Part shown: positions 1 to 64,000 of the stretch, piece after piece
How positions within the stretch are numbered: position 1 is the stretch's first letter
Layout of the letters: the number at the start of each line of letters is the position of its first letter
Origin: a virus
Virus record (IMG/VR): IMGVR_UViG_3300025928_000005
Location: 32,001-96,000 of that record
Strand: one strand, 5' to 3'
DNA: 64,000 nt
The notes under the pieces: model-generated
Seen by the model: the letters and a program-made list of their open reading frames with translations, nothing else
Told to the model about the DNA's origin: nothing
The model's database searches: none
Program-made: the position numbers and the translations under genes

Positions 1-2134
1 GCTGGGTTTGAGGGATCAGGCGAATCGCCGCGGTCGCGGTCGCGTCGCAGATGGAGACGCCGTTCTGCTGGGTGATGGTGCCGCGGCCGATGTACGTGTG
101 GGCGCTGGTGGGCGGCGTGTTGTTCTGGGTCACCTTCAGGGTCGCGAACGCGGCCGCGGCCGGTGCGACGCCGATGACGAAGTTGTTGGTCCACGTGTTG
201 CTGATCGTGCTGAACTGGGCGCTCGTCGAGGAGCTGATGGCGACGAGGCTCGAGTTGAGGAATGTCAGGGTGACGGTGTAGCCGTTCCACGTCGCGGTTC
301 CCGCGCCGAACAGGTAGGCGTCCGCCTGGTAGACGAACCCCGGCGTGACGGCCGGCGCGGCCGTCGTCGTGATCTGCACGCTGTTCGTGCTGCTGGTCCC
401 GTTGGGGGTCCACAGGGCGATGTTGTTCGACGTCAGGCGCGTGTCGGCGCTGTTGTTGGGCCACGAGAAGCCGCTGACCGCCGCGAGGGTCGCGTTGGTC
501 GCGCTCCATCCCGAAGTGCCGGGGGCGAAGACGGGGTTGTTGTTGAGCGGATTGACCGAGTAGACCCGGGAGTTGTTGCCGCCGCTGGTGACCTGCGCCA
601 CGATGTTGACCGCGACGTCACCGAGCGTGTCGACGTTGTTGATGCTGTGAACCGTGTGGTCGTCGTAGGCGCTCCACCCGTTGAGAAGGACCTGGTCGAT
701 CGTCCAGGACGTGGCCCGGTTGGTCGCGGCCGCGGAGATGACGAGGTCGGTCTGCGAGGGCGTGGTGGTCACGCCGGTCGCGGAGGAGAGAGCGAACGCG
801 CTCGCGGTGGTGTCGACGTCGAGCCAGGACGGCATGCCGCTGACCTGCCACACCTGAGCCGCCATGCCGGTGACCTGGCTGAGCGGCGCGATGGACACCT
901 CGGTGGTCGACGCCGACACGTTGGGTGCGGCCCAGATGGCGACGCGCGCCGCGGAGCTGAACCCGCCGTTGGGCACGAGGGTCACCTGGGACGCGTACAT
1001 GATGTCCCACGGCTTGGGGTTCGCGAACATGACGACGCCGACGCCGACGAACGCGGCGTTCGTCGGCGCCTGGCCCGCGACCGTCACCTGCGACCACTCA
1101 CCCTGCGGCGCGAAGGAGCTGTTGGAGTAGGTGGTGGAGATGAACACCTTGGAGCCGTCGTACCAGTTGAGCGCCGTCGCGACGTAGTAGTACCCGGTGG
1201 GTGAGTAGAAGTACGCGTTGCCGGTGTAGAACAGGGACGGCGTGATCCCCACCAGGTCAGCGGTGTCCGTCATCAGGCTGACTTGGCTCGACGTGCCGCT
1301 GGGCGAGATCTTGATCGACGGCAGGTTGTTGAGCGTCTCCGCGGTGGAGGACGTGAACGTCGCCCCGGAACCGGTCCAGCCGGTCAGGGGCGCGTTCACG
1401 GCGAAGTACGGGTTGACGTTGAGCACCGTCTGCTCGGCGAGGCCCGCGTTCGACGCGTACCAGATGTTGGCCGCGGTGGGCGTGCCGCCGGCGGCCACGG
1501 TCACCGTCGCGGTCACCGCGGTGCCGGGTGCCTTCGCGCTGGTGACCACCTGGGTCCAGGTCTGGGCGCTGACGACGTTGTCCGCCCCCGTCACCGTGGA
1601 GATGACGGTGCCGCCGCCGTCGTACCAGGTGATGTCCACGTGCACGTGGGACTCGGCGCTCGTGAACCACACGTAGGCGGAGCCGGTGACGAGGTTGTAG
1701 CGGATGTTCGAGATGTTGACCTTGCCGCTGGTGATCGACACCGTGGCGCTGGTGCCGTTGTTGACGACCTGGCCCGCGAAGGCGTTGTTGCCGAGGGTGC
1801 GCGCGGCGCTCGCGGTCAGGGTGCCGTTGGTCGCGGTCCAGCCGGTCGTCGTGCCGCTCTGAAAGCTGTAGTTCTGGTTGAGCAGGAACGTCGCGCTCGT
1901 GGGGGACACGGGAGACGTCGCGACGGGCACCCAGTAGTTGCTGCCGTCGTCGCCGACGCTGATCGACGCGGGAAGCTGAGGCACCTCGTGCCAACCCACG
2001 AACGCGAACAACCAGTTGCCGCCGCTGACGCTGCTGATCGCGATGTTCAGCATCTGGTTGCTGGGCTGCGTCGTGGTGTAGATGTCCGGCACCGACCACG
2101 AGCCGCCCCACGTGTTGGTGACCACGGGGGCCAT
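1..2134 (-). CDS. minor tail protein with repeated CBM-like beta-sandwich segments (runs off window end)
   Basis: ATG at 2134 overlaps the tape-measure stop. The frame reads MAPVVTNTWGGSW..., is T/S/N-rich and has two similar units (NYSFQSGTTTGW...WYDGGG, NPYFAVNAPLTGW...WYDGSK). It is absent from the ORF track, consistent with its stop lying outside the window. Confidence 0.75.
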   Translation of the reverse strand, partial: MAPVVTNTWGGSWSVPDIYTTTQPSNQMLNIAISSVSGGNWLFAFVGWHEVPQLPASISVGDDGSNYWVPVATSPVSPTSATFLLNQNYSFQSGTTTGWTATNGTLTASAARTLGNNAFAGQVVNNGTSATVSITSGKVNISNIRYNLVTGSAYVWFTSAESHVHVDITWYDGGGTVISTVTGADNVVSAQTWTQVVTSAKAPGTAVTATVTVAAGGTPTAANIWYASNAGLAEQTVLNVNPYFAVNAPLTGWTGSGATFTSSTAETLNNLPSIKISPSGTSSQVSLMTDTADLVGITPSLFYTGNAYFYSPTGYYYVATALNWYDGSKVFISTTYSNSSFAPQGEWSQVTVAGQAPTNAAFVGVGVVMFANPKPWDIMYASQVTLVPNGGFSSAARVAIWAAPNVSASTTEVSIAPLSQVTGMAAQVWQVSGMPSWLDVDTTASAFALSSATGVTTTPSQTDLVISAAATNRATSWTIDQVLLNGWSAYDDHTVHSINNVDTLGDVAVNIVAQVTSGGNNSRVYSVNPLNNNPVFAPGTSGWSATNATLAAVSGFSWPNNSADTRLTSNNIALWTPNGTSSTNSVQITTTAAPAVTPGFVYQADAYLFGAGTATWNGYTVTLTFLNSSLVAISSSTSAQFSTISNTWTNNFVIGVAPAAAAFATLKVTQNNTPPTSAHTYIGRGTITQQNGVSICDATATAAIRLIPQTQ

Positions 2135-5100
2135 CAGGCGCTCCCTCGACCGAAGAGGGACAGGCCGTTGGTGGGGTTTCGCAGGTTGTAGCGCAGCGTC
2201 TGGGTTTGGGTGAGCTCCCGCAGCTGCTTCTCCGCGATCACCGAACCCTGCACGTTGTTGTTGATGACGAGGATGCCGCCGCCCGCGCCGCCGGCGGCGA
2301 GGCCGGCGGCGCCGCTGGGCAGGCCGAGGCCGAGTGGCGTCGTGGCGCCGCTGAGACCCGCGGTGAGGGTTCCCTTGACGGCGCTGACGGCGGACGTGAT
2401 GAGGTGGGAGTTGCTGGTCATGCCGAGGGCGATGCCCTCCACGATGCCGATGCCGACGGTGTCGGCCATGACCTTGGACGGCGAGTTGATGCCGAGGGCG
2501 TCCATGAAGCCCTGCTTGACGGCGCTGGCGAAGTCGGCGATGTTGCTCATCAGCCAGTTCCAGCCGCTGGTGATGCCGGACCACAGGCCGTGCACGATGT
2601 CGGCACCGGCGCTGAGAAGCCAGCTGCCCGCCGACTGCATCGGGTTCTTCACCGCGTTCTTGACGCTGTTGCCGCCGCCGGCCATGATGTTGGCGATGTC
2701 CCCGATCTTGTGCATGATGCCGTCGATGAAGCCCTGCACGAGGTCGCGGGCAGTGTTCTCGAGCCAGTGGTACGCGTCGCTGACCCAGCCCCTGATCTGG
2801 TTGGGGAGGTTCTGCCACCAGTTCTTGAGGTCGGTGAGCTTCTGGGCGAGGCCGTTGATGAAGCCGTTGACCGTGTCCTTGCCGGTCGTCAGCATCCACA
2901 CGCCGGCGTCGGCGGCGGCCTTCTTGATCTCGTTTGGGAGCTGGGTCGTGAAGAAGTCGGTGATCGACTTGACCTTGCTGTTGATGCCCTGACCGAGGTT
3001 GAGCATGAGGTCGCTGCCCCACTTGAACGCCTCACCGGCCGCGTGGCCGAGCGCGTAGCCGATGATGGTGGGCATGTTCTTGAACAGGAAGCCGATGTCA
3101 TCCAGGGTGCTCTTGACCTTGTCCCTCAGGGCCTGCATGGCCGCGCTCCACGCGGTCTGGATGTCCTTCTTGAGCTGGTCGACTGCCGTGGTGAAGAAGC
3201 CGGGGACGCTGTTGATGATCCGACCGAGGGTGATGAAGCCGTCCTGCGCGTGCTGAGGCAGCTGAAGCAGCGGGGTGATGAGGTCGTTGGCCTTGGTCGT
3301 GAGGTTGACGAAGGACTTCGCGGCGACGTCGAGGCCACTCGCGGCGAGGTTGAGGATGGCCGAGCCGATCTTGGCCGTGGCGTTGACGAAGGGCTCGGCG
3401 TCCTTGACCAGCTCGGTCAGGTTCTTGATGATCGGGACGAGCGAGGGAAGCGCGTCCTCGAACGCCTTCGCGAGGTTGATGACGGGCGGGATGAGGTCCG
3501 GCAGGACCTTCGCGATCTCCTTGAGGATCTCGTTGGCGAGGTCGGTGAGCGGCGGCAGCAGCGGCGTGAGGCCGTCGAGCAGGTTCTGAAACGCCTGTCC
3601 GAGATCGTTGCCGAGCTCGTCGGCGATCTTCTGCACCGTGGGCAGCAGCGGCTCGAGCGCCCTCAGAAAGTCGTCGATGTAGGTGACGACGACGGCGAGC
3701 GGCGGCGCGATGATCTTGAGCGCGTCGACGAGCAGCGAGCCGATGACCTTGACGAGGTCGTTGAAGACGGCGGCGAGCGGCCCCATGACCGGCCTCAGCG
3801 CCTGGAACGCGTCACCGATGGTCTTGATGATGCCCTTGAAGGCCTCGCCGATGTCGGTGTTCTTCGCCATGTCCTGAAAGGCGGTGTTCAGCATCTTGAA
3901 CAGGTCGATCGCGGCCGGCATCATGACGTTGCCGATGCTGATCGCCGTGGTCTCGAGCTGGGCCTTGAACTGCGAGAACACGAAGCTGAGGTTGTTCTGC
4001 ACCTCGGAGAAGCCGACGACGTTGCCCTGGGCGTCGGCGGTCGCGCCGCCGACCTTCGCGATGGCGGCGCTGAGGGTGTCGGCGTCGCCGCTCGTGACCT
4101 CGAGCGCGGCCTGCAGGCCGGGGGACGTGCCGATCAGCTTCTTCATCGCCTCGGGGACGGTCTGCCCCACGGCGGCGGCGTTCTTCTCCGCGACCTGCCG
4201 CAGCCACTCGAGGGTGCCGGAGAGCCCGTCCGTGCCGAGGTGCTGCCGCACGTCATCGGTCGTGATGTTGAGCTCGCCGAACTCCTTCTTCATCTGGTTC
4301 GTGGGGGCGATGAGGCTCTTGATCGCGGCGGCGACGTCCTGGGCGGCGCGCTGGGCGGTCGTGCCCTTCGCGGTCATCGCGGCCTCGACCGTGGCCACGT
4401 CCTGGAAGCTGAGGCCCACCGATTGGGCGATGGGCAGGACCGTGGAGAGGGACTTCGAGAAGGCGTCGAAGTTGGTCTTGCCGAAGGAGATGGCGGTGAC
4501 CATCTTGCTGGTGATGTCGCCGGCCTGGTCCGCGGTGAGGTTGTAGTCCTTCATGACCGTGGTGACGGCGTCGGCGACGTGGGTCAGGTCGGCGCCCTCG
4601 TCCTTGGCGCCCTCCGCGGCGGCCTGCATGACCTTGAGGCCGTCCGCGGCGTGGTAGCCGGCGGACTCGATGGGGTACATCGCCGCGGCCAGCTGGTTCG
4701 CGGTGAAGCCGACCTTCGAGGACATGTCGAGCAGGCCCTGGCTGACCATGCCCGTCGCCTGCTGCGACTCGCCGGCGCTGGTGACGAGCCGGGTGACGGC
4801 GGCCTGGAAGTCGCCGGCCATCGTGAGGCTTCCGGCCGCGACCCCGGCGACGGCGATGCCGGTCTTCTCGGCGAGGCCCGCGATGGTGGCGCCGACGCCG
4901 TCGAGCAGGCCACTGGAGGCGGAGGCTCTCGACGCGGCGCCCTCGCTCGCGGCCGCCGCGGCGTCCTGGGAGGCCGCGGCGGCGTCGGCGGCGGCACCGA
5001 GGCGGTCGAAGGAGGCCGCGGCCTCGTCGGCGGCAACCGCGATCGCGGTCGCGGACTCCTCCATCGCGGCCGACGCCTCCGTCGCCGCGGACGCGATGGT

Positions 5101-5247
5101 CGCGGCGAACTCGTCCACCATCGCGCTGGCGTCGACCATGGCCGCGTCGAGCTCCGTGAGGGACTCGATCGAGACCTGCATGCCCTCGAGCCACTGCGCG
5201 GTGTTGACGATGAGGTCGAGGACCGCGGGAGGCAGCTCCTCAGCCAC
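2134..5247 (-). CDS. tape measure protein (TP901 family)
   Basis: About 1037 aa, Ala-rich and helical, with a TP901-like core and amphipathic repeats. Lies downstream of the tail chaperones. GTG start at 5247 is likely. Confidence 0.92.
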   Translation of the reverse strand: MAEELPPAVLDLIVNTAQWLEGMQVSIESLTELDAAMVDASAMVDEFAATIASAATEASAAMEESATAIAVAADEAAASFDRLGAAADAAAASQDAAAAASEGAASRASASSGLLDGVGATIAGLAEKTGIAVAGVAAGSLTMAGDFQAAVTRLVTSAGESQQATGMVSQGLLDMSSKVGFTANQLAAAMYPIESAGYHAADGLKVMQAAAEGAKDEGADLTHVADAVTTVMKDYNLTADQAGDITSKMVTAISFGKTNFDAFSKSLSTVLPIAQSVGLSFQDVATVEAAMTAKGTTAQRAAQDVAAAIKSLIAPTNQMKKEFGELNITTDDVRQHLGTDGLSGTLEWLRQVAEKNAAAVGQTVPEAMKKLIGTSPGLQAALEVTSGDADTLSAAIAKVGGATADAQGNVVGFSEVQNNLSFVFSQFKAQLETTAISIGNVMMPAAIDLFKMLNTAFQDMAKNTDIGEAFKGIIKTIGDAFQALRPVMGPLAAVFNDLVKVIGSLLVDALKIIAPPLAVVVTYIDDFLRALEPLLPTVQKIADELGNDLGQAFQNLLDGLTPLLPPLTDLANEILKEIAKVLPDLIPPVINLAKAFEDALPSLVPIIKNLTELVKDAEPFVNATAKIGSAILNLAASGLDVAAKSFVNLTTKANDLITPLLQLPQHAQDGFITLGRIINSVPGFFTTAVDQLKKDIQTAWSAAMQALRDKVKSTLDDIGFLFKNMPTIIGYALGHAAGEAFKWGSDLMLNLGQGINSKVKSITDFFTTQLPNEIKKAAADAGVWMLTTGKDTVNGFINGLAQKLTDLKNWWQNLPNQIRGWVSDAYHWLENTARDLVQGFIDGIMHKIGDIANIMAGGGNSVKNAVKNPMQSAGSWLLSAGADIVHGLWSGITSGWNWLMSNIADFASAVKQGFMDALGINSPSKVMADTVGIGIVEGIALGMTSNSHLITSAVSAVKGTLTAGLSGATTPLGLGLPSGAAGLAAGGAGGGILVINNNVQGSVIAEKQLRELTQTQTLRYNLRNPTNGLSLFGRGSA

Positions 5248-5665
5248 CGCTGATCGCCTCACCGATCACGACGAGCGCGACCTCGTAGGCCTCGGTGGCC
5301 GCGGCCTCCCAGGCCGGGATCAGGTAGGGTCGGGAGGGAAGCTCGGTCGAGTAGCCGGGTCCCGCCGTGCCGCCGAGCTCCTGGATGCGGGCGTAGGGCG
5401 CCGTGGCGCCCACCTGGACGACGCCGTCGCCGAGCACGCTGACCTCGAGGCTGCCGGCCAGGTGGCCGGTGATCATCGCCGGTGGCTCACCCGGTGGTGC
5501 GGGGGTGGGCGTGCCGAGCGCGTGGGAGGTGCGGGTGAGCTGGGTGCGGGCCTCCCGGGCCACGGCCTCACCCATCGCCTCGGCGGCCGGCGTGGCCGCG
5601 GCCACGCCGGCGGTCATGATCAGACCGAGCGCGTCGATCGCCGCCCGGGCCCCGGTGCTCGCCAC
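5240..5665 (-). CDS. HK97 gp10-like neck/tail protein
   Basis: Motifs PGEPPAMITGHLAGS, APYARIQELG and LPSRPYLIPA. GGAGG RBS before the GTG at 5665. Confidence 0.7.
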   Translation of the reverse strand: MASTGARAAIDALGLIMTAGVAAATPAAEAMGEAVAREARTQLTRTSHALGTPTPAPPGEPPAMITGHLAGSLEVSVLGDGVVQVGATAPYARIQELGGTAGPGYSTELPSRPYLIPAWEAAATEAYEVALVVIGEAISGG

Positions 5666-5667
5666 GG

Positions 5668-5934
5668 TCACCTCCTGATCGGTCCGTGCGTGGAGTTGGC
5701 TTGCTGCTTGCTGCGGAACTCGTGGGCCTCGTGCGCCGCCTCCTCCACGGTCGGCAGCCACTCGAGGGCCTCGATGGGTAGGGCGTCAACCTGGTCCGGG
5801 GTCCAGCCGTAGACCTTCGCGTACCAGCGCCACAGGAGCACCCGCTCCGGCATCCCCTCCGGCAGGGGCACGTGCTGTTGCCCCTGGCTGAGGAAGAAGG
5901 CGACTAGCCGGCGGCGGGCGTCTCGCGGTTTGGG
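5668..5934 (-). CDS. tail assembly chaperone, -1 frameshift extension (gpGT-like C-terminal part)
   Basis: In the -1 frame relative to 5904-6251, entered at CCCAAAC. Contains a YGWTPDQVDALP motif. Confidence 0.75.
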   Translation of the reverse strand, partial: PKPRDARRRLVAFFLSQGQQHVPLPEGMPERVLLWRWYAKVYGWTPDQVDALPIEALEWLPTVEEAAHEAHEFRSKQQANSTHGPIRR

Positions 5935-6251
5935 AGCTTGGCCGTCACCCGCTTGAGGAGGGCGTCGGTCTTGGCGTGGAGCTCCAGGTAGTCGTCGAGG
6001 TCCAGGGCGGCGACCGCGTCGACGCCGCCGCCCTGGCTCGGGATCGGCTCGGGGTAGGACCACCCCGTGATGATGTTCGCGAGCAGGGTGTCATGCATGC
6101 GGTCGGTGAGGTCGCCGCCCACCTCCTGCTCGATGCGGTCGTCACCCTGCTTGACCGTGATGCGAACCAGGGTGTTGACCGCGGTGCGGTCGCCGCCCTG
6201 CAGCCTGTCTCGGACCTCGACCCAGCTGCCGCTGGACAGCTCCACTCGCAT
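5904..6251 (-). CDS. tail assembly chaperone (gpG-like)
   Basis: Directly follows the major tail gene, has a GGAGGAG RBS and a slippery heptamer near its 3' end. Confidence 0.8.
   Translation of the reverse strand: MRVELSSGSWVEVRDRLQGGDRTAVNTLVRITVKQGDDRIEQEVGGDLTDRMHDTLLANIITGWSYPEPIPSQGGGVDAVAALDLDDYLELHAKTDALLKRVTAKLPNRETPAAG
5928..5934 (-). other. -1 programmed ribosomal frameshift slippery site C CCA AAC
   Basis: XXXYYYZ heptamer in the correct phase (CTC CCA AAC). The -1 frame is open to 5668. Confidence 0.75.
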
Positions 6252-6263
6252 AGCTCCTCCGAC

Positions 6264-7490
6264 CTAGTACGGCGCGTAGTTGTTGGTGACGATGACGGTG
6301 ACGGGGCCGAGGCCGCCGGAGCCGCCGCTGTTGCTGCTGTTGGCGACGGCCGTGATGCCGTCGTCGTAGCCGACGAGGACGCCGCCGCGGTTGATCTTGG
6401 ACTTGATGAACGCGGCCTGAGCCATCACGAACGTGTAGTTGATGTGGCTGGTGCCGCTGAGGCCGTTGTCGACGTTGATGACGACGGCAGGCTGGGTGTT
6501 GTTCAGATACTGCAGGAGGGCGGTCTCGTCGTAGGCGACGCTGAAGTTCAGGGTGCCGGACGCGTCGAGGGGGCCGCGGGCGATGATGTACGGGTTCTGG
6601 AAGCCCTGGTTGGTCCAGTAGACCTGCAGCGTGCGCTTGATCGTCATGGCCCACTGGCCGATGTCGTAGATCGCGGACGAGCCGATCGTGATGTTGGTGC
6701 GCCAGGCCGGGATCGGCACCACGAAGTTGCTGCTGATGGTGGGGGTCGAGGCGGCGGGCTGGCTGATCCAGGAGTTGCCGGACACCTTCGCCATGAACAG
6801 CGCCTCGGCGCTGCCGGTGAAGTCGATCTGGCTGACGCACAGGGACGGGTAGGACCGCGCGCCCACCGTGGTGGTGAGGGCGGTATAGTCCGTCGCGGTG
6901 TGGGTGGGCGGCTGGCCGGTGCCGCTGTTGAGGATGTTGAACCGGTGCGTGTAGGACCCGGACACCGTCTGCACGGTGGCGTTGTTGGCGTGGTTGAACC
7001 GCAGCGGGTAGCCGGTGAACGTGAGCGAGTTGCCGGCGGCCGCGGAGAGCTTGACCACCTCGGCGAGGTTGCCGACGTCGATCTGCACGTTCTGGCTGGC
7101 GGCGAAGCCGGCGGTCGTGCCGACGGTGACGTTGGTGTTGCCGGCCGAGCTGGCGGCGGACGTGTTGGAGGTGCCGCCGATGGCGGGCTGGCCGCTGGTG
7201 GACAGGTCACCGAACGCGTTGTCGAGGAAGTAGCCGTAGACGTCGCCGAAGACGGGGCCACCGTAGTTGAACGTCGCGTCCTCGACGCCCTGGATCTCCT
7301 GGTAGACGAGGGCCATGGAGCCGCGGATCGCCTCGTCGGGGAGGTACTTGACGAGGTCCTCGGGCTCGTAGGTGCCCTTGTCGAGGGGGATCGTGACGAC
7401 CGGCAGGACCGGGTTGCCGACGGTGGTCTCGCGGGCGATCCCCAGCCAGGTCTTGGTGGAGGGCGAGACGAAGGGTGGGATGTTGCTCAT
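6264..7490 (-). CDS. major tail (tube) protein
   Basis: 408 aa, N-terminal WLGIARET motif, positioned between the tail terminator and the chaperones. Confidence 0.8.
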   Translation of the reverse strand: MSNIPPFVSPSTKTWLGIARETTVGNPVLPVVTIPLDKGTYEPEDLVKYLPDEAIRGSMALVYQEIQGVEDATFNYGGPVFGDVYGYFLDNAFGDLSTSGQPAIGGTSNTSAASSAGNTNVTVGTTAGFAASQNVQIDVGNLAEVVKLSAAAGNSLTFTGYPLRFNHANNATVQTVSGSYTHRFNILNSGTGQPPTHTATDYTALTTTVGARSYPSLCVSQIDFTGSAEALFMAKVSGNSWISQPAASTPTISSNFVVPIPAWRTNITIGSSAIYDIGQWAMTIKRTLQVYWTNQGFQNPYIIARGPLDASGTLNFSVAYDETALLQYLNNTQPAVVINVDNGLSGTSHINYTFVMAQAAFIKSKINRGGVLVGYDDGITAVANSSNSGGSGGLGPVTVIVTNNYAPY

Positions 7491-7536
7491 CGAGCGCCTC
7501 CAGTCGGGATGGCTGAGGTCACACAGCTCCTTCTCA

Positions 7537-8058
7537 CTAGGCTGCGAACACCTCGTTGATCACGAGCGTGATCAAGGCATCGTAGCGGTTGTACCGCTGG
7601 TCCACGAGCGCCCGGAGCGTGATCTGGTAGTCCATGACCTCACCCACGTCGATCAGGTAGCTCTCCCGGTTGGTCCACGGGTCGAGCAGGACCGGCGTGG
7701 TGTCGGGTGAGAGCCGCAGCTTCTCCATCACCCAGTCGACCATCCCAGGGAAGAGCGTGTCGGCGTCGGGATCGTCATCCTGCCCGAACCACACGAGGTA
7801 GACGTCGAGGCGGTGCTGCTGGGTCTTGAGCCCGGCGGCAGAGTTCGGAGACGTGGTAGCGCGTGGAATGGTGCCGCCGTGGGCGGGGTTGCGGTTCTCC
7901 CGGCCCCGGGAGGGCCACACGTACGCCTGCGGGACGTTCGCGTCGACGTTGGGATCGGGTGGGGTGATCTGGCACTGCAGGGCCGGCAGGTTCGTGATGG
8001 GCCACGTGAGGCCGTTCAGGAGCTCGCTGACGTAGACCTGCGTGGTGTTGATCGGCAC
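7537..8058 (-). CDS. tail terminator / head-tail joining protein
   Basis: Size and synteny; GAGGGAGG RBS. Confidence 0.55.
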   Translation of the reverse strand: MPINTTQVYVSELLNGLTWPITNLPALQCQITPPDPNVDANVPQAYVWPSRGRENRNPAHGGTIPRATTSPNSAAGLKTQQHRLDVYLVWFGQDDDPDADTLFPGMVDWVMEKLRLSPDTTPVLLDPWTNRESYLIDVGEVMDYQITLRALVDQRYNRYDALITLVINEVFAA

Positions 8059-8073
8059 CGGCGGTCCTCCCTC

Positions 8074-8493
8074 TCAGCGACGTCGACGACCTTGCCGGCG
8101 GCCGCGTCGCCCGGCGTGGTGACGGTGCGCGTGGTGGACCACGTGCGAGTGTCTCTTGTGGTGAAAGCCCTTGCGCACGTGCCGGCGGTGCGTGTAGTGG
8201 GCGCGGCGACGGGCGTGGTGCTCGGCGGCGCGGCGCTTCTTCTCCGCGTGACGCCTGCGCGTGTAGTGGGCGCGAACGACGCGGTGCGTGAACCTGCGCT
8301 TGCCGTGGCTTCCCTTGTGAGGGTGCCGGTGGCCGGCGGTGCGGTGCCGGTGGGAGTGGCGCAGCACGTGTCGGTGTCGGGCCACGTGGGCGCGACGGTG
8401 AGCTCGCCGCGCCGCGCCGCGAGCGTGGTGAACGTTGCGGGCGCGGGAGTGCCGCCCGGCCGGGTGCAGGCCGAGCGTGCGGTGAAACGCCAC
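8074..8493 (-). CDS. His/Arg-rich, highly basic protein
   Basis: Fills the gap between its neighbours exactly, has high-GC3 codons, and about half its residues are H or R. Confidence 0.7.
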   Translation of the reverse strand: MAFHRTLGLHPAGRHSRARNVHHARGAARRAHRRAHVARHRHVLRHSHRHRTAGHRHPHKGSHGKRRFTHRVVRAHYTRRRHAEKKRRAAEHHARRRAHYTHRRHVRKGFHHKRHSHVVHHAHRHHAGRRGRRQGRRRR

Positions 8494-9441
8494 CTACACG
8501 GTGCGCCGGAAGGGATCGAGCAGAAGCTCGGCCTCCCCGGCGAGGTCGGCGGGGCTCTTGACGCCGGCGGTGCTGCCGCCGCCACCGGGGATGGTCTGTA
8601 CCGTGGTGGCCGTGGCGCCGCGGGTGAGGGCGATGCTGCTGCCGTAGAGGATGACGGCCCAGATCACGGACTGCGGCAGGGTGGACACCATGACGCCGGC
8701 GGCGTGGGCGTACTGCAGGGGCGCGCTCAGCGTCAGGGAGCCGGGGCCGGCGACCGCGGAGGCGGCGGTGACGTGCGCGACCTCCTGGCTGCCGGAGTCG
8801 AACACGGTGCCGGTCGCGCCGGTGACCCCGAGCGCCTCGGAGGTGACCGCCCAACCGGTGCAGTCGTCGACCTGGAGGGTCGTCGCGCCGGCGGAGGTGG
8901 GGGCGGTGAGGGACGTGTGCGGCCAGCCGTTGATGTACTGGCACTTGACGACGTAGCCGTTGCGGCCGAGCGCCCAGTTGACCCAGCCGGGGGCGAAGAC
9001 GATGGACTGGCCGCCCTCGCCGGCGGCGGATGGGGCGCTGGAGCCGTAGACGCCGATGACGGGGTGCTCGATGTCGTAGGCGTTGGTGGGCAGGATGGCG
9101 TACTGCCGAGGGAAGACGTTGGGGGAGACCGCGAGGCTGACGATCTGCAGGACGGGCCAGCGCTGCAGGATGAAGCGGCCGTTGCCGGTGCCGTTCTGGA
9201 CCGTGATGCGGAAGTCGGGGCCCTGCTGGATCTCGGTGTCGAGCGTGGCCCGCAGCACCTGGTTGCAGTAGGTGTCGGCCTCGCCGGTCGCGCGGGCGCA
9301 GATGTTGGCCTGCTCCGCGAGCTGTTGGGCGGGCGTGGTGCCGCGGCCGGGCGGGATGGAGGACCACGAGATGCCGGTGGGCGCGGACGTGAGCAGCTCG
9401 GGCGTGACGTAGGGGGTGAGGGGGCCGACCGGCAGCGTCAC
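8494..9441 (-). CDS. head-to-tail adaptor
   Basis: N-terminal YVTPELL...RATGEADTYC and C-terminal AELLLDPFRR, typical of gp6/gp15-like adaptors; synteny. Confidence 0.65.
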   Translation of the reverse strand: MTLPVGPLTPYVTPELLTSAPTGISWSSIPPGRGTTPAQQLAEQANICARATGEADTYCNQVLRATLDTEIQQGPDFRITVQNGTGNGRFILQRWPVLQIVSLAVSPNVFPRQYAILPTNAYDIEHPVIGVYGSSAPSAAGEGGQSIVFAPGWVNWALGRNGYVVKCQYINGWPHTSLTAPTSAGATTLQVDDCTGWAVTSEALGVTGATGTVFDSGSQEVAHVTAASAVAGPGSLTLSAPLQYAHAAGVMVSTLPQSVIWAVILYGSSIALTRGATATTVQTIPGGGGSTAGVKSPADLAGEAELLLDPFRRTV

Positions 9442-9629
9442 GTGGTCACCGTTCTCTCAGCCTTGATGCACTTGCGGCACAGGTAGCCGTCGCGGTCGGT
9501 GACCCAGATCGCGTGCTTGACGCAGAGCGGCACGAGGCAGGCCACGCACTGGGTGAAGGGCTGGGTGGAGGCGGCGCGCCTGCCGCGGCGAACGGTCCCG
9601 CACCGGCCGCAGACGCCCCGCCTCGACAC
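9438..9629 (-). CDS. small Cys-rich zinc-finger protein
   Basis: CGRC, CVAC, CVKH and CRKC; translationally coupled. Confidence 0.6.
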   Translation of the reverse strand: MSRRGVCGRCGTVRRGRRAASTQPFTQCVACLVPLCVKHAIWVTDRDGYLCRKCIKAERTVTT

Positions 9630-9632
9630 TCG

Positions 9633-10265
9633 CTATCCCGCCTGAGTCAGCCGCTCGAGGAGCTGGGCGCGGTTGCCGGTGTCGGCCACACCGCGGTCTC
9701 GCGCGAGGGCTCGCAGGTCCTTGACGGTGAGCTTGCTCAGGTTCACCGGCTCGTCGTCCTCGAGCAGGTCGGGGACGAGCTCCGCGGCCTCACTCGTCAC
9801 CGACGACACCTGGGTGCGGTTGGGGGACGCGACACCCGTCGGGTTGTCCTTGGTGGCTCCCACCGGCGGCTCCTCCGGGGAGCTGGTCAGGGCGGTGAGC
9901 GCCTTGGTGACCTCGGGGTTGATGCCAGCCAGCGCCGTGGTCATGATCGCCATCAGCTTCTGCATGCCCTCCTGGGAGGACGCGAGGCTGGCGATCGACG
10001 TCTGCAGGCTCGCCGCGATGTTCTTCTCGCCGCGCTTCTCCTGCAGCTCGCGGAGCTTGGCCTCGTCGGGGGTCTCCGGGATCTCCTCGGTGTCGGCGGC
10101 CCAGTGCGGGTCCTTGCGCAGGTGGTTCTCGCACGCGGGGCAGCTCAGCGCCCACACCTTGGCCGGGGAGCCGTGGGTCACCGGCCGCGAGTGCGTGGCT
10201 CCACACCCCCCGTGGTCCCTCGACAGAGCGACGCTCATGACGTCACTCCGGGCGAACAGGGTCAC
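9633..10265 (-). CDS. zinc-ribbon protein with C-terminal SAP/Rho-N-like helix-extension-helix
   Basis: CGATH...CPAC; C-terminal LSKLTVKDLRALARDRGV...RAQLLERL. GAGGAGG RBS before the GTG at 10265. Confidence 0.7.
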   Translation of the reverse strand: MTLFARSDVMSVALSRDHGGCGATHSRPVTHGSPAKVWALSCPACENHLRKDPHWAADTEEIPETPDEAKLRELQEKRGEKNIAASLQTSIASLASSQEGMQKLMAIMTTALAGINPEVTKALTALTSSPEEPPVGATKDNPTGVASPNRTQVSSVTSEAAELVPDLLEDDEPVNLSKLTVKDLRALARDRGVADTGNRAQLLERLTQAG

Positions 10266-10552
10266 GGTTCCTCCTCGATTGACTTGACGGTGTATCCCTT
10301 TTCCCGGCACTCGGGACAGGCAGCGACCGTGGCCTCAAACCGCGCTCGCGCCCACCGTCCCGCCGCCTCCCACGTCTCCTCGGACGCGTCGGGAGCCGGC
10401 AAGCCGCCGACCACGTAGTGGCCGCGGAGGTGCCACCGCATCTCTCTCACGGCCTCGTCGAGCTCAGGCTCACCGACGGGTGCGGGGAGGATCGGGCTGA
10501 ACGGTGGGAAGACCGAGCTCTTCAGGTCGATCTCACTCTCACGCTCGGTCAC
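10262..10552 (-). CDS. hypothetical protein
   Basis: Coupled ORF with CPEC. Confidence 0.55.
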   Translation of the reverse strand: MTERESEIDLKSSVFPPFSPILPAPVGEPELDEAVREMRWHLRGHYVVGGLPAPDASEETWEAAGRWARARFEATVAACPECREKGYTVKSIEEEP

Positions 10553-10731
10553 CGACGTCCCTTGCTGATCGGGTAGATCAGCGATGCGGGCTGTGTCAGG
10601 TCATACCACGAGCCGAACTCCCTATAGAACAGGTGCCCGTGGCAGTCGTCGCATCGCCAGTGTGAGTGCTCTCGCTTCTCGTCGCAGATGTCCGGGCAGG
10701 GAATCTGAGCGCACTCGTGCTCGGTCACCAC
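10549..10731 (-). CDS. small Cys/His-rich hypothetical protein
   Basis: Coupled ORF. Confidence 0.5.
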   Translation of the reverse strand: MVTEHECAQIPCPDICDEKREHSHWRCDDCHGHLFYREFGSWYDLTQPASLIYPISKGRR

Positions 10732-11348
10732 CGGTCGCCCCGTCCGGACGTGTTTCCCGTCACCCCAGGCGCGCCCATACCGTGGTGGTACCAGTACCAG
10801 GTGCGGCGGGGCACGTGGTGAACCCTCGCGCCGGCCTTGCAGCAGTTGACGGTGAACTCGAAGTCCTCGCCATAGACCTGACCGTCAACCATCTCGCCCT
10901 GCGGCGGCGCGATGCCGACGGCCTGCGCGAGCTCGGTGCGGACGAGCGTGGTGACCGTGGTCTGGTGCGGGTCGTTGACGTCGAACGGGCGGCCGAGGTG
11001 GCCGAGCGGGTCGACGTCGGGACGGTCGTTGTTGGCGGCGTCCCGCACCATGTAGTACGAGTAGACGTAGTCCGCGCCCGTCTCGAGCGCCGCGCAGTAC
11101 AGGATCTCGAGGTGGTTGGGCATGAACGCGTCGTCGTCGTCGAGGAACGCGACCCACTCGGTTCGGACGGCGTCAAGGGCGCGCTGCCGCGTGACGCCGG
11201 CGCCGGCGTGCGTGGTGTCCTGGGCGATGGAGACGCTCCACGCGGGCAGGGTCTGCTGACTGACCGACTGCACCGCGCGAAGGAGGTGGTCTCGCCGCGG
11301 CGGGATCGTGGGGATGCAGACGGTGATGTCACCCTTGGCGGTTCTCAC
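10725..11348 (-). CDS. glycosyltransferase family 2 (GT-A)
   Basis: ITVCIPT, WVAFLDDDD (DxD) and GED motifs. GTG at 11348 overlaps the upstream stop. Confidence 0.85.
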   Translation of the reverse strand: MRTAKGDITVCIPTIPPRRDHLLRAVQSVSQQTLPAWSVSIAQDTTHAGAGVTRQRALDAVRTEWVAFLDDDDAFMPNHLEILYCAALETGADYVYSYYMVRDAANNDRPDVDPLGHLGRPFDVNDPHQTTVTTLVRTELAQAVGIAPPQGEMVDGQVYGEDFEFTVNCCKAGARVHHVPRRTWYWYHHGMGAPGVTGNTSGRGDRW

Positions 11349-11914
11349 GGCCGCCTCCGACACGCGTGGATCTGATAGTCGTAGGTCCAACCGGGAAGCT
11401 CGAGAACGCTGCTGACAACCGTCTCCCAGCCGGCGTTCTCGAGCATGTCGGTGACGTCGACCGTGTCCCAACCCCAGTAGTGCTCGAGGTTGCCGACCTC
11501 AGCCGTCTCACCGATCGGGGTCGACACAACCAGCGTCTCCGCAACCTGACCGATCTCGTAGAGAACGGTGTCCGGGTCATCGAGGTGCTCGATCGTTTCC
11601 GAGCAGATGAAGAGATCGACGTTGGGAACCAGGTGGATCGTCTTCTCGATCGGACCGGTGTACTGATAGCCGGGTGCGAGGTCACCGAGGTGCTCGGACA
11701 GCTTCGGCAGACCGAGACTGCCCGTGATCGCGCCGTCACCACACGACAGGTCCGCGACCGTGGAGCAGCCGTACTGCGCCGTCACCCACCGCGCGATGCT
11801 GGACGTGACGGCGACGCGCAGGTGATGGTCGGCCCACCGGGTGTGGTCGTGTGGCGTCGCGTAGATCCGCGCGAGCGTCTCGTCGGAGTGCTTGGGCCGC
11901 AGGCGGGTTCTCAC
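11345..11914 (-). CDS. class I SAM-dependent methyltransferase
   Basis: VADLSCGDG motif I and DLFICSETIEHLDDP. Confidence 0.8.
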   Translation of the reverse strand: MRTRLRPKHSDETLARIYATPHDHTRWADHHLRVAVTSSIARWVTAQYGCSTVADLSCGDGAITGSLGLPKLSEHLGDLAPGYQYTGPIEKTIHLVPNVDLFICSETIEHLDDPDTVLYEIGQVAETLVVSTPIGETAEVGNLEHYWGWDTVDVTDMLENAGWETVVSSVLELPGWTYDYQIHACRRRP

Positions 11915-12588
11915 GACGCCCTCGCCTGCAGGTTCGCGACGTCCAGGGGCAGGCCGTGCTCGACGTACTCCTCGTAGGCCGCGTGGTCACGGCTCGTGAC
12001 CGCGCCGGCGTTGACGAGCTCGTACCGCTCGTCCGACTCGGCCTTGCCCACGATGGGGTGCAGGTGCTCGAGAACGACGTCGCCGCGATAGGCGAGCTTG
12101 CCGAGGCCACGGCCCCAGTCCATCCACACGTTGTCGACGTAGAGGTGCTGGAGGCTCGGCGGGGCCATGTAGCCGAGGGTTCGCGGAATCCGCGCGTCCA
12201 TGACGGCCGCGGTCGCGAGGTTGGGGCCGTGCACGAGGTCGTTGCCGTAGGCGACGCCGCCGCCCATCGCGCCGATGGCATCGCAGAGGTGCCGGTCCCA
12301 GCCGGGGGTTCCCGGCAGGTGGTCGTCACCCATGAACCCGAGGCACGCGGCCTGCGTGTCGTAGCGGTCGGCGAGCTGGTTGAGCGCGCCGACCATGCCG
12401 GGACCCGCCGGCTCCACGACCTCCACGACGGCGTCGATGGCCTGGTAGACTTCGAGGTCGGGGTCGTCGGCATCGACGCCGAGCACGAGGAGGGTCTTGG
12501 CGCGGCACAGCTCGCTGAACGCCTTGGCGAGGCGAGCCGCGTTCGTGGGCCGCCCACGGGTGGGCGTGAGCACGATGAGATCGGTCAT
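11911..12588 (-). CDS. glycosyltransferase family 2-like
   Basis: LIVLTPTRGRP, FMGDDH, HLYVDN and EHLHP motifs. Confidence 0.8.
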   Translation of the reverse strand: MTDLIVLTPTRGRPTNAARLAKAFSELCRAKTLLVLGVDADDPDLEVYQAIDAVVEVVEPAGPGMVGALNQLADRYDTQAACLGFMGDDHLPGTPGWDRHLCDAIGAMGGGVAYGNDLVHGPNLATAAVMDARIPRTLGYMAPPSLQHLYVDNVWMDWGRGLGKLAYRGDVVLEHLHPIVGKAESDERYELVNAGAVTSRDHAAYEEYVEHGLPLDVANLQARAS

Positions 12589-13496
12589 AGCACGGACCCT
12601 ATCGCACGTCGGATGCCCTCCTCGAGGGACACCCTCGGCGTGTAGAACTGAAGCATGTTCGTGGGGTCCCCGACTCGGTAGCGGACGCCGGTGGGTGCCT
12701 CGAGGCGGTGCTTGAGCTCGGGCGCGTAGCCAGCCGCGGCGGTGACGAGCCGCGCGAGCTCGTTGAACGAGGTGGCGCGGCCGGTGCAGACGTTGACCGG
12801 CTCGCGGACGTCCTGGTCAACGACGGCGAGCGTGGCCCCCACGACGTCGTCGACGTGCACGAAGTCCCGGACCTGCTCGCCGTCGCCCCAGATCTCGAAC
12901 GGGTCGTCACGGCGCAGGGCGCGCTGCACGAATGCGGGGAAGGGGTACGCGGTGTCCTGATCGGTGCCGTAGCCGCTGAACGGCCGCAGCACGTGGACCC
13001 GGCCACCCGCGGCGGCGTAGTGGTGAGCGAGAAGCTCGCCGGTCACCTTCGTCCACCCGTACGTCTGGTCGGGCATGCCGAGCAGGGAGTTGCCGCGGAT
13101 GCTGAGCTCGCACTCACGCAGAGAGTCGGCGTAGCGCAGCTTGGGATCGGCGGTGTCCTGCAGGTCGACCGGGTACGCGGCGGAGCTGCTGAAATAGACG
13201 AGCGCGCCGGGCCTCGTGCGGTGAGCCCACTGAAAGAGCTCCGCGTCGATCGCGAGGTCGACGGCGACCTCGAGGGGCGCGCCGTCGATCTTCACGCGGC
13301 CGCCGACGACGGCGGCGCAGTGCACGACGAGGTCGTAGCGCCTGGCGTTGAGGCGGAAGAAGTCGCGGGCGTCGATCGGCCCGTTCTCGTCGCGCACGTC
13401 GAAGCCGGTGACCGAGTAACCGAGCGAGCTCAGGCGACGCAGCACGTGCCGGCCGATGAAGCCGAGGTGGCCGGTGACCAGCGCTCGCTTGCTCAC
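12585..13496 (-). CDS. NAD-dependent nucleotide-sugar epimerase/dehydratase
   Basis: ALVTGHLGFIG, FSSSAAY, YGWTK and GDGEQVRDFVHVDD motifs. Confidence 0.9.
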   Translation of the reverse strand: MSKRALVTGHLGFIGRHVLRRLSSLGYSVTGFDVRDENGPIDARDFFRLNARRYDLVVHCAAVVGGRVKIDGAPLEVAVDLAIDAELFQWAHRTRPGALVYFSSSAAYPVDLQDTADPKLRYADSLRECELSIRGNSLLGMPDQTYGWTKVTGELLAHHYAAAGGRVHVLRPFSGYGTDQDTAYPFPAFVQRALRRDDPFEIWGDGEQVRDFVHVDDVVGATLAVVDQDVREPVNVCTGRATSFNELARLVTAAAGYAPELKHRLEAPTGVRYRVGDPTNMLQFYTPRVSLEEGIRRAIGSVL

Positions 13497-14470
13497 AGCT
13501 CCAGCACCCTCTCCCACCGCCACAGGTTGTCCTCGATGAGGCTGGTTGACGTGACGTGGCTCCGGGCCTTGCGGCCCATCTCCTCGCGGAGGTCGCGGTC
13601 CTCCAGGAGCTGCCGCAGGTAGATCGGCCACTCGTGGGGGCGATCAACCAGGAAGCCGGTCTCGCCGTGCCGCACGTAGTCGGCGTAGGGGCCGCAGTTC
13701 GACGCGACGACGGGGATGCCGAGCGCGCCGTACTCCATCGCCTTCAAGGCCGACTTGGACTTATTGAAGAGGGAGGGCCGCAGGGGAGCTAGCCCGATGT
13801 GGAAGTCGATCGCCCGCAGGTAGTCGTCGATGCCGTTGTGCCACCCCGTGTGTCGGGTCTTGGGCCACCTGGTGGCGAGGTCGACACCCATGGTGTGCAG
13901 CTCCACGCCTTGGTTGCGCTGCAGGAACCGTCGGAGCTCGCTGCTGAGCTCGGCCCAGTCACCGAGGTGGGTGGCGCTGCCGGCCCAGCCGATCGTGGTG
14001 ACATCCGCGGCACGCTCGGGCTCGTGGTCGACGAGCCAGCTGGAGACGTGGTTGGGGATCACCTCGATCGGGGCGGTCGTGTACTCGCTGAGGCGGTTCG
14101 CGAGGTGGTCGGTCGTGGTCGTGACGAGGTCGGCCACGGCGAGGTTCTGTCTGGCCCGGTCCTGCATCTCGAGGTTGAAGAAGCCATGGGCGATGGGGCT
14201 GGTGCCCTCGATGTTCCACAGGTCGTCGTCGAACTCGAGGACGACCTTGGTGTGGCCCTTTCGGGCGACCTTCTGGATCCACTCGCTGGGGCCGGGCAGG
14301 ACGACGCGCTGGGCGATGACGACGTCGGCGGCGCCGAGGGCGACGTCAGATGGCATGTTGCCGTCGCAGCTGACGTCGTGTCCCTTGGCCTTGAGCGCGT
14401 TGAACGGCTGCTTGACGCGGTAGTAGCCGCAGCCGCTGTGGTCGCAGAGCCAGCCAAAGACCTTGGTCAC
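13493..14470 (-). CDS. glycosyltransferase family 4-like (GT-B)
   Basis: GCGYYRV, EFDDDLW and KSALKAMEYGALGIPVVAS...HGETGFLV motifs. Confidence 0.85.
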   Translation of the reverse strand: MTKVFGWLCDHSGCGYYRVKQPFNALKAKGHDVSCDGNMPSDVALGAADVVIAQRVVLPGPSEWIQKVARKGHTKVVLEFDDDLWNIEGTSPIAHGFFNLEMQDRARQNLAVADLVTTTTDHLANRLSEYTTAPIEVIPNHVSSWLVDHEPERAADVTTIGWAGSATHLGDWAELSSELRRFLQRNQGVELHTMGVDLATRWPKTRHTGWHNGIDDYLRAIDFHIGLAPLRPSLFNKSKSALKAMEYGALGIPVVASNCGPYADYVRHGETGFLVDRPHEWPIYLRQLLEDRDLREEMGRKARSHVTSTSLIEDNLWRWERVLEL

Positions 14471-14625
14471 CGACGACCCTCCGCGTCCCGAACGGGGCTC
14501 GGCAGCTTAACCCACCGGCCCTCGCGCTCCCAGCTGAACTTGACCCACTGCCACCAGGAGCCGTCCTCGAGGACGGTCAGCTCGCCACGACTGCCGGGAT
14601 CCGTGGGATAGACCGGCGCGGTCAC
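14467..14625 (-). CDS. small hypothetical protein (52 aa)
   Basis: MTAPVYPTDPGSRGELTVLEDGSWWQWVKFSWEREG..., overlapping both neighbours. Confidence 0.5.
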   Translation of the reverse strand: MTAPVYPTDPGSRGELTVLEDGSWWQWVKFSWEREGRWVKLPSPVRDAEGRR

Positions 14626-14936
14626 TAGCTGACCTCGTCGACGGCGTTGGTGGGGGCGGGGTTGACGATCACGGTGATGTCGCTCGCGGGGTTGCCGTTC
14701 ACGACGGTTAGCCCGTGCTGGAGCGTGCTGCCGTATTCATAGGACTGCTGGGTGCTGACCGCTGAGGCGTGCAGGGTGGCGAGAACCGTGCCGGAGGCGG
14801 TCGGTGAGTCGTAGATCGTGATCGTGGACCCGGCCGCGGCGCCGGCGTTGTTGATGATGACCCGGCTGAGCACGACGTTCCCAGCGGTCTGCAGCGTGAA
14901 GCTGCCGGACGCGCTGATGTTGAAGGTGTTGCTCAC
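14625..14936 (-). CDS. hypothetical, probable virion beta-sandwich protein
   Basis: T/S/N-rich with an ITIYDSPTASGTVLAT motif. Confidence 0.6.
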   Translation of the reverse strand: MSNTFNISASGSFTLQTAGNVVLSRVIINNAGAAAGSTITIYDSPTASGTVLATLHASAVSTQQSYEYGSTLQHGLTVVNGNPASDITVIVNPAPTNAVDEVS

Positions 14937-15217
14937 GCCTCGTCCTCCTCGACCGTGTCCTCACCGCAACGCGGGCAGCTGCGGCTCCACGCGTTCCACA
15001 TCCGGCAGCAGGCGGCACACCAGCGCCCTCTCTTGGTGCCGAGGAAGCCGCGGAAGCCGGCGAACGCGAGGCCGGCATCGCCGCCGATCTGGCGCTGGAC
15101 CGCGGTCGCGTGCCGCTCGGCGACCTCGACGGTGCCGCCGGACTTGCCGGCGTAGCGGGTGCCGTCCTGCATGTTGAAGCCCTCGCACCCGGGAGGGAGG
15201 TTGACGCGGACGCCCAC
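14933..15217 (-). CDS. hypothetical protein with zinc ribbon
   Basis: CAAC...CPRCG. Confidence 0.6.
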   Translation of the reverse strand: MGVRVNLPPGCEGFNMQDGTRYAGKSGGTVEVAERHATAVQRQIGGDAGLAFAGFRGFLGTKRGRWCAACCRMWNAWSRSCPRCGEDTVEEDEA

Positions 15218-15220
15218 GGC

Positions 15221-15439
15221 TCAGGCCTCGTCGTCCGGGGTGAACGTGAGGGTGTAGGGCTTGCCGACCTCGAACTGGTCCGCGTTCTTGACGGAGATGC
15301 TCACGGACAGCGTCGGCGTGGCCTGCGCCCACTCCCGGTTGCGGCCGTCGGCGTAGTCGACGCCGAACTCGAACGAGGCGCCCTCGCTCCCCCAGATCTT
15401 CTTGCTGGTGCACTTGACCTTCGCGGTCACCTGAGCCAT
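15221..15439 (-). CDS. hypothetical protein
   Basis: MAQVTAKVKC...WAQATP...FEVGKPYTLTFT, with RBS. Confidence 0.65.
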   Translation of the reverse strand: MAQVTAKVKCTSKKIWGSEGASFEFGVDYADGRNREWAQATPTLSVSISVKNADQFEVGKPYTLTFTPDDEA

Positions 15440-15458
15440 CGCCGCCCTCAATTCTCCG

Positions 15459-16070
15459 CTAGAAGTTGATGTGCTTTGGGTGGCAGTCGCCCCGCACGAC
15501 CCGGACCGGCACCGCGAGGCGCTTGGCCAGGCGGTGCACGTTGAGGTCCACGTACGGGTAGTGCCACTCCTTGAGGCCGTCCGTGACGGCCGCGTCGATG
15601 AGCCGCCGCGGCAGGTACGTGAAGCAGAACGTGAACCACTCGGGGTCATCCACGTCGGTCTGCCACAGCTTCATCGCCTGCTCGATGGTGGCGTTCGGCT
15701 CGGGCTCGCGGCGGTGGCTCCACACCCAACTCGGCAGGTGGGTGGACCGTGGCCAGATCCGCGTCGGGGCGGTCCACACGACGGTGGGGTCGGACCCGAC
15801 GTGCTGGATCATCGTTCCGAGGTCGGTAGGCTCGATCGCGACGTCGCCATCGAGCAGGAGCATCCCCACGTCCTGCGGGGTCGCCATCTGGCGCCACGCG
15901 GACGCGAGGACGAGGCCCTTGCGGCCCTTGGGGTGCGCCGGCTCGGGGTTGACCTCGATGACGTGGAACGGCTGCTCGACGCTGGGGATGACGTGGCCAC
16001 GCCACGCCACCCTCACGCAGACGAGGTTGATCACCTGGCCGGCGACGCCCGGCCCCTCAGGTGCTGGCAC
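15459..16070 (-). CDS. hypothetical protein, possible divergent GT-A glycosyltransferase
   Basis: GMLLLDGDVAI (DxD after a hydrophobic strand) and a C-terminal HPKH. Confidence 0.5.
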   Translation of the reverse strand: MPAPEGPGVAGQVINLVCVRVAWRGHVIPSVEQPFHVIEVNPEPAHPKGRKGLVLASAWRQMATPQDVGMLLLDGDVAIEPTDLGTMIQHVGSDPTVVWTAPTRIWPRSTHLPSWVWSHRREPEPNATIEQAMKLWQTDVDDPEWFTFCFTYLPRRLIDAAVTDGLKEWHYPYVDLNVHRLAKRLAVPVRVVRGDCHPKHINF

Positions 16071-16182
16071 TCGACGCCTCCCGCTCGGGACGGAGAGACG
16101 GCTCTCCCCCTGGCGTCACTATATCTACTACCAGCACGTTGAAGGCCGAGCGTCGCCGCGCTGTTATCGAGGTGTCGTGATG

Positions 16183-16686
16183 CTAGGACGTGCCGGCGAC
16201 GGTCTTCACCGTCGCCGTCGCCGTCCCGGTCACCGTGGCTACCTGCGCCCCCGCCCGGTGGTCGTAGACGACCGCGGCGCTCAGGGTGATGTGGGTGCTG
16301 TCCGGGAACGACGCGATGGTGCCGACCTCGGCGGTGTTGCCGGTGCCGACCTGGACGAGGTTGCCCACCGCGAAGTTCGCGGTGGTGCCGACGGACAGGT
16401 TGCTGGTGCTGCCGCCGGTGGTCGCTGCGGTCAGGTTGGTCACCGCCGTGCCGCTGACGGTGACGCCGCCGGCGGCCGCGTAGATGGCGTTGACGCCGTT
16501 GGCGAAGTTGACCTCGTTCAGCGGGGGCACCGCCAGGCCGCTGGTCGCCGTCACGCCGACGCCGCCGACGTACACGGTGGCGGGGCCGGTGTTGTGGATG
16601 ACGACGTGCGGCCGGCCGACGCTGGCGGGAGTGTAGACCTGGACGGCTGCCGCTCCCACGGGCGTGTAGATGGAACGGCTCGCCAC
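16183..16686 (-). CDS. probable capsid decoration / virion protein
   Basis: T/A/G-rich, near the capsid gene; IHNTGPATVYVG resembles the neighbouring gene. Confidence 0.6.
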   Translation of the reverse strand: MASRSIYTPVGAAAVQVYTPASVGRPHVVIHNTGPATVYVGGVGVTATSGLAVPPLNEVNFANGVNAIYAAAGGVTVSGTAVTNLTAATTGGSTSNLSVGTTANFAVGNLVQVGTGNTAEVGTIASFPDSTHITLSAAVVYDHRAGAQVATVTGTATATVKTVAGTS

Positions 16687-16687
16687 G

Positions 16688-17044
16688 TCACACCACCGAC
16701 GGGTTGGACGCCAGCGCGGCCAGGATCGTCGCGCTGCCGCCGTTGGCGACGGCCGCGTACAGGTTCTGCACCCGGCCCTGGACGGTGAGCTGCTCGCCGG
16801 CGTTGAGCAGGACGCCGGCGGTCGGGGCGGTCATGCCCGAGTTGGTGCCGACGTAGGCGACGCTCGGCCCCTGGTTGAGGACGGTGTACGCCTGGTTGGC
16901 GACCGTGGAGCTGATGAAGTTCCAGGTGTAGGTGCCGCCGGCGTGGCTGACGGCCGAGCCGGAGGTCGCGAACACCTGGGTGCCGCCGGACGTGGTGATG
17001 GTGGTGTTCTGAAGCTGGGGGTAGTCCCCCTCGAAGATGGCCAC
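16688..17044 (-). CDS. probable capsid decoration / virion protein
   Basis: VLNQGPSVAYVG motif; immediately after the capsid gene. Confidence 0.6.
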   Translation of the reverse strand: MAIFEGDYPQLQNTTITTSGGTQVFATSGSAVSHAGGTYTWNFISSTVANQAYTVLNQGPSVAYVGTNSGMTAPTAGVLLNAGEQLTVQGRVQNLYAAVANGGSATILAALASNPSVV

Positions 17045-17075
17045 TTCGGTCCTTTCGCGGACGAGGGTCGACGGG

Positions 17076-17102
17076 GCGCGGCGGCTCGGTGAGCCGCCGC
17101 GC
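17076..17102 (-). terminator. GC-rich hairpin after major capsid gene
   Basis: 12-bp perfect inverted repeat GCGCGGCGGCTC/GAGCCGCCGCGC. Confidence 0.55.
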
Positions 17103-17108
17103 GGCCGA

Positions 17109-18914
17109 TCACGTGTAGGGGGTGGTGTTGGTCTTCTGCAGGCCGGCGAGGTGTGCCGAGTACTGCGGCGCGTGCGCCACCATGGCCCCGTACAGGAAGA
17201 TGCTGTAGCGGAAGGTGGCGTCGATCACCGGCCACGCGATGGACACGTAGTCCTGGACCGTGGTCATCTCCCACGCGTTGGCGACGTTCGTCCACGTCTG
17301 GGGGAGCTGGTAGGTCATCAGGTCGGCGTTGCCCTGCTTGTACCAGGGGTGCACGACCATCTTCATGATCGACCGGGTGAACGGGTTGCGGAACTCGTCG
17401 ACGGCGGCGCCGGTCTGGATGCCGCCGGTCTCCGACTGTTGGATGAACAGCCGGTAGTTGGTGGCGGAGCCCTGGGCGATGACGTCGTCGGACAGGTTCG
17501 CGATGTCGGTCGCGGAGCTGAGCAGCTCCGCCGGGTCGGCCTTGAACGCGCCCGGGTTGTTGGACGAGCTGTCCCACAGCGCCTTCAGCGTGGTGTTGAT
17601 GACGTTGTAATTCAGCGTGGTGCCGACCGCGTTGTTGACGTAGCCGCCCTGCCAGCCGGACGGGTAGATGCCGGCGGTGGCCGACACGCCCGCCAGGGTC
17701 GGGATGACTCCCTCCATGCGGGTGCCCTTGCCGGTGCCGGTGTCGGCGGCCGGCACGGCGCCGGTCGTCGCGGCGGTGCCCTGCAAGGTGAAGCGGGTGC
17801 CGCCGACCTGCGCCTGCTGCAGGAAGTAGCCGGCGCTGGCGTTGTTGGTGTAGATGTTGGTGAACAGGGCGCCCGCGACGGTCGGGATGGTGACGTCTAC
17901 GACCTGGCCGGCGCCGACGGTGACGCTGTTGCTGGCGACGGACGGGGCGGTCTCACCCCAGTAGTTGCCGGCGGTGACCTCGACGGTCAGGGTGCCCGTG
18001 GTGAACGCGGTCTCGTTGGAGCCGGCGGTGCGCAGGGTCAGGGTCGGCGCGGCCGGGACGGCCAGGTTGACCGACGTGCCGGCGATCATCTGGTACTCCT
18101 CGCCGAGCATCATCTCCTGCAGGAGGATGAGGTTGGCGAGCGCGGAGACGTCCTCGAAGCCCTGGCCGCTGAACTGGGCGAGCCAGGACAGCTGCTCGGT
18201 GATGCCGAAGAACCGGTAGGGCACGTTGAGCGTGACCTCGGTCTGGCTACCCGAGGGCGGCAGGTTCAGCGGCCAGGAGCTGAACGAGCCACCGGAGGTG
18301 ACGAGCTCGTCAATGGAGATGTCGAGCACGCCCTGCCCGCCGGTCTGCGAGCCGCTGATGCCGGTGAACACGCGCTCGATCCGGCTGAGGCCCTGGCCCG
18401 CCGGGCGCGGGAACTTGTTGCGGTACAGGGTGTAGACCGGGTAGATCAGCCGCGACGGGGCGAGCAGGTCGAACGGCACGAGGCCGTAGATCGAGCCGAT
18501 GCCCAGGTTGCCGGCGGTGAACGACTTGTCGGCGCCGGGGATGCCCTGCAGGAGCTGGCCGATCTGCTCGCCGATGGACGGCTGGGTCAGGGCGGTCTTC
18601 AGGTTGCCGAACTGGTTGAGGAAGCCCTGGTTCATGGACTTCACGACCGACTGGCGGTTCGTGTAGCCCTGCATGGTGGCGGTGCGCAGGTCCAGGGCGG
18701 CCTGGTGGGCGCGGTAGGTGATGTCGGCCTGGTCCTCCAGCGGCTTGTTGGAGCCGATGGTGGCGAGGCCGGCGCCCTTCACCAGGTTGGGCAGCTGGGC
18801 CTTGATGGCGTCGCCGGTGGTGTTGCAGCGGGACACGGACTCCTGCAGGCCCGCCTTGAGCTCGCTCATGTCGGCGGGGGTCTGGGTGTCGGCGCCCTCG
18901 AGGAGTGCAGCCAC
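17109..18914 (-). CDS. major capsid protein (large, central beta-rich insertion)
   Basis: 601 aa, follows the protease, has strongly biased codons and an HK97-like C-terminus (FLYGAMVAHAPQYSAHLAGL). Confidence 0.8.
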   Translation of the reverse strand: MAALLEGADTQTPADMSELKAGLQESVSRCNTTGDAIKAQLPNLVKGAGLATIGSNKPLEDQADITYRAHQAALDLRTATMQGYTNRQSVVKSMNQGFLNQFGNLKTALTQPSIGEQIGQLLQGIPGADKSFTAGNLGIGSIYGLVPFDLLAPSRLIYPVYTLYRNKFPRPAGQGLSRIERVFTGISGSQTGGQGVLDISIDELVTSGGSFSSWPLNLPPSGSQTEVTLNVPYRFFGITEQLSWLAQFSGQGFEDVSALANLILLQEMMLGEEYQMIAGTSVNLAVPAAPTLTLRTAGSNETAFTTGTLTVEVTAGNYWGETAPSVASNSVTVGAGQVVDVTIPTVAGALFTNIYTNNASAGYFLQQAQVGGTRFTLQGTAATTGAVPAADTGTGKGTRMEGVIPTLAGVSATAGIYPSGWQGGYVNNAVGTTLNYNVINTTLKALWDSSSNNPGAFKADPAELLSSATDIANLSDDVIAQGSATNYRLFIQQSETGGIQTGAAVDEFRNPFTRSIMKMVVHPWYKQGNADLMTYQLPQTWTNVANAWEMTTVQDYVSIAWPVIDATFRYSIFLYGAMVAHAPQYSAHLAGLQKTNTTPYT

Positions 18915-18947
18915 GGTGGTTCCTTCCGAAAGCAGCGGGTTGGTGCC

Positions 18948-21896
18948 TTACTTGGTGAAGCCGGTCATCTTCTTGAGCTCCCGCCACGCAACTTCCCGCT
19001 GCATCGGGTCGGGGTTGTTCCGCCACTGCTCGTGCAGGGCCTGGAACACGGACTCCTGAGCGCGCTCCACGCGACTCACGGACGGCAGCACCTCCGGTGC
19101 GGCCGCGCTCTTGGTCAGCTGGTCGAAGGCGACGCCGCGGTAGGGACCCGCCGGGTCCGGCTGCGCGGCGAGCTCCTCGACCTGCTTGCGCATCTTCTTG
19201 ATGGTCTTCTTGAGGTCGGTGACCTCGGTGAGGTGGGCGGCGGTCGCGTCGGCGACCGCCTTGTTGATGAGGCTCTGCACGACGTCCACGTCGAGCGTCG
19301 CCGCCTTCACGACCTCGGCCGAGGTCTCCTTGCCGTAGGTCGTCTCGAGCGTCTCGGTGACGGTCGGCGGCTCGACGGTCTTGGCCTTCTTGGCCTTCTT
19401 CGCGGCCTTGGCCGCGCCGGGGCCGTGCGGGGCTGGCATGCCGACGCCGGTGGGCACCGGGCGGGAGCCGGGCAGGCCGCCGTTGCCGTACGGGCTGCCG
19501 TCGGGCGCGGCCGGGCACAGGTCGGGGAAGGTCTGCGCGATGTGGTCGTGCATGGCCAGCATGGCCTGCCGGGCGTTGTCGCGCATGGCGTTGGTGTAGT
19601 AGGTCCGGGTGGGGACGCCGGTGACGGACGGGGCGCTGACCGGCCGCATCGGCTCGCCGGAGCTGGACGGGGCCTCCGCCGCGTGGCCGCCGGTGAGGTA
19701 GCCGCGGCCGTACTGGCTCGCGCTGATGGACCCGAACGGGTCGGGCGCGGTGTTGGGACCCGCGTGGCCCGGGGAGGCCGCCTCGTGGCCGGCGGTGATG
19801 ACCGGCCGGTTGTAGGAGCGGCCGTTGATCGAGCCGGGGGTCGGGAACGTGCCCGGGCCGGGGTTCGCGTCCCGGAACTCCTTGTAGAGGTCCGACCGCG
19901 CCTCGAGCAGGTAGCGCGGGTCGGTGCCCTTCAGGAGGGTCACGTGCTGCCACAGCTCGTTGGCCTTGCGGGCCTGGTCGAGCGGGGCGGACGCGGCGAG
20001 CTCGAAGGCCTTGCGCTGCCAGTGGTTCGGGTCGAGGCTGGACAGGTCGTAGCGCGGGTAGCTCTTCGCGACGTCGTCCGGGTGGAAGCACGGGCAGGTC
20101 AGGTCGTGGAGCGTGCCGTAGTCCACGGGCACGTTCAGCATCTTGAGCCGCATCGCGGCGGACCCCTCGGGGTCATCCGGGAAGATGAGGTCGGCGGCCT
20201 TCACGGACGAGTCCGGGACGGTGGGAACCTTGGCGTCGCGCTCGAACGCCTCGATCACGGGGCCGTCGGGCTCGCGGTGCTCCGGCACCGGGTCGGCGTC
20301 CTCGGTCTCCTCGACGCCGTCGGTGGGCGTGGGCTTCTTGACCACGTCGGCCTTGGCCGCGGCCTTGCGCGCCTTCCTCGCGGCCTTGGCCGCGGCCTCC
20401 TGGAGGTCGGCCTCGCTCACGCTGGAGCCCTGAACCTGAACCTCGACGGTCTTGACCTTGGAATCCGCCTCCGGCAGGTAGCCGGGGTGGGCCTTGCCGC
20501 AGCTGGGGCAGTACTTCTCACCCTTGTCGAGCTGGTAGCCGCAGCCGAGGCACGTGAAGTCGTGGTTCTTCTTGATTGCGAGCGCGCCCTTGAGCTTGCC
20601 GCCGCACTCGGGGCAGAAGTTGTGCTCGGCGTGCAGGTTCGCCCCGCAGCCGGGGCACATGACCTTGTCCTTCTTCTCGACGGTGACGACCTTCTCGATG
20701 GTCGGCTCGGCGGCCTTCATGCCGTCGTCGCACTTGTCGTCCTCGTCGCCGTCCGCGTCGGCCTTGTCGGTCGCGCCGCTCGAGCCGCCGCCGGCCGTGC
20801 CGCCACCAGCGGCCCCACCGCCGGCGCTGCCGCCGCTCTCGCCGCTGCCGCCGCCGGTGGAGCCGGCCTTGACCTCGTCCGGCTCCTCGGTCTTCGCCTC
20901 GGCGTCGCTCTCGGTCTCGACGTCGACCGTCTTCTCCTCGGCGTCCTCAACCACCTCGACGTCGACGACCTTCTCGCTGTCGCCCATGCCCAGCTCCTTC
21001 TTCCAGCTCTCGGGGAGCCGGGCCACGAAGGCGGCACCCTTGCGCCGTGCGATGCGGATGATGCTGCTCTTCAGCCCCTCCGGGGACTTGTTGTCGGCCC
21101 CGGCCCGTCCGATCGACAGCGCGGCGTCGTGAACATCCTGTGGCGTGACGATGGGGAAGGAGCGATCGTTGCCGGCGAAGTCCTCGGCGGGGATCTTGTC
21201 GCGGTCGGTGCCGCCGCCGACGTTGGGGTCCACCTTGCGCTTGGCGACCCCCTCGTGGCCGGTGAGCGCCTTGGCCACGTCGGCCGGCGTGACCCGGTCG
21301 GCGGCGAGGGCGGCGCCGGCTGCCTTCACGATCTCTCCCGCGAGCGCGTCGTCGAGGATCAGCTGGCCCACGTCCTCGGGCTGACCCGAATCGCCGGCGG
21401 CCTTGACGAGCTGGAACTTCGAGTTGAAGTTGCTGCCGCGGTCGACCAGCGAGATCTCGCTGATCTTGGTGAGGCCGTCACGGCGACCGCGGATGATGCC
21501 GTTCATGGCCTTGCCGGTCGGGTCCGGCACGATGTCCGGGTGGGTGATGCCAACCGAGTAGCAGGTGAGGACGCCCTTGCGGACGAGCTCCTTCGCCACG
21601 GGCTCCACGACGAGGGACTTGACCCAGTGGCCGTCGGGCGTGGCCTCCACCTCGAGGCCCTTGCCGGCGGGATCGCGGCGGGCCTGGTGCTGCACCCGCA
21701 GGTTGCCGCCGGTGTCGAGCCACTCGTGGATGGCCTTGGCTGACCAGTCCTGGTCGACGATCTGGAGGTCGGAGTCGACGGTGCCGTCGGTGGCCTTGCC
21801 GTAGACGATGAGGTCGCCGTCGCTCGTCTCCTCGGTCTTCTCGATGGGGAACGAGAAGTAGGTCAGCTCGCCGTCGGGGGTGAGGGTCGCGGCCAC
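18948..21896 (-). CDS. prohead protease / scaffold fusion with double zinc ribbons
   Basis: HK97-type protease motifs (LRVQH, YSVG, ISEISLVDRGSN), four CxxCG motifs and a C-terminal coiled coil. Confidence 0.8.
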   Translation of the reverse strand: MAATLTPDGELTYFSFPIEKTEETSDGDLIVYGKATDGTVDSDLQIVDQDWSAKAIHEWLDTGGNLRVQHQARRDPAGKGLEVEATPDGHWVKSLVVEPVAKELVRKGVLTCYSVGITHPDIVPDPTGKAMNGIIRGRRDGLTKISEISLVDRGSNFNSKFQLVKAAGDSGQPEDVGQLILDDALAGEIVKAAGAALAADRVTPADVAKALTGHEGVAKRKVDPNVGGGTDRDKIPAEDFAGNDRSFPIVTPQDVHDAALSIGRAGADNKSPEGLKSSIIRIARRKGAAFVARLPESWKKELGMGDSEKVVDVEVVEDAEEKTVDVETESDAEAKTEEPDEVKAGSTGGGSGESGGSAGGGAAGGGTAGGGSSGATDKADADGDEDDKCDDGMKAAEPTIEKVVTVEKKDKVMCPGCGANLHAEHNFCPECGGKLKGALAIKKNHDFTCLGCGYQLDKGEKYCPSCGKAHPGYLPEADSKVKTVEVQVQGSSVSEADLQEAAAKAARKARKAAAKADVVKKPTPTDGVEETEDADPVPEHREPDGPVIEAFERDAKVPTVPDSSVKAADLIFPDDPEGSAAMRLKMLNVPVDYGTLHDLTCPCFHPDDVAKSYPRYDLSSLDPNHWQRKAFELAASAPLDQARKANELWQHVTLLKGTDPRYLLEARSDLYKEFRDANPGPGTFPTPGSINGRSYNRPVITAGHEAASPGHAGPNTAPDPFGSISASQYGRGYLTGGHAAEAPSSSGEPMRPVSAPSVTGVPTRTYYTNAMRDNARQAMLAMHDHIAQTFPDLCPAAPDGSPYGNGGLPGSRPVPTGVGMPAPHGPGAAKAAKKAKKAKTVEPPTVTETLETTYGKETSAEVVKAATLDVDVVQSLINKAVADATAAHLTEVTDLKKTIKKMRKQVEELAAQPDPAGPYRGVAFDQLTKSAAAPEVLPSVSRVERAQESVFQALHEQWRNNPDPMQREVAWRELKKMTGFTK

Positions 21897-21915
21897 ACGG
21901 GCTTCCTTTCGTCGG

Positions 21916-24900
21916 TCAGTCGGTCGTCTTGTTGAGGTGATCGTCGCCGTGATTCAGCTGGAACGAGTGAGCCTCGTCCCACGGCCCGACCACGGTCGGG
22001 ACCCGACCGACGTACGCGGTCAGCGGCTTGCCCAGGCGCTGGGCGGCCAGGGCGCGGTGGTGGCCGTCGACGACCTTGAGCTTGGGGTCACCGGGGGTGT
22101 CGACGAGGATGGCGGGGTGGGTCGGCTCGCCGGCGCGCAGCTTGGCCTCGAAGCGGTCCACGGCGGCGTCCTCGTGGTGCGCGGCCCACCGCGGCTCGTT
22201 GCTGAAGTCGATGAGGCTGGTGGGGACGTTGAGGGGCCCCACCCAGGTCGCGTCGTCGACCCACGCGTAGCCCTCGTCGCTGAAGTTTTGGCTCATCAGG
22301 GCCGCGACCTCGTCGGCGGTCGCGGCGCGCGTTCCCTCGCTCGCCGGCCGGCTCAGGGCGTTGAGCACGAGCTGCAGGTCAGCCCGGAGCTCGGCGCGAA
22401 CCGACGGGTTGTCGACGAGGTGCGTCGGGTCCCACCACGCGAGCGCCTCCACCTGGTCCCCGTCGGGGTCATCCGGGTTGGTGACGCGGTCGCGGCCGTC
22501 GAAGATCGGCACGTCGGTCTCGTGGTCGACCTCGTAGACGAAGCCTAGCCACCGGCCGCTCTCCGTGCCCCAGCCGGGCACGAAGCGGCCGACCGGAAGG
22601 ACGCACCCGGTCTCCTCCTGCCACTCGCGGATGGCGGCGCTGCGGGGCTGCTCACCGGGCTCGAGGCAGCCACCGGGGAACTCCCAGGAGCCGGCCGCGG
22701 GATCGTCGTCGGTCAGGCCGCGCTGCAGCATGAGCACGCGGCCGGTGTCAGCGGCGCGGACCGCGAGGCCGGCGGCGACGCAGGCTCCCTTGGTCGCGGT
22801 GCGGCCCTCCCACCGGTCGCACACGTCGATCAAGTCGATCGAGCCCGACACGAGGTCGCACGAGTGCGTGTCGAGGTGGAACATCACGCAGGTGCCGCAG
22901 GATCGAGCGCGGCTCGCCGCTGGCCGGTAGTGAACCGACTCCTTGGACACCTTGACGCGCTTGCCGAGGTCGCCGACGTTGGGCGCGCGGCCGCGGTCGT
23001 TCGCGTCGCCCGGCGGCTCGCCTACCGACGACCGACCCGTGCCAACGCCACCTTGTGGCCAGCCACCGGTGCCTGAACTTGGATAGCGTGGAGGCTGAAC
23101 GTCGACGTCCGTTTGGTGACCATGGGTGAGGGGTACCCGGTCATCGTGACCACCGGAGGGGTGATGCGCTTGAGAGTGATCTGACCCGTCGTAGAAGCCA
23201 CCCATGTAGCCGTTGGGCGGCTGCGACGGAACCCACCGCGGGGGCTCACCCCCAGCCGTGCTCGACGGCACCCCGCCGGGAACCTCCGTCCCATCACCGA
23301 GGTGCCTGACGGGTGACCGGCCGCCACCGCCGGCCGCGGCCTGAGGAACGCGTGAGTCGATCCACGACTCCTGGCCGTTGAGACTGATCACTCGTCGCGT
23401 GGCCTTGACGACCCGGATCGCGTCATCGACCTCGAGACCCTCCGCCATGTGCTGGCTGATGCGAGCCAGCGCGTCGGGGTTGACGTTGCGTGGAACCCAG
23501 GAACTGACCTGTCGACCCTTCTTCACGTGCCGACTCAGGGCCTCGAGCTCGCTGCTCGCGGCCTTCTCCAGGGCCGCCGCGTCTGCCACCTTGGCGGGCG
23601 CGGCGGTCGGCTTCTTGCCGGTCGCGGAGCGGGATGGCGCGTTGCCCGCGCCGGTGGCCGCCGCGTGCCCGGGTGTCTCGACGTGCGGGCTCGGCGTCGG
23701 CTGCGTGGGAACGCTGCCCTGGCCGGTGTTCTGGATCTCACCGGTGCCGGCCGCGGTGACCGGCAGCTTGGGCTGGACGCCGGGGAGCGCGAGCTGGCCG
23801 GGAGGCGTGGGAGCCGGGCTGCCGGGCGTGGCTCCCGGAACGGTCCCGGGAACGGCGGCGGTCGCCATGCCGAACGGCACGGGGCCGTTCTTGCTGAGGA
23901 AGACCGGGCCGCTGGTCTCCGGCAGGCCCCAAGGCTGCAGGTTGAGCTCGTCCCGGGCCTCGTCGACGCTGCGCAGGCCGTTCTCAACCTGCTTGATGAG
24001 CAGGTCGGTGAGGAGGGACTGGTCCTCCTCCGCCTCGAGGCCCTCGAAGACGAACTGCATGTCGTCCTGGCCGCAGACGTATTCGAGGATGTTGTTGATG
24101 ATGTCCGCGATGAACATCAGGGTCGGCTTGGTGGCCTTGCGCTCGCCCACGTTCTCGGCCATCTTGGCCATCTGATGCGACGCGCCTGGCGACATGGAGG
24201 TGCTGACCTTGGGTGCGATGCCCAGCTCCATGGGCATGATGTCGAACGCCATGCAGACCTGCGTCATGACGATCTCGTCGAACGCGTCGGCGAGCTGCAC
24301 GCCGCGCTGCGGCTCGACCTTCGTGCCCGGCGGCAGCACGATGATCTTGTGGTGCCAGGCGGGGTCGCCGGCGAACGCGTTGAGGGCGTCCTGCAGCTCG
24401 CGGATCTGGTTGGGGGTCATGTTCTCGTCGCCGGGCGACATGTAGACGGCCGGGACGGTGCCCTCGCGGAAGTAGTCGAGCTGGTAGCCCTGCTTCTGCA
24501 GGCCGGACAGCACGGGGATCATGGCGCGCTCGATGGGCGGGAAGCCGTACGGCGTCCACCGCCGGGGCACCATGGGCACGTACAGCAGCTGGTCGCCACG
24601 GAACTGCGCGACCTGGCTGCCTCGGAGGCCGCCGTCCTGGATGTCCATGTCCGTCAGCATCTTGATGAAGTCGCTGCGGGGGACGCCGTAGAGGTACTGC
24701 TGGTAGGCCGGGGCCGGCGGGGCCGGGAAGCCACCCTGCATGTCGTAGAGCGGTCGGATGGTGGGGCCGCTGATCAGGTTCAGGCTGTCGAGGTCGCTGC
24801 CGAGCAGGCCCTTTCCCATGCCGCGGCCGCGCTTCGGTCGCAGGAAGAGCGAGAGCGCGTCGAAGACGAACACCTCCTCGAGGAAGGCGTCGATGAACGT

Positions 24901-25473
24901 GCTCCAGCTGTAGTAGTCCGGGTCGGGGCGCTTGAAGAACTTCTTGGCCTTGGCGCGGCGCTCACCGAAGTCCTTGAACCAGGCCTTGTCGCCGCGGTTG
25001 GCCTTGGCTGCCTCCTGCGTGGGCATGATGTCCCACTCGAGGCCCCGGATCTCCGACTTGCGGAGCTGGATGCAGGCGCGGGCCACGGAGTACAGGTCGG
25101 CGAGGGTGCGCAGCGTGCTGAAGCTGGCGAGCTTGAGGCCCTCCGAGCCGGGCGTGCCGACCGGGAGGTTCCAGCCGACGCGGTACTCCTCGCGGCGTGG
25201 GTCGGCCCGACCGCTCGCGGGGTCGGGCTCATCGACGGGAACCGGCAGGATCGGGCTGAACGGCCCGAACGCGCCCTGCGTGAAGGTCGCCGGTGGCCGC
25301 GGCAGGAAGCCGGCGTAGGCGTTGGCGTAGCCGTGCTGCTCCGCGTAGCTGACCACCGCCGGCGACAGGGAGCCGGTGGAGATCCCCGATCCCTGAGGCG
25401 CGGGCGTGGGCCGCGCGCCGCCGGGTGAGTAGCGCGCCGCGCGCAGGATGGATCTAGTCGACGCCACCGGCAA
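21916..25473 (-). CDS. portal protein fused to HiPIP-like Cys motif, NUDIX hydrolase and ParB/Srx-like domain
   Basis: Portal core (YGFPPIE, YFREGTVP, SVDEARDELNLQP), Nudix box GGCLEPGEQPRSAAIREWQEETG, and VVDGHHRALAA. Confidence 0.85.
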   Translation of the reverse strand: MPVASTRSILRAARYSPGGARPTPAPQGSGISTGSLSPAVVSYAEQHGYANAYAGFLPRPPATFTQGAFGPFSPILPVPVDEPDPASGRADPRREEYRVGWNLPVGTPGSEGLKLASFSTLRTLADLYSVARACIQLRKSEIRGLEWDIMPTQEAAKANRGDKAWFKDFGERRAKAKKFFKRPDPDYYSWSTFIDAFLEEVFVFDALSLFLRPKRGRGMGKGLLGSDLDSLNLISGPTIRPLYDMQGGFPAPPAPAYQQYLYGVPRSDFIKMLTDMDIQDGGLRGSQVAQFRGDQLLYVPMVPRRWTPYGFPPIERAMIPVLSGLQKQGYQLDYFREGTVPAVYMSPGDENMTPNQIRELQDALNAFAGDPAWHHKIIVLPPGTKVEPQRGVQLADAFDEIVMTQVCMAFDIMPMELGIAPKVSTSMSPGASHQMAKMAENVGERKATKPTLMFIADIINNILEYVCGQDDMQFVFEGLEAEEDQSLLTDLLIKQVENGLRSVDEARDELNLQPWGLPETSGPVFLSKNGPVPFGMATAAVPGTVPGATPGSPAPTPPGQLALPGVQPKLPVTAAGTGEIQNTGQGSVPTQPTPSPHVETPGHAAATGAGNAPSRSATGKKPTAAPAKVADAAALEKAASSELEALSRHVKKGRQVSSWVPRNVNPDALARISQHMAEGLEVDDAIRVVKATRRVISLNGQESWIDSRVPQAAAGGGGRSPVRHLGDGTEVPGGVPSSTAGGEPPRWVPSQPPNGYMGGFYDGSDHSQAHHPSGGHDDRVPLTHGHQTDVDVQPPRYPSSGTGGWPQGGVGTGRSSVGEPPGDANDRGRAPNVGDLGKRVKVSKESVHYRPAASRARSCGTCVMFHLDTHSCDLVSGSIDLIDVCDRWEGRTATKGACVAAGLAVRAADTGRVLMLQRGLTDDDPAAGSWEFPGGCLEPGEQPRSAAIREWQEETGCVLPVGRFVPGWGTESGRWLGFVYEVDHETDVPIFDGRDRVTNPDDPDGDQVEALAWWDPTHLVDNPSVRAELRADLQLVLNALSRPASEGTRAATADEVAALMSQNFSDEGYAWVDDATWVGPLNVPTSLIDFSNEPRWAAHHEDAAVDRFEAKLRAGEPTHPAILVDTPGDPKLKVVDGHHRALAAQRLGKPLTAYVGRVPTVVGPWDEAHSFQLNHGDDHLNKTTD

Positions 25474-25651
25474 CCCCCGCCTCGTTCTCCGCCCAGAGCT
25501 CTCGCTGCAGCCGCCGCGCGGCCACCTTCACCTCGTTCTTGAGCGCCTTGGCGCTCGCGTACCCCAGGGCCGCCGCGATCTCCGCCCACGTGGCGCCGCG
25601 CTCCTGCGCGTCGTTGATCAGACGCAGCTTGAGCATCAGCTCCTCACGTGG
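25454..25651 (-). CDS. small HTH-like protein (start uncertain)
   Basis: GATWAEIAAALGYAS. Confidence 0.5.
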   Translation of the reverse strand, partial: PREELMLKLRLINDAQERGATWAEIAAALGYASAKALKNEVKVAARRLQRELWAENEAGVAGGVD

Positions 25652-25988
25652 GGTCAACCTCGTCCTCCTCGTCCACGTCCTCCGGGTAGACCACGCGGCT
25701 CGCGTCCCAGGACTGCCAGTAGCTGAACTCGACGACGTCCCCATCGCCGTTGAGCTTGCCGGCCGCGAGGCGGGGGCAGGCCGGGGTGCTGGCGCCGGCG
25801 TGGATGCCGGCGCAGAAGCGGCAGAGGCCGCCGTCGGCGGCGACCTGCTCGAGCTCCTCGCGGTCCTCGCGGCTCACCGGCAGGCGGGGCTGCCCGGTGA
25901 GCAGGCGCTGGGCGCTGCTGACCGCGGCGAGCGCGGCGAGGTCGAGCTGTGACTGCGGCGCGCCGCCGCCGCCCTGCGGCAGGGTCAT
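25644..25988 (-). CDS. hypothetical protein (CxxC...H...C)
   Basis: ATG at 25988 coupled to the upstream stop; CRFCAGIH...CPR. Confidence 0.6.
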   Translation of the reverse strand: MTLPQGGGGAPQSQLDLAALAAVSSAQRLLTGQPRLPVSREDREELEQVAADGGLCRFCAGIHAGASTPACPRLAAGKLNGDGDVVEFSYWQSWDASRVVYPEDVDEEDEVDPT

Positions 25989-27232
25989 CAGTAGGCTCCC
26001 ACGAGCGGCACGAAGCCGGTGTTGGTTCCCACCGTCGTGGGGTTGAAGGACGCAGGCAGCGCGGTCTGGCCGTTGAGGTAGAACGCGCGTCGGTTGCCGG
26101 CGTTGGTGACGCCGAGGCCCATGTACGGGGCGTTGGAGTCGTTCGCGCCCAGGGCGTAGGGCACGTTGACGCCGGTGAAGCCACCGAGGATGTAGAGGAT
26201 GTAGACGAACCGCCCGGTCGCCTGCGCCGGCACGGCGGTGATGCCGCCGCTGGTCCACCCCGCGACGTTCCACAGGTTGTTGTCGTTAGGGGACGCGTGA
26301 AGCTGGACGCCCGTGTCGTCGTAGATGCCGAGCTGGTTGGGCACCGTGGACGTCGAGTAGGTGCCGCCGGTGCGGATCGCCGCGACGAGGGTGGAGAGGG
26401 CGGTGTTGGCCGGCACCCAGCAGCGCGCGCCGAACACGGTGCCGCTGGCGAGGGCGGAGGAGTTCTGGAAGAGCAGGGGATCGTCGCTGGCGGTCAGCAG
26501 CCCGTAGCCGCTCAGGGGGAACGTCGCGCCGCCGGCCGCGGGTGCGGCCCACTTGATGCCGGTGGTCTGCGCCGAGTCGGCGGTGAGAACGTAGGTGTCG
26601 GTGCCGACGGCCTCGCGGGTGATGGTGCTCGCCGCGGTGGCGACCAGCAGGTCGCCCTTCGCCGTGGCCGTGGTGTCCTGGATGGCGTTGACGAGACGCG
26701 CGTCGTTGCCGGCGGCCACGGTGCCGGCCGTGGTGCCGACGTTGAGGGTCGCCGCCCCGCCGAGGCCGAGGTTGGTGCGTGAGGTGCCCGCGTTGGCGAC
26801 GTCGCTCAGGTTGTTCGCGGCCTGGAGGGCGCCGGTGATCCGGGTGTCGTTGCCGGCGGCGGCGGTGCCGGCCGTCGTGCCGAGCTGATAGACCTGGTAC
26901 CAGACCGCGGCGGCGGTCGCGACGCTCTCGGCGACGAAGTAGGCGGCGGTGAGGGTGTTGAGCCAGATGGAGCCGACGGTGTAGCCCTGAGTGCCGTCGT
27001 TGCCGGTTCCCGGGTTCGTGACCGCGGTGAGGTTGTTCTTCTGGCTGGTGAACTGCGTGGGTGCGGGCCACGCGCCGTTCGCCTTGGGGCCATAGAACAC
27101 GGACGGGTTCGTCGTGTCGAGGTAGAAGTCGCCGTTGAAGCCGAGGGAGCTGGCGGGTGCGCCGGTGCCGGACAGCCAGCCGTTGCCCCGCGGGCCGGCG
27201 GTGCCGGCCGTGGTGATGGTGACGTTGACCAC
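25988..27232 (-). CDS. fibre-like virion protein
   Basis: [19 protein letters not shown]...YGPKANGAW, a duplicated GTTAGTxAAGND, and [11 protein letters not shown] fibre motifs. Confidence 0.75.
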
Positions 27233-27244
27233 GCGCGCTCCCTT

Positions 27245-27619
27245 CTAGGGTTGGGCGACCGTGCGGCCGTAGAAGACGCCGGCGACGAGCGCCGTGGCGT
27301 CACTGAGGTTCTGGTCCATCCACAGGGTGTAGTTGGCCCCGTACTCGGTGAGCAGGTTGGTCGCGGTGGGGGTCAGCACGACCTGCAGGGTGGCGGTGCT
27401 GCTCGTGACCGTGATGGTGCCGTAGGTGGTGGAGGTGGTGTTGTTGACGGAGAACACCGTGGCGTTGGAGATGGTGTTGCGCACGACGAGCTCGAACACC
27501 TTGTTGGTGATGTTGGTGAGGGAGCCGTCGTCGTTGGTGACCTGGTAGCTCTGCGCCCACTGCGAGCCGATGGGTGAGACGGCCTGGAAGAAGTTGGGGA
27601 GCGGCGCGGGCTGGGTCAC
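27245..27619 (-). CDS. hypothetical beta-rich protein (probably structural)
   Basis: GTG overlapping the terL stop; Thr-rich. Confidence 0.6.
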   Translation of the reverse strand: MTQPAPLPNFFQAVSPIGSQWAQSYQVTNDDGSLTNITNKVFELVVRNTISNATVFSVNNTTSTTYGTITVTSSTATLQVVLTPTATNLLTEYGANYTLWMDQNLSDATALVAGVFYGRTVAQP

Positions 27620-29109
27620 GCGGCCTCCTCGACCGGGGCGCTGCAGTACGGGCACTTGTCGCGGGGCTTGCCGCCGAGCGTCTTGGTGAAGGGACGGTCG
27701 CACCGCTCGCACTTGATGACGCCGTAGGCGTCGAGCCAGGAGCCGCCGATGAGGTCCTTGAGGTCGTACATGCCCCAGACGAGGGCGTCCATGCGGTCTG
27801 GGGACTCCTTGTCGCCGGGGGCCCACGTGCACATCTCGTCCTCGAGCTGCGGGAACATGCCGACGTGGTGGACGCGGTGCTGCTCGTAGAGGGCGGAGAC
27901 CGGCTCGGCGCGGGTGTTCTTGCCGCGGCTGGCGCGGACGGACCGGAAGGCGACGTTGTTGTCGATGGTGCGGACGACGGTGCCGATGTAGTCGCCGCCG
28001 TTGTTGACCTCGGCGACGATGCGGTCGGCCTCGAACTCGTGGTAGGCGTCGACGGCGCGGGTCATGCACTGCTTGGGGGTGCCGCGCATGGTGTAGTCGG
28101 CGAGGACGTAGCCGTGGCCCTCACGGTCGGCGGCGCAGACGACGATGCCGGTGAGGTCGCTGGTCTCGCCCTCGGTGACGGCGGGGTCGACGCCGACGAC
28201 GACGCGAACGAGGTCGAGGTCCCTGCGGGCCTCGAGGGGGAGGCGGTCGGCCTCGAGCCACTCGCGCTTCCACAGGGCGTTGTCGCGGTTCTCGAGGATC
28301 TCGGCGTCGAGCTCCTGCAGGCCGAGCTGCGTGCCGAGCATCGGGGCGATGACGTTGGCCTTGTAGCTGTCGCTGAGGTTCTCGAGGTTGTCGACGGTGC
28401 GGCCACGGGTGACGATGACGTTGTCGCGCTGCATTAGGCCGGGCGTCGCGAGGTTGGTGTCGGAGACGCGAAGCAGGGCGACGGGCCGCGGGGTGGTGGC
28501 GACGACGATGCGGCTGACGTAGTCGAGCGGCCAGTCGGCGCGGCGCGGGAGGCGGGTGGCGATGGTGAGGTTGGACCACGTGGTGTCGGCCGCGGTGCCC
28601 TTGTGGGCGTCGGCCCAGAAGCAGGACTCGTCACCCCAGGCGAAGTGGAACTGGGGGCCGCGGAGCTGCCAGGGCTTCTCCGCCGAGTAGGTGAAGAACT
28701 TGCTGCCGTTCTCGAGGTAGAGCTCTCCGAGGGAGCGGTTCCACGCGCCGGTGATCTTGCCGCCGCGGAGCTCGGTCTGCTTGAAGCAGTTGAGCAGCCC
28801 CGAGTCACCCTCGATCATGGTGTCGCGGGTGTCGCCGATGGTGCGGGCGACGAGGGCGATGCGGCAACCGGGGTAGCGCCGGGCCTTCTCGGCCATGAGC
28901 TCGGCGGCGGTGCGGGACTTGCCCCAGCCGCGGCCGGCGAGGATCAGCCAGACGAACCAGTCGCCCTCGGGCTCGAGCTGGTCGGGGCGGGCGGCCTCGC
29001 GCCAGGTTTTCTTGTGGCCGTCCCCGTTGTCGAGGTCGACCTTCTTCTGCTGCAGCTCGCGGAGGCGGCGGAGCTTGTCGAGCTTGACCTCGAGGAGGGT
29101 GTCGGCCAC
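27616..29109 (-). CDS. terL: terminase large subunit
   Basis: Walker A AGRGWGKS, Walker B FAWGDE, nuclease motifs VVGVDPA and PDRMDA, plus a C-terminal zinc ribbon. Confidence 0.93.
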   Translation of the reverse strand: MADTLLEVKLDKLRRLRELQQKKVDLDNGDGHKKTWREAARPDQLEPEGDWFVWLILAGRGWGKSRTAAELMAEKARRYPGCRIALVARTIGDTRDTMIEGDSGLLNCFKQTELRGGKITGAWNRSLGELYLENGSKFFTYSAEKPWQLRGPQFHFAWGDESCFWADAHKGTAADTTWSNLTIATRLPRRADWPLDYVSRIVVATTPRPVALLRVSDTNLATPGLMQRDNVIVTRGRTVDNLENLSDSYKANVIAPMLGTQLGLQELDAEILENRDNALWKREWLEADRLPLEARRDLDLVRVVVGVDPAVTEGETSDLTGIVVCAADREGHGYVLADYTMRGTPKQCMTRAVDAYHEFEADRIVAEVNNGGDYIGTVVRTIDNNVAFRSVRASRGKNTRAEPVSALYEQHRVHHVGMFPQLEDEMCTWAPGDKESPDRMDALVWGMYDLKDLIGGSWLDAYGVIKCERCDRPFTKTLGGKPRDKCPYCSAPVEEAA

Positions 29110-29126
29110 GGCACCCTCCTCAATTG

Positions 29127-29155
29127 TTTACAATTGTGTTTCACCGTGATACGAT
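29127..29155 (+). promoter_or_regulatory. sigma70-type promoter TTTACA-N17-TACGAT
   Basis: Same motif as six other sites; CAATTG-TTTA-CAATTG overlaps the -35. Confidence 0.7.
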
Positions 29156-29185
29156 CGCGTCAGGAATCGAGGAAGGAGACGACTC

Positions 29186-29329
29186 GTGGACTTCGAGGCC
29201 AGTGAGGACGACTTTCAGAGCTGGACGCCGTGCGAGATGTATGGTCACGACTACTCGCTGTGCGACCTGGACGACGGCACGACGGTCTACAGCTGCAGTG
29301 AGTGCGGCGAACCCGGCGATTCAGACTAG
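29186..29329 (+). CDS. 47-aa acidic zinc-binding miniprotein, antisense within the packaging module
   Basis: Own promoter and AAGGAG RBS; MDFEASEDDFQSWTPCEMYGHDYSLCDLDDGTTVYSCSECGEPGDSD. Confidence 0.65.
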   Translation: MDFEASEDDFQSWTPCEMYGHDYSLCDLDDGTTVYSCSECGEPGDSD

Positions 29330-29871
29330 ATCAAGTTGATCTTACGGGCCTCGGCGAGCTCGCGCTCGAGCTTCGCGATCTCCGCGTCGACGCTGTCGAC
29401 GCTGATGATCTCGGCCTTGGTGGGCGCGTCGAGGCCCAGGAGGCGCGCCCGCCGCTCCTTGATCTTGAGAATGCGGTCGACGATCTCCATGAGGAGGCGC
29501 TTGTCCGGAACGGGCAGGCCCTCCTCGTCGACGATGATCCGGCCCTGCTGGACGAGGCGCGGATTGGCCTGCAGCTCCCGCCAGCAGATGGCCTCGAGCT
29601 CGTCGTAGCTCTGCAGCTCGAGGGCCCGCGTCTCGTCCGTCGCGAAGCGGACGGCGCGGGCCATCGCGCGCTTGATGCCGGCGGCGGCCCGGTCCTCGCT
29701 GGGGCCGTTCTCCCGCTTGCCGCCGTGCCACAGCTCGAGGTGGATCGCGATCTGCTCGAGCGTCCACCCGAGAGCCTTGAGGCGCGCCGCCTCGGCGTCC
29801 CGGGTGCGGCCGTAGCTATCCACCGGGCCGATGGGAAGGGGCATCAGGAGGCGCTCGTTCTCGGTGCTCAT
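29326..29871 (-). CDS. terS: terminase small subunit
   Basis: HTH (GWTLEQIA) and ERRARLLGLDAP motif; upstream of terL. Confidence 0.75.
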   Translation of the reverse strand: MSTENERLLMPLPIGPVDSYGRTRDAEAARLKALGWTLEQIAIHLELWHGGKRENGPSEDRAAAGIKRAMARAVRFATDETRALELQSYDELEAICWRELQANPRLVQQGRIIVDEEGLPVPDKRLLMEIVDRILKIKERRARLLGLDAPTKAEIISVDSVDAEIAKLERELAEARKINLI

Positions 29872-29899
29872 CCGATCCTCCCTCTGGGTCCAGGTATGC

Positions 29900-29936
29900 G
29901 ACGACCCCACCCCCGGGGGACAGGGGTGGGGTCGTC
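29900..29936 (-). terminator. hairpin between rpf and terS
   Basis: 14-bp inverted repeat GACGACCCCACCCC/GGGGTGGGGTCGTC. Confidence 0.55.
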
Positions 29937-29960
29937 ATCTCCTCCGGGCGGTGGAGGTCT

Positions 29961-30674
<714 letters not shown>

Positions 30675-30766
30675 TCACCCACGGTCGGTCGCCGCTCTCG
30701 CGGTACCGAGCTGGGGCGCTGACCGCAGCCATCGGCAGGCTGTTGAGACAGGTCACCTCTTGGCGA

Positions 30767-30795
30767 TAGTATACCTCGTCACAATCAGCGTTGCC
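30767..30795 (-). promoter_or_regulatory. putative rpf promoter TGGCAA-N17-TATACT
   Basis: 17-bp spacing, about 110 nt upstream of the rpf start. Confidence 0.5.
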
Positions 30796-30873
30796 ATCAA
30801 CCGGTGGCTGCGCGGCCTGAACCTATCAACCATTGAAGATCAAGTAAACACCTGAGGTACGAGGAATAACACT

Positions 30874-31155
30874 TCAGTCGGCGGCGTCGATCTGGCCGGC
30901 GACCGCCTCGTGAGCCTTGATCAGCTTCTCGGCGAGGTAGACCCGTACGTGACGCTTGCGGGAGCCGTTGACGCGCTTGCCGACCGGCCGCAGCTTGATC
31001 AGGTCGATGAGGCTGCGGACCTGGCCCTCGCTGAGGTTGGGCGGCCCGAGCAGCTCGGCCGCGTCGTACACGGACCAGTACTCCGTGGCGAGGGTGGGAA
31101 CGACCGGCAGGTCACGCGAGGACCAGCCGCGGCGGGGTGAGGTGGGGTCAGTCAC
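30874..31155 (-). CDS. small HTH/excisionase-like DNA-binding protein
   Basis: WSVYDAAELLG...VRVY pattern. Confidence 0.55.
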   Translation of the reverse strand: MTDPTSPRRGWSSRDLPVVPTLATEYWSVYDAAELLGPPNLSEGQVRSLIDLIKLRPVGKRVNGSRKRHVRVYLAEKLIKAHEAVAGQIDAAD

Positions 31156-31811
31156 GAGGCGATCCCTACGTCTTGAGTGGCTGAGGCAGGCAGGCCGACG
31201 GTGCCGTCTCGCCAGGCGAGGACCCAGTCCTGGGTCACGACCGAGTAATCCATGCGGGCGACGGGGCGGCGCTCGTCACCGTCGGCGCAGGCTGGGTTGA
31301 CGCACCGGACCTCGCCGCGGCTGGACCAGAACCGCAGGGTGAGGCAGCTACAATAAGGGCAGCGAGCCTCCGACTGGCCGACGTTCCGGGGCAGCCGACG
31401 GGGGACGTCCCGCTCCCCGAGGACGACCAGGGAGCGTGAGCACCAGCCACCGAGCTGGTGGGCGGGCTCGAGGAGCCACGAGTCCTGGACGGCCTCGGCG
31501 AGGTTGCCGATCGCCCGCAAGGCGAAGATCGTGTTGGCGTCGTCACCGCCGCGGGCGTGCCAGCGCATGCCGGCGAGGTCGCGAAGGTCGTTCTCGAGGT
31601 AGCGAGCGAGCGCGTGCAGCTCGAGGACGAGGTGAGCCACCGGGGCGTTCCACGGGGGCTGCGAGTGGTCGATCCGACCGGACCGACCCCGACCACCGAG
31701 CCGGCTGACCGCGGTCGCGATGATCGCGGCCAGCCGGGCGTTGAGGTCGACGGCGCTGCTGACCGCGTCGAGCAACCGATCGCGGCCCGTTGATCTTACG
31801 GGCTCCGTCAT
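31152..31811 (-). CDS. hypothetical protein with zinc ribbon (possible regulator)
   Basis: CPYC...CVNPAC. Confidence 0.6.
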   Translation of the reverse strand: MTEPVRSTGRDRLLDAVSSAVDLNARLAAIIATAVSRLGGRGRSGRIDHSQPPWNAPVAHLVLELHALARYLENDLRDLAGMRWHARGGDDANTIFALRAIGNLAEAVQDSWLLEPAHQLGGWCSRSLVVLGERDVPRRLPRNVGQSEARCPYCSCLTLRFWSSRGEVRCVNPACADGDERRPVARMDYSVVTQDWVLAWRDGTVGLPASATQDVGIAS

Positions 31812-31849
31812 GGTGCGATAGTATCACCGCACTGACCATCGTTCGCTGA

Positions 31850-32305
31850 TCAGAAGTTACCGTTCGATACCTGAAGGCAGGGGATCCCGACCACGTTTCG
31901 CCACAGGTCGACGACCTGGTTGCGGTCGTCGAAAGCGGCGATGACGTTGAACCTGGGCTGGATCAGAACGTAGAAGAGGTGCCGCTTCAGGTCGACATCC
32001 CTAGCGTAGCGCCACTCGTCGGTGTCGGGTCGCAGGTAGAGGCTGTGCTTCACGACCTCACGGCTCAGCCGACCGTGCAGGTGGGCCGTGATGAAGTCGG
32101 TGGTCGCGTCGTGGCAGACGACGTTGCGGCCGGACGCGAACACGAGCTCGTCGCCGACGTCGAGCAGGGCCCGCGCGACGGCGAGCACGGGCTCGTTGGG
32201 GAGGTCCTCGTGGACCCGGTCCCAGTCGTAGGGCCCGCGGCCGCCCGGGGCCCGCAGGGCCAGGGTGCCGTCGACGTCGAACAGCCAGGCTCGCCTTCTC
32301 GCCAC
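31850..32305 (-). CDS. HAD-family phosphatase, polynucleotide kinase 3'-phosphatase-like
   Basis: FDVDGTLA, SGR, K and FDDRNQVVDLWR..GIPCLQV, as in the T4 Pnk phosphatase domain. Confidence 0.85.
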   Translation of the reverse strand: MARRRAWLFDVDGTLALRAPGGRGPYDWDRVHEDLPNEPVLAVARALLDVGDELVFASGRNVVCHDATTDFITAHLHGRLSREVVKHSLYLRPDTDEWRYARDVDLKRHLFYVLIQPRFNVIAAFDDRNQVVDLWRNVVGIPCLQVSNGNF

Positions 32306-32551
32306 GTGTCTGCTCCGTTTCCTAGATACGACGATGGGGCCGGGTTGACCCGGCCCCACCATCTCTCCGCGCTCACATCCAAGGTGATGAGATTACTGTA
32401 CCACTGATGTATCGCCTCTACCAGCGACTCGCCCGGCGAAGCAGCCAGAGCCAGAAGCCGAGGCGGTGCCGTCGCCGGCGTCGTCGGCGCACCTCAGCCA
32501 CGACCTGGCAGCGCGGGAAGCTGCAGCCACCGGCGCACCAAACGGCGCACC

Positions 32552-34258
32552 TCAGCTCTCCCACGGCCAGCGCCCCGCCTGGCCGGCCTCGAGGGTCAAC
32601 GGCAGCCCGAACATGGCGTCGGTCAGGCCGCCAAGCTCGTGACGGTTGCTGCCCGGCGTGACCGGCATCATCGTGTTCTTGTAGCCGGCGAGGTTGAACG
32701 CGTAGATCGGCACGTTCCGCGGGGCAGCCGAGTCGACGTCACCCACCCCGTAGTTTCCCATCGTCTGACAGTCGGTCAGGATGATGACGCGGCTGTGCTC
32801 AGGCCGCAGCGTCTCGCGGACCGCCCTCGCGATCTCGGTGCCGCCGCCGGCGCTCCCCTGGTATCGCTTGAACGTTTCCACCGCCTTGAGCAGGCTCGTG
32901 CCTGGCTCGACACCGGTGACGTGGAACTGCGTGTTCGCGAAGCCCCACGCGTCGACGCCGGCCGGGTTCCGGATCTTCAGGGCGAGCCCGAAGAGCGCGG
33001 CCGCGGTCGAGTAGTCCATCTTGGAGTTTTCGGACAGCTTGCCCCAGGTCATCGACGCGGAGGTGTCGATGAGCACGAGGGTCCGGCCCGGCAGTACGGG
33101 CACGTTCGCCAGGGAGTGGTTCACGGCCTGCTCCAGGGCGTGGCCCCACCGCAGGGACGGGGCCTCGAGGTAGGCGTTGAGGAACCGGAACGGCAGCTGA
33201 CGGCTCTTCCGGATCTGCTCCGGGTCGGCGAGCCGCGTCAGGAGCGGTCCGATCACCGAGTCCGGGACGCCGGCCTGGTCGAGGCCGCGCAGGTTGCGCA
33301 GCAGGGCCATGTAGCCGAGCTTGGGCAGCGCGAGCTGCCAGATCTCGGCGTCGGTGACGGCGCGGCCCTCGCTCGGCTTCTCGCCGAGCCACGACTTGAG
33401 CCACTCCCACTGGCCGACCATCGCCCCGTGGATCAGGTCGAGGGCGACCTGGTCGTCCGCGAGGGCGCGGCGCGCGAGGTCGTGCCGCTCGCTGGGGGTC
33501 AGGCGCGCCATCGCCCACCGGACCCGGACGTGGGTCAGGGACTCGGGCGGCTCCGCCCCGTCGCGGCCGTGCCGGGCGGTGATCGCCCACCGGAACAGGT
33601 CGTCCTGCCAGGTGCGCTCCGCGCCGGGGGTGCGGACGTCGGCGTGGGTCAGCTCGAGGACGTCGCCGAACCGCAGGGCCTTGCCCTCACCGTCGTAGCG
33701 CAGGAACGCGGCCTCGTCGTAGAGGCGCGTGACGGCGTCGGCGACGCCGCGCTTGACCGGCTTCGGCAGCTTGACGACGATCGTGCCGTCGGGGCGGGTG
33801 ACGCCGAACCGGTGCCGCCAGTAGGCGAGGAGCTCGCCCGGCTCATCGGGGCGCTGCAGCACCGACGTGACCAGCTCGCGGTTGCCGTCACCGTGCAGGC
33901 CGGCGGTGAGCCGGGCGTGCACGGCCTCCGCGGCGAGCAGGATCGACGCGGTGCGGATGTTGCCCGGGCCGCGCAGCCACGAGAGGAAGACCCGCACCCA
34001 CGGCCACGTCTCCTCGTTGACGGCGAGCTGGGCCACGAGCTCCCGCAGGCGCTGCACGTTCTCGTCCGCGGTGTCGTAGAAGCCCCTCTCACCAGCGAAC
34101 CGCGAGACCGCCCGCCTGAAGAGCTCGGACTGCGCGTCGCTCTGGAAGCCGGGCGCGCCCTCGTGGGTGAGCCCGTCCGGGGTCGCGCTGAGCGTCCGCA
34201 GCGGGCCGCTCGCGGCCGCGCGCCGCGGTTGGGTCGATGCCTTGTTGAATCCTGCCAC
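32552..34258 (-). CDS. rsr: Ro60/Rsr TROVE-domain RNA-binding protein with C-terminal vWA domain
   Basis: WLRGPGNIRT, QRPDEPGELLAYW, LPKPVKRGVADA, YMALLRNLR, SRQLPFRFLNAY, MIDAS DTSASM, GGT and IILTD. GTG start at 34258 with GAGAGGA RBS. Confidence 0.93.
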   Translation of the reverse strand: MAGFNKASTQPRRAAASGPLRTLSATPDGLTHEGAPGFQSDAQSELFRRAVSRFAGERGFYDTADENVQRLRELVAQLAVNEETWPWVRVFLSWLRGPGNIRTASILLAAEAVHARLTAGLHGDGNRELVTSVLQRPDEPGELLAYWRHRFGVTRPDGTIVVKLPKPVKRGVADAVTRLYDEAAFLRYDGEGKALRFGDVLELTHADVRTPGAERTWQDDLFRWAITARHGRDGAEPPESLTHVRVRWAMARLTPSERHDLARRALADDQVALDLIHGAMVGQWEWLKSWLGEKPSEGRAVTDAEIWQLALPKLGYMALLRNLRGLDQAGVPDSVIGPLLTRLADPEQIRKSRQLPFRFLNAYLEAPSLRWGHALEQAVNHSLANVPVLPGRTLVLIDTSASMTWGKLSENSKMDYSTAAALFGLALKIRNPAGVDAWGFANTQFHVTGVEPGTSLLKAVETFKRYQGSAGGGTEIARAVRETLRPEHSRVIILTDCQTMGNYGVGDVDSAAPRNVPIYAFNLAGYKNTMMPVTPGSNRHELGGLTDAMFGLPLTLEAGQAGRWPWES

Positions 34259-34287
34259 GTTCCGGGTTCCTCTCAGCTTGAACGAGA

Positions 34288-34327
34288 ACGAGGCCCCCAC
34301 CAGCCGTTAAGCTGGTGGGGGCCTCGT
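34288..34327 (-). terminator. 17-bp hairpin between the RNA array and the Ro60 gene
   Basis: ACGAGGCCCCCACCAGC-N6-GCTGGTGGGGGCCTCGT. Confidence 0.6.
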
Positions 34328-34369
34328 GGTGGACGGTCTCAACCGCCTGCCTTGTCGGTTGAGACCGAG

Positions 34370-34443
34370 TTGCGGGGACGGGATTTGAACCCGTGACCAC
34401 TGGGTTATGAGCCCAGCGCGCTACCGAACTGCGCCACCCCGCT
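34370..34443 (-). tRNA. tRNA-Met(CAT), initiator-like
   Basis: Cloverleaf with CTGGG-CT CAT AA-CCCAG (three G:C pairs), 1:72 mismatch and TTCAAAT T loop; no CCA. Confidence 0.92.
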
Positions 34444-34446
34444 GCA

Positions 34447-34547
34447 CGTGAGCTGGACCGGGACGAGACCTGAGGTGACGGGCGGCGTCTGTTTGCAACC
34501 AATTTGCGAAGTAGCCGCTCGTCCGCGCACCGTCCCGGCCGCTCACG
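34447..34547 (-). ncRNA. short Y RNA-like gene (Y5), no tRNA elbow module
   Basis: Terminal stem, GGUGC, inner stem, UACUUC...GGUCUC, shared with four neighbours. Confidence 0.72.
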
Positions 34548-34550
34548 AGA

Positions 34551-34631
34551 TCACCACGAGACCTGGGACGACCTGGGGCGACTCTTCAAATTAGCAGTTT
34601 GATATAGCCCCTGGTCTTTGCACCGTGGCGA
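34551..34631 (-). ncRNA. short Y RNA-like gene (Y4) with anticodon-like hairpin
   Basis: GGUGC...UAUAUC...GGUCUC scaffold; apical UCAAA-CUGCUAA-UUUGA. Confidence 0.72.
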
Positions 34632-34650
34632 AGCCTGTGTGTAGTTGTGG

Positions 34651-34797
34651 GTCGACGCGAGACCAGGTGGCTGGCGGCGTGATCCTCGAAATGCTGCCGA
34701 TTACACCACGTCCCCGAGGGGACGGCGGGATTCGAACCCGCACCTCAACCTAATCAGGGTTGTGTGAAGTAGTCGCTGGCCGTCGCACCGCGTCGAT
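34651..34797 (-). ncRNA. YrlA-like Y RNA (Y3) with permuted tRNA module including an anticodon arm
   Basis: Shared scaffold; CAACC-CUGAUUA-GGUUG, T arm GCGGG-UUCGAAU-CCCGC, looped acceptor stem and D arm. Confidence 0.85.
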
Positions 34798-34805
34798 GAA
34801 GTTGT

Positions 34806-34887
34806 GGGAACCGACTGACCTGGGTTGCCCCGGCCCATAGGCTATGACCGCCGCGTCTGGTCTCACGCTCGGTTCTAGACGTGAGCC
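34806..34887 (-). ncRNA. unassigned structured RNA
   Basis: GAACCGA/UCGGUUC stem enclosing three hairpins, one with a GCAA tetraloop. Confidence 0.45.
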
Positions 34888-34896
34888 ACGTTGCAT

Positions 34897-35027
34897 CACC
34901 TCGAGACCTGAGCGTCGGTCGGGGTAGCCGCTTGGCCGCTGCGGCGAACGACCGGGGTTGAGACCGGTCGATGGGATTCGAACCCATGATTCTTGTGGAA
35001 GTACCCGCTCGACTTCGCACCGAGGTG
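34897..35027 (-). ncRNA. YrlA-like Y RNA (Y2)
   Basis: GGUGCGAAG...UACUUC, T arm AUGGG-UUCGAAU-CCCAU, acceptor-like CGACCGG/CCGGUCG, D-like arm and GGUCUC. Confidence 0.85.
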
Positions 35028-35034
35028 CCTTGCG

Positions 35035-35109
35035 TGGCTGCCGATGGACTTGAACCACCGACCCCCGCCTTATCAGGGCGGTGCTCTAACCTGTCTGAGC
35101 TAGACAGCC
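35035..35109 (-). tRNA. tRNA-Ile(GAT)
   Basis: Cloverleaf with CCGCC-CT GAT AA-GGCGG; no CCA. Confidence 0.93.
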
Positions 35110-35113
35110 GTAC

Positions 35114-35211
35114 GGTGAGATCCTACCACCGGGAGGGAGTCGAACCCGCTAGGTTGGTCGCGACACCAACCCGTCGTCCGGACGCGGAGTTGAACCGAGC
35201 CGGATCTCACC
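35114..35211 (-). ncRNA. unassigned RNA with two T-loop hairpins
   Basis: 10-bp closing stem GGUGAGAUCC/GGAUCUCACC; CGG-UUCAACU-CCG and GGG-UUCGACU-CCC. Confidence 0.65.
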
Positions 35212-35235
35212 TGAGCGACCTCGCGTAGTCGCCTG

Positions 35236-35307
35236 CGCCGGAGACGGGGATCGAACCCGCGACCTCTCCCTCGACAGGGGAGCGCTCTTCCATTGAGCTA
35301 CTCTGGC
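35236..35307 (-). tRNA. tRNA-Asp(GTC)
   Basis: Cloverleaf with CTCCC-CT GTC GA-GGGAG and G73; one acceptor mismatch. Confidence 0.9.
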
Positions 35308-35310
35308 TTA

Positions 35311-35383
35311 CGTGGTCCTCTGGCCGCTGAGGTACACCCCCTCGAAGTGGAGGTGAGGGGACTCGAACCCCCGACTTCCCACC
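35311..35383 (-). ncRNA. free circularly permuted tRNA-like RNA without anticodon loop
   Basis: GUGG, GAAGUC, T arm GGGGG-UUCGAGU-CCCCU, acceptor CACCUCC-loop-GGGGGUG, UA, D arm CCUC-AGCGGCCA-GAGG, A, CCAC. Confidence 0.75.
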
Positions 35384-35384
35384 G

Positions 35385-35458
35385 TGACTGCCGCTGGACT
35401 CGAACCAGCTACCTTCCGAGTTTCAACCGGACGCTCTCCCAGCTTGAGCTAGGCAGCC
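35385..35458 (-). tRNA. tRNA-Phe(GAA)
   Basis: Cloverleaf with TCCGG-TT GAA AC-TCGGA. Confidence 0.9.
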
Positions 35459-35460
35459 AA

Positions 35461-35570
35461 GCACACGGTGAACCATCGCCGATCCATCAGCATCGAACGC
35501 GATGTTCGATGCTTTTACCACGGACCAGGGACTCGAGTACTGCCCGTGGTGGGCTGACACCCGTGCGTGC
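35461..35570 (-). ncRNA. unassigned multibranched structured RNA
   Basis: Closing stem GCACGG/CCGUGU; inner ACCACGG/CCGUGGU and 10-bp AGCAUCGAAC/GUUCGAUGCU hairpins. Confidence 0.5.
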
Positions 35571-35579
35571 CTTCCCTTG

Positions 35580-35651
35580 TACCCCACGCCGGGATCGAAC
35601 CGGCGCCTTCCGCTTGAGGGGCGGAGGTGACTACCACTACACCAGTGGGGC
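35580..35651 (-). tRNA. tRNA-Glu(CTC)
   Basis: Cloverleaf with TCCGC-CC CTC AA-GCGGA (C33 instead of U33). Confidence 0.88.
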
Positions 35652-35653
35652 GT

Positions 35654-35814
35654 GAAACCTCACCGAGACCATTGAGCCTGCCCTCGGTTTTCTTTCTGAC
35701 TCTTGCTCTGCCAAGTTGAGCTACCCCACGACCGAGGTCGAGGGGACGGGACTTGAACCCGCAACCCAGAGTTCCGCTTGAAGTATCCGAGTGCGTTCGC
35801 ACCGGTGAGGCTTC
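35654..35814 (-). ncRNA. canonical-looking YrlA-like Y RNA (Y1)
   Basis: GGUGCGAAC...UACUUC, ACUCU/AGAGU connector stem, T arm GCGGG-UUCAAGU-CCCGU, looped acceptor, D arm GCUC-AACUUGGCA-GAGC and GGUCUC. Confidence 0.87.
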
Positions 35815-35880
35815 GTTGATCGCCGGTTGACGCCTGGTGGCCGGTCGTTCTGACTGCCGGGCTGAACCGGTGATGGTGAA

Positions 35881-35910
35881 ACCGTATCAGACAGCAACGA
35901 GCGTTGTCCA
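35881..35910 (-). promoter_or_regulatory. putative promoter of the RNA array/Ro60 operon (TGGACA-N18-TACGGT)
   Basis: In the AT-richer divergent intergenic region. Confidence 0.55.
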
Positions 35911-35934
35911 GGGTAAATCTCAACAACTTTGCTG

Positions 35935-35963
35935 TTTACATTCACCGCCCGTGCTGGTAGGGT
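35935..35963 (+). promoter_or_regulatory. promoter TTTACA-N17-TAGGGT
   Basis: Repeated phage promoter motif. Confidence 0.7.
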
Positions 35964-35994
35964 CGTACCAGGCAGGAACGAGCGAGGGAGTCAG

Positions 35995-36285
35995 ATGGGC
36001 AGGGACAAGCCGGCCTTCAAGAAGGCCGACGCGGTCACGAGCGCCAAGGACCGCACGCGGAACGGCGTCATCGTGGAGGTCCTCGGGGCCAACGAGAGGG
36101 GCGTGTTCCGCTACAAGGTGGTCTGGCCCGCCGACAGGATGCGCGAGACCGAGGAGCTGGAGACCGACCTGGTGCCGCTCAAGGGAGGCAGCGGCGGTCG
36201 TCGCCACGTCACCAACGTCTTCAAGGGCACCGTCCACGGCAAGCTGACCCAGTCGGGTGACGGTACCTTCCTCTTCGACGAGTAG
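35995..36285 (+). CDS. hypothetical protein (SH3-like)
   Basis: GAGGGAG RBS; first gene after the promoter. Confidence 0.65.
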   Translation: MGRDKPAFKKADAVTSAKDRTRNGVIVEVLGANERGVFRYKVVWPADRMRETEELETDLVPLKGGSGGRRHVTNVFKGTVHGKLTQSGDGTFLFDE

Positions 36286-36312
36286 CCCCCGAGCCAGGAA
36301 CGAGGAACTGAG

Positions 36313-36771
36313 ATGAGCGAGCAGATCAGACGCGGCACCCGCGTCAAGGTCAACGAGAGCAACCGCCTCGAGTCGATGCACGGCAAGCGAGGCACCGTCG
36401 TCGCGACCCTGCCCGACGCGACCTACATGGTCTACCTCGACGAGCTCGAGGAGGTCGTCGGCTTCTTCCGGAGCGAGATCGACGTTCGCATCGAGCCGGT
36501 CGTCAAGCGGATCCGGACGCGCGACGAGCTGCTGACCCTGAAGGCCGAGCTGGGTGTTGGGAGCGACTGGCACGAGCCGGACAACGAGGGCGTCACGGCG
36601 AGCGTCCACGGCGTCAGCTTCGACAACGCCGGCTTCTGGTACCGCGACAACAGCGCCGGCAAGACCTACGAGGAGCTGCACGTCGTGCTCCGCAAGGACG
36701 GGGACGAGGTCGCCGTCGTCAACCTCGCGACCCTGTTCGCGTTCGCGACCGGCTACGAGGGGGAGGGGTGA
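36313..36771 (+). CDS. hypothetical protein
   Basis: CAGGAACGAGGAAC leader; good codon bias. Confidence 0.7.
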   Translation: MSEQIRRGTRVKVNESNRLESMHGKRGTVVATLPDATYMVYLDELEEVVGFFRSEIDVRIEPVVKRIRTRDELLTLKAELGVGSDWHEPDNEGVTASVHGVSFDNAGFWYRDNSAGKTYEELHVVLRKDGDEVAVVNLATLFAFATGYEGEG

Positions 36772-37010
36772 GGCGCGGGGTCGCGGTCCTGGACTGCGGG
36801 CGGAAGGCCGTGACGGTCACGTCCGCCGGCGGGATCTACGAGGGCACGTGGTCCGGGGCCTTCTCCCGGGCCAAGGCGCTGGACCTGCTCGTGAGCGCCG
36901 GTTGGCGCGAGGCGCCGGGCGAGGACTGGACCGTCTCGCCGGCGGACAACGGCTTCAAGCTCGTGGTCATCCACGACCCGGTGTCCACCGCCGTTCGACG
37001 CCGGCGCTGA
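36768..37010 (+). CDS. hypothetical protein
   Basis: GTGA coupling. Confidence 0.6.
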   Translation: MRRGVAVLDCGRKAVTVTSAGGIYEGTWSGAFSRAKALDLLVSAGWREAPGEDWTVSPADNGFKLVVIHDPVSTAVRRRR

Positions 37011-37013
37011 CGC

Positions 37014-37053
37014 GGAGGGGGCGGTTGAGGTGTTGGCCTCAGCCGCCCCCTCC
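37014..37053. terminator. hairpin between convergent units
   Basis: 17-bp stem with one G-T pair. Confidence 0.6.
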
Positions 37054-37176
37054 AGCGCGTCGAGAAGCAGGACGATGATCATCACCGTGAAGGCGAGCAG
37101 CATCACCAGCGTCCACACCAGGTAACCCACGCCGCTCCGCTCGTTCCAGTTTCCGCGTTAAGGCTAGGGTACCAGG

Positions 37177-37830
37177 TCAGCGATGGCAGAGCGGCAGCAG
37201 GTTGACGCTGAGCTCGGTGAAGAGGCGGCGACCGAGCTCGCCGTCATCGAGCTCCTCGAGCTGGTCCCACGTCTCGTGGCCGAGCCCTCGGGCGATCGCG
37301 TAGGTCGCCGCGGCGTGGGCGCGCTCGGCGGCGTGCCGCCACTCGAGGTGTGAGCGGCTCTCGTCGAAGGCGGCGTCCCACCGGTTCTCGTCGCCGTCGA
37401 ACGTGAACTCGACCTCGTGGCGCTCGTCGATCACCCGAACCGAGCTGTAGCCGTAGCCGCTCAGGGCCCTCTCGTGGTCGGTGGGAACCTCGGTGAACCG
37501 GTAGGGCAGCTGTCGCGGATCTGACGTGGTGGCGCAGACGACGACGAAGGCGACCTCGTTGGATCCGTCCTCCTCAGCCTGGATCGCGACGCAGAGGTAG
37601 GGCCAGCCGTGAAGGCGATCGAGCTGCTTGGTCGGCACGACGGCCTCCACGAGCACGTCGTCGGCCTCGTTGAGGGTGAGCCTCGCGGCGCCGACGAGCT
37701 GGTCGCGCACGTTTCGGAGCGTGACCCGGCCGTCGGCGGGGAGAGCGACGCCGTTGGCGAGGCGGTCGGTTCGGCGCACGTGCTCGCCGCGGATGGCGAC
37801 GCCGCGCAGGGTCAGATAGGTATCGGTCAC
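37177..37830 (-). CDS. hypothetical protein
   Basis: Part of a short minus-strand operon. Confidence 0.6.
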   Translation of the reverse strand: MTDTYLTLRGVAIRGEHVRRTDRLANGVALPADGRVTLRNVRDQLVGAARLTLNEADDVLVEAVVPTKQLDRLHGWPYLCVAIQAEEDGSNEVAFVVVCATTSDPRQLPYRFTEVPTDHERALSGYGYSSVRVIDERHEVEFTFDGDENRWDAAFDESRSHLEWRHAAERAHAAATYAIARGLGHETWDQLEELDDGELGRRLFTELSVNLLPLCHR

Positions 37831-37831
37831 G

Positions 37832-38248
37832 TCACACCAGCTTCAAGACGATGTCGGCATCGGGGTCGCAGTGGTACGAGGCACAGATCCGGTGGTAGCC
37901 GGTGACGATGATCGGCAGCCGGCGGACGTTGCCGCGGAGGCAGAGCACGGGCGAGAGCTTGTGGCCGCCCGAAATGCGGACGAGCTCGGCGGTGACGTGG
38001 GGATCCTCGCGGGGAAGCAGTGGAAGGTCAGCTGCCCTGAGCAGGTCGAGGGGGTGACGCCGGTGCGTGTCAACCTGGGTGCGGAGGTTCTCGACGATGA
38101 CCGCGGCGACGTCGTCATCCATCAGCAGGCTGAGGTACATGAACGCCGCGGTGAGCTCCGTCTCGGGAACCTCGGCTCGCCACCGGGCACGGCGCGCGGT
38201 GAGGGGGTCGGGTCGTCGCCTGGCTCCCTTGCTCCCTCGGTCAGCCAC
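37832..38248 (-). CDS. hypothetical protein, degenerate ParB/Srx-like
   Basis: LSPVLCL...IIVTGYHRICASY. Confidence 0.55.
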   Translation of the reverse strand: MADRGSKGARRRPDPLTARRARWRAEVPETELTAAFMYLSLLMDDDVAAVIVENLRTQVDTHRRHPLDLLRAADLPLLPREDPHVTAELVRISGGHKLSPVLCLRGNVRRLPIIVTGYHRICASYHCDPDADIVLKLV

Positions 38249-38414
38249 GCTTGCGGACTCCCAGCTCGACGAGGTAGATGATGGCCTGTCGCTCGGTCCA
38301 GCCGCCCTTCACGAGGGACGTGAGGATCTCGTGCATGGCGATCGCGTCCTGCACGAGCTTGGACGCGACCTCACCGTCGAACTCGCCCAGGTCGGGGGTC
38401 GGGTCGTCACTCAC
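38241..38414 (-). CDS. small hypothetical protein
   Basis: AMHEILTSLVKGGWTERQAI; coupled. Confidence 0.55.
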   Translation of the reverse strand: MSDDPTPDLGEFDGEVASKLVQDAIAMHEILTSLVKGGWTERQAIIYLVELGVRKRG

Positions 38415-39066
38415 CGGGCACCTCGCCCGTGTGTCGGCGGCGTCCCTTGCCACGGTTGGGGTAGGCCGCGAGCACGTCGGGGTTGAACAGGTCGGCCGCG
38501 GTGACGTTGAGCAGCTCGCAGGCCCGCACGACGAGGGACTCCGCCGGCAGACAGCCACCGTAGGCCCAGGCGATGTAGTTGCCCTGGTTGAAGTTGTCGA
38601 CCGGGAGGTCGAGGGCGTTCGCCTCCTCCGTGAACCGGCGAGCGGTGTAGCCGCGCTCGCGAACGAGATCGCGGATGGGCTGCCAGCCCCACTTGGTGCG
38701 GTTGGGGTTGGGGGTGCGGTGGCCGCCGCGTCGGGGCGTGAGCTCGGTCTCCACCCAGGCAGCGAACCGGGCGCGCTCAGGGTCACCGTCCAGGTCGGCG
38801 AGGCGGCGGACGCCGGCGGCGGTCACGGCGTCGACCTGGGTGAGCTGGAACCGCTCGTAGGTGTCGACCAGGTCTCGCTCCTCGGGGCTGAGGGTGGTGA
38901 GCTCGTCGGGGTGGATCCCGAGGGCGAGGCAGGCGTCCTCGGCGTAGACGAGGACCCGTTCGCTGGGGGTGCCGGGCTCGAGCACGAGGTGCCGCACCGC
39001 CATGAAGCTGAGAGGGTAGTTGAGCACCCGTCGAGTGGGCGCGGGTAAGGCCTTGACGTCATCCAT
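38407..39066 (-). CDS. BRO-N-like + XRE-HTH-like DNA-binding protein (antirepressor/repressor candidate)
   Basis: AEDACLALG...AGVRRL...ARFAAWVETELTP; C-terminal RACELLNVTAADLF; divergent from a promoter. Confidence 0.6.
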   Translation of the reverse strand: MDDVKALPAPTRRVLNYPLSFMAVRHLVLEPGTPSERVLVYAEDACLALGIHPDELTTLSPEERDLVDTYERFQLTQVDAVTAAGVRRLADLDGDPERARFAAWVETELTPRRGGHRTPNPNRTKWGWQPIRDLVRERGYTARRFTEEANALDLPVDNFNQGNYIAWAYGGCLPAESLVVRACELLNVTAADLFNPDVLAAYPNRGKGRRRHTGEVPGE

Positions 39067-39125
39067 GTTGAAGACTCTACCAGCGGTACGATGTTGATGA
39101 CAACCGAGAACGTTCAGCATTGCTG

Positions 39126-39154
39126 TTTACATCTTAGCCGCGTGGTGATACGGT
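39126..39154 (+). promoter_or_regulatory. promoter TTTACA-N17-TACGGT
   Basis: Repeated motif followed by CAGGAACGAGGAAC. Confidence 0.7.
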
Positions 39155-39191
39155 ATCTCCAGGAACGAGGAACCGAGGAGAGGAGCTCCCG

Positions 39192-39566
39192 ATGTCGAAG
39201 AGGTCGGAGCGCAAGCGGCTGCTGAGGGTTCGCCGCGAGCTCGCGGCGGCGACCCGCCACCTGAACCGGATCCACCGCCTGACCGACAGCGGCGAGCCGC
39301 AGCCGGCGCGGGTCTGGCTCGAGCGGGTCGGCCTGGACGAGGACCTCGCGAGGCGCTTCGCGCCCGTGTTCTCCCGCGGCGTCAAGACGAGCGTGACCGG
39401 CGAGACCGAGATCAAGATCCACGCTCACTCGCGGCTCGGCTACAAGAAGGTGCCGGTGAAGAGGTACCGGCGCGACGAGTTCTTCGCGCAGCTCCCCGTC
39501 GCCGTCTCCCGGATCAAGGACCCGACCGCGAAGCGTGAGTTCGCCCGCGTCGCGGCGATCTACTAG
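39192..39566 (+). CDS. hypothetical basic protein
   Basis: RBS and promoter present. Confidence 0.65.
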   Translation: MSKRSERKRLLRVRRELAAATRHLNRIHRLTDSGEPQPARVWLERVGLDEDLARRFAPVFSRGVKTSVTGETEIKIHAHSRLGYKKVPVKRYRRDEFFAQLPVAVSRIKDPTAKREFARVAAIY

Positions 39567-39585
39567 ATATAAGGAGCGACGAGCC

Positions 39586-39828
39586 GTGAGGATCTTCCAC
39601 GTCGACCGCAGGCTCAGCCGGAGCGACTACGGTTGGACCCGGGGCGCGATCGTCATCGCCCTGAACGAGACCGCGGCCAGGCACCTGGTCGACGGCCTCT
39701 CGATGTCCAAGCAGTTCAACGACCCGACGGACCTGTGGCTGTCCCCGGAGCACTCCACCGCGCGTGAGCTGGGGGTCGCCCACGGCACCGAGGAGGAGAT
39801 CGTGCTGACCGACGAGGAAGAGGGGTAG
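39586..39828 (+). CDS. hypothetical protein
   Basis: AAGGAG RBS. Confidence 0.6.
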   Translation: MRIFHVDRRLSRSDYGWTRGAIVIALNETAARHLVDGLSMSKQFNDPTDLWLSPEHSTARELGVAHGTEEEIVLTDEEEG

Positions 39829-39974
39829 AGCCGTGCCGTGGTGCGGACGGTGCCAGCGGGTCATCCAAAACGGGTGCTGCTGTGGGTGTGGCTGCCGGCT
39901 CGCGAGCCCGGACTGGTTCGCGAGCCTCGACGCAGGTACTGTAACAGTTGATGAACTGAGCGAGGGGAGCGAGG

Positions 39975-40451
39975 GTGGGAAGCGACGCGCACGGTGACCT
40001 CGTGTACGGGGTGCCGCTCGGCGGCAGCGACGAGGGTTGGCTCCTGACGGGGCCCAAGGATAAGTGGGGTGACGTCAGCCTCGAGCCGGAGCACCTCCCG
40101 TGGCTGACGCCGGAGCAGGCCGAAGGCTGGGACCACTTCAGCTACAGCGAGGTGCTCGAGCTCGGGCTCAGGCACCTCGACACGGTGATGTTCAGCCTCA
40201 CCGATCAGCCGCTCAGCGCCGGCCTCGAGGTGCACCAGCACGGCTACGAGCTCAGGTCGTTCGCGCTCGCGCTCAAGAAGCCGCAGTTCGGGGCCTCGTG
40301 GGGTGACGCGACCGACGTCGACTGGCTCGCGCTGAGCGAGGTGGCCGGTGACACGCGGATCACGGTTCAGTTCCGCCGAGTTCTTCAGGAGCTCAACCTC
40401 GAGCCCGTGAACCCTCAGCCACGGTGGTTCCTGACCGCCCACTACTTCTAG
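39975..40451 (+). CDS. hypothetical protein
   Basis: ORF with RBS. Confidence 0.6.
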   Translation: MGSDAHGDLVYGVPLGGSDEGWLLTGPKDKWGDVSLEPEHLPWLTPEQAEGWDHFSYSEVLELGLRHLDTVMFSLTDQPLSAGLEVHQHGYELRSFALALKKPQFGASWGDATDVDWLALSEVAGDTRITVQFRRVLQELNLEPVNPQPRWFLTAHYF

Positions 40452-40459
40452 GGGTCAAC

Positions 40460-40894
40460 GTGCAGACCTTCCTGCCCGACCCCGACTTCGCGACGTCCGC
40501 CGGCGTCCTCGACCGGCAGCGCCTCGGCAAGCAGCGCGTCGAGACGCTGCAGATCATGACGGCCCTGCTGACCGGCACGGGCTGGGTCAACCACCCCGCC
40601 ACCAAGATGTGGCGCGGCCACGAGGTGAAGCTGCTCCACTACCAGGCGGCGATCTGCGACGAGTGGGAGAACCGCGGCTACCAGGACACGTGCTGGGTCA
40701 AGACGCTCAGCCTGGCTTTCAAGCACGGCATCAAGCCCCTGCAGGTGACCGTCGACCCGTCGTGGCTCGGCGACGAGGCGTTCCACCTCAGCCACCGCTC
40801 CAACCTGTTTCGCAAGAACCCAGCACATTACGGCGCGTTCTGGCCGGACGTCCCGGCCGACCTGCCGTACGTGTGGCCCGTGAGAGAGGACTGA
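40460..40894 (+). CDS. pyrimidine-dimer DNA glycosylase-like protein (MSMEG_6728 family)
   Basis: MQTFLP, LDRQRLGKQRVE, GWVNHPATKMWRG, HLSHRSNL.RK and LPYVWP motifs. Confidence 0.85.
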   Translation: MQTFLPDPDFATSAGVLDRQRLGKQRVETLQIMTALLTGTGWVNHPATKMWRGHEVKLLHYQAAICDEWENRGYQDTCWVKTLSLAFKHGIKPLQVTVDPSWLGDEAFHLSHRSNLFRKNPAHYGAFWPDVPADLPYVWPVRED

Positions 40895-40895
40895 G

Positions 40896-41162
40896 GTGCC
40901 TGGTCACCGACACCACGCCGTCCGCTACGGCGAGCTTCCCGAGTGGAACCGCCTCGCCAGCCGGGTGAAGACCGGCTACGAGATCCAGGTGGAGCCGCCC
41001 GACGGCGAGTGGCGTCGGGTCAGACGCAAGCAGCGTGACAGCGAGAACGGGGTCGTCCTCTTCACGTTCGAGGACGGCACCCAGCTCCGCGTCGCGGTCA
41101 CGACCAAGATCAAGGCGCGGCGCACGCCGCTCCCCACCGAGGAAGGAACCGAGGAACAGTGA
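40896..41162 (+). CDS. hypothetical protein
   Basis: Coupled ORF. Confidence 0.55.
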   Translation: MPGHRHHAVRYGELPEWNRLASRVKTGYEIQVEPPDGEWRRVRRKQRDSENGVVLFTFEDGTQLRVAVTTKIKARRTPLPTEEGTEEQ

Positions 41163-41761
41163 AGCTGACTCACCGGCAGAAGCTGCTGGGCACCCTGGCG
41201 GCCGTGGGCCTGCTGCCCATCGCCCTGATGGGTGACGCCTGCTCCAACAACTCCCAGAGCCAGGCCCAGCAGATCACCGAGCAGTACTCGCAGCACTCGC
41301 AGAGCGCGGTGCCTTACCCGCTGACGCAGATGGACGCCGGCGGCTGGACGGAGCGCACCCTCCTGAAGGAGCACCTGCTCCGCCAGAACGACCCCAACGC
41401 GATCCACTACGTCTACTGGATCGTCCCGATGACCGGCGCCCTGGTCGCGCAGTGGACCGTCAAGGGCATGGTCTTCTCGCCGAACAGCCAGCTGACCAAC
41501 ACGCAGTCCATCACGTGGTCGAGCAACGGCGGCAGCGGCGTCGTCGACGCGCCCGGCGACAACGGCACGTGGGGCCCCGAGCCGTTCTGCTACGACTTCT
41601 TCACCACGTCGGGCAACGAGATCCGGCTGCCCTGCAACGGCCTGTCGGCCGTCGAGTCCGACACGCCGATGACCTTCTCTACCCAGCCCGTGATCACCTA
41701 CGACGCGAGCCAGAAGTCGCCGCTCGACAAGGGCGGCCTGTCCAAGATCGGAGGCAAGTGA
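41159..41761 (+). CDS. lipoprotein
   Basis: Basic N-terminus, hydrophobic core and lipobox-like GDAC. Confidence 0.7.
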   Translation: MKLTHRQKLLGTLAAVGLLPIALMGDACSNNSQSQAQQITEQYSQHSQSAVPYPLTQMDAGGWTERTLLKEHLLRQNDPNAIHYVYWIVPMTGALVAQWTVKGMVFSPNSQLTNTQSITWSSNGGSGVVDAPGDNGTWGPEPFCYDFFTTSGNEIRLPCNGLSAVESDTPMTFSTQPVITYDASQKSPLDKGGLSKIGGK

Positions 41762-42237
41762 TGGACGACTTCGCGGACCGGCACCCCGTCGCCTACATCC
41801 TGACGGTGATCTTCTCCGTCATCCTCGTCCTGTTCGTGATCGCCGCGTTCATCATGGGGCTGAGGACCAACTTCAGCTATTGGTGGGGCCAGCAGCAGGC
41901 GACCCAGGACAAGAACTCCGCGGGGAACTTCGAGGCCGCCCAGCGGCAGTTCCTGCAGGACAAGAACGACGTCGACGGCTACGTGCAGAAGATCACCGCC
42001 GCGAGGCAGCAGCTCGCCGACTTCGACAAGGCCCACCCGAGCCTCGCGAGCGAGGACGGCCTCGCGGGCTTGACCGACGCGCAGCAGCGGCAGAGCCTGG
42101 CGACCAACCTGACCGGCCTGCAGCAGCAGTGCGTGAACGTGGTCAACGACTACAACACGAGCGCGAGGGCGTACCTGACCGCGGACTGGCGGGACGCGAA
42201 CCTCCCGGAGCGGCTCGATCCCAACTCCTGCTCCTGA
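41761..42237 (+). CDS. single-pass membrane protein with coiled coil
   Basis: TM ILTVIFSVILVLFVIAAFIMGL; CVNVVNDYN...LPERLD. Confidence 0.7.
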   Translation: MDDFADRHPVAYILTVIFSVILVLFVIAAFIMGLRTNFSYWWGQQQATQDKNSAGNFEAAQRQFLQDKNDVDGYVQKITAARQQLADFDKAHPSLASEDGLAGLTDAQQRQSLATNLTGLQQQCVNVVNDYNTSARAYLTADWRDANLPERLDPNSCS

Positions 42238-42246
42238 GGCGGCGAC

Positions 42247-42444
42247 ATGAGCATCATCCGCTGGTGCACCAGAACGATCGCTCGACAGGCGGCGAGGATC
42301 CGCGAGGAGCGAGCCCACAACCGACACCTCGTTCAGACGAACGAGAGGTTGGTCAAGCAGAACGACACGCTGCGGCTGAGGTTGATCGACCTCGACGTCG
42401 ATCCGGTCAAGGTTCTCGACGAGGAAACCGACGGCGAGGGCTGA
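42247..42444 (+). CDS. hypothetical protein
   Basis: ORF followed by a hairpin. Confidence 0.55.
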   Translation: MSIIRWCTRTIARQAARIREERAHNRHLVQTNERLVKQNDTLRLRLIDLDVDPVKVLDEETDGEG

Positions 42445-42449
42445 GCTAG

Positions 42450-42485
42450 AGCGAGGGGCGGAACCGAGAGGTTCCGCCCCTCGCT
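42450..42485 (+). terminator. 16-bp hairpin with GAGA tetraloop
   Basis: AGCGAGGGGCGGAACC/GGTTCCGCCCCTCGCT. Confidence 0.6.
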
Positions 42486-42552
42486 GTCTGTCTGCAACTT
42501 GATGTGGTATTGTAAACCCCAGTTGCCGTGGAACCAGGAAGGAAGTCGAACC

Positions 42553-43617
42553 GTGAGCGAGACCACGAGGCCGGCGGGGACGACGCCGTTCTACCTCGCC
42601 GCATTGGCCGGCATGGCCGTGTCCCTGAACACCAGCTGGAACTTCTTCGGGGACGTGCTGGGCGTCACCGACGTCGACCGCTACACCATGTTCTTCGTGC
42701 TGGAGCTCGCCCAGGTCGCCTGCGCCTGGGGCATGCGCGCGTCGATCCGCCGGCACGTCGACGGCGACCACCGGCCGTCACCGGGCCCGGCGCGCTGGGT
42801 CGCCTGGGCCCTCTGCGCCGTCTCCGCCTACATGGCGTGGAGCCTCAGCGGCTTCTGGGTCGGCGTCGCCCGGGTGCTGATCGGCCCCCTGCTCAGCCTG
42901 ATCATGCTTCACCTCGCGCTGGGCATCGAGATCCGCGGCCTTCAGGTGGGCAACGACACCACCCTCGCCCGGGTCGGCCGGGAGCTGCGGGAGCGGCTCC
43001 TCTCCCTGCTCGGGCTCGGTGACGAGGAGCGGGACGCCAAGACGATGTCACGGCTCCGCGCGGAGCGCCGCGCCTTCAAGATCCGCATGACCGCGAGCGG
43101 CAAGCGTCGGCACCGGCGCCGCTTCGTGCAGCAGATCGCGCGGGCCGGCGTGGCGAACGACCCGGAGGCCCTCGAGCGCTTCAACACCGGGATGATGCTG
43201 GCCGCGAACGTGAACAAGCTGTGGGACCAGGAGCGGCCGCTGCCACCCGAGCTGACGGGTGCCACGGACGACGTGCCAGGTGTCATCGACGCCGAGGTCG
43301 TGCCAGATGCCACCACCGAGGTGGCACCAGACAGTGACAGTGACAGTGACAGTGACAGTGACAGTGACAGTGACAGTGACAGTGACACCGAGGTGGCACC
43401 TGACACCAAGAGCGTGACACCCAAGGCGGTGCCGCTGACATCCCTCAGCGCCCGGACCCAGGCGGAGGTTGACACCATCCTCGACCTGATGAGCGAGAAG
43501 GGTCTGGACGCGGTCACGATCGAGTACATCATGGAGCACGTTGGCCTGAAGTTCTCCACGGCGGCGCGGCGGCGGCGGGTCGCGGTGGCGCTCTTCGAGG
43601 CTCGACAGGTGTCGTGA
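42553..43617 (+). CDS. SpdB/DUF2637-like four-TM protein with C-terminal HTH-like tail
   Basis: Four hydrophobic helices, then LARVGRELRERLLSLLGLGD; resembles actinomycete plasmid spread proteins. Confidence 0.6.
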   Translation: MSETTRPAGTTPFYLAALAGMAVSLNTSWNFFGDVLGVTDVDRYTMFFVLELAQVACAWGMRASIRRHVDGDHRPSPGPARWVAWALCAVSAYMAWSLSGFWVGVARVLIGPLLSLIMLHLALGIEIRGLQVGNDTTLARVGRELRERLLSLLGLGDEERDAKTMSRLRAERRAFKIRMTASGKRRHRRRFVQQIARAGVANDPEALERFNTGMMLAANVNKLWDQERPLPPELTGATDDVPGVIDAEVVPDATTEVAPDSDSDSDSDSDSDSDSDSDTEVAPDTKSVTPKAVPLTSLSARTQAEVDTILDLMSEKGLDAVTIEYIMEHVGLKFSTAARRRRVAVALFEARQVS

Positions 43618-44432
43618 CACCCGACACCTGACCTGCCACTGCCACCGGTGCCACGTGCCGGTGGCAGTGGCACGTCTGGCACGCGACCCACGTCACGTCC
43701 TCATTCATCAGTTGATGTGATACAGTGATACCACCGAGGAGGTGATGACGGTGAGCGAGAGGCTCGAGAGCGACGAGGAGCAGGTGTTCGCGTCGGCGGC
43801 ACCGGTGCCTGAGGAAGGCCTGGTGAGCGGGTCGGAGACGCCGGAGAAGGAGACCGACCAGGCCTCCAAGGAGGAGGCCCCCAAGGTCCCGACCGGGGGC
43901 AAGGCCCGCCAGGCCGCGGGGCGACCGACGTGGCACCTGTCCCTGACCCTGGGCCTGGTGATCGCCCTAGCCGGCGGGGTGCTCCTGTGGATGCAGTCGC
44001 CGGCGCTGGCGCTGCTCGTTGGCGGCGCCCTGGTCGTGCTGGTGGGGCTCGCCCTCGCCCTGTGGCACCTCTTCGGGTCCGATGCCACCGGCCGTCGAGC
44101 TGCCAACCGCCGTGCCAACGACGTGGCAGCCCGTGCCACCGGGAACCGTGGCAGTGACACCTCACGGCGGCAGGCAGCTGGCAGTGACACCCGCCGAGGT
44201 GCCACCTCGCGTGACACCGGTGGCACCTCACGTGCCACCCGTGCCAACCGCCGTGGCACGCGAGACGGTGACACCGATCCGCGAGGTGCCACTCGCCGCC
44301 GGCGACGTGGCACCGATGACACCCGTGACCCGGCACCGCGTGGCAGGCGACGGGATCGTGCCACCGAGCCCCGTGGCACGGGTGGCACGCCGCGTGACCG
44401 AGGCGGTCAGCCACGGCAGCCGCGTGCCACGC
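43255..44432. repeat. dense field of GTGNCAC-like motifs
   Basis: Dozens of GTGCCAC/GTGGCAC/GTGACAC variants across two ORFs and their intergenic region. Confidence 0.75.
43330..43386 (+). repeat. microsatellite (GACAGT)x9 encoding (Asp-Ser)9
   Basis: Perfect 6-mer tandem repeat flanked by CACCGAGGTGGCACC direct repeats. Confidence 0.95.
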
Positions 44433-45256
44433 CGCCCGGCGGCGGGCGACCGCAGCAGCCGCGCGGCGTCAAGGACCCGACCGGTGGCCGGCAGCCGGCA
44501 CCGAACGCGGAGCGAAACCCGTACCGCAACCGAAACCGCAACCCGTACTGGAACCGCGACCGTGACCGACCCGGCTTCTGGCGTGAGCGCACCTGCGTCA
44601 ATGGCGGCCGCCCACCGATCACCAAGGTGCCGAAGGCTGAGGACGCCGCGGCCGACGAGGGAAAGAGGCCGGTGAGGTTGAAGCCACTTCGCTGGCGAAG
44701 CCGTCGAGGGAAGCTGCCGGTCCCGCAGGAGCCGAGGCCGGCTCGAGCCAAGGTGACCAAGCCGCCGCGGGAGCCGAGGCGTCCCAACGAGACCAGCGTG
44801 GAGTGGCCGAACGTGGATCAGGACCACTACGAGCCGGTGATCGCGAGCAAGCTGCCGCGCATCACCCACGCGAGGCGAGCGGTCAAGCTGCCGCCCATCT
44901 ACCACCGCAAGGGTGAGCCCCAGTGGCCCACCGACGACGAGGACCAGCGGGGACCCACCGTCCCCCCGCAGCGAGACAGGAGAGGCACCGTGGTAACCCC
45001 TGATCAGATGACCCGGGCCGACTGGGAGGCCCACTGCAGCCGGGCGGCCAACCTGGCTACCAAGGCGGCTCAGGCGAAGGACGAGCTGGCCACGAGGGCC
45101 CTCCAGGAGGCTCAGCTCCTGGACGGCATGGATGACCCGGAGATGCGGGAGGCGCAGGCCAACCACCTCCACGCGGCCTCCCGGGCGGCCCTCGACGGCG
45201 AGGTTCGCCGTCACAAGGCCGCGATCTGGAGCTCCCTGGGCCAGAATCCCGTGTAG
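43742..45256 (+). CDS. two-TM protein with long Arg/Gly/Thr low-complexity region
   Basis: GAGGAGG RBS and two TM helices. The last ~85 aa may also be expressed from an internal AGGAGAGG RBS. Confidence 0.6.
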   Translation: MMTVSERLESDEEQVFASAAPVPEEGLVSGSETPEKETDQASKEEAPKVPTGGKARQAAGRPTWHLSLTLGLVIALAGGVLLWMQSPALALLVGGALVVLVGLALALWHLFGSDATGRRAANRRANDVAARATGNRGSDTSRRQAAGSDTRRGATSRDTGGTSRATRANRRGTRDGDTDPRGATRRRRRGTDDTRDPAPRGRRRDRATEPRGTGGTPRDRGGQPRQPRATPPGGGRPQQPRGVKDPTGGRQPAPNAERNPYRNRNRNPYWNRDRDRPGFWRERTCVNGGRPPITKVPKAEDAAADEGKRPVRLKPLRWRSRRGKLPVPQEPRPARAKVTKPPREPRRPNETSVEWPNVDQDHYEPVIASKLPRITHARRAVKLPPIYHRKGEPQWPTDDEDQRGPTVPPQRDRRGTVVTPDQMTRADWEAHCSRAANLATKAAQAKDELATRALQEAQLLDGMDDPEMREAQANHLHAASRAALDGEVRRHKAAIWSSLGQNPV

Positions 45257-45333
45257 GATTGAGGCGAGCGGCATCTCGACCCCCGACCGGAATGGTCGGG
45301 GGTCGAGGTCGCTCTACGGAAAGAGGAAAAAAG

Positions 45334-47511
45334 ATGACCACGATTCCCCACAAGGTGTTCCTTCCCGCGGTGGGTGCCCTGCTGACCCTCTCACTGGGCA
45401 TCACCCTGATCCTGTCCGAACTACCGTCGTGGCTCACGGTTCTGATCACGATCGCCGCGACGGGCGTCACGGTTCTGATTTCGGAGCAGCTCGTGCTCAG
45501 CGCGTGGTGCCTCGCGGACCTGACCGTGGACGGCAAGGGGATCGCGGTTCGTCTGGTGGCGCTCGCGGTGGTGAGCGACGGCTCGCTCGCGGTGTTTCTC
45601 GAGGTAGCGGGCCTGAGCGCGCTGCCTCTCGCCCTGCTCGGTCAGCTCGCGCTGGCCGTCTCTCAGGTCCTCGTGGCCGTGGTCGCTGACGCGTACCTGT
45701 TCCGGATGCGGCCCCGGCTGAGGCGCGTGGCCTGGGAGAGGCAGCAGCACGCCGCGAGGCAGCGACAGCAGCAAGTTGAGGTGAGGAAGGGTCGGGAGAG
45801 GGCCGACGCGCTCGTGAGGGCCGACCCCGCGACGGTGACCACCACCGAGAGCCACGACGTTCGGATCATGCGAGAGGCCCTCAAGCGCGTCAAGCTCGAC
45901 TGGGTTGAGATCCGGGGTGAGCCCACGCGCCTGAGCGATGACCGCGGGCTCTTCGGCATTCGCTTTGAGGTTCAAATCACCTCAACGGCGATGCTGAACA
46001 AGAACCAGCGCACGCTTTCCGTGGACAGCGCGGAGCCGATCGCGGTGGCTCTCTCGGAGCTCCTGAACCAGCGGCTGCACCGGAAGTGGGTGGCCATTCA
46101 GCGCCTCGAGCACGCCGGCGGCTACACGATCACGGTGACCACGCAGGACGTCATGAAGCGGGTCTACCAGTTTCAGGACACGCTCGAGTGGGGGGACATC
46201 GAGGTTCCAGCTCGGGTGGGCTTTGGGTTGGATGCGCGGCCCATTTACCTAAAGCTTCGGCAGCACGGCCAGTTCCTGGGAAAGACCCGAGCCGGCAAGT
46301 CCTCGCTGATCAACTGCACGATCGCCTACGGCACCCGCTGCCGCAACGTCGTGTATTGGATCTGCGGCGTGAAGAAGCTGTACGACATCCTCGCCGGCTG
46401 GCTCGAGATCTACCTCGACACCGAGTTCGACATGCCCTTCGACTGGGTCATGGCGGGCCCGGCGGACACCGCGGAGATGCTGGCCGCCCTGGAGCGCGTG
46501 TCGCGGTACCGCCAGTCCCTACGCAACCACGAGCGGCAGAACCTGCCGGACATCATCCTCGTCCTGGATGAGGCCAGCTACGCCCTGCGCGACACCTCGG
46601 TGACGGGCGAGGTGGACGGCCTCGACCTGACCATGTCGGCCCTGTGCGGCATGATCACCCAGGGCGCGGGGTCGGCGAACTGCTGGCTGCACTACGCCAC
46701 GCAGCGCGACACCAACGACCAGCTCGGCAGCGTCGGCGGCGACATCCAGGCGCAGGTCGGGTTCACGGCCATGTTCGGCACGCAGGACAACCTCTCGCTC
46801 GGTCGGCAGCTCGGTGACTTCAAGCTGCCGCCGCCCACCCACAAGGGCGAGTACTACCTGAAGAACGACGACGCGGAGGAGACCTACCCGGTCCTGGTGA
46901 AGTCGGAGTACATCCAGGAGGATGACCCCAGCAAGCCCGTCCTGCACGACGGGCTCAAGCTCAGCGAGGTGTCTTGGTCGCGGCGGAACTTCAAGACCCG
47001 CCTCGACGAGGGGTCGCAGCGCGCCGCCGGCGAGGTGTACCTGCGGCGGCCGACCCGGGTCACGGAGCGGTTCATCGACTACCTGCGAAACCCGCGGGGC
47101 GTCTCGATGCCCCTCAGCGGCCTCAGCTACGGGGCCGGGACGGCCACCGAGGTCGACCCGGACGAGGCCGCGAGGGACCTCGCGAGGCACCAGGGGCTCG
47201 ACTTCGATGACCTGCCGCCGGCGCAGAGGGAGGCCTACCGGGAGGTCGCGCGGGAGCTCCACGAGGACGTTCCGGCGCCGTCGGACGAGCCCAGCGCGCC
47301 GGTCAGTGGCAACCTCACGGAGCAGGTCACGTGGGTCCTGCGCCGCGCCGGCCGCCCCCTGGCGATGCGGGACCTCCTCGACGCGATGCGGACCGCTGGG
47401 CTGGAGGTCCGCAGCGAGGGGTCGGTGCGCAACCTGCTCGGGAAGCTCGTGGAGGACGGGGTCCTCACCCGAGGCGCGGACCGCCTCTACGAGCTTCCCG
47501 ACGGTAACTGA
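45334..47511 (+). CDS. FtsK/SpoIIIE-family DNA translocase, TraB-like
   Basis: N-terminal TM helices, Walker A GKTRAGKS, Walker B IILVLDEAS, ATQR and a C-terminal winged helix. Confidence 0.8.
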   Translation: MTTIPHKVFLPAVGALLTLSLGITLILSELPSWLTVLITIAATGVTVLISEQLVLSAWCLADLTVDGKGIAVRLVALAVVSDGSLAVFLEVAGLSALPLALLGQLALAVSQVLVAVVADAYLFRMRPRLRRVAWERQQHAARQRQQQVEVRKGRERADALVRADPATVTTTESHDVRIMREALKRVKLDWVEIRGEPTRLSDDRGLFGIRFEVQITSTAMLNKNQRTLSVDSAEPIAVALSELLNQRLHRKWVAIQRLEHAGGYTITVTTQDVMKRVYQFQDTLEWGDIEVPARVGFGLDARPIYLKLRQHGQFLGKTRAGKSSLINCTIAYGTRCRNVVYWICGVKKLYDILAGWLEIYLDTEFDMPFDWVMAGPADTAEMLAALERVSRYRQSLRNHERQNLPDIILVLDEASYALRDTSVTGEVDGLDLTMSALCGMITQGAGSANCWLHYATQRDTNDQLGSVGGDIQAQVGFTAMFGTQDNLSLGRQLGDFKLPPPTHKGEYYLKNDDAEETYPVLVKSEYIQEDDPSKPVLHDGLKLSEVSWSRRNFKTRLDEGSQRAAGEVYLRRPTRVTERFIDYLRNPRGVSMPLSGLSYGAGTATEVDPDEAARDLARHQGLDFDDLPPAQREAYREVARELHEDVPAPSDEPSAPVSGNLTEQVTWVLRRAGRPLAMRDLLDAMRTAGLEVRSEGSVRNLLGKLVEDGVLTRGADRLYELPDGN

Positions 47512-47519
47512 GAGCACAC

Positions 47520-47613
47520 GGTGCATGTGTCATATGCACCCGACAGGTACCCCCTGACCGGGGCATGCAGGGGGCTCAGGGGGTGCGTGTCATATGTCAT
47601 ATGACACATGACA
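47520..47613. repeat. nested palindromes (TGTCATATG units) downstream of the traB-like gene
   Basis: GTGTCATATG-T-CATATGACAC at 47587-47607; GGTGCAT-N7-ATGCACC; ACCCCCTGA/TCAGGGGGT. Confidence 0.7.
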
Positions 47614-47654
47614 GCTACCGAGAGTAACATCACACCGAGCTAGGGAGACCAACC

Positions 47655-48413
47655 GTGTGCCTCGGGCGCACCCACGTTCTCGGCGGCGTCGCGGGCGGCT
47701 TCGCCGTCGCCGACGCCTACTCCGCCCTCGTGCGGCAGCTGCCGCTGACGGTGAGCCTCGCCTGCGCCGCCGTGGCTGGCGGGGCGGCCCTGCTCAACGA
47801 CCTCGACACGCCCTCATCCACCGCGTCCCACTCCCTGGGGCGGCTCAGCCAGGGGGCGGCGCGGGGTGTCCAGTGGCTGGCTCAGGTCGCGTTTGAGGCG
47901 ACCGCGACGCCGGCCGACGCGCGGTACGGGTCACCGGTCCACCGAAGCCTCACCCACACCGGGGTCGCGGCCGTCGCGGTGGGAGCCGGCACGTGGCAGC
48001 TCGCGCGGCTGGGCTGGGGCGTGACGCTGGCCGTGACCCTGCTGACGACGTTCCTCGCCCTTCGGGCGCTGACGAGTCAGCGGGGCGTGGGGTCGGTGGC
48101 CGCGACGCTTCTCGGCGGCGGCGCGATCACCCTCGCGGCGCCGACCCCGGTCATCGTGGGGCTCGCGGTCACCGCGGGGCTGCTGAGCCACGACGTTCTC
48201 GACGGCTGCACGACGATGGGGGTGCCGTTCTGGTGGCCCCTGCGGATCCGCGGGATGCGGTGGCGGCGGGTCGGCCTGCCGCGCTTCCTGCGCTTTCACA
48301 CCGGCGCGAGAGCGGAGGCGTGGTTCACGATACTGGTGAGCGCGGCTGGCGTCGCTCTGCTGCCGCCGGTTCTCGCGGTTACGGTGAGCTTGGCGCACGT
48401 CTACCTACGGTAA
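47655..48413 (+). CDS. membrane-bound metal-dependent hydrolase (YdjM-like)
   Basis: GRTH, LLNDLDTPSS, HRSLTHT and SHDVLDGCT.MGVPFWWP motifs. Confidence 0.8.
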   Translation: MCLGRTHVLGGVAGGFAVADAYSALVRQLPLTVSLACAAVAGGAALLNDLDTPSSTASHSLGRLSQGAARGVQWLAQVAFEATATPADARYGSPVHRSLTHTGVAAVAVGAGTWQLARLGWGVTLAVTLLTTFLALRALTSQRGVGSVAATLLGGGAITLAAPTPVIVGLAVTAGLLSHDVLDGCTTMGVPFWWPLRIRGMRWRRVGLPRFLRFHTGARAEAWFTILVSAAGVALLPPVLAVTVSLAHVYLR

Positions 48414-48472
48414 ACGAGCTGAGGTATGCTGCGAGCTGAGAGCTGAGCCCGCCGAGCGAGGAGCTGAGAGCC

Positions 48473-48667
48473 GTGCCTCACAAGCGAGCCAAGGAGATCA
48501 AGGTGGATGACATCGTGTGGGGATCCGCCGGCTGGTGGCGCGTGACCAAGATCTACCAGAACTTCGGTGGCCGACCCGGCGAGTACGCCTTCGACACCGA
48601 ACACCTCGAGACGAAGGCCGTGGGGTCGATGGTGGGACCAGCCATGATGCGACTGCTAGTCAAGTGA
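48473..48667 (+). CDS. hypothetical protein
   Basis: GAGGAG RBS. Confidence 0.55.
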   Translation: MPHKRAKEIKVDDIVWGSAGWWRVTKIYQNFGGRPGEYAFDTEHLETKAVGSMVGPAMMRLLVK

Positions 48668-48679
48668 CCGAGCCAGCTG

Positions 48680-48708
48680 TTTACATCTGAGGTCGAGGGT
48701 GATAGGGT
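48680..48708 (+). promoter_or_regulatory. promoter TTTACA-N17-TAGGGT
   Basis: Repeated motif. Confidence 0.7.
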
Positions 48709-48753
48709 AGTCTCAGCGGCCAAGGGAACCGGCCTCAGGAGGAAGAGCGGAAC

Positions 48754-49041
48754 GTGACCGAGGAACGGCTCGAGTTCAAGCGAATGACCGGCGGCTACGT
48801 CGCCGAGAACCACCACCGGCACTACTCGATCTACAGCGGGTGGGGCTACCGCCCGGACCTCAAGGCTGAGGGGTTCATCTGGACCCTCGAGGTTCGAGAG
48901 AAGACCGAGACGCTGGGCCGGCGAAACGTCGTCGGGCAGCCGGTGATCTATCGGGTTGAGCGGCACACCCGAGGCGAGCTTCTAGAGCTGGCGCAGCTCT
49001 TCGAGGTGTCCATCCTCGAGGCGCTGCGAAGCCGGACCTGA
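48754..49041 (+). CDS. hypothetical protein
   Basis: AGGAGG RBS after the promoter. Confidence 0.6.
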   Translation: MTEERLEFKRMTGGYVAENHHRHYSIYSGWGYRPDLKAEGFIWTLEVREKTETLGRRNVVGQPVIYRVERHTRGELLELAQLFEVSILEALRSRT

Positions 49042-49077
49042 CGGTTCACGAGGAACGACGAGAGAAAGAGGCAACGA

Positions 49078-49416
49078 ATGAGCTGGCTCGGAGACAAGGC
49101 GAGCGAGAAGCTGGACCGCGCGCAGCCGAAGTCGCTTCTGGGCAAGGCCGCGGTCGCCACGGCGAAGGGGGTCCGCGCCGTGGACCGGCGCACCGGCGGT
49201 GACCCGCACAACAAGACGGGTGGCGACCCGACGAAGTGCCACATGCGGGCGCGCCGCAAGGGCAAGGAGTGCAACGCCGATCTGAAGACCCGCCGGCAGA
49301 TGGAGCAGGGCCACTGCGGCCACCACATCTGCGCCAAGGAGCACATCGCCTACACGTCTCACCCCGACTACGACGACCGCTTCGACACCACGCACCGCCA
49401 CGTGAAGCGCTGGTGA
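49078..49416 (+). CDS. hypothetical Cys/His-containing protein
   Basis: ORF with RBS. Confidence 0.6.
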   Translation: MSWLGDKASEKLDRAQPKSLLGKAAVATAKGVRAVDRRTGGDPHNKTGGDPTKCHMRARRKGKECNADLKTRRQMEQGHCGHHICAKEHIAYTSHPDYDDRFDTTHRHVKRW

Positions 49417-49463
49417 CGCGAGCTGAGGCGCGGCTGGTGAGGGTGCCGGCCGCGCCTCAGCTG

Positions 49464-49492
49464 TTTACAAATCAGCTCGGGTGAGGTACGGT
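49464..49492 (+). promoter_or_regulatory. promoter TTTACA-N17-TACGGT
   Basis: Repeated motif plus CAGGAACGAGGAAC. Confidence 0.7.
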
Positions 49493-49521
49493 AGGCTCAG
49501 GAACGAGGAACGGAGGACCTG

Positions 49522-49746
49522 ATGGATCAGATCGAGACGATCGAGGTCATCACACCGCGCTGCAGCGAGTGCCATCGAGTGAGCCGCCTGCGGGTGCCGC
49601 GGCCGGGCTACGAGCTCTGGCGAGCAGGCGCCCACATCCAGGACGCGCTGTCAACCTTGACGGCGCAAGAGCGCGAAATGTTGATGACCGGCATCCACCC
49701 GGACTGCTGGGATCAGCTGATGGCTGCGATCGAGGGTGAGGCGTGA
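49522..49746 (+). CDS. conserved phage-type hypothetical protein
   Basis: CSEC...IQDAL..LTAQEREMLMTGIHPDCW. Confidence 0.65.
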   Translation: MDQIETIEVITPRCSECHRVSRLRVPRPGYELWRAGAHIQDALSTLTAQEREMLMTGIHPDCWDQLMAAIEGEA

Positions 49747-50108
49747 TGGGAACCAACTACTACGCGTGCACGGATGACACGCCGGGCATCGAGGACGGTC
49801 TGCACATCGGCAAGTCCTCAGGTGGCTGGGACTTTCTGTGGCGCGGCCACGAGCGCCTCAACCTGATCACCCGTGAGCTGTGGGAGGGCTACCTCAGGCA
49901 GCCGAGGGTCACCATCGTGGCGGAGCACGGCGTCACGTACACGCTCGACGAGTTCCTCAAGGTGATCGTGGACGAGAAGCCGTCGGTCGTCATCCGACAC
50001 GCCAACTACTGGCTGCGTCACAGCCGCGACTCGCTCGAGAACTCACTGAACGTCACGTGTTGGGTCGACGAGGCCGGCAACCCCTTCTGCGGCGTGGAGT
50101 TCTGCTGA
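49743..50108 (+). CDS. conserved phage-type hypothetical protein
   Basis: MGTNYY...LHIGKSSGGW. Confidence 0.65.
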   Translation: MMGTNYYACTDDTPGIEDGLHIGKSSGGWDFLWRGHERLNLITRELWEGYLRQPRVTIVAEHGVTYTLDEFLKVIVDEKPSVVIRHANYWLRHSRDSLENSLNVTCWVDEAGNPFCGVEFC

Positions 50109-50869
50109 TGTGGGGCGTGGCGTGGGTCGTGGTCCGCCGAGCGAACGGTCGGTTCGTTCGGCGGGTCCGGGCGAGGTCGAGCTACCACGCGAAGCAACTG
50201 AAGAAGACGCTCGAGGAGACCTACGACCACACCTACGGCGTGTCGATCGAGCGAGGTGAGCCGCGGTGACGCTGACCGACCGGGAGTTCTTCGAGCGGTT
50301 CGAGCCGTTCATCGACTCCCTGACCGCGGTGACCCGGACGGAGGTCACCGAGCTGATGAGGCGACTCGGGGATGACCCCAGGGACGCCGTGACGCGTCAG
50401 CTGCGGATCGAGCAGCTGCTCAACGCCGTCAGGGGAAACCTACGGAGGTGCCCGTGACCGACCTAGCCCTCAGCGTGCTGCAGATCGTGGGGGTGATCGC
50501 GGTCGCGTGGATTGCCCTGATCGCGTTCGTGGGAGTCGTGATCGTTCTCGTCTTGATGGCGTTGAACTGGCGCGACCGCCGCTTCTGGCGGCGAGAGCGG
50601 CGTCGCCGCATGGAGCTCCGCGCCGAGGCTCAGCGCCGCCGCGAGGCCAACCGGTGACCCACGAGAACCCCGAGCTCCGCCGCGGCCTGAACCGGGCCGC
50701 GGCGGAGTTTCTGCGCGAGATGGCCAACCTCGTGGAGGCCAACGACGCGTACAACTTGAGCTGGGAGCGCCGGACCGAGTTCCCGTGGCTGGTAACCGGG
50801 CAGCGAGCGAGCGATGAGCCGCTCAGCGAGACCTGGGTCATTCAGATCGACGTGCGACGAGAGACGTGA
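50108..50869 (+). other. four small coupled hypothetical genes (50108-50269, 50266-50457, 50454-50657 with TM helix, 50654-50869)
   Basis: TGATG/GTGA start-stop overlaps. Confidence 0.55.
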
Positions 50870-50879
50870 GGACCAACCT

Positions 50880-52019
50880 GTGCGGATTCTGATCCTGGGC
50901 GGTGACGGCTACCTCGGGTGGCCCACCGCCCTTCACCTGTCCGACGCCGGCCACGAGGTGGGGATCGTGGACGACCTCAGCCGCCGGCGCATCGACCGGG
51001 AGCTCGGCACCGAGAGTCTCGTGCCGATCCAGGGCATCAACGCTCGCCACGACGCGTGGTACGACGTGAGCGGCCACGAGCTGCGTTGGTTCAACGCCGC
51101 AGTTGACACCGGTGGGGAGCTCGTATACGAGCTGCAGGAGTTCCAGCCCGACGCGGTGATTCACCTCGCCGAGCAGCGCTCCGCGCCCTACTCCATGCTG
51201 GACAGCTGGCACGCGGCGTACACGCAGCGCCGGAACGTGATCGGCACCCTCAACTTGATCCACGCCGTGGCGGAGGTCAACCCGGACATCCACATCGTGA
51301 AGCTCGGCTCCCTCGGCGAGTACGGCACCCCGAACCTCGACATCGAGGAGGGGTGGCTCAACGTGGAGCACAACGGTCGCCGCGACCGCGTGCTGTACCC
51401 GAAGCGGCCCGGCTCGTGGTACCACCTGTCGAAGGTGCACGACTCCAACAACCTGGAGTTCGCGTGCCGAACGTGGGGGTTGCGGGTCACGGATCTGAAC
51501 CAGGGGATCGTCTACGGCACTCACACCGAGCAGACCCTGCGGGATCCCGCGCTCGAGACGCGGTACGACTACGACGAGTTCTTCGGCACGGCTCTGAACC
51601 GGTTCGCGGTGCAGGCCGCGCTCGGTGAGCCTCTCACCGTGTATGGGGACGGCACGCAGGTCCGCGGGTTCATCGACCTCCGCGACTCGGTGCGCTGCCT
51701 CGAGCTGGCGTGCCTGCACCCCGCCGGGCGGGGCGAGTTCCGGGTCTTCAACCAGCTCACCGAGACGTTCTCGATCCTGGAGATCGCGCAGCACGTCGCC
51801 GCGGTGACCGGGGCGACGGTGCGACACCTCCCGAACCCCCGCGTGGAGGAGCAGAGCCACCGCTACCGCGTGACGCGGACGGGGCTCAAGGAGCTCGGCC
51901 TCGAGCCTCACCTCCTGAACGCGCTGGTGATCAACGTGCTCGTGGAGCGAGCCAAGCGCCACCTCAGCCGGGTCAACCCGGACGTGATCCAACCGACCGT
52001 GAGCTGGCACCGGCAATAG
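50880..52019 (+). CDS. sqdB: UDP-sulfoquinovose synthase (SqdB/SQD1/Agl3 family)
   Basis: GGDGYLGWPTALHLS, EQRSAPYSM, KLGSLGEYGTPN, PGSWYHLSKVHDS, TDLNQGIVYG, DYDEFFGTALNRF and RVFNQ. Confidence 0.88.
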   Translation: MRILILGGDGYLGWPTALHLSDAGHEVGIVDDLSRRRIDRELGTESLVPIQGINARHDAWYDVSGHELRWFNAAVDTGGELVYELQEFQPDAVIHLAEQRSAPYSMLDSWHAAYTQRRNVIGTLNLIHAVAEVNPDIHIVKLGSLGEYGTPNLDIEEGWLNVEHNGRRDRVLYPKRPGSWYHLSKVHDSNNLEFACRTWGLRVTDLNQGIVYGTHTEQTLRDPALETRYDYDEFFGTALNRFAVQAALGEPLTVYGDGTQVRGFIDLRDSVRCLELACLHPAGRGEFRVFNQLTETFSILEIAQHVAAVTGATVRHLPNPRVEEQSHRYRVTRTGLKELGLEPHLLNALVINVLVERAKRHLSRVNPDVIQPTVSWHRQ

Positions 52020-52021
52020 GG

Positions 52022-52050
52022 TTTACATCCGACGGCTGACGTGATATTGT
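52022..52050 (+). promoter_or_regulatory. promoter TTTACA-N17-TATTGT
   Basis: Repeated motif. Confidence 0.7.
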
Positions 52051-52078
52051 TCTATCAGGAACAGCGGAAGGAGGAACC

Positions 52079-53434
52079 GTGAGCTACAGGGTAAACGACG
52101 TGGTGCCGCTCCCGCGGCGGCTCTCCCCGGACAAGCCGACCTGCGGCATCGTGCGCTACGTCAGCGTCGGCAGACGCGCACGCTTCGCCTACGTGGAGGT
52201 CGCCGGCCGGCAGGAGCTTCTCAGCTTCGAGGAGCTCGACGCCGCCGAGGACGCCCACCGGCGCGAGTTGGGCGTGTGATGATCGAGCTGACGCCACCGA
52301 ACGGGTGCCGGCACTGCGGCATCGAGCGGGACAGGCACATGAGCCTGTGGACCAAGGAGGCGGGGTGGCACACGTGGATGGAGCCGAGCGACCGGATGCG
52401 CAAGGAGCGGATGATCGCCCGTTGGGCGGTGCGGACGGGAACGCCGTGGCGACGCTGGGGTCGGACGAGCTGACGCTTCTCGAGCGAACGAACCGCGACG
52501 TGGCGATCGACGTCATCGAGCGGTTCATCCGGAACGAGACCGGCGTCTACGCGGACGCGCCGGGTGTCCTGCTGGCGGCGGTTCGCGAGCAGGCGACCGA
52601 GCTCACGCGACGGCTCGCGGCGGCGAACCTGCTGCGGCTGTCGTCAACCAGCGCGTCGCGATTGAGTGAGCTGTCTCTCAAGGATGCCCTGCGCCGTGCC
52701 GCCCTGGAGCAGTGCGCCAAGGGATGGGGCTTCGAGAGCTGGCGAGCCTACGCCGGCGAGGACCTCGAAAGCGGCGCCGCGAGCTCCCGGGTTGTGTTCG
52801 ACATCGTCACGACCGCGGTTCGCGGCCTGCTGCCCCTCGTGAAGGAGCAGCTCGGGATCCTCGAGACCGAGAACGATGACCTGCGCGGCGAGCTCGACGA
52901 CGCTCGGCGCGCGCTGAACCAGGTGTGACAGGCAGAAAACGAGAGGAGATCGACGATGCCGATCTTTGGGCGTGGGTCGCGGCAGACTGGGCCGCAGCCG
53001 ACGAGCATGAACCGCAGCGACAAGGGCGTGGACCCGGTCTACCGCAAGCCGACGGACCGTGAGGTCAGGGACTACGCGAAGCGGCTGCAGGCGAACGACC
53101 GGTCGCTGAGCTGGCCGAAGGCGCTGGATCTCGCGCGAGAGCACGTGATGGAGCACCTCGAGGCTCACCTCAAGAACGTTGACGGCAAGAAGTGGTGAAC
53201 CAAGGGGAGGAGACGCGGCAGCCACCGCTGCTGTGGTGGTCACCGAGCCTGGGGCTCGTGACCCTCGAGGATGGCGTCTGGTGGCGCTGCGAGAGCGGCC
53301 GCGTGTCCCTGCGCCACGACGGCCTGCCCAACGAGCTGCCCACCGACGCGGTGTTCCTCGCGCCGGTGAGCCGCGACCGGGGACGGCTCGTCGTCCTCGT
53401 CGACCACGTGGAGGTGAGCGGTGATCAAGCGTGA
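52079..53434 (+). other. five small hypothetical genes (52079-52279, 52276-52473, 52446-52928, 52956-53198, 53192-53434)
   Basis: Tightly packed ORFs with RBSs. Confidence 0.55.
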
Positions 53435-53636
53435 GCGCGAGCTCAACGAGATCGCGAGACGGCACGGGTTCGGTCCGCTTCAGCGAACCTCGGGTGGCCA
53501 CTACGTCACCCAGCACCTGGTCACCAGACGCAAGGTGTTCGTCAGCTTCAGCAACTCGGGCTCGGGCTCGAAGCTGCTGCAGCTGTTCGAGAGCGACCTG
53601 CGAAAGGCCAACGAGGGCCGGGCGAACCGACGGTGA
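53421..53636 (+). CDS. HicA-like mRNA interferase fold protein
   Basis: ELNEIARRHGF...RTSGGHY...H...SDLRK. Confidence 0.55.
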   Translation: MIKRERELNEIARRHGFGPLQRTSGGHYVTQHLVTRRKVFVSFSNSGSGSKLLQLFESDLRKANEGRANRR

Positions 53637-53848
53637 GAAAGCACTGCCACGACATGAACGAGCTCGCCGCGAGGTACGGGTTCGACGAGGCCCGCCCGAC
53701 GCGTGGCGGCCACCTCGTGTTCCAGCACCGCGTGAACGGCCGCAAGGTGTTTCACGCCAGCTCGCCGTCTGAGTCTCGATCCAACCGGAACTTCGAGAGC
53801 CAGCTTCGCCGCACCGCGCGGCTGCCGCCGGTCGGCGTCGACGCGTGA
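53633..53848 (+). CDS. HicA-like mRNA interferase fold protein (paralog)
   Basis: ELAARYGF...TRGGHLVFQH...SSPSESRSNRNFESQLRR. Confidence 0.65.
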   Translation: MRKHCHDMNELAARYGFDEARPTRGGHLVFQHRVNGRKVFHASSPSESRSNRNFESQLRRTARLPPVGVDA

Positions 53849-53864
53849 GGCGTGACCCATGGGG

Positions 53865-53893
53865 TTTACATTTTGCCGCGAGCAGGGTAGGCT
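53865..53893 (+). promoter_or_regulatory. promoter TTTACA-N17-TAGGCT
   Basis: Repeated motif plus CAGGAACGAGGAAC. Confidence 0.7.
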
Positions 53894-53927
53894 GACACCG
53901 GATCAGGAACGAGGAACGGAGAGCGAG

Positions 53928-56892
53928 ATGATCCAGGCTGAGATCAAGAGCGAGGCTGAGGCCCACGGCCACTTCGACGTTCGCGTCTACGACCAGGTGT
54001 GGCTCGAGGTTTGCCCCGAGGTGAGGGCGGCTCGCCTTGTTGACCGTGAAATGGGTCACGAGACGTTCGTGGACACCGATAAGCTCGACGCGGTCATCAC
54101 CGCGTTCACCTCCGTCCGCGAGCTGCTCAAGGAGAAGATGTGACCGACCGTCAGATCGCCAAGCCCACCGCGGAGGAGCTCAAGAGAGCGACCCAGGTCG
54201 CCCAGAAGCTGCCCTTCGCGGGCAGGATCCACGTCACCGACTACGGGGTGTGGGTGGACGGCGCGGAACGCTGGGTGTGCCCGAAGTGCCTGACCGTCTG
54301 GGCGAACCGAGAGCTCCGCGCCAACCACTATTGCCCGAACAAGCGGTGCGACCACCCGATCGCGCCGTGACGACCCGAGAACCACGAGTCGAGAGGAACG
54401 ATGAACGATGAGCATGACCCTGCGTGAGGCCGTCGACAAGGTCGTCGAGCACACCCGCACCAAGGAGCGCAAGCCCAATTTGTCCACCGACCGCGCCCTG
54501 GCGCTGGTCCGGCAGCTGACCGAGGTCGACGTCAGTCGCCTGACCCGGGACGTGGACCTGCGCAACGCCTACGTCCAGGTTCTGGTGTCCTCGGACGCGC
54601 AGATCGCTGAGGCGCTGCGTGGGTAACCACTCGCGCTTCACGCCGCCACCGACCCGAGACGAGCTGACCCAGGCCGAGTACGTCGCGTGGATGCTGCAAG
54701 GCACGACCAACGTTCGGGTCACCGAGCACGCGGTCTACGCGTTCGGTGCGGAGGCCTGGGTCTGTCCCAGGTGCCTCAGGCCGAATCACCCGATGCGGGA
54801 GGGCAAGATGCCCATCGTGCCCACGGCCTGCAAGCGCTGCCACACGAGGCTGCTGTGACCGGTCGGCCGGAGCCGATCTGCCCGCAGATTCACAGCTCGC
54901 TCGGATACGTGTGCTGGCCGGCAAAATACCAGCGAGACCTGCCGCACGCCTCCACCTACTGCTGCGGTGCGGCCGACTGCGTCGAGGACGCGGCGGACTG
55001 GGTGGAGAGCGTCACGGGCCACCGGGGTGAGTGGCACCCGTTCGTGAAGCAGACGAGGAACCGATAGGAGATCAGATGAGCTCGGGATCCAGGCAGGATC
55101 AGGACTGGCAGCCCAAGAACTCCAAGACCGTCAAGGCGGAGACCATCCGGAAGGGTGACCTCGTGCTGAACAGCACGTGCAGCGCGTGGTACCTGATCAC
55201 GACCGTCGACACCTACCCGGCGGAGGGCCGGGTCATGATGTACGGGAACGAGGTGCTGGGTGAGACCGCACCCGGCAGGTACCTGCTCGGCAAGAGCCTT
55301 GGTCGGCTGAACGCCGTGTTCGGCGAGAACCGCATCCTCGGCTGGTAGCGTTCGTGGGTCCCGGGCGAGCCCGCTCGTCCGGGAGCCCTCGAGCGAGGAG
55401 CGGCTGAGAGGAGAACGACGCGGTGAACCGAATCACGCGCCAGGAGGTGTCCTTCGGGTTCACCATCCCGGAGTCAGGCAGCGCCATCAGCTCGCTGCTG
55501 GCGACCGTCGAGACCGCGAACGGCACCCACCACCGGCTGGGCGTCCTGCAGAGCGTGGCCAACCTGCCGGCCGGGCCGGCACGGATCAACCTCGAGCTGC
55601 TGCTCACGGTGCCGGAGCCGCCACCGCCGCGACCGAGGACGCTGCGCGACAAGCTCTGGGAGATCCTGTCGGACAGCGACGGGGACGGACCCGACAACCA
55701 GGTGAACGCGGTGCTCGAGCTGCTGAGCGAGGAGGAGAACCTGCCCGACCAGATCGACGCGCTGTTGGATGAGAACTGAGAGGAGAACCAGGTGAGGGTG
55801 ATCAAGGGCGTGCACGTCGGCAAGACGGTGACGCCGCACCAGTTCTGCAATGACTGGGTGACGGTCAAGGAGCTGCCGGGCGAGGTGCTCTCGCCGCTCA
55901 TGCTGCGGGTCGAGACCAAGGCGGAGCGGGACTTCTTCCAGAACGACCCGAACCCGGGCGTCTTCTGGAACCTGTTTGAGATCGCCCGGGACGGCTGCTT
56001 CGTGCGAAAGCTGTCGCGGTGATGGGCCGGGTCAAGGTGGAGCGCTACTGCACGTGCGGCGCCGAGCTCATCATCGAGGCGAGCGACCTCAAGGCGGTCC
56101 AGATCGGCGACCAGCGCTTCGGCGAGATCCACTCGGGTGAGGGCCACCGCCCGGTCACGCGGCGCGAGGCCGCCCGGGCGCGCCGCCGGCAGCTCCTCCG
56201 GGACGCGGAGGAGCTGGGTCGCCGTGAGCGGTGAGCTGACCCTCGCGGACCTGCGGGCCCGCATCGCGGCACGCGGCCTCAGCTCGCGGATCAAGGTCGT
56301 CGGCGACCCCCGGCGGGTTCACCGCCTCGACATCACGCTCGAGGAGTTCGACCGCTGGCTCGACGAGACCGAGGCCGACGGCACCGGCGTCCTGATCAGG
56401 GTGGGGGTGCGACGTCGCCAGCACCTCTGGCAGCTGGTGATCGACCGGGTTCGGAACGTCAACAGGTTGAGGATCAACGGGCGAGGCCGCGATGCCTGAC
56501 GCCGACTACGAGGAGTTCGCCGCGGCCGAGGAGCCGGACCCCACCCACCCCAGCATGCCCGTCGGCTACCGTGACCTCGGCTACTCCGACGAGGTTAACT
56601 GGGACCGGTCCTGGCACCTCCACGTGAACCGTCAGCGTGCCTGCTGCACCACGCGGTGGGGGCGCCTGTGGTTCCGAGTGATGGGACGACATTGGTTCAG
56701 CGGCTGAGGGACGCGCTGCGGTCCTGGGCGCTGCGCCGGCTCGGGGTACCCTGCGGCGCCTACGGCGGGCGCTGGGCGGAGGGCGACCGCTGGTGCCTGC
56801 AGCCCTTCGGGCACGAGTGGTCGTGCTCCTACGAGGTGTGCTTCCAGCCCCTGTGGCGGCTGCGGGCCCGGCGGCGGGGCTGGGACGCCTGA
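53928..56892 (+). other. run of ~12 small hypothetical genes, several with CxxC zinc ribbons (53928-54143, 54140-54370, 54408-54626, 54619-54858, 54855-55067, 55076-55348, 55423-55779, 55792-56022, 56022-56234, 56224-56499, 56492-56707, ~56656-56892)
   Basis: Coupled ORFs; 54140 and 54619 share a WVCPxCL motif. Confidence 0.55.
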
Positions 56893-56978
56893 CCCTGGCC
56901 TAGACTGTTTACATCTGGTACGATTGCAGCAGCAACAAGAGCTGATCGGAACCAGGAACCGAGCGAGAGGAGACCCAG

Positions 56979-57239
56979 ATGGCGAGCGTGGAGCAGGTGA
57001 GGGGACAGATCAACCTCGCGAAGGAGCAGGCCGAGCGCGGGACCCAAGCCCTGCAGCAGGCCGAGCAGGAGATCGGCCACGCGCAGCAGGCCTTCCAGGA
57101 GGCCGCGCAGGGCAGCAACCAGTCCGAGGCCAGCGACGTGAACAACATGTTCACCCACGCGCTGCAGAAGATCGGTGAGGCTCGGGACGCGGTCATGGCC
57201 GCGGTGAGCCAGGCCGAGAGCTACGCGGGGCGACTGTGA
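56979..57239 (+). CDS. WXG100/ESAT-6-like helical hairpin protein
   Basis: 86 aa, two A/Q-rich helices around a central AQGS turn; own promoter and GAGGAG RBS. Confidence 0.6.
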   Translation: MASVEQVRGQINLAKEQAERGTQALQQAEQEIGHAQQAFQEAAQGSNQSEASDVNNMFTHALQKIGEARDAVMAAVSQAESYAGRL

Positions 57240-57896
57240 GCCACCTCGACGACTACGCGCGTGACCTCAAGCGCCAGGTGAGCTGGCTCAGGCAGCACCA
57301 CCGCACCCTGGAGCTGGGCCTCAAGCGCCTCGAGGACAAGAGGGAGCGCGAGCGCCTCGGCGTCATCCTGATCCAGCTCGAGGCAAGCAAGATCGTCGGG
57401 GACGACGACCTGGCCTGGGCCCTGGCCACGTGCCGGAGGGCGCTGAGCTGATGCCCAGGAAGGGAACGATGAAGGCGCGGGTGCGCTGCCCGTGGTGCAA
57501 CAAGCCCGACACCCTGCTGCTGATCACCGACCGCGCCGGCGGCAGCGGCGTCGACAACCAGCTGTACACGCACGGCGGCCTGTACGAGGACCCCGACACG
57601 GGCAAGCCGTTGGACTGCAAGGGCAGCGGGCGGTCGATCCCGAACCGGGACGTGCCGCCGATGAGCGAGTGGAGGAAGTGGTAGTGGCCGACGAGCCCAC
57701 GTTCAACGAGCTGACCGACCGCCAGGAGCGGTGGTACCGCGAGAACGGCGTCGCCCTCGAGACCGCGGTGACGACGGAGCGCGACCCGGCCACGGCCGCG
57801 GAGCTGAGGCTGCTTCTGAACTACCTGCGCCTCGGCACGACGATCACGCCGGCGAGGCTTCGCTGGCTGGACGAGTACCTGGGAGGTACCAAGTGA
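57236..57896 (+). other. three small hypothetical genes (57236-57451, 57451-57684, 57684-57896)
   Basis: Coupled ORFs. Confidence 0.55.
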
Positions 57897-58087
57897 GTGA
57901 CGCGGTGGAGCGTGAGGACGGCTTTCACGTGAGCAGCTTCTGCCAGGACGGTGGCTGCGTGGGGGTTGCGGTGAGCGAGGCGACGGTGTCGGTCCGGGAC
58001 GAGAAGAGCCCGAGCCACGGTCGCATCACGGTGCCGCGGCCCGCGTGGCGCGCGTTCACGGCGAGCGTTGGAGACCTGGCCCCGTGA
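57893..58087 (+). CDS. DUF397 family protein
   Basis: SSFCQDGGCVGVA...VRDEKSP...AWRAF. Confidence 0.75.
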   Translation: MSDAVEREDGFHVSSFCQDGGCVGVAVSEATVSVRDEKSPSHGRITVPRPAWRAFTASVGDLAP

Positions 58088-58425
58088 CCGAGGACGACGT
58101 CCTGCTCGCGTGGCTGCGGGCCGCCCTGGTGGCGGTCCGCAGCACCGCGGAGGCCCTGGAGCGGTCCGGGGAGTACCTGGCGACGGTGAGCGGGATCCCG
58201 GCCGCGTCCCTCAGCGCCCGAACCCTGCTCGACGGGGTCGCCGCCGACGCGGCGATCCTCGAGGAGCACACGACCGGCGGCGTCGCCCAGTGCTCGCGGT
58301 GCCTGCGGCTGATCGATGACGCGGGCACGCCGCGGGCCTTCGTGGGAATCTGCCCCACGCTGCGGTTCGTGGCCACGCGGTACCGCCACGCCGTGCCCGG
58401 CTGGCGCGGGGAGTGGGCGTCGTGA
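58084..58425 (+). CDS. hypothetical protein (DUF6221-like)
   Basis: LLAWLRA...ILEEH...CPTLRFVATRY..PGWRGEW. Confidence 0.55.
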   Translation: MTEDDVLLAWLRAALVAVRSTAEALERSGEYLATVSGIPAASLSARTLLDGVAADAAILEEHTTGGVAQCSRCLRLIDDAGTPRAFVGICPTLRFVATRYRHAVPGWRGEWAS

Positions 58426-60523
58426 GCGCCGCGACGGCTGCCTGGCTCGTGGCGGTGTACGCGCTCGGCTCCGCGGACGTCCTGCTTTTCGAGGGGTTCG
58501 GGTGGGTGCAGGACGCGCTCTACGCACACCACGTCCGGCGCTGCGACGAGGACCACGGTGACTGGTCACCGCGGTGGGCCGCCGGCTGGAAGGTGGGGGT
58601 GGCTGGGTCCCTGCTGCGCGCCACCCTGTGGCCGGTGACGCTGACGTCCGACCTGCTGGATTGGGTCAGGGAGCTGCGGGTCAGGCGTGCCGCGCGACGC
58701 GAGGAGGAAGGCGAGTGAGCCGAACCTGGCTGGGCCCGCGGGGCCGCGTCGCGGACGACGCGTGGCGACCCCCAGCGGGGTTGTCCCAGGGGGACCGCGC
58801 CGCGGAGCAGGACGCCGCTGCCGGAAGCCGCGCGGCGCGGACCCGTCCCGACGGCAAGCTCGCGTCGGTGCTGCTGCGGGCCGCCCCGTCCGGCAACCAC
58901 GTGTACGCCTACCTGCACTGGCGCGAGGCGGGCAAGGCCAGCGACAGCATCGTGTACCTCGGGGAGGTCTTCTACCCCACGCGCGCCGCGAACCTCGTGG
59001 AGGCGTGGTCCCGAGCCCTGACGAGAGGAGCCCTTCGGTGAGCCTGACCACCTGCACGGCGTGCGGCGGTGAGAACGTCACCTACCAGGCGTTCAGTGGC
59101 GGTCGCGAGTTCTACTGCCGGGACTGCGAGAGCGCCCACCCCTACCCCGAGGAGCTGCTGCCGCCGCGGCTCAAGCTGCTCCGGGAGGGTCGAATCGACG
59201 AGCTTCGGGCACAGCTCAGGGCGGAAATGCTCCCACCTGGTGACCTGGTTGAGGTCGACGGCGTGCCCGCGATCACCGCGTTCTACCGGTGGGCGCAGGG
59301 CGATGACGGCGCGGTAGCTCCCTGATGCCGCCCCGAGGCCTGCGCAGCGTGCGCTGCCACGGCGGCCCGTGGCACGGGGAGCGGCACCTGCTCGGTGCGG
59401 TGGAGAGCTCCCTGCCGGTGCCGGGCGTGGCGACGTTCCGGTACGAGCTGCGGCGAACGACCCGCGGCGAGGAGATCCTGGAGTGGTCCTTCGTGTGGAG
59501 AGGTGGTGAGGCTAGTGAGTGAGACGTGGCTGACCAGCGCCGACCCCGAGCCCGGGGAGGGCGCGGCCGTGGAGACGGAGGGCCTCGTCCGGTTCGACCG
59601 CGGGTCGGATGACCTGCTGCCCGCGGCGTGGACCTCGGAGCACGGGGAGCCCGCCACGTGGCGGAAGCTCGCCGGCAACTGGGGGCCGGTGCGGCTCGTG
59701 AGGGAGGCCGGGTGAGCGGCCCGATCCTGACCGAGCTGACGCGGGGCCTGGCGCGTCGGCTGAGGGCGCAGCGCCGGCTCGCGGCGCGCGCCACGGACGT
59801 CCGCGACCAGGTCCGCCGCGAGGCGCGCCTGACGCTCAGCGCGGTCGCGGACGCCCTCGGGGAGCGCCGGCCGGTGAACCTGCTGGACCTGGCCGCCCTC
59901 CGCGAGCGGGCCCTGCGGCTCCGGGCGGACAACGTCGCCCTGAGCGCGGAGCTGCGGCGCTGCCGGGACACGCTCGCGGACGCCCTGGGTGAGCTCGGGG
60001 ATGACCACGCGCGGGCGTACGGCTGGCTCACCACGCCCATCGACGGCTCCGACGACGGCGAGCACCTCGACGCCGAGGCGCTCGCGAGCGAGGTCACCGA
60101 CCTGCGGGACCGCCTCGCGGAGACCCGCGAGCTGAACCGGGGCTGGGCCCGCTACGGGCAGCGCGTCCGGGAGCGCCGCCGCACCCACCGGGAGTGGGTC
60201 ACCAGGGCGACGGCTGACCTGAGCCACCTCGCGGACCTGCCGGGGGTGCCGCCGCGCGTCGCGACCGGGATCAAGCTGGCCGTGGCGACCCTGCGAGCGG
60301 GGGAGGACGCGTGAGCGCCCGACACAACCGTCCCGAGCCGTGCGAGAACTGCGTGCGAATCTGGGCCTGGTCCGGCTTCAAGTGTCGTCGGTTCCACGGC
60401 GCGTGGGAGCATCGCCTGGATCGAGACTACTGGGCGGGCCACGCCGGCACGTTCAGCGTCCCGGTGTGGTGCCTGCCGGCGTCGAAGCTGCGCCGTCGAC
60501 GGCGAGGGGCGGTGCGCTGGTGA
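58422..60523 (+). other. run of small hypothetical genes (58422-58718, 58715-59041, 59038-59325, 59325-59522, 59515-59715, 59712-60314 coiled coil, 60311-60523)
   Basis: Chain of GTGA overlaps. Confidence 0.55.
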
Positions 60524-60789
60524 GCGCCCTCGACCCGATGCAGCTCGCGCCCTACCTGTTCGGGCCCGGCAACGCCGTGTCCGCGCTCGCCGTGGGCCGC
60601 GGGAAGCGCTGGGGCTGGCTCGTGCTCGTGGCCGTGCAGCTCGCGATGGTCACGTTCGGGCTCACCACGGGCTACGTGGGCTTCAGCATGAGCCTCGTCA
60701 TGGCAGCCATCGGCGCCGACAACTACCGCCGTTGGCGCCGCCGCGAGGCCGCGGCCGCGGCTCTCGAGAGCGTCGAGGAGGACGAGTGA
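60520..60789 (+). CDS. small membrane protein (PnuC-like half)
   Basis: KRWGWLVLVAVQ...NYRRW; about three hydrophobic segments. Confidence 0.5.
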   Translation: MSALDPMQLAPYLFGPGNAVSALAVGRGKRWGWLVLVAVQLAMVTFGLTTGYVGFSMSLVMAAIGADNYRRWRRREAAAAALESVEEDE

Positions 60790-61874
60790 TGGATGGCGTG
60801 ACGAGGCAGGCCGCGCACGAGGTGGCCCGGGAGCTGCTGGACACGGTCCACGACCGCCTGCGGTGCGGCGGGGTCCGGACCCCGCTCGACGCGCAGCTGA
60901 ACGAGCTGCGCGTGGCGGCCGCGGAGGCGTACCTGCACCTGGCGCGGGAGGAGCGGGTGCGCGCGAGCCGGCCCACCGACGCGGTCGTGGACGCCGCGGT
61001 GCGGTCCGGGGTCATCAGCCGCGAGGAGGCGGCGCTGCGGTTCCAGGCGGAGCGTCGGGCGAGCGGCGAGTGGTGAGCCACCTGAAGCTGCGGTGCCTCG
61101 GCGGTCCGTGGCACGGCCAGCTCGTGGAGGTGAGCGGCCACGCCCGGGAGGTGGAGGTGCCGGGCCGCCGCGACGGGCACTACGTTCGCTGGCCGGACGG
61201 CCCCGGCGAGCGCGCCGTCGCCCTGACCTGGGTGGTGCCGGACGGCAACGGCGGCTGGGAGCGGCTGAGCGTGAGAGAGGAGGAAACGCGGTGAACGGCC
61301 TGACCTGGGAGGTTGACGGCCCCGAGTGGGACGAGGCCGCGGTCGAGGTCTACGCGCGGTGGCTGGCTGAGAGCCTGAGGGCGCCGGCGGGTGGACCGCC
61401 GTGGGTACACGTCGGCGGTCGGGGCGGCTTCGGGCGGCGCTGGCTGCGGGGCCTCACCGAGACGGGCCGGGGGCCGCGGGTCGACCTGACCTGGGTGGAC
61501 GAGACGGTGAGCTGGGGCGTGGACCCCAACGAGGCGCGGGCGGCGCTGACGCGCCGGCGGGACCTCGTGGACGAGTGCGTCGCCGTGACGCTGCGAGAGC
61601 CGACGTGGCTCACGGAGGGGAGAGAGCGGTGAGTGGGATCGAGCGCGCCAACCGGCGAGAGGCTCCCGTGGCTCAGCCACGAGAGGTCTACCTGACCGTC
61701 GGTCGGCTCCGGGAGCGTCTCGTGGAGATCGAGGCAGCCTTCCCGGGCGAGAACGTGAACGAGTGGGCGGTGGGTGCGGGAACGCCCACGTCCTTTCAGC
61801 TCGGCAGCGGTGACGTCGTGCACGTCAACCTGCCACACCTGCGTTGCGTGGAGGTGAGACTCCTTGAGCTCTAG
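60786..61874 (+). other. four small hypothetical genes (60786-61076, 61073-61294, 61291-61632, 61629-61874)
   Basis: Chain of GTGA overlaps. Confidence 0.55.
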
Positions 61875-62289
61875 CGCCGAGACGACGTGCGCCCGGTGCG
61901 GCGACTGCTGCGACCCCGTCGTGGTGCCGTTCCACGTGGAGACGTGGGCCGTCAGACAGCTGGCGGAGGCGGACGTGGCCGCCGACACGCGCGAGAACTG
62001 CGAGTTCCTGCTCGCGCACTGGACGACCACGGCGACCCTGGTGCGAGCCGAGGACGCGGACGTGACGGTCGGGTACGAGGTGCGGTGCGACGCGTTCAAC
62101 CGCGAGACGCGGGAGTGCGAGGCGCACGACGCGCGGCCCCCGGTGTGCCGAGGCTTCCCGTGGTACGGCCGGGCCGCGACGGACGTCGAGGGCCGAGCGC
62201 CCGTGGCCGACAGCCTGTCGCCGCGGTGCTCCTTCAACCAGGACGTGCCGGGCCGCGCGCTCCTTCCCCTGACGGTGGTGACCCGGTGA
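61864..62289 (+). CDS. YkgJ-family CxxCxxCC cysteine-cluster protein
   Basis: CARCGDCC...C...C..HDARPPVCRGFPW. Confidence 0.8.
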   Translation: MSSSAETTCARCGDCCDPVVVPFHVETWAVRQLAEADVAADTRENCEFLLAHWTTTATLVRAEDADVTVGYEVRCDAFNRETRECEAHDARPPVCRGFPWYGRAATDVEGRAPVADSLSPRCSFNQDVPGRALLPLTVVTR

Positions 62290-63988
62290 GCGTCGTCAGG
62301 CGCGTCGTCAGGCGTGAGGTGGGGGAGCTGACCGCCACGGAGACCCTGGAGTGCGACCACGTGAACGTCCTGTACCGGGAGATCCGGAACGGCCGCGTGG
62401 CGTGGCGCAGCCAGCGCGGCGCGGCGACGAACCTGAGCGTCAAGAGCCGGGAGTGCGCCGAGTGCGCCGCGGCCGTGGGGCGCGCCGCGAGGCGGGGGTG
62501 GCCGGTGTGAGCGTGCCGACCGGGTACGTCGTGGTGCGGTTCCCGAGCCGCTGGCTCAGGCTCGGGCTCGTGCCGCCGGGCCTGGAGGGCCGCTGGTTTG
62601 AGGTGCCGGACCCGCGAACGGTGAACCCCGCCTGGGGCGGGCCAGGCGCGGTGGGCTGGGTGGGGGACGACGAGCACGGACCGGGAACCGCCGTGGCGCG
62701 GCCCACCGGGACGTTCGAGACGAGGGAGGACGGGGCCGTGGCCGAGGTGTGGCGCGTGGAGGAGCTGGTGGAGCCGTGACCGCGTTCCTGGGTGACGACG
62801 AGGACGACGACGGCCTGGTGAGGGAGCTCGAGGAGCTGTTCGCCCGCGGGACCTGGGTGGACGGGCCGGACGGGAGTCGGAGCCTGCAGCTGCCGCCGAG
62901 CGAGGACGAGGAGGGCGAGGAGGCGAGCGGTGGCTGACGCGCCGCGCGGGGACCCCAGGGACGGGTGCGCGTGCGGGCACATCCGCCAGGCGCACCGCCA
63001 CCCCGTGAGCGGGAACGCCGTGGCGTGCCGGGCGACGGTCAGGCGGGTGACGGACCCGCGGCGGCACCTGGGCGTCGTCGCGACGTGCGAGTGCGAGCGG
63101 TTCACGCCGTGGAACGAGACGAGGAGGGGAGAGGGCTGATGGGAAACTGGATCTGGCAGCCGCTGACCCCCGGGCTGGCGAAGCTGGTGGAGGTGCGCGC
63201 CGAGGTGGTGAACGGGGACGACGAGGTGCTGCTGGACGTGCTGGGCGGGCCGACGGAGCGCGTCCAGCTGACCGGCACGCAGGCGATGGTCCTCGGCCAG
63301 GCGCTGTACCTGGCCGGGTCGGAGGCGACGTGGGCGCGGTTCAAGCGGGAGCGCGGGGACCGGGAGGGCGGGGCGTGATCATCGAGCTGGAGGCGTCCCG
63401 GCCGTGCCAGGTCAGGCCGGGGCTGTACCGGTCGCGGGTGACCGTGTTCCGGGTCTGGTGGCTGTGGTTCGCGGTCGCGGTGATCCGCGGGGACGCGCGC
63501 GAGCGGACCCGATACGTCTGGGAGGACCGGTGACCGCCCGGCTGCGGGTCGAGCCGTACCGAACGAGCGGGCTGCGGTACGCGCTGGGTGACCCGCGCCA
63601 GGCGGGCGGGTGGCGGTGGCTCTGCCGCGAGTGCTCGCGGGTCGGCTACCACCAGTTCGACCGCTGGGTGGGCCACGGCAGCTGGGTGGTGGACCCGTCG
63701 CACCCGTGGCGGCGGGCCCTGGCTGGGGCGGCGCGCCACGTGGCGGTGGTGCACCCCGAGGAGAGGGGAGCTGGAATGGCGCGGAGCGAGGCGGCGTGGG
63801 TCGTGCTGGACGGCGGGACGCGGGAGCCGGTGGCCGCGTTCACGGTCAGGCACGAGCTCGTGACGTGGCTGGGCCGGCGGCCGAGCCTCGAGGGGCTCGA
63901 GGTGTGGCGCTGCGGGGACGGCCTGGCTCAGGGCGCGCCGCGCGCGGTGCCGCTCGACGAGCTGCGGGCGAGGGCCCGGCCGTGGTGA
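62286..63988 (+). other. run of small hypothetical genes (62286-62510, 62507-62779, 62776-62937, 62930-63139, 63139-63378, 63375-63533, 63530-63988)
   Basis: Chain of GTGA/TGATG overlaps. Confidence 0.5.
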
Positions 63989-64000
63989 GGCGCGTGGGGT

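What the first reader, a model, noticed from the sequence alone, without database searches (positions are those of the whole stretch)
34447..35814. Five Y RNA-like genes share one scaffold but carry different effector modules
Seen: elements at 34447-34547, 34551-34631, 34651-34797, 34897-35027 and 35654-35814 all read stem-GGUGC-N3/4-stem-UAYWUC-[variable]-stem-N-GGUCUC-stem. The stems differ in sequence but keep their pairing, which amounts to covariation within one genome. The variable parts are a classic YrlA tRNA elbow (Y1), a compact elbow (Y2), a full permuted tRNA (Y3) and short hairpins (Y4, Y5). Inference: a constant Ro60 handle with swappable RNA cargo, making a modular RNP family.
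Basis: partly seen in the sequence, partly recalled or inferred. Interest (0 to 1): 0.9.

Follow-up and report, generated by a model that had tools for sequence, protein, structure and literature searches.

The report
Phage Ro60 Y RNA gene array
An uncultured actinomycete phage carries five small RNA genes, mixed in with tRNA genes just upstream of its Ro60 gene, that are real relatives of the known bacterial Y RNAs; the family is known, but an array this large and varied has not been annotated.

Summary
Five minus-strand elements share a closing stem, GGUGC, an inner stem, UAYWUC, a variable module, the inner-stem return, GGUCUC and the closing-stem return. The 5' motif occurs 5 times in this 1.4-kb cluster and once elsewhere in the window, against 0.41 expected for the whole window.

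A covariance model built on the scaffold hits only this cluster in the 111-kb phage genome. Stem covariation is strong: 89-92% of cells pair, against 62-73% in shuffles and 26-48% in slid controls.

The array lies directly upstream of a TROVE/Ro60 gene on the same strand. It is conserved in six related viral contigs carrying 4-7 copies, and in cultured Gordonia and Streptomyces phages.

The same scaffold sits upstream of cellular Ro60 genes in actinomycetes. By motif and stem criteria 74 of 80 loci have it, with 1-5 copies. In a sample of 151 genomes it was found only beside TROVE genes.

These are therefore actinobacterial-type Y RNAs (YrlA/YrlB kind; Chen 2014). The "constant handle, different module" idea is the established Y RNA model, and Ro60 binding is untested here. 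I file it as a new member of a known kind, of moderate interest. Other first-stage notes of this scan cover this same stretch.

The parts
35881..35910 (-). Promoter-like site for the RNA array: -35 TGGACA (35910-35905), 18-nt spacer, -10 TACGGT (35886-35881)
   Evidence: The block is conserved upstream of the first Y element in four phage clades (alignment A6). The hexamers were read by eye against the actinobacterial TTGACA/TANNNT consensus. The sigma-70 scan with the E. coli consensus found nothing. Inferred.
35654..35814 (-). Y1: scaffold plus classic YrlA tRNA-like domain (T arm, closed acceptor-like stem, D arm, open anticodon-type stem)
   Evidence: Rfam YrlA 37.8 bits, E 4e-6, model positions 1-114. 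Fold. Scaffold. R1 gives only 19 bits because of the long insert. Orthologs are present in L003, L006, L134 and G001.
35579..35651 (-). tRNA-Glu(CUC); it starts 2 nt after the end of Y1
   Evidence: ARAGORN and Rfam
35384..35458 (-). tRNA-Phe(GAA)
35235..35307 (-). tRNA-Asp(GUC)
35034..35109 (-). tRNA-Ile(GAU); it ends 7 nt before Y2
34897..35027 (-). Y2: scaffold plus compact tRNA elbow (small hairpin, T arm, 7-bp acceptor-like hairpin, D-like hairpin)
   Evidence: R1 46 bits, E 6e-9. Centroid fold. Ortholog consensus structure with compensatory changes. Same class as the roughly 100-nt elements of cellular loci.
34651..34797 (-). Y3: scaffold plus a complete circularly permuted tRNA-like domain with a closed anticodon-type hairpin (loop CUGAUUA)
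   Evidence: R1 45 bits, E 1e-8. Partial Rfam YrlA and tRNA hits, 21.9 and 23.7 bits. Hairpin scan. Ortholog consensus fold of 6 sequences.
34551..34631 (-). Y4: scaffold plus one 5-bp hairpin with the 7-nt loop CUGCUAA
   Evidence: R1 71 bits, E 3e-15. Fold z -3.5. Hairpin.
34447..34547 (-). Y5: scaffold with an extended closing stem plus a small 4-bp hairpin
   Evidence: R1 86 bits, E 5e-19. Fold z -4.2.
34369..34443 (-). tRNA-Met(CAU), the last gene of the array; a tRNA-Met also ends the array in L002, L003, L004, L006 and L134
34288..34368 (-). Two GC-rich hairpins between the array and the Ro60 start codon, possibly an attenuator or processing site
   Evidence: Sequence. Hairpins at the same place but with different sequence occur in L002, L003 and L006. 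The terminator scan did not call them.
32552..34258 (-). Ro60 (TROVE plus vWA) gene, 568 aa; the start is the GTG at 34258
   Evidence: Pfam TROVE E 4.5e-13. PHROG 850 RNA-binding protein E 4e-32. PDB phiLo Ro60 9L5Y/9KOP E 3.6e-17 and D. radiodurans Rsr 2NVO E 1e-7. The start was chosen from the conserved N terminus in relatives.
31850..32362 (-). Polynucleotide kinase-phosphatase, phosphatase domain only, directly downstream of Ro60
   Evidence: Pfam HAD_PNKP E 2e-36. PHROG 505 polynucleotide kinase E 3e-36.

Best explanation
The five elements are paralogous Y RNAs of the actinobacterial YrlA/YrlB type and are the RNA partners of the phage Ro60 encoded 190 nt downstream.

They are most likely transcribed with five tRNAs as one precursor, from a promoter near 35,900. 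Processing at the tRNA ends would help free them, since Y1 and Y5 lie 2-3 nt from a tRNA 5' end and Y2 lies 7 nt after a tRNA 3' end. Each mature RNA has a constant part: closing stem, the GGUGC/GGUCUC segment, an internal loop, and an inner stem with a conserved mismatch. That part is the Ro60 binding site.

The apical modules differ:
- a whole L-shaped tRNA mimic with an open anticodon-type stem (Y1);
- an elbow-only mimic (Y2);
- a whole tRNA mimic with a closed anticodon-type stem (Y3);
- a bare 7-nt-loop hairpin (Y4);
- a small hairpin (Y5).

By analogy with D. radiodurans, Salmonella and Thermus phage phiLo, the modules would tether Ro60 to different partners, such as PNPase or tRNA-binding enzymes, or gate its cavity. 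That would give the phage several Ro60 RNPs for RNA surveillance or decay during infection.

Shown here: scaffold, covariation, exclusive linkage to Ro60 genes, conservation, module anatomy.
Inferred: co-transcription, processing, Ro60 binding, partner recruitment.
For: - Linkage: the TROVE/Ro60 gene is on the same strand directly downstream.
- Specificity in the phage: the 5' motif occurs 5 times in the cluster and once elsewhere in the window, against 0.41 expected for the window. Model R1 hits only the cluster in the window and in the 111-kb genome.
- Covariation: on 11 seed sequences 92% of cells pair, 14 of 21 pairs change on both sides, and 0 of 500 shuffles reach this. On 32 matches 89% pair against 62% shuffled, with 146 double-change cells against 43; slid controls give 35-47%.
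- Conservation: related viral contigs with Ro60 at 48-94% identity keep the array upstream of Ro60 with 4-7 copies.
- Cultured phages have 2-3 copies upstream of their Ro-like genes: Gordonia VanLee and Neville, Streptomyces Quantum, BRock and pSt2308.
- Cellular loci: 139 R1 hits in 80 actinomycete Ro60 loci, all but one upstream on the Ro60 strand.
- Whole genomes: in 4 genomes the only hits are at Ro60 loci. In 151 genomes all 9 hits lie within 1.3 kb upstream of a TROVE gene, and 0 of 135 TROVE-less genomes are hit.
- Y1 aligns over the full Rfam YrlA model.
- The published probe sequences for the Rsr-bound M. smegmatis YrlA and YrlB match the corresponding element classes at 18 of 23 and 19 of 25 positions (PMC4201824).
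- Modules are conserved as structures among orthologs.
- Literature: YrlA lies within 4 kb of Ro60 on the same strand in 254 bacteria and 22 phages, with at least 2 Y RNAs per studied species, processed from one precursor in M. smegmatis (PMC4201824). Phage phiLo Ro60 binds two upstream Y-like RNAs and forms a complex with host PNPase (PMC12135203).
Against: - There are no expression, processing or binding data for this uncultured phage.
- Y1 is below the Rfam YrlA gathering score (37.8 against 69), and Rfam at gathering score finds none of the actinobacterial or phage elements.
- The published Rsr motif GNCGAAN0-1G is matched only approximately. GGUGCGAAG occurs in Y2 and GGUGCGAAC in Y1, while Y3-Y5 have GCGAC, GCAAA and GCGCG. 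Rfam aligns that motif to a different stretch of Y1. Which nucleotides contact Ro60 is therefore open.
- Two strong hairpins lie between the array and Ro60, so the stoichiometry and co-transcription are uncertain.
- The covariation alignments were fitted to the model and contain related sequences, so the shuffle counts are not probabilities.
Confidence: 0.85

Rival explanations
1. The repeated scaffolds act mainly in cis. They would be Ro60 binding sites in the long leader of the Ro60 mRNA, letting the protein autoregulate its own synthesis or transcript stability. They would not be stable trans-acting Y RNAs.
For: All copies lie upstream of Ro60 on the same strand, with only about 30 nt between the last hairpin and the start codon. 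Ro60 therefore probably depends on read-through from the array promoter. The same upstream position holds in the 80 cellular loci.
Against: In M. smegmatis the upstream RNAs accumulate as discrete Rsr-bound species processed from the precursor (PMC4201824). Here the elements are separated by tRNAs that must be excised, which cuts the leader apart. The elaborate conserved tRNA-like modules have no role in simple autoregulation. The two roles are not exclusive.
Confidence: 0.08
2. The elements work chiefly as tRNA-part decoys or sponges against host enzymes that target tRNA, such as anticodon nucleases, toxins or modification enzymes. On this reading the scaffold serves mainly as a stabilising or processing handle, and Ro60 acts as protector rather than effector.
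For: The modules are tRNA parts: a whole L-shape, an elbow, and a 7-nt-loop hairpin. In Y3 and Y4 orthologs the loop keeps C-U...A-A while the middle triplet changes: GAU, CGU, CGC and GCU, CUU, GUU. Among cellular homologs 59 of 175 have CU-NNN-AA loops, with 18 different triplets. The array is embedded in phage tRNA genes and is followed by an RNA end-healing phosphatase domain.
Against: No nuclease, ligase (RtcB) or CCA-adding enzyme was found in the phage. The same modules occur in cellular Ro60 loci, where anti-defence is not the obvious role. The loop signature could reflect any loop-binding protein, and the counts are not phylogenetically independent.
Confidence: 0.06
3. The elements are decaying tRNA duplicates or pseudogenes in a tRNA island, and their apparent common scaffold is accidental.
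For: They sit among tRNA genes and contain T-arm and D-arm sequences.
Against: Y4 and Y5 have no T or D arm yet carry the best scaffold matches (71-86 bits). The stems covary. Orthologs persist down to 48% Ro60 identity and in bacteria, always next to Ro60.
Confidence: 0.01

Closest known systems
Bacterial Y RNAs YrlA and YrlB (Rfam RF02553 for YrlA; Chen et al. 2014, PMC4201824), especially the Mycobacterium smegmatis pair
   Same: - They are encoded just upstream of Ro60/Rsr on the same strand, with several per locus.
- One has a T arm, an acceptor-like stem and a D arm; another has only a T arm or a plain hairpin.
- There is a conserved 5' motif close to GNCGAAN0-1G and a YUAY element before the V stem-loop.
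- They are processed from a common precursor.
- Y1 aligns along the whole Rfam model.
- The M. smegmatis probe sequences match the corresponding element classes.
   Different: - There are five copies here, and seven in a related contig, against two described.
- They are interleaved with five tRNA genes.
- All score below the Rfam gathering score.
- Y3 has a closed 5-bp hairpin with a 7-nt loop placed as an anticodon arm would be. The 2014 paper describes a stem-loop at this position as a variable arm (V).
Thermus phage phiLo Ro60 with Yrl1 and Yrl2 (PMC12135203; PDB 9L5Y, 9KOP)
   Same: A phage-encoded Ro60 with Y-like RNAs directly upstream. The proteins are related by sequence (E 3.6e-17).
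   Different: phiLo has two RNAs, defined by a CGAA motif and a stem-bulge-stem. The searched text of that paper does not mention 'tRNA-like' or YrlA, and no array with tRNAs is described in the passages read. Ro60 identity to the protein here is about 25%.
Metazoan Y RNAs (hY1, hY3, hY4, hY5)
   Same: A small family of paralogs sharing a Ro60-binding terminal stem and differing in the apical loop. The 5' strand motif is GGUCCGA there and GGUGCGA here (motif as quoted in PMC4201824).
   Different: The window has no Rfam Y_RNA hit, even at E 10. The apical parts here are tRNA-like. The genes are co-linear with Ro60 and tRNAs instead of being separate Pol III genes.
Deinococcus radiodurans Yrn1/Yrn2 and the Ro60-Y RNA-PNPase (RYPER) machine
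   Same: Several Y RNAs lie upstream of rsr next to a tRNA gene, and the Y RNA acts as a tether between Ro60 and an effector (PMC4201824).
   Different: Yrn1 has a different arm order and evolved independently according to that paper. A PNPase link is not testable here.

Membership tests
Bacterial Y RNA, YrlA/YrlB type (criteria of Chen et al. 2014) | Encoded within 4 kb of a Ro60 ortholog and on the same DNA strand | tested here: met
   The five elements lie 190-1,560 nt upstream of the TROVE gene (34258..32552), all on the minus strand.
Bacterial Y RNA, YrlA/YrlB type (criteria of Chen et al. 2014) | At least one RNA of the locus has a tRNA-like domain (T arm, acceptor-like stem-loop, D arm) | tested here: met
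   Y1 shows this in a full-length YrlA alignment. Y3 shows it in partial YrlA and tRNA hits and in the ortholog fold. Y2 has a T arm plus two hairpins.
Bacterial Y RNA, YrlA/YrlB type (criteria of Chen et al. 2014) | Short 5' motif GNCGAAN0-1G thought to contact Ro60 | tested here: inconclusive
   Y2 reads GGUGCGAAG and Y1 GGUGCGAAC, one base off the motif. Y3-Y5 read GCGAC, GCAAA and GCGCG. Rfam aligns the motif to CUCGGAUAC in Y1 instead.
Bacterial Y RNA, YrlA/YrlB type (criteria of Chen et al. 2014) | Bound by, and stabilised by, the Ro60 protein | not testable with these tools
   This needs immunoprecipitation or EMSA. The indirect support is that the scaffold is found only beside TROVE genes.
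Rfam RF02553 YrlA | Score at or above the curated gathering score (69 bits) | tested here: not met
   The best score is Y1 at 37.8 bits, and Y3 gives 21.9 bits. No actinobacterial or phage element reaches the gathering score in 13 loci.
Actinobacterial Ro60-linked scaffold (model R1, defined here) | Closing stem, GGUGC, inner stem, UACUUC ... inner stem, GRYCUC, closing stem, with covarying stems | tested here: met
   Window hits score 86, 71, 46, 45 and 19 bits. Homologs occur upstream of Ro60 in 74 of 80 actinomycete loci. Caveat: two of the five were in the seed alignment.
tRNA (RF00005) | Cloverleaf in normal order, scoring at or above 29 bits or called by ARAGORN | tested here: not met
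   ARAGORN calls only the five true tRNAs. Y3 scores 23.7 bits.
Metazoan Y RNA (RF00019) | Match to the Rfam model | tested here: not met
   No hit in 33800-36300, even at E up to 10.

The most novel reading that the evidence does not exclude
Actinobacterial and actinophage Ro60 loci encode a display set of tRNA parts on one Ro60 handle: a whole L-shape, an elbow only, and an anticodon stem-loop only. The anticodon-position triplet drifts freely between close relatives while C32-U33 and A37-A38 stay fixed. The phage has enlarged this set to 5-7 members. It would use the resulting RNPs as decoys, sensors or adaptors for tRNA-targeting host enzymes during infection, which would be a role for Y RNAs that has not been described.
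Probability: 0.15. Interest if true: 0.8.

Novelty: new member of a known kind. Interest (0 to 1): 0.5.

Why it matters
Ro60 and Y RNAs are conserved from bacteria to humans, and Ro60 is a major lupus and Sjogren autoantigen, yet what bacterial and phage Y RNAs do is still largely open.

This locus and its relatives show that phages of actinomycetes carry the largest Y RNA sets seen in this analysis (5-7), each with a different tRNA-derived module. They also show that one compact scaffold model finds unannotated Y RNAs next to Ro60 genes across actinomycetes and their phages, where the Rfam model at its gathering score finds none.

That gives a ready set of natural handle-plus-module variants for binding and pull-down experiments. 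It also allows genome annotations to be corrected: in Gordonia phage Neville, small hypothetical ORFs overlie these RNAs.

Tried and rejected
- A collection scan with the three-motif DNA pattern returned mostly chance hits. Only 1 of 118 stretches (L070) passed the closing-stem test.
- Megablast of the region against GenBank phages found only a 57-nt tRNA-Ile match.
It came from numbering by coordinate instead of by transcription order (corrected).
- The E. coli-type promoter and terminator scan was uninformative.
- A search for RtcB and a CCA-adding enzyme in the phage was negative, so an Rtc-like repair operon context is not supported beyond the phosphatase domain.
- The review PMC10870794 is not held, and the supplements of Chen 2014 are not held. 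I could not check whether arrays of three or more Y RNAs in actinomycetes are tabulated there.
- Pseudogene, chance-repeat and plain-tRNA readings were rejected on covariation, Ro60 linkage and ARAGORN/Rfam scores.
Full report
**Where it is.** The window is part of a 111,341-bp IMG/VR viral contig that CheckV rates as complete. It has high G+C and no near relative in GenBank phages. Its large terminase is at most 42% identical to any cultured phage. All features discussed lie on the minus strand.

Read 5' to 3' on that strand, the order is as follows.
- A promoter-like site.
- Y1 (35814-35654), then tRNA-Glu.
- A structured spacer, then tRNA-Phe.
- A handle-less tRNA-like RNA, then tRNA-Asp.
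- An RNA with two T-loops, then tRNA-Ile.
- Y2 (35027-34897), then a 100-nt spacer.
- Y3 (34797-34651), Y4 (34631-34551) and Y5 (34547-34447).
- tRNA-Met, then two GC-rich hairpins.
- A TROVE/Ro60 gene (34258-32552), then a polynucleotide-kinase phosphatase domain (32362-31850).

The Ro60 protein matches Pfam TROVE (E 4.5e-13). It matches the solved phage phiLo Ro60 (E 3.6e-17) and D. radiodurans Rsr (E 1e-7).

**The observation.** It holds. With it, every module description is right.

GGTGC-N8-22-TAYWTC occurs 6 times in 64 kb. Five of those are in this 1.4-kb cluster and all are on one strand, against 0.41 expected. GGTCTC alone is not enriched.

For each element the bases before GGUGC pair with those after the matching GGUCUC, and the five stems have five different sequences. 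The inner stem forms in all five with a mismatch at the same position, though it is weak in Y3. Single-sequence folds beat nearly all shuffles for four of the five, with Y3 the exception.

**Comparative evidence from phages.** Searching viral contigs with the Ro60 protein gave six related contigs at 48-94% amino-acid identity. Every contig with upstream sequence has the same arrangement.
- Four to five scaffold elements occur in L002, L003/L004 and L006.
- Seven occur in L134, where the 3' motif reads GAYCUC.
- At least five occur in G001, with some GAUGC and GGUCAC variants.

Orthologs show compensatory changes. One example is the Y3 closing stem, UCGACGC/GCGUCGA against UCGUCGC/GCGACGA.

**The covariance model.** I aligned 11 short elements (A2) and wrote the two-helix structure. 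92% of cells pair, against 73% in shuffles and 26-48% when the partner is slid. 14 of 21 pairs change on both sides, and 0 of 500 shuffles reach this.

The model built from it (R1) finds only the five elements in the window, with the next best hit at E 0.81. It finds only this cluster in the whole phage genome.

On all 32 matches in phage loci, 89% of cells pair against 62% shuffled. There are 146 double-change cells against 43, and slid controls give 35-47%. These alignments are fitted to the model and the sequences are related, so the numbers are strong support rather than probabilities.

**Beyond this phage group.** The phage Ro60 is closer to cellular Rsr of Streptosporangiales and other actinomycetes (about 49% identity) than to Ro-like proteins of cultured actinophages (35-39%).

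- In 80 cellular Ro60 loci, R1 gives 139 hits at E <= 0.1. All but one lie within about 700 nt upstream on the Ro60 strand.
- By motif plus stem criteria, 74 of 80 loci have at least one element. The mode is three and the maximum is five.
- Whole-genome searches of four actinomycete genomes hit only the Ro60 loci.
- In an even sample of 151 genomes of the class, 7 had R1 hits. All 7 are among the 16 genomes with a TROVE gene.
- All 9 of those hits lie within 1.3 kb upstream of a TROVE match on the same strand. None of the 135 TROVE-less genomes had a hit.
- Cultured phages carry 2-3 elements upstream of their Ro-like genes: Gordonia VanLee and Neville, Streptomyces Quantum, BRock and pSt2308.
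- In those phages the elements lie in unannotated gaps or under small hypothetical ORFs.

The scaffold is therefore a Ro60-linked RNA element of actinomycetes and their phages.

**Relation to published Y RNAs.** Chen et al. 2014 (PMC4201824) reported the following.
- YrlA-like RNAs within 4 kb of Ro60 on the same strand, in 254 bacteria and 22 phages.
- At least two Y RNAs per studied species.
- A 5' motif GNCGAAN0-1G resembling metazoan GGUCCGA.
- A conserved YUAY that begins a "V" stem-loop before the T arm.
- In M. smegmatis, a YrlA and a YrlB with a T arm, processed from one precursor upstream of Rsr.

The elements here fit that picture.
- Y1 aligns over the full Rfam YrlA model, at 37.8 bits against a gathering score of 69.
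- GGUGCGAAG is one base from both motifs.
- UAC of UACUUC corresponds to YUAY.
- The published M. smegmatis probe sequences match the long class and the compact T-arm class of cellular elements at 18 of 23 and 19 of 25 positions.

Rfam at its gathering score finds none of these RNAs, even in cellular loci. Standard annotation therefore misses them. Phage phiLo Ro60 binds two upstream Y-like RNAs and forms a complex with host PNPase (PMC12135203).

**The modules.** They are not unique to the phage.
- Cellular arrays contain short elements of about 60 nt and compact T-arm elements of about 100 nt.
- They also contain two kinds of long element of about 125 nt. In one kind the tRNA-like domain is closed by strands from both sides, as in Y1. 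In the other a separate 5-bp hairpin with a 7-nt loop sits 4-6 nt before the T arm, as in Y3.
- Each phage module type is kept as an orthologous structure across clades.

The data therefore show an old, stable set of paralogs rather than recent module swapping.

One side result concerns the hairpin that follows UAC. It carries a CU-NNN-AA loop in 59 of 175 cellular elements, with 18 different middle triplets. In Y3 and Y4 orthologs the flanks stay while the triplet changes. This looks like an anticodon-arm mimic. The 2014 paper drew this stem-loop as a variable arm.

**Mechanism.**
- A block with -35 TGGACA, an 18-nt spacer and -10 TACGGT is conserved upstream of the first element in four clades.
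- Y1 and Y5 lie 2-3 nt from a tRNA 5' end, and Y2 lies 7 nt after a tRNA 3' end. Only about 30 nt separate the last hairpin from the Ro60 start codon.
- The most likely picture is one precursor, cut by the tRNA-processing enzymes into five tRNAs, five Y RNAs and a few other small RNAs.
- Some read-through would then make Ro60 and the phosphatase.
- Binding of Ro60 to the constant part, and recruitment of different partners by the modules, follow from the family's known biology. They are not shown here.
- No RtcB or CCA-adding enzyme is encoded in the phage.

**Verdict.** What is new is modest:
- the size of the set (5-7);
- its interleaving with tRNAs;
- the breadth of unannotated homologs that the scaffold model reveals;
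- the anticodon-loop-like signature.

Noticed in passing
window 35311-35383 (-); L006 3878-3955: A stand-alone circularly permuted tRNA-like RNA lies between tRNA-Phe and tRNA-Asp. It has a T arm, a closed acceptor stem and a D arm, but no Ro60 scaffold. It gives a partial YrlA hit of 25.5 bits. The L006 copy has a compensatory change in the short closing stem (CGGUGG/CCACG to CGGCGG/CCGCG). It is absent from L003 and L004.
   Followed up: partly
window 35114-35234 (-); L003 about 3838-3955; L006 about 4040-4175: An RNA of about 100 nt is closed by a perfect 10-bp stem and holds two T-arm-like hairpins. It ends with a conserved CCUGGUGGUA-like stretch. It is present in three clades with a different closing-stem sequence each time. 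No Rfam hit.
   Followed up: partly
window 35459-35578 (-): There is a structured spacer between tRNA-Glu and tRNA-Phe. The outer stem GCACGA...AUCGUGC is present in L003 and L006 (GCACGC...GUGUGC in the window), and the inside is variable. Unknown kind.
   Followed up: no
window 34798-34896 (-): A 100-nt hairpin-rich insert lies between Y2 and Y3. It is present only in the window and in L002. L003 and L006 have about 12 nt there.
   Followed up: no
window 34369-34443 (-): The tRNA-Met next to Ro60 has initiator hallmarks: a mismatch at pair 1:72 (A/A) and three consecutive G-C pairs at the base of the anticodon stem. A tRNA-Met occupies this last position of the array in the five related contigs where it was checked (L002, L003, L004, L006, L134).
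   Followed up: partly
L139-L218 (80 actinomycete Ro60 loci), about 300-700 nt upstream of Ro60: Cellular Ro60 genes of actinomycetes are preceded by 1-5 scaffold elements. In 59 of 175 of these, the hairpin after UAC has a 7-nt loop CU-NNN-AA, with 18 different middle triplets. Short elements consist of the handle plus this hairpin only.
   Followed up: partly
L219 (Gordonia phage Neville NC_060131.1) 1987-2457: Three scaffold elements (E 3e-7 to 2e-4) overlap the annotated hypothetical genes gp88, gp89 and gp90 and the annotated start of the Ro-like gene. These ORF calls are probably wrong.
   Followed up: partly
window 35934-35962 (+): A divergent promoter-like site serves the plus-strand gene that starts at 35997: TTTACA, 17 nt, TAGGGT. 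It lies inside a block conserved in L003 and L006 (TTGTAAACA...GTTGTTGAGA on the minus strand).
   Followed up: no
G098:C1:1359685-1360904 and 2253362-2254664: One actinomycete genome has two separate TROVE genes, each with its own upstream scaffold element.
   Followed up: no

What the first reader, a model, noticed from the sequence alone, without database searches (positions are those of the whole stretch)
34651..34797. Y RNA containing a complete circularly permuted tRNA with an Ile(GAU) anticodon arm
Seen: inside the Y scaffold the order is anticodon arm CAACC-CU GAU UA-GGUUG (34746-34762), AGGU variable loop, T arm, acceptor stem closed by a loop, then D arm. Known: in described YrlA RNAs the Ro-binding stem takes the place of the anticodon arm. 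Inference: a non-chargeable, full-shape tRNA-Ile mimic or decoy. The same operon also encodes a real tRNA-Ile(GAT).
Basis: partly seen in the sequence, partly recalled or inferred. Interest (0 to 1): 0.82.

Follow-up and report, generated by a model that had tools for sequence, protein, structure and literature searches.

The report
Phage Y RNA with anticodon-like arm
This is a phage copy of a known Ro60-bound small RNA (YrlA) whose tRNA-shaped part includes an anticodon-like hairpin; that hairpin is common across actinobacterial YrlA RNAs and already figures in the literature as the "V" stem-loop, and its GAU triplet is not conserved, so it is not a tRNA-Ile mimic.

Summary
On the minus strand, 34797-34651 is a Y RNA. 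It has an 8-bp closing stem, the Ro60 motif GGUGCGA, CUAC, the hairpin CAACC-CUGAUUA-GGUUG (34762-34746), AGGU, a T arm, a closed acceptor stem and a D arm. It lies 351 nt upstream of a phage rsr (TROVE) gene, inside an array of tRNAs and Y RNAs.

The hairpin is not special to this RNA. I collected 133 distinct YrlA-like RNAs next to actinobacterial and actinophage rsr genes. Of these, 102 have a 5-bp stem, a 7-nt loop and a 4-5-nt spacer just before the T arm (66 with perfect stems, against 2.3% of shuffles). The loop reads C32 U33 NNN R37 A38. The triplet at 34-36 is the most variable part, with 33 different triplets.

A covariance model built without this subfamily matches the RNA at 42 bits (E 2e-8). 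Its hairpin-spacer-T-arm segment aligns without gaps to real tRNAs.

Chen et al. 2014 already describe this element as the "V" stem-loop, and a primer sequence in their Methods places it in M. smegmatis YrlA. Close relatives carry CGU, UGU or CGC in place of GAU, so a tRNA-Ile decoy is not supported. The "complete permuted cloverleaf" reading is supported for the family as a whole.

Other notes of this scan cover the same array.

The parts
34651..34797 (-). Whole Y RNA (called Y2 here), YrlA class
   Evidence: Ends pair over 8-9 bp. Homologous units occur in L001, L002, L003, L005, L126 and L127 at the same place upstream of rsr.
34789..34796 (-). Closing stem, 5' strand UCGACGCG; pairs with 34652-34659
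   Evidence: Perfect complement; it is in both the MFE and the centroid fold. The equivalent stem covaries across 86 family members (columns 11-17 with 169-176).
34652..34659 (-). Closing stem, 3' strand CGCGUCGA
34783..34789 (-). GGUGCGA, the presumed Ro60/Rsr-binding motif
   Evidence: GGUGCG is nearly invariant in alignment A3. It resembles the GGUCCGA / GNCGAA motif that Chen 2014 name as the Ro60 contact. Binding was not tested.
34769..34772 (-). CUAC, the conserved YUAY motif of YrlA RNAs
   Evidence: UAC is invariant in A3. Chen 2014: YUAY begins the V region.
34746..34762 (-). Anticodon-arm-like hairpin CAACC-CUGAUUA-GGUUG (the 'V' stem-loop of YrlA); GAU at 34753-34755
   Evidence: Stem invariant and loop variable in relatives. 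Family-wide 5 bp/7 nt design. R1 aligns it to its stem-loop.
34742..34745 (-). AGGU spacer, equivalent to a class-I variable loop; U34742 is position 48
   Evidence: The last spacer base pairs in type with D-loop base 15 in 95 of 98 RNAs (G:C 58, A:U 37). Here it is A15:U48.
34725..34741 (-). T arm GCGGG-UUCGAAU-CCCGC
34709..34724 (-). Closed acceptor-like stem CGUCCC-CUCG-GGGACG
   Evidence: The equivalent helix covaries strongly in the family.
34691..34706 (-). D arm GUGU-AAUCGGCA-GCAU, preceded by U8 G9 (34708-34707)
   Evidence: Relatives have GUGU/GCAC, a G-U to G-C change.
34674..34678 (-). GCCGC, 3' strand of the inner Y stem; pairs with GCGAC 34772-34776 (one A-C mismatch)
   Evidence: L001 has GCGGC/GCCGC and L005 has GCGGU/ACCGC. 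The equivalent helix covaries in the family (columns 33-36 with 148-151).
32552..34300 (-). rsr (Ro60 homologue: TROVE plus vWA-like domain), the partner protein gene
   Evidence: Pfam TROVE 4.5e-13; thousands of TROVE homologues.

Best explanation
Y2 is a phage-encoded Y RNA of the YrlA class. It is cut out of a long transcript that also carries tRNAs and other Y RNAs and runs into the phage's Ro60 (rsr) gene. Its paired ends and the GGUGCGA motif form the handle that Ro60 holds. The rest is a tRNA-shaped module. In this RNA, as in most actinobacterial and actinophage YrlAs, that module has all four tRNA arms. The T arm, the sealed acceptor stem and the D arm are joined by a hairpin built like an anticodon arm: 5 bp, a 7-nt loop with C32, U33 and A38 (position 37 is a purine in 91% of family members but U in Y2), and a 4-5-nt variable loop leading to the T arm. 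The chain is opened between positions 26 and 27, and the Ro60-binding stem is attached there through short linkers. The hairpin is the element published as the 'V' stem-loop of YrlA. Its middle triplet is free to vary, so the RNA imitates tRNA shape in general, not tRNA-Ile. The likely role is the one proposed for YrlA: a tRNA look-alike tethered to the Ro60 ring that recruits or occupies tRNA-binding enzymes. Here this sits in a phage module that also encodes an RNA end-healing phosphatase. Shown here: the anatomy, the homology, the covariation, and the likeness to the anticodon-arm/variable-loop/T-arm segment of tRNA. Inferred: Ro60 binding, the L-shaped fold with the hairpin stacked under the D stem, and the function.
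For: Position: 351 nt upstream of rsr on the same strand, followed by a PNKP-type HAD phosphatase gene. Family scan: 133 distinct YrlA-like cores carry a YUAY motif near 160+ rsr loci. Of these, 102 have the 5-bp (at most one mismatch)/7-nt/4-5-nt design, against 17% of shuffles; 66 are perfect, against 2.3%. Perfect 5-bp stems peak only at loop 7 with spacer 4 (24) or 5 (44); every other loop/spacer combination has 10 or fewer. Loop composition: C32 78%, U33 94%, R37 91%, A38 95%. Positions 34-36 have the highest entropy (1.6-2.0 bits). Inner stem pairs show 4-7 pair types; on A4, helix 1 has 2 pairs with changes on both sides. Levitt-type match of base 15 with the last spacer base: 95 of 98. 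RNAalifold on 86 RNAs leaves UUAC (5') and about 9-10 nt (3') unpaired between the inner Y stem and the tRNA core, so the Y stem does not abut the D arm. R1, built from 45 RNAs without this subfamily, hits Y2 at 42.3 bits, E 1.8e-8. Its positions 5-43 align without gaps to the anticodon arm, variable loop and T arm of the window's tRNA-Asp (30.7 bits), tRNA-Met (30.3) and tRNA-Ile (23.2). ARAGORN and the GenBank records call the 5' halves of two such RNAs tRNA-Arg(tct) and tRNA-Ser(gct). Literature: V stem-loop, YUAY and Ro60 motif (PMC4201824).
Against: Rfam's YrlA model gives only 21.9 bits against a cut-off of 69. Single-sequence folding is ambiguous: z-score -1.5; hairpin pair probabilities are 0.4-0.8 in Y2 but below 0.1 in the L002-type relative. 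In the Y2 subfamily the stem CAACC/GGUUG is invariant, so it carries no covariation of its own. A rival extended fold (ACUUCA/UGAGGU plus ACC/GGU with a CACA bulge) would use up the spacer. Y2 departs from the family norm: 6 extra nt between CUAC and the hairpin, a 4-nt spacer, and U37. The stem-pairing percentages are inflated because members were selected for at most one mismatch. Many sequences are related (54 clusters at 80% identity). No expression, Ro60-binding or 3D data exist for this RNA.
Confidence: 0.78

Rival explanations
1. Variable-arm reading (the published labelling). The Y stem stands in for the anticodon stem, as in the Salmonella YrlA crystal structure. The hairpin is then a long variable arm like that of class II tRNAs.
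For: [quoted passage not shown] In Salmonella YrlA the stem leading to the Ro60 site is the anticodon stem (10.1101/312249). In Y2 the fold ACUUCA/UGAGGU plus ACC/GGU gives a long bulged arm with a 0-2-nt spacer, which is class-II-like.
Against: From general tRNA knowledge, class II variable arms have 3-5-nt loops and sit 1-2 nt from the T stem. Here the loop is 7 nt with U33/A38-type conservation, and the spacer is 4-5 nt with a G45 G46 U47 Y48-like make-up. R1 positions 5-43 align without gaps to the anticodon arm, variable loop and T arm of real class I tRNAs. The inner Y stem is separated from the D arm by about 9-13 nt rather than 1.
Confidence: 0.15
2. tRNA-Ile-specific mimic or decoy. 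The GAU loop imitates tRNA-Ile(GAU) to bait IleRS or an Ile-specific anticodon nuclease.
For: The loop CUGAUUA differs from the nearby real tRNA-Ile loop CUGAUAA by one base. GAU is the second most common triplet in the family, 8 of 102.
Against: Relatives with 75-79% identical Rsr have CGU, UGU or CGC. L005 keeps tRNA-Ile(GAT), yet its orthologue has CGC; L002 has CGU with no tRNA-Thr gene in the 9.7-kb locus. Position 37 is U, not a purine. The hairpin and T arm are not close copies of the neighbouring tRNA-Ile.
Confidence: 0.05
3. General anticodon-loop bait. The hairpin is a working anticodon-loop mimic displayed on Ro60. It acts as a decoy, sensor or substrate for enzymes that read anticodon loops (anticodon nucleases, loop-modifying enzymes). 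The triplet changes quickly under an arms race, and phages carry several versions.
For: The loop scaffold is conserved while 34-36 are the most variable positions. One 80%-identity cluster of 52 RNAs has 19 triplets, and L002 and L126 appear to differ only at position 34 over 162 nt. A second Y RNA in this array (34551-34631) carries only such a hairpin (UCAAA-CUGCUAA-UUUGA), with no T or D arm. Its relatives keep 5 bp/7 nt with other stems and triplets. Context: phage tRNAs plus a PNKP-type phosphatase.
Against: The same hairpin is in chromosomal YrlAs of many actinobacteria, not only phages. High variability at 34-36 is equally what neutral drift at unconstrained loop bases would give. No enzyme is identified.
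Confidence: 0.2
4. Inert relic. The hairpin is merely the left-over anticodon arm of the first tRNA of a tRNA-tRNA dimer from which YrlA arose (the Sim and Wolin model, cited in 10.1101/312249), with no present role.
For: Hairpin, spacer and T arm are colinear with real tRNAs. These RNAs sit in tRNA arrays, and my T-arm/hairpin/D-arm descriptor also picks up true tRNA-tRNA junctions. The dimer model is discussed.
Against: Stem covariation and near-invariant U33 and A38 across 54 sequence clusters show selection on the hairpin. About a quarter of YrlA-like RNAs lack it, so it can be lost, yet most keep it. The origin from a tRNA may still be true.
Confidence: 0.1

Closest known systems
Mycobacterium smegmatis YrlA (Chen et al. 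2014, PMC4201824)
   Same: It is encoded upstream of rsr and is about 147 nt long. It has the Ro60 motif, YUAY, a stem-loop upstream of the T arm, a closed acceptor stem and a D arm. The published primer shows loop CUUCUAA and spacer UGGUC, the same 5 bp/7 nt/5 nt design.
   Different: Y2 is phage-encoded. It has 6 extra nt between CUAC and the hairpin, a 4-nt spacer, U37, and a 6-bp rather than 7-bp acceptor stem. It may therefore not be an RNase P substrate, unlike the M. smegmatis RNA, which is cut and receives CCA.
Salmonella Typhimurium YrlA (Rfam RF02553; crystal structure 6CU1, 10.1101/312249)
   Same: Ro60-binding stem plus a T arm, sealed acceptor stem and D arm, with tRNA-type tertiary contacts and a Levitt pair.
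   Different: The Salmonella RNA has no hairpin before the T arm, and its Y stem itself serves as the anticodon stem. Y2 scores only 21.9 bits on the Rfam model (cut-off 69).
Deinococcus radiodurans Yrn1
   Same: It is a Ro60-bound Y RNA that, per Chen 2014, can be drawn with a possible 'anticodon arm' with a 5-bp stem.
   Different: There the loop is 6 nt, the arm order differs, and no full D arm is evident.
Circularly permuted tRNA genes of red algae and one archaeon (Soma 2007, cited in 10.1101/312249)
   Same: T arm before D arm, and an acceptor end initially closed by a loop.
   Different: Those precursors are cut, ligated and matured into working tRNAs by splicing enzymes. Nothing suggests this happens here, and the break lies at 26/27 with a Ro60 handle attached.
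Genuine class I tRNA (RF00005)
   Same: The segment from anticodon arm through variable loop to T arm matches in length and consensus.
   Different: The arm order is permuted, there is no free CCA end, Rfam scores 23.7 (below 29), and ARAGORN makes no call.

Membership tests
YrlA-class Y RNA (Chen 2014; Rfam RF02553) | Encoded within about 4 kb of rsr/Ro60 on the same strand | tested here: met
   The 3' end at 34651 lies 351 nt upstream of the rsr start at 34300, same strand.
YrlA-class Y RNA (Chen 2014; Rfam RF02553) | Ro60-binding motif near the 5' end (GNCGAAN0-1G / GGUCCGA-like) next to a stem formed by the two ends | tested here: met
   GGUGCGA at 34789-34783 follows an 8-bp closing stem. 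GGUGCG is nearly invariant in 86 relatives. It does not fit the printed GNCGAA letter for letter.
YrlA-class Y RNA (Chen 2014; Rfam RF02553) | T arm, then closed acceptor-like stem-loop, then D arm, with a 15:48 Levitt-type match | tested here: met
   A15:U48 in Y2, and 95 of 98 in the family.
YrlA-class Y RNA (Chen 2014; Rfam RF02553) | Conserved YUAY before the V region | tested here: met
   CUAC 34772-34769.
YrlA-class Y RNA (Chen 2014; Rfam RF02553) | Score at or above Rfam's gathering threshold for RF02553 | tested here: not met
   21.9 bits against 69. The Rfam consensus shown has no hairpin before the T arm. Model R1, built from actinobacterial members, gives 42.3 bits, E 1.8e-8.
YrlA-class Y RNA (Chen 2014; Rfam RF02553) | Physically bound by Rsr/Ro60 | not testable with these tools
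   Needs co-immunoprecipitation.
tRNA (RF00005) | Standard arm order with an open acceptor end; score above threshold | tested here: not met
   Permuted order; 23.7 bits against 29; no ARAGORN call.
tRNA anticodon arm (as a structural element) | 5-bp stem, 7-nt loop, U33, purine 37, 4-5-nt variable loop to the T stem | tested here: inconclusive
   Stem, loop length, U33, A38 and spacer are met. Position 37 is U in Y2 and L001 but A in the other relatives, and a purine in 91% of the family. The 3D position was not tested.
Class II tRNA variable arm | Short (3-5 nt) loop, arm ending 1-2 nt before the T stem | tested here: not met
   7-nt loop and 4-nt spacer. In the family the peak is at 7/4-5 only. 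The definition of the feature is from general tRNA knowledge.

The most novel reading that the evidence does not exclude
The hairpin that the literature calls the YrlA 'V' stem-loop may be a working anticodon-loop mimic held on the Ro60 ring. Its scaffold (C32, U33, R37, A38) is conserved and its triplet changes fast. It would serve as bait, sensor or substrate for enzymes that read anticodon loops. Phages would then carry sets of such baits, here GAU in Y2 and GCU in the minimal Y RNA at 34551-34631. As a corollary, actinobacterial YrlAs would be complete tRNA cloverleaves opened at position 26/27.
Probability: 0.2. Interest if true: 0.8.

Novelty: new member of a known kind. Interest (0 to 1): 0.45.

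Why it matters
For this RNA alone, little: it is one more phage YrlA. The family-level picture is more useful. It shows that most actinobacterial and actinophage YrlAs carry every arm of a tRNA. It also shows that the published 'V' stem-loop has the length, loop signature and spacing of an anticodon arm, and that its central triplet is the least constrained part. That fits the proposal that YrlA arose from tRNA-tRNA transcripts. It also gives concrete tests on the already tractable M. smegmatis YrlA: loop modification, cleavage by anticodon nucleases, and the effect of triplet swaps. A practical point follows too: tRNA finders and deposited phage annotations call some of these RNAs tRNA genes.

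Tried and rejected
(1) I re-ordered the arms in silico into standard tRNA order and ran ARAGORN. All 102 were called tRNA, but so were 83% of controls with a shuffled hairpin, so the test does not discriminate.

(2) Single-sequence folding does not decide between the hairpin and the rival pairings.

(3) A D-arm pattern scan of viral contigs returned mostly unrelated tRNAs. Only L017 added a relative.

(4) A single-protein search of genome contigs found nothing. The alignment-based searches worked.

(7) I looked for an encoded NCCA after the acceptor 3' strand and found no clear signal.

(8) MAFFT plus RNAalifold on full-length RNAs misaligned the hairpin region and did not predict it. Anchored counts and the shorter alignment A4 were used instead.

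(9) The Chen 2014 supplements are not held. I found no paper in the library stating that the V stem-loop mimics an anticodon arm, but the library is incomplete.

Full report
WHAT IS THERE. The window is high-GC DNA from a virus record. It has a large terminase gene and a LysM/transglycosylase gene. On the minus strand, an RNA-rich block runs from about 35800 to 34369. It holds five tRNA genes: Glu, Phe, Asp, Ile(GAT) and Met. Between them lie several Y-RNA-like units. The block is followed by a 582-aa TROVE-domain protein (Ro60/Rsr, 34300-32552) and a PNKP-type HAD phosphatase (32362-31850).

The finding is one of these units, 34797-34651. Reading 5' to 3', it consists of:
- closing stem UCGACGCG, paired with CGCGUCGA at the 3' end
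- GGUGCGA
- inner stem strand GCGAC, overlapping CUAC
- UUCACA
- hairpin CAACC-CUGAUUA-GGUUG (34762-34746)
- AGGU
- T arm GCGGG-UUCGAAU-CCCGC
- closed stem CGUCCC-CUCG-GGGACG
- UG
- D arm GUGU-AAUCGGCA-GCAU
- a 13-nt linker
- GCCGC, then the 3' part of the handle

Two details need adjusting. The sealed acceptor stem is 6 bp, not 7. Loop position 37 is U, where tRNAs have a purine.

RELATIVES OF THIS RNA. The Rsr protein led to loci in viral and metagenome contigs with 66-92% identical Rsr. The orthologous RNA is present in L001, L002/L003, L126/L127 and L005. The hairpin stem CAACC/GGUUG is invariant in all of them. The loop is CUGAUUA in the window and L001, CUCGUAA in L002/L003, CUUGUAA in L126/L127, and CUCGCAA in L005. 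GAU is therefore not conserved, while the loop frame C-U-NNN-(A/U)-A is.

The tRNA sets argue against a link to tRNA-Ile. L005 keeps tRNA-Ile(GAT) nearby but has CGC in the hairpin. L002 has CGU and no tRNA-Thr gene in its 9.7-kb locus.

THE WIDER FAMILY. I aligned 31 Rsr homologues. With that alignment I fetched 80 viral and 80 genomic actinobacterial rsr loci. A simple descriptor (T arm, then a closed stem-loop, then a D arm) found 233 distinct permuted cores. Of these, 133 have the YUAY motif of YrlA just upstream.

In 102 of the 133, the sequence immediately 5' of the T arm is a 5-bp stem (at most one mismatch), a 7-nt loop and a 4-5-nt spacer. Shuffled controls reach 17%. In 66 the stem is perfect, against 2.3% of shuffles. 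A table of perfect 5-bp stems over all loop lengths and spacers has a single sharp peak, at loop 7 with spacer 4 (24) or 5 (44). Every other cell holds 10 or fewer.

The loop has C at position 32 in 78%, U33 in 94%, a purine at 37 in 91% and A38 in 95%. The three central positions are the most variable of all anchored positions, at 1.6-2.0 bits, with 33 different triplets. The three inner stem pairs show four to seven pair types each. These percentages are inflated by my filter, but the variety of pair types is not. The last spacer base matches D-loop base 15 as G:C (58) or A:U (37) in 95 of 98 RNAs. This is the Levitt pair, and it places the spacer as a class-I variable loop ending at position 48. 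U8 and G10 are invariant, although the descriptor did not require them.

The sequences fall into 54 clusters at 80% identity, 37 of which have such a hairpin. The largest cluster (52 RNAs) holds 19 different triplets.

About a quarter of the RNAs lack the hairpin. In those the strand before the T arm pairs with the strand after the D arm, as in Salmonella YrlA; several Streptomyces loci are examples.

ANTICODON ARM OR VARIABLE ARM. Chen et al. [quoted passage not shown] They oriented YrlA so that this region corresponds to the variable arm, with YUAY beginning the V region. Their Methods give a sense primer from M. smegmatis YrlA, CACTTCTAATGGAATGGTCGC. This is the same design: stem ..CA/UG.., loop CUUCUAA, spacer UGGUC, then the start of the T stem. 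The element is therefore known, and it is present in an RNA shown to bind Rsr.

My data favour calling it an anticodon-arm equivalent, for three reasons:
- Its stem, loop and spacer lengths are those of an anticodon arm plus a class I variable loop. From general knowledge, a class II variable arm has a 3-5-nt loop and ends 1-2 nt from the T stem.
- RNAalifold on 86 full-length RNAs finds covarying closing and inner Y stems. It leaves UUAC on the 5' side and about 9-10 nt on the 3' side unpaired. The Y stem therefore does not continue directly from the D arm, as an anticodon stem would. In Y2 the 3' linker is 13 nt.
- I built covariance model R1 from 45 family members, excluding the window and its subfamily. 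On that alignment 97.7% of cells are paired, and the covariation score is 0.451 against 0.127 in shuffles. R1 hits Y2 over its full length at 42.3 bits, E 1.8e-8. Its positions 5-43 (hairpin, spacer, T arm) align without a single gap to the anticodon arm, variable loop and T arm of the window's real tRNA-Asp, tRNA-Met and tRNA-Ile, at 30.7, 30.3 and 23.2 bits.

Consistent with this, the Rfam tRNA model gives 23.7-27.7 bits to this stretch in Y2 and its relatives. ARAGORN and the deposited annotations call the 5' halves of two such RNAs tRNA-Arg(tct) (Gordonia phage VanLee) and tRNA-Ser(gct) (Streptomyces phage LuckySocke).

The best reading is a complete cloverleaf with a sealed acceptor end, opened between positions 26 and 27 where the Ro60 handle is attached. 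The 3D arrangement is inferred, not shown.

CAVEATS FOR Y2 ITSELF.
- Y2's subfamily is atypical. It has six extra bases between CUAC and the hairpin, whereas in most members the UUC after YUAC is the first part of the stem. It also has a 4-nt spacer.
- The stem does not vary among the available relatives.
- A rival fold pairs ACUUCA with UGAGGU around a CACA bulge and a 3-bp ACC/GGU top. Thermodynamic folding does not choose between the folds.
- Rfam's YrlA model, whose consensus lacks the hairpin, scores Y2 far below threshold.

FUNCTION. Nothing here tests function. By position and anatomy, this is a YrlA-class Y RNA that Rsr should bind through the GGUGCGA region. Published work on such RNAs proposes that the tRNA-like module engages tRNA-binding proteins or protects the RNA, and links Rsr/Y RNA to RNA decay and repair. 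The phage context (tRNAs, several Y RNAs, a PNKP-type phosphatase) fits an RNA-repair or tRNA-surveillance module.

The specific tRNA-Ile decoy idea is not supported. A broader idea remains open: the loop may be a bait for anticodon-loop-reading enzymes, with a fast-changing triplet. Two observations favour it. The scaffold is conserved while the triplet is hypervariable. A neighbouring minimal Y RNA (34551-34631) carries only such a hairpin, and its relatives keep the 5-bp/7-nt form with other stems and triplets. Neutral drift at three unconstrained loop bases would look the same, and the hairpin is equally common in chromosomal YrlAs.

The colinearity with tRNA also fits the published idea that YrlA arose from tRNA-tRNA transcripts.

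VERDICT. This is a new phage member of a known RNA family. The family-level re-reading of the 'V' stem-loop as an anticodon-arm equivalent, with a hypervariable triplet, is the part worth following up. It could be tested on M. smegmatis YrlA.

Noticed in passing
L129:2716-2787 (Gordonia phage VanLee, NC_073474.1) and L132:2774-2847 (Streptomyces phage LuckySocke, OR725497.1): These are annotated tRNA-Arg(tct) and tRNA-Ser(gct), and ARAGORN repeats the calls. Each overlaps the 5' half of a YrlA-like RNA: YUAC, hairpin, spacer and T arm, followed by a closed stem and a D arm, just upstream of the Ro-like gene. They are probably Y RNAs mis-called as tRNA genes.
   Followed up: partly
window 34551-34631 (-), hairpin 34602-34586: This is a minimal Y RNA with no T or D arm. 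It carries UCAAA-CUGCUAA-UUUGA right after CUAU-A. Its relatives in L005 (AUCGA-CUGUUAA-UCGGU) and L001 (AUCGA-CACCAAU-UCGAU) keep a 5-bp/7-nt hairpin with different stems and triplets.
   Followed up: partly
window 35704-35786 (-) and 35316-35402 (-): Model R1 hits two further permuted tRNA-like cores at 48.8 and 47.7 bits. The first is a YrlA-type RNA without a canonical 7-nt-loop hairpin (Rfam YrlA 37.8 bits). The second lies between tRNA-Phe and tRNA-Asp and appears to lack a Ro60 handle.
   Followed up: partly
Streptomyces loci such as L274:2164 and L274:2363, and L281, L263, L291: Many actinobacterial rsr loci carry two YrlA-like RNAs in tandem. One has the anticodon-like hairpin. The other lacks it: the strand before its T arm pairs with the strand after the D arm, as in the Salmonella type.
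   Followed up: no
Family alignment A3, columns 37-40 and about 132-147: Both linkers that join the Y stem to the tRNA-like core contain a conserved YUAC-like word: 5' UUAC and 3' CCUACGU. Their role (a kink, a non-canonical motif, or a protein contact) is unexplained.
   Followed up: no
L084, L098, L062 (unrelated phage tRNA arrays): The descriptor for T arm, closed stem and D arm also fires on true junctions between adjacent tRNA genes. There the acceptor 3' strand, the spacer and the next acceptor 5' strand can pair. This illustrates how a tRNA dimer could give rise to a YrlA-like core.
   Followed up: no
Family-wide, loop positions 36-38: U36 (61%), A37 (78%) and A38 (95%) give a UAA 3' side. 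From general knowledge, this is the signature of tRNAs that read A-starting codons and carry a bulky position-37 modification. A34 is rare (5%), as in real tRNA genes. I did not test whether this reflects ancestry or use by a modification enzyme.
   Followed up: no
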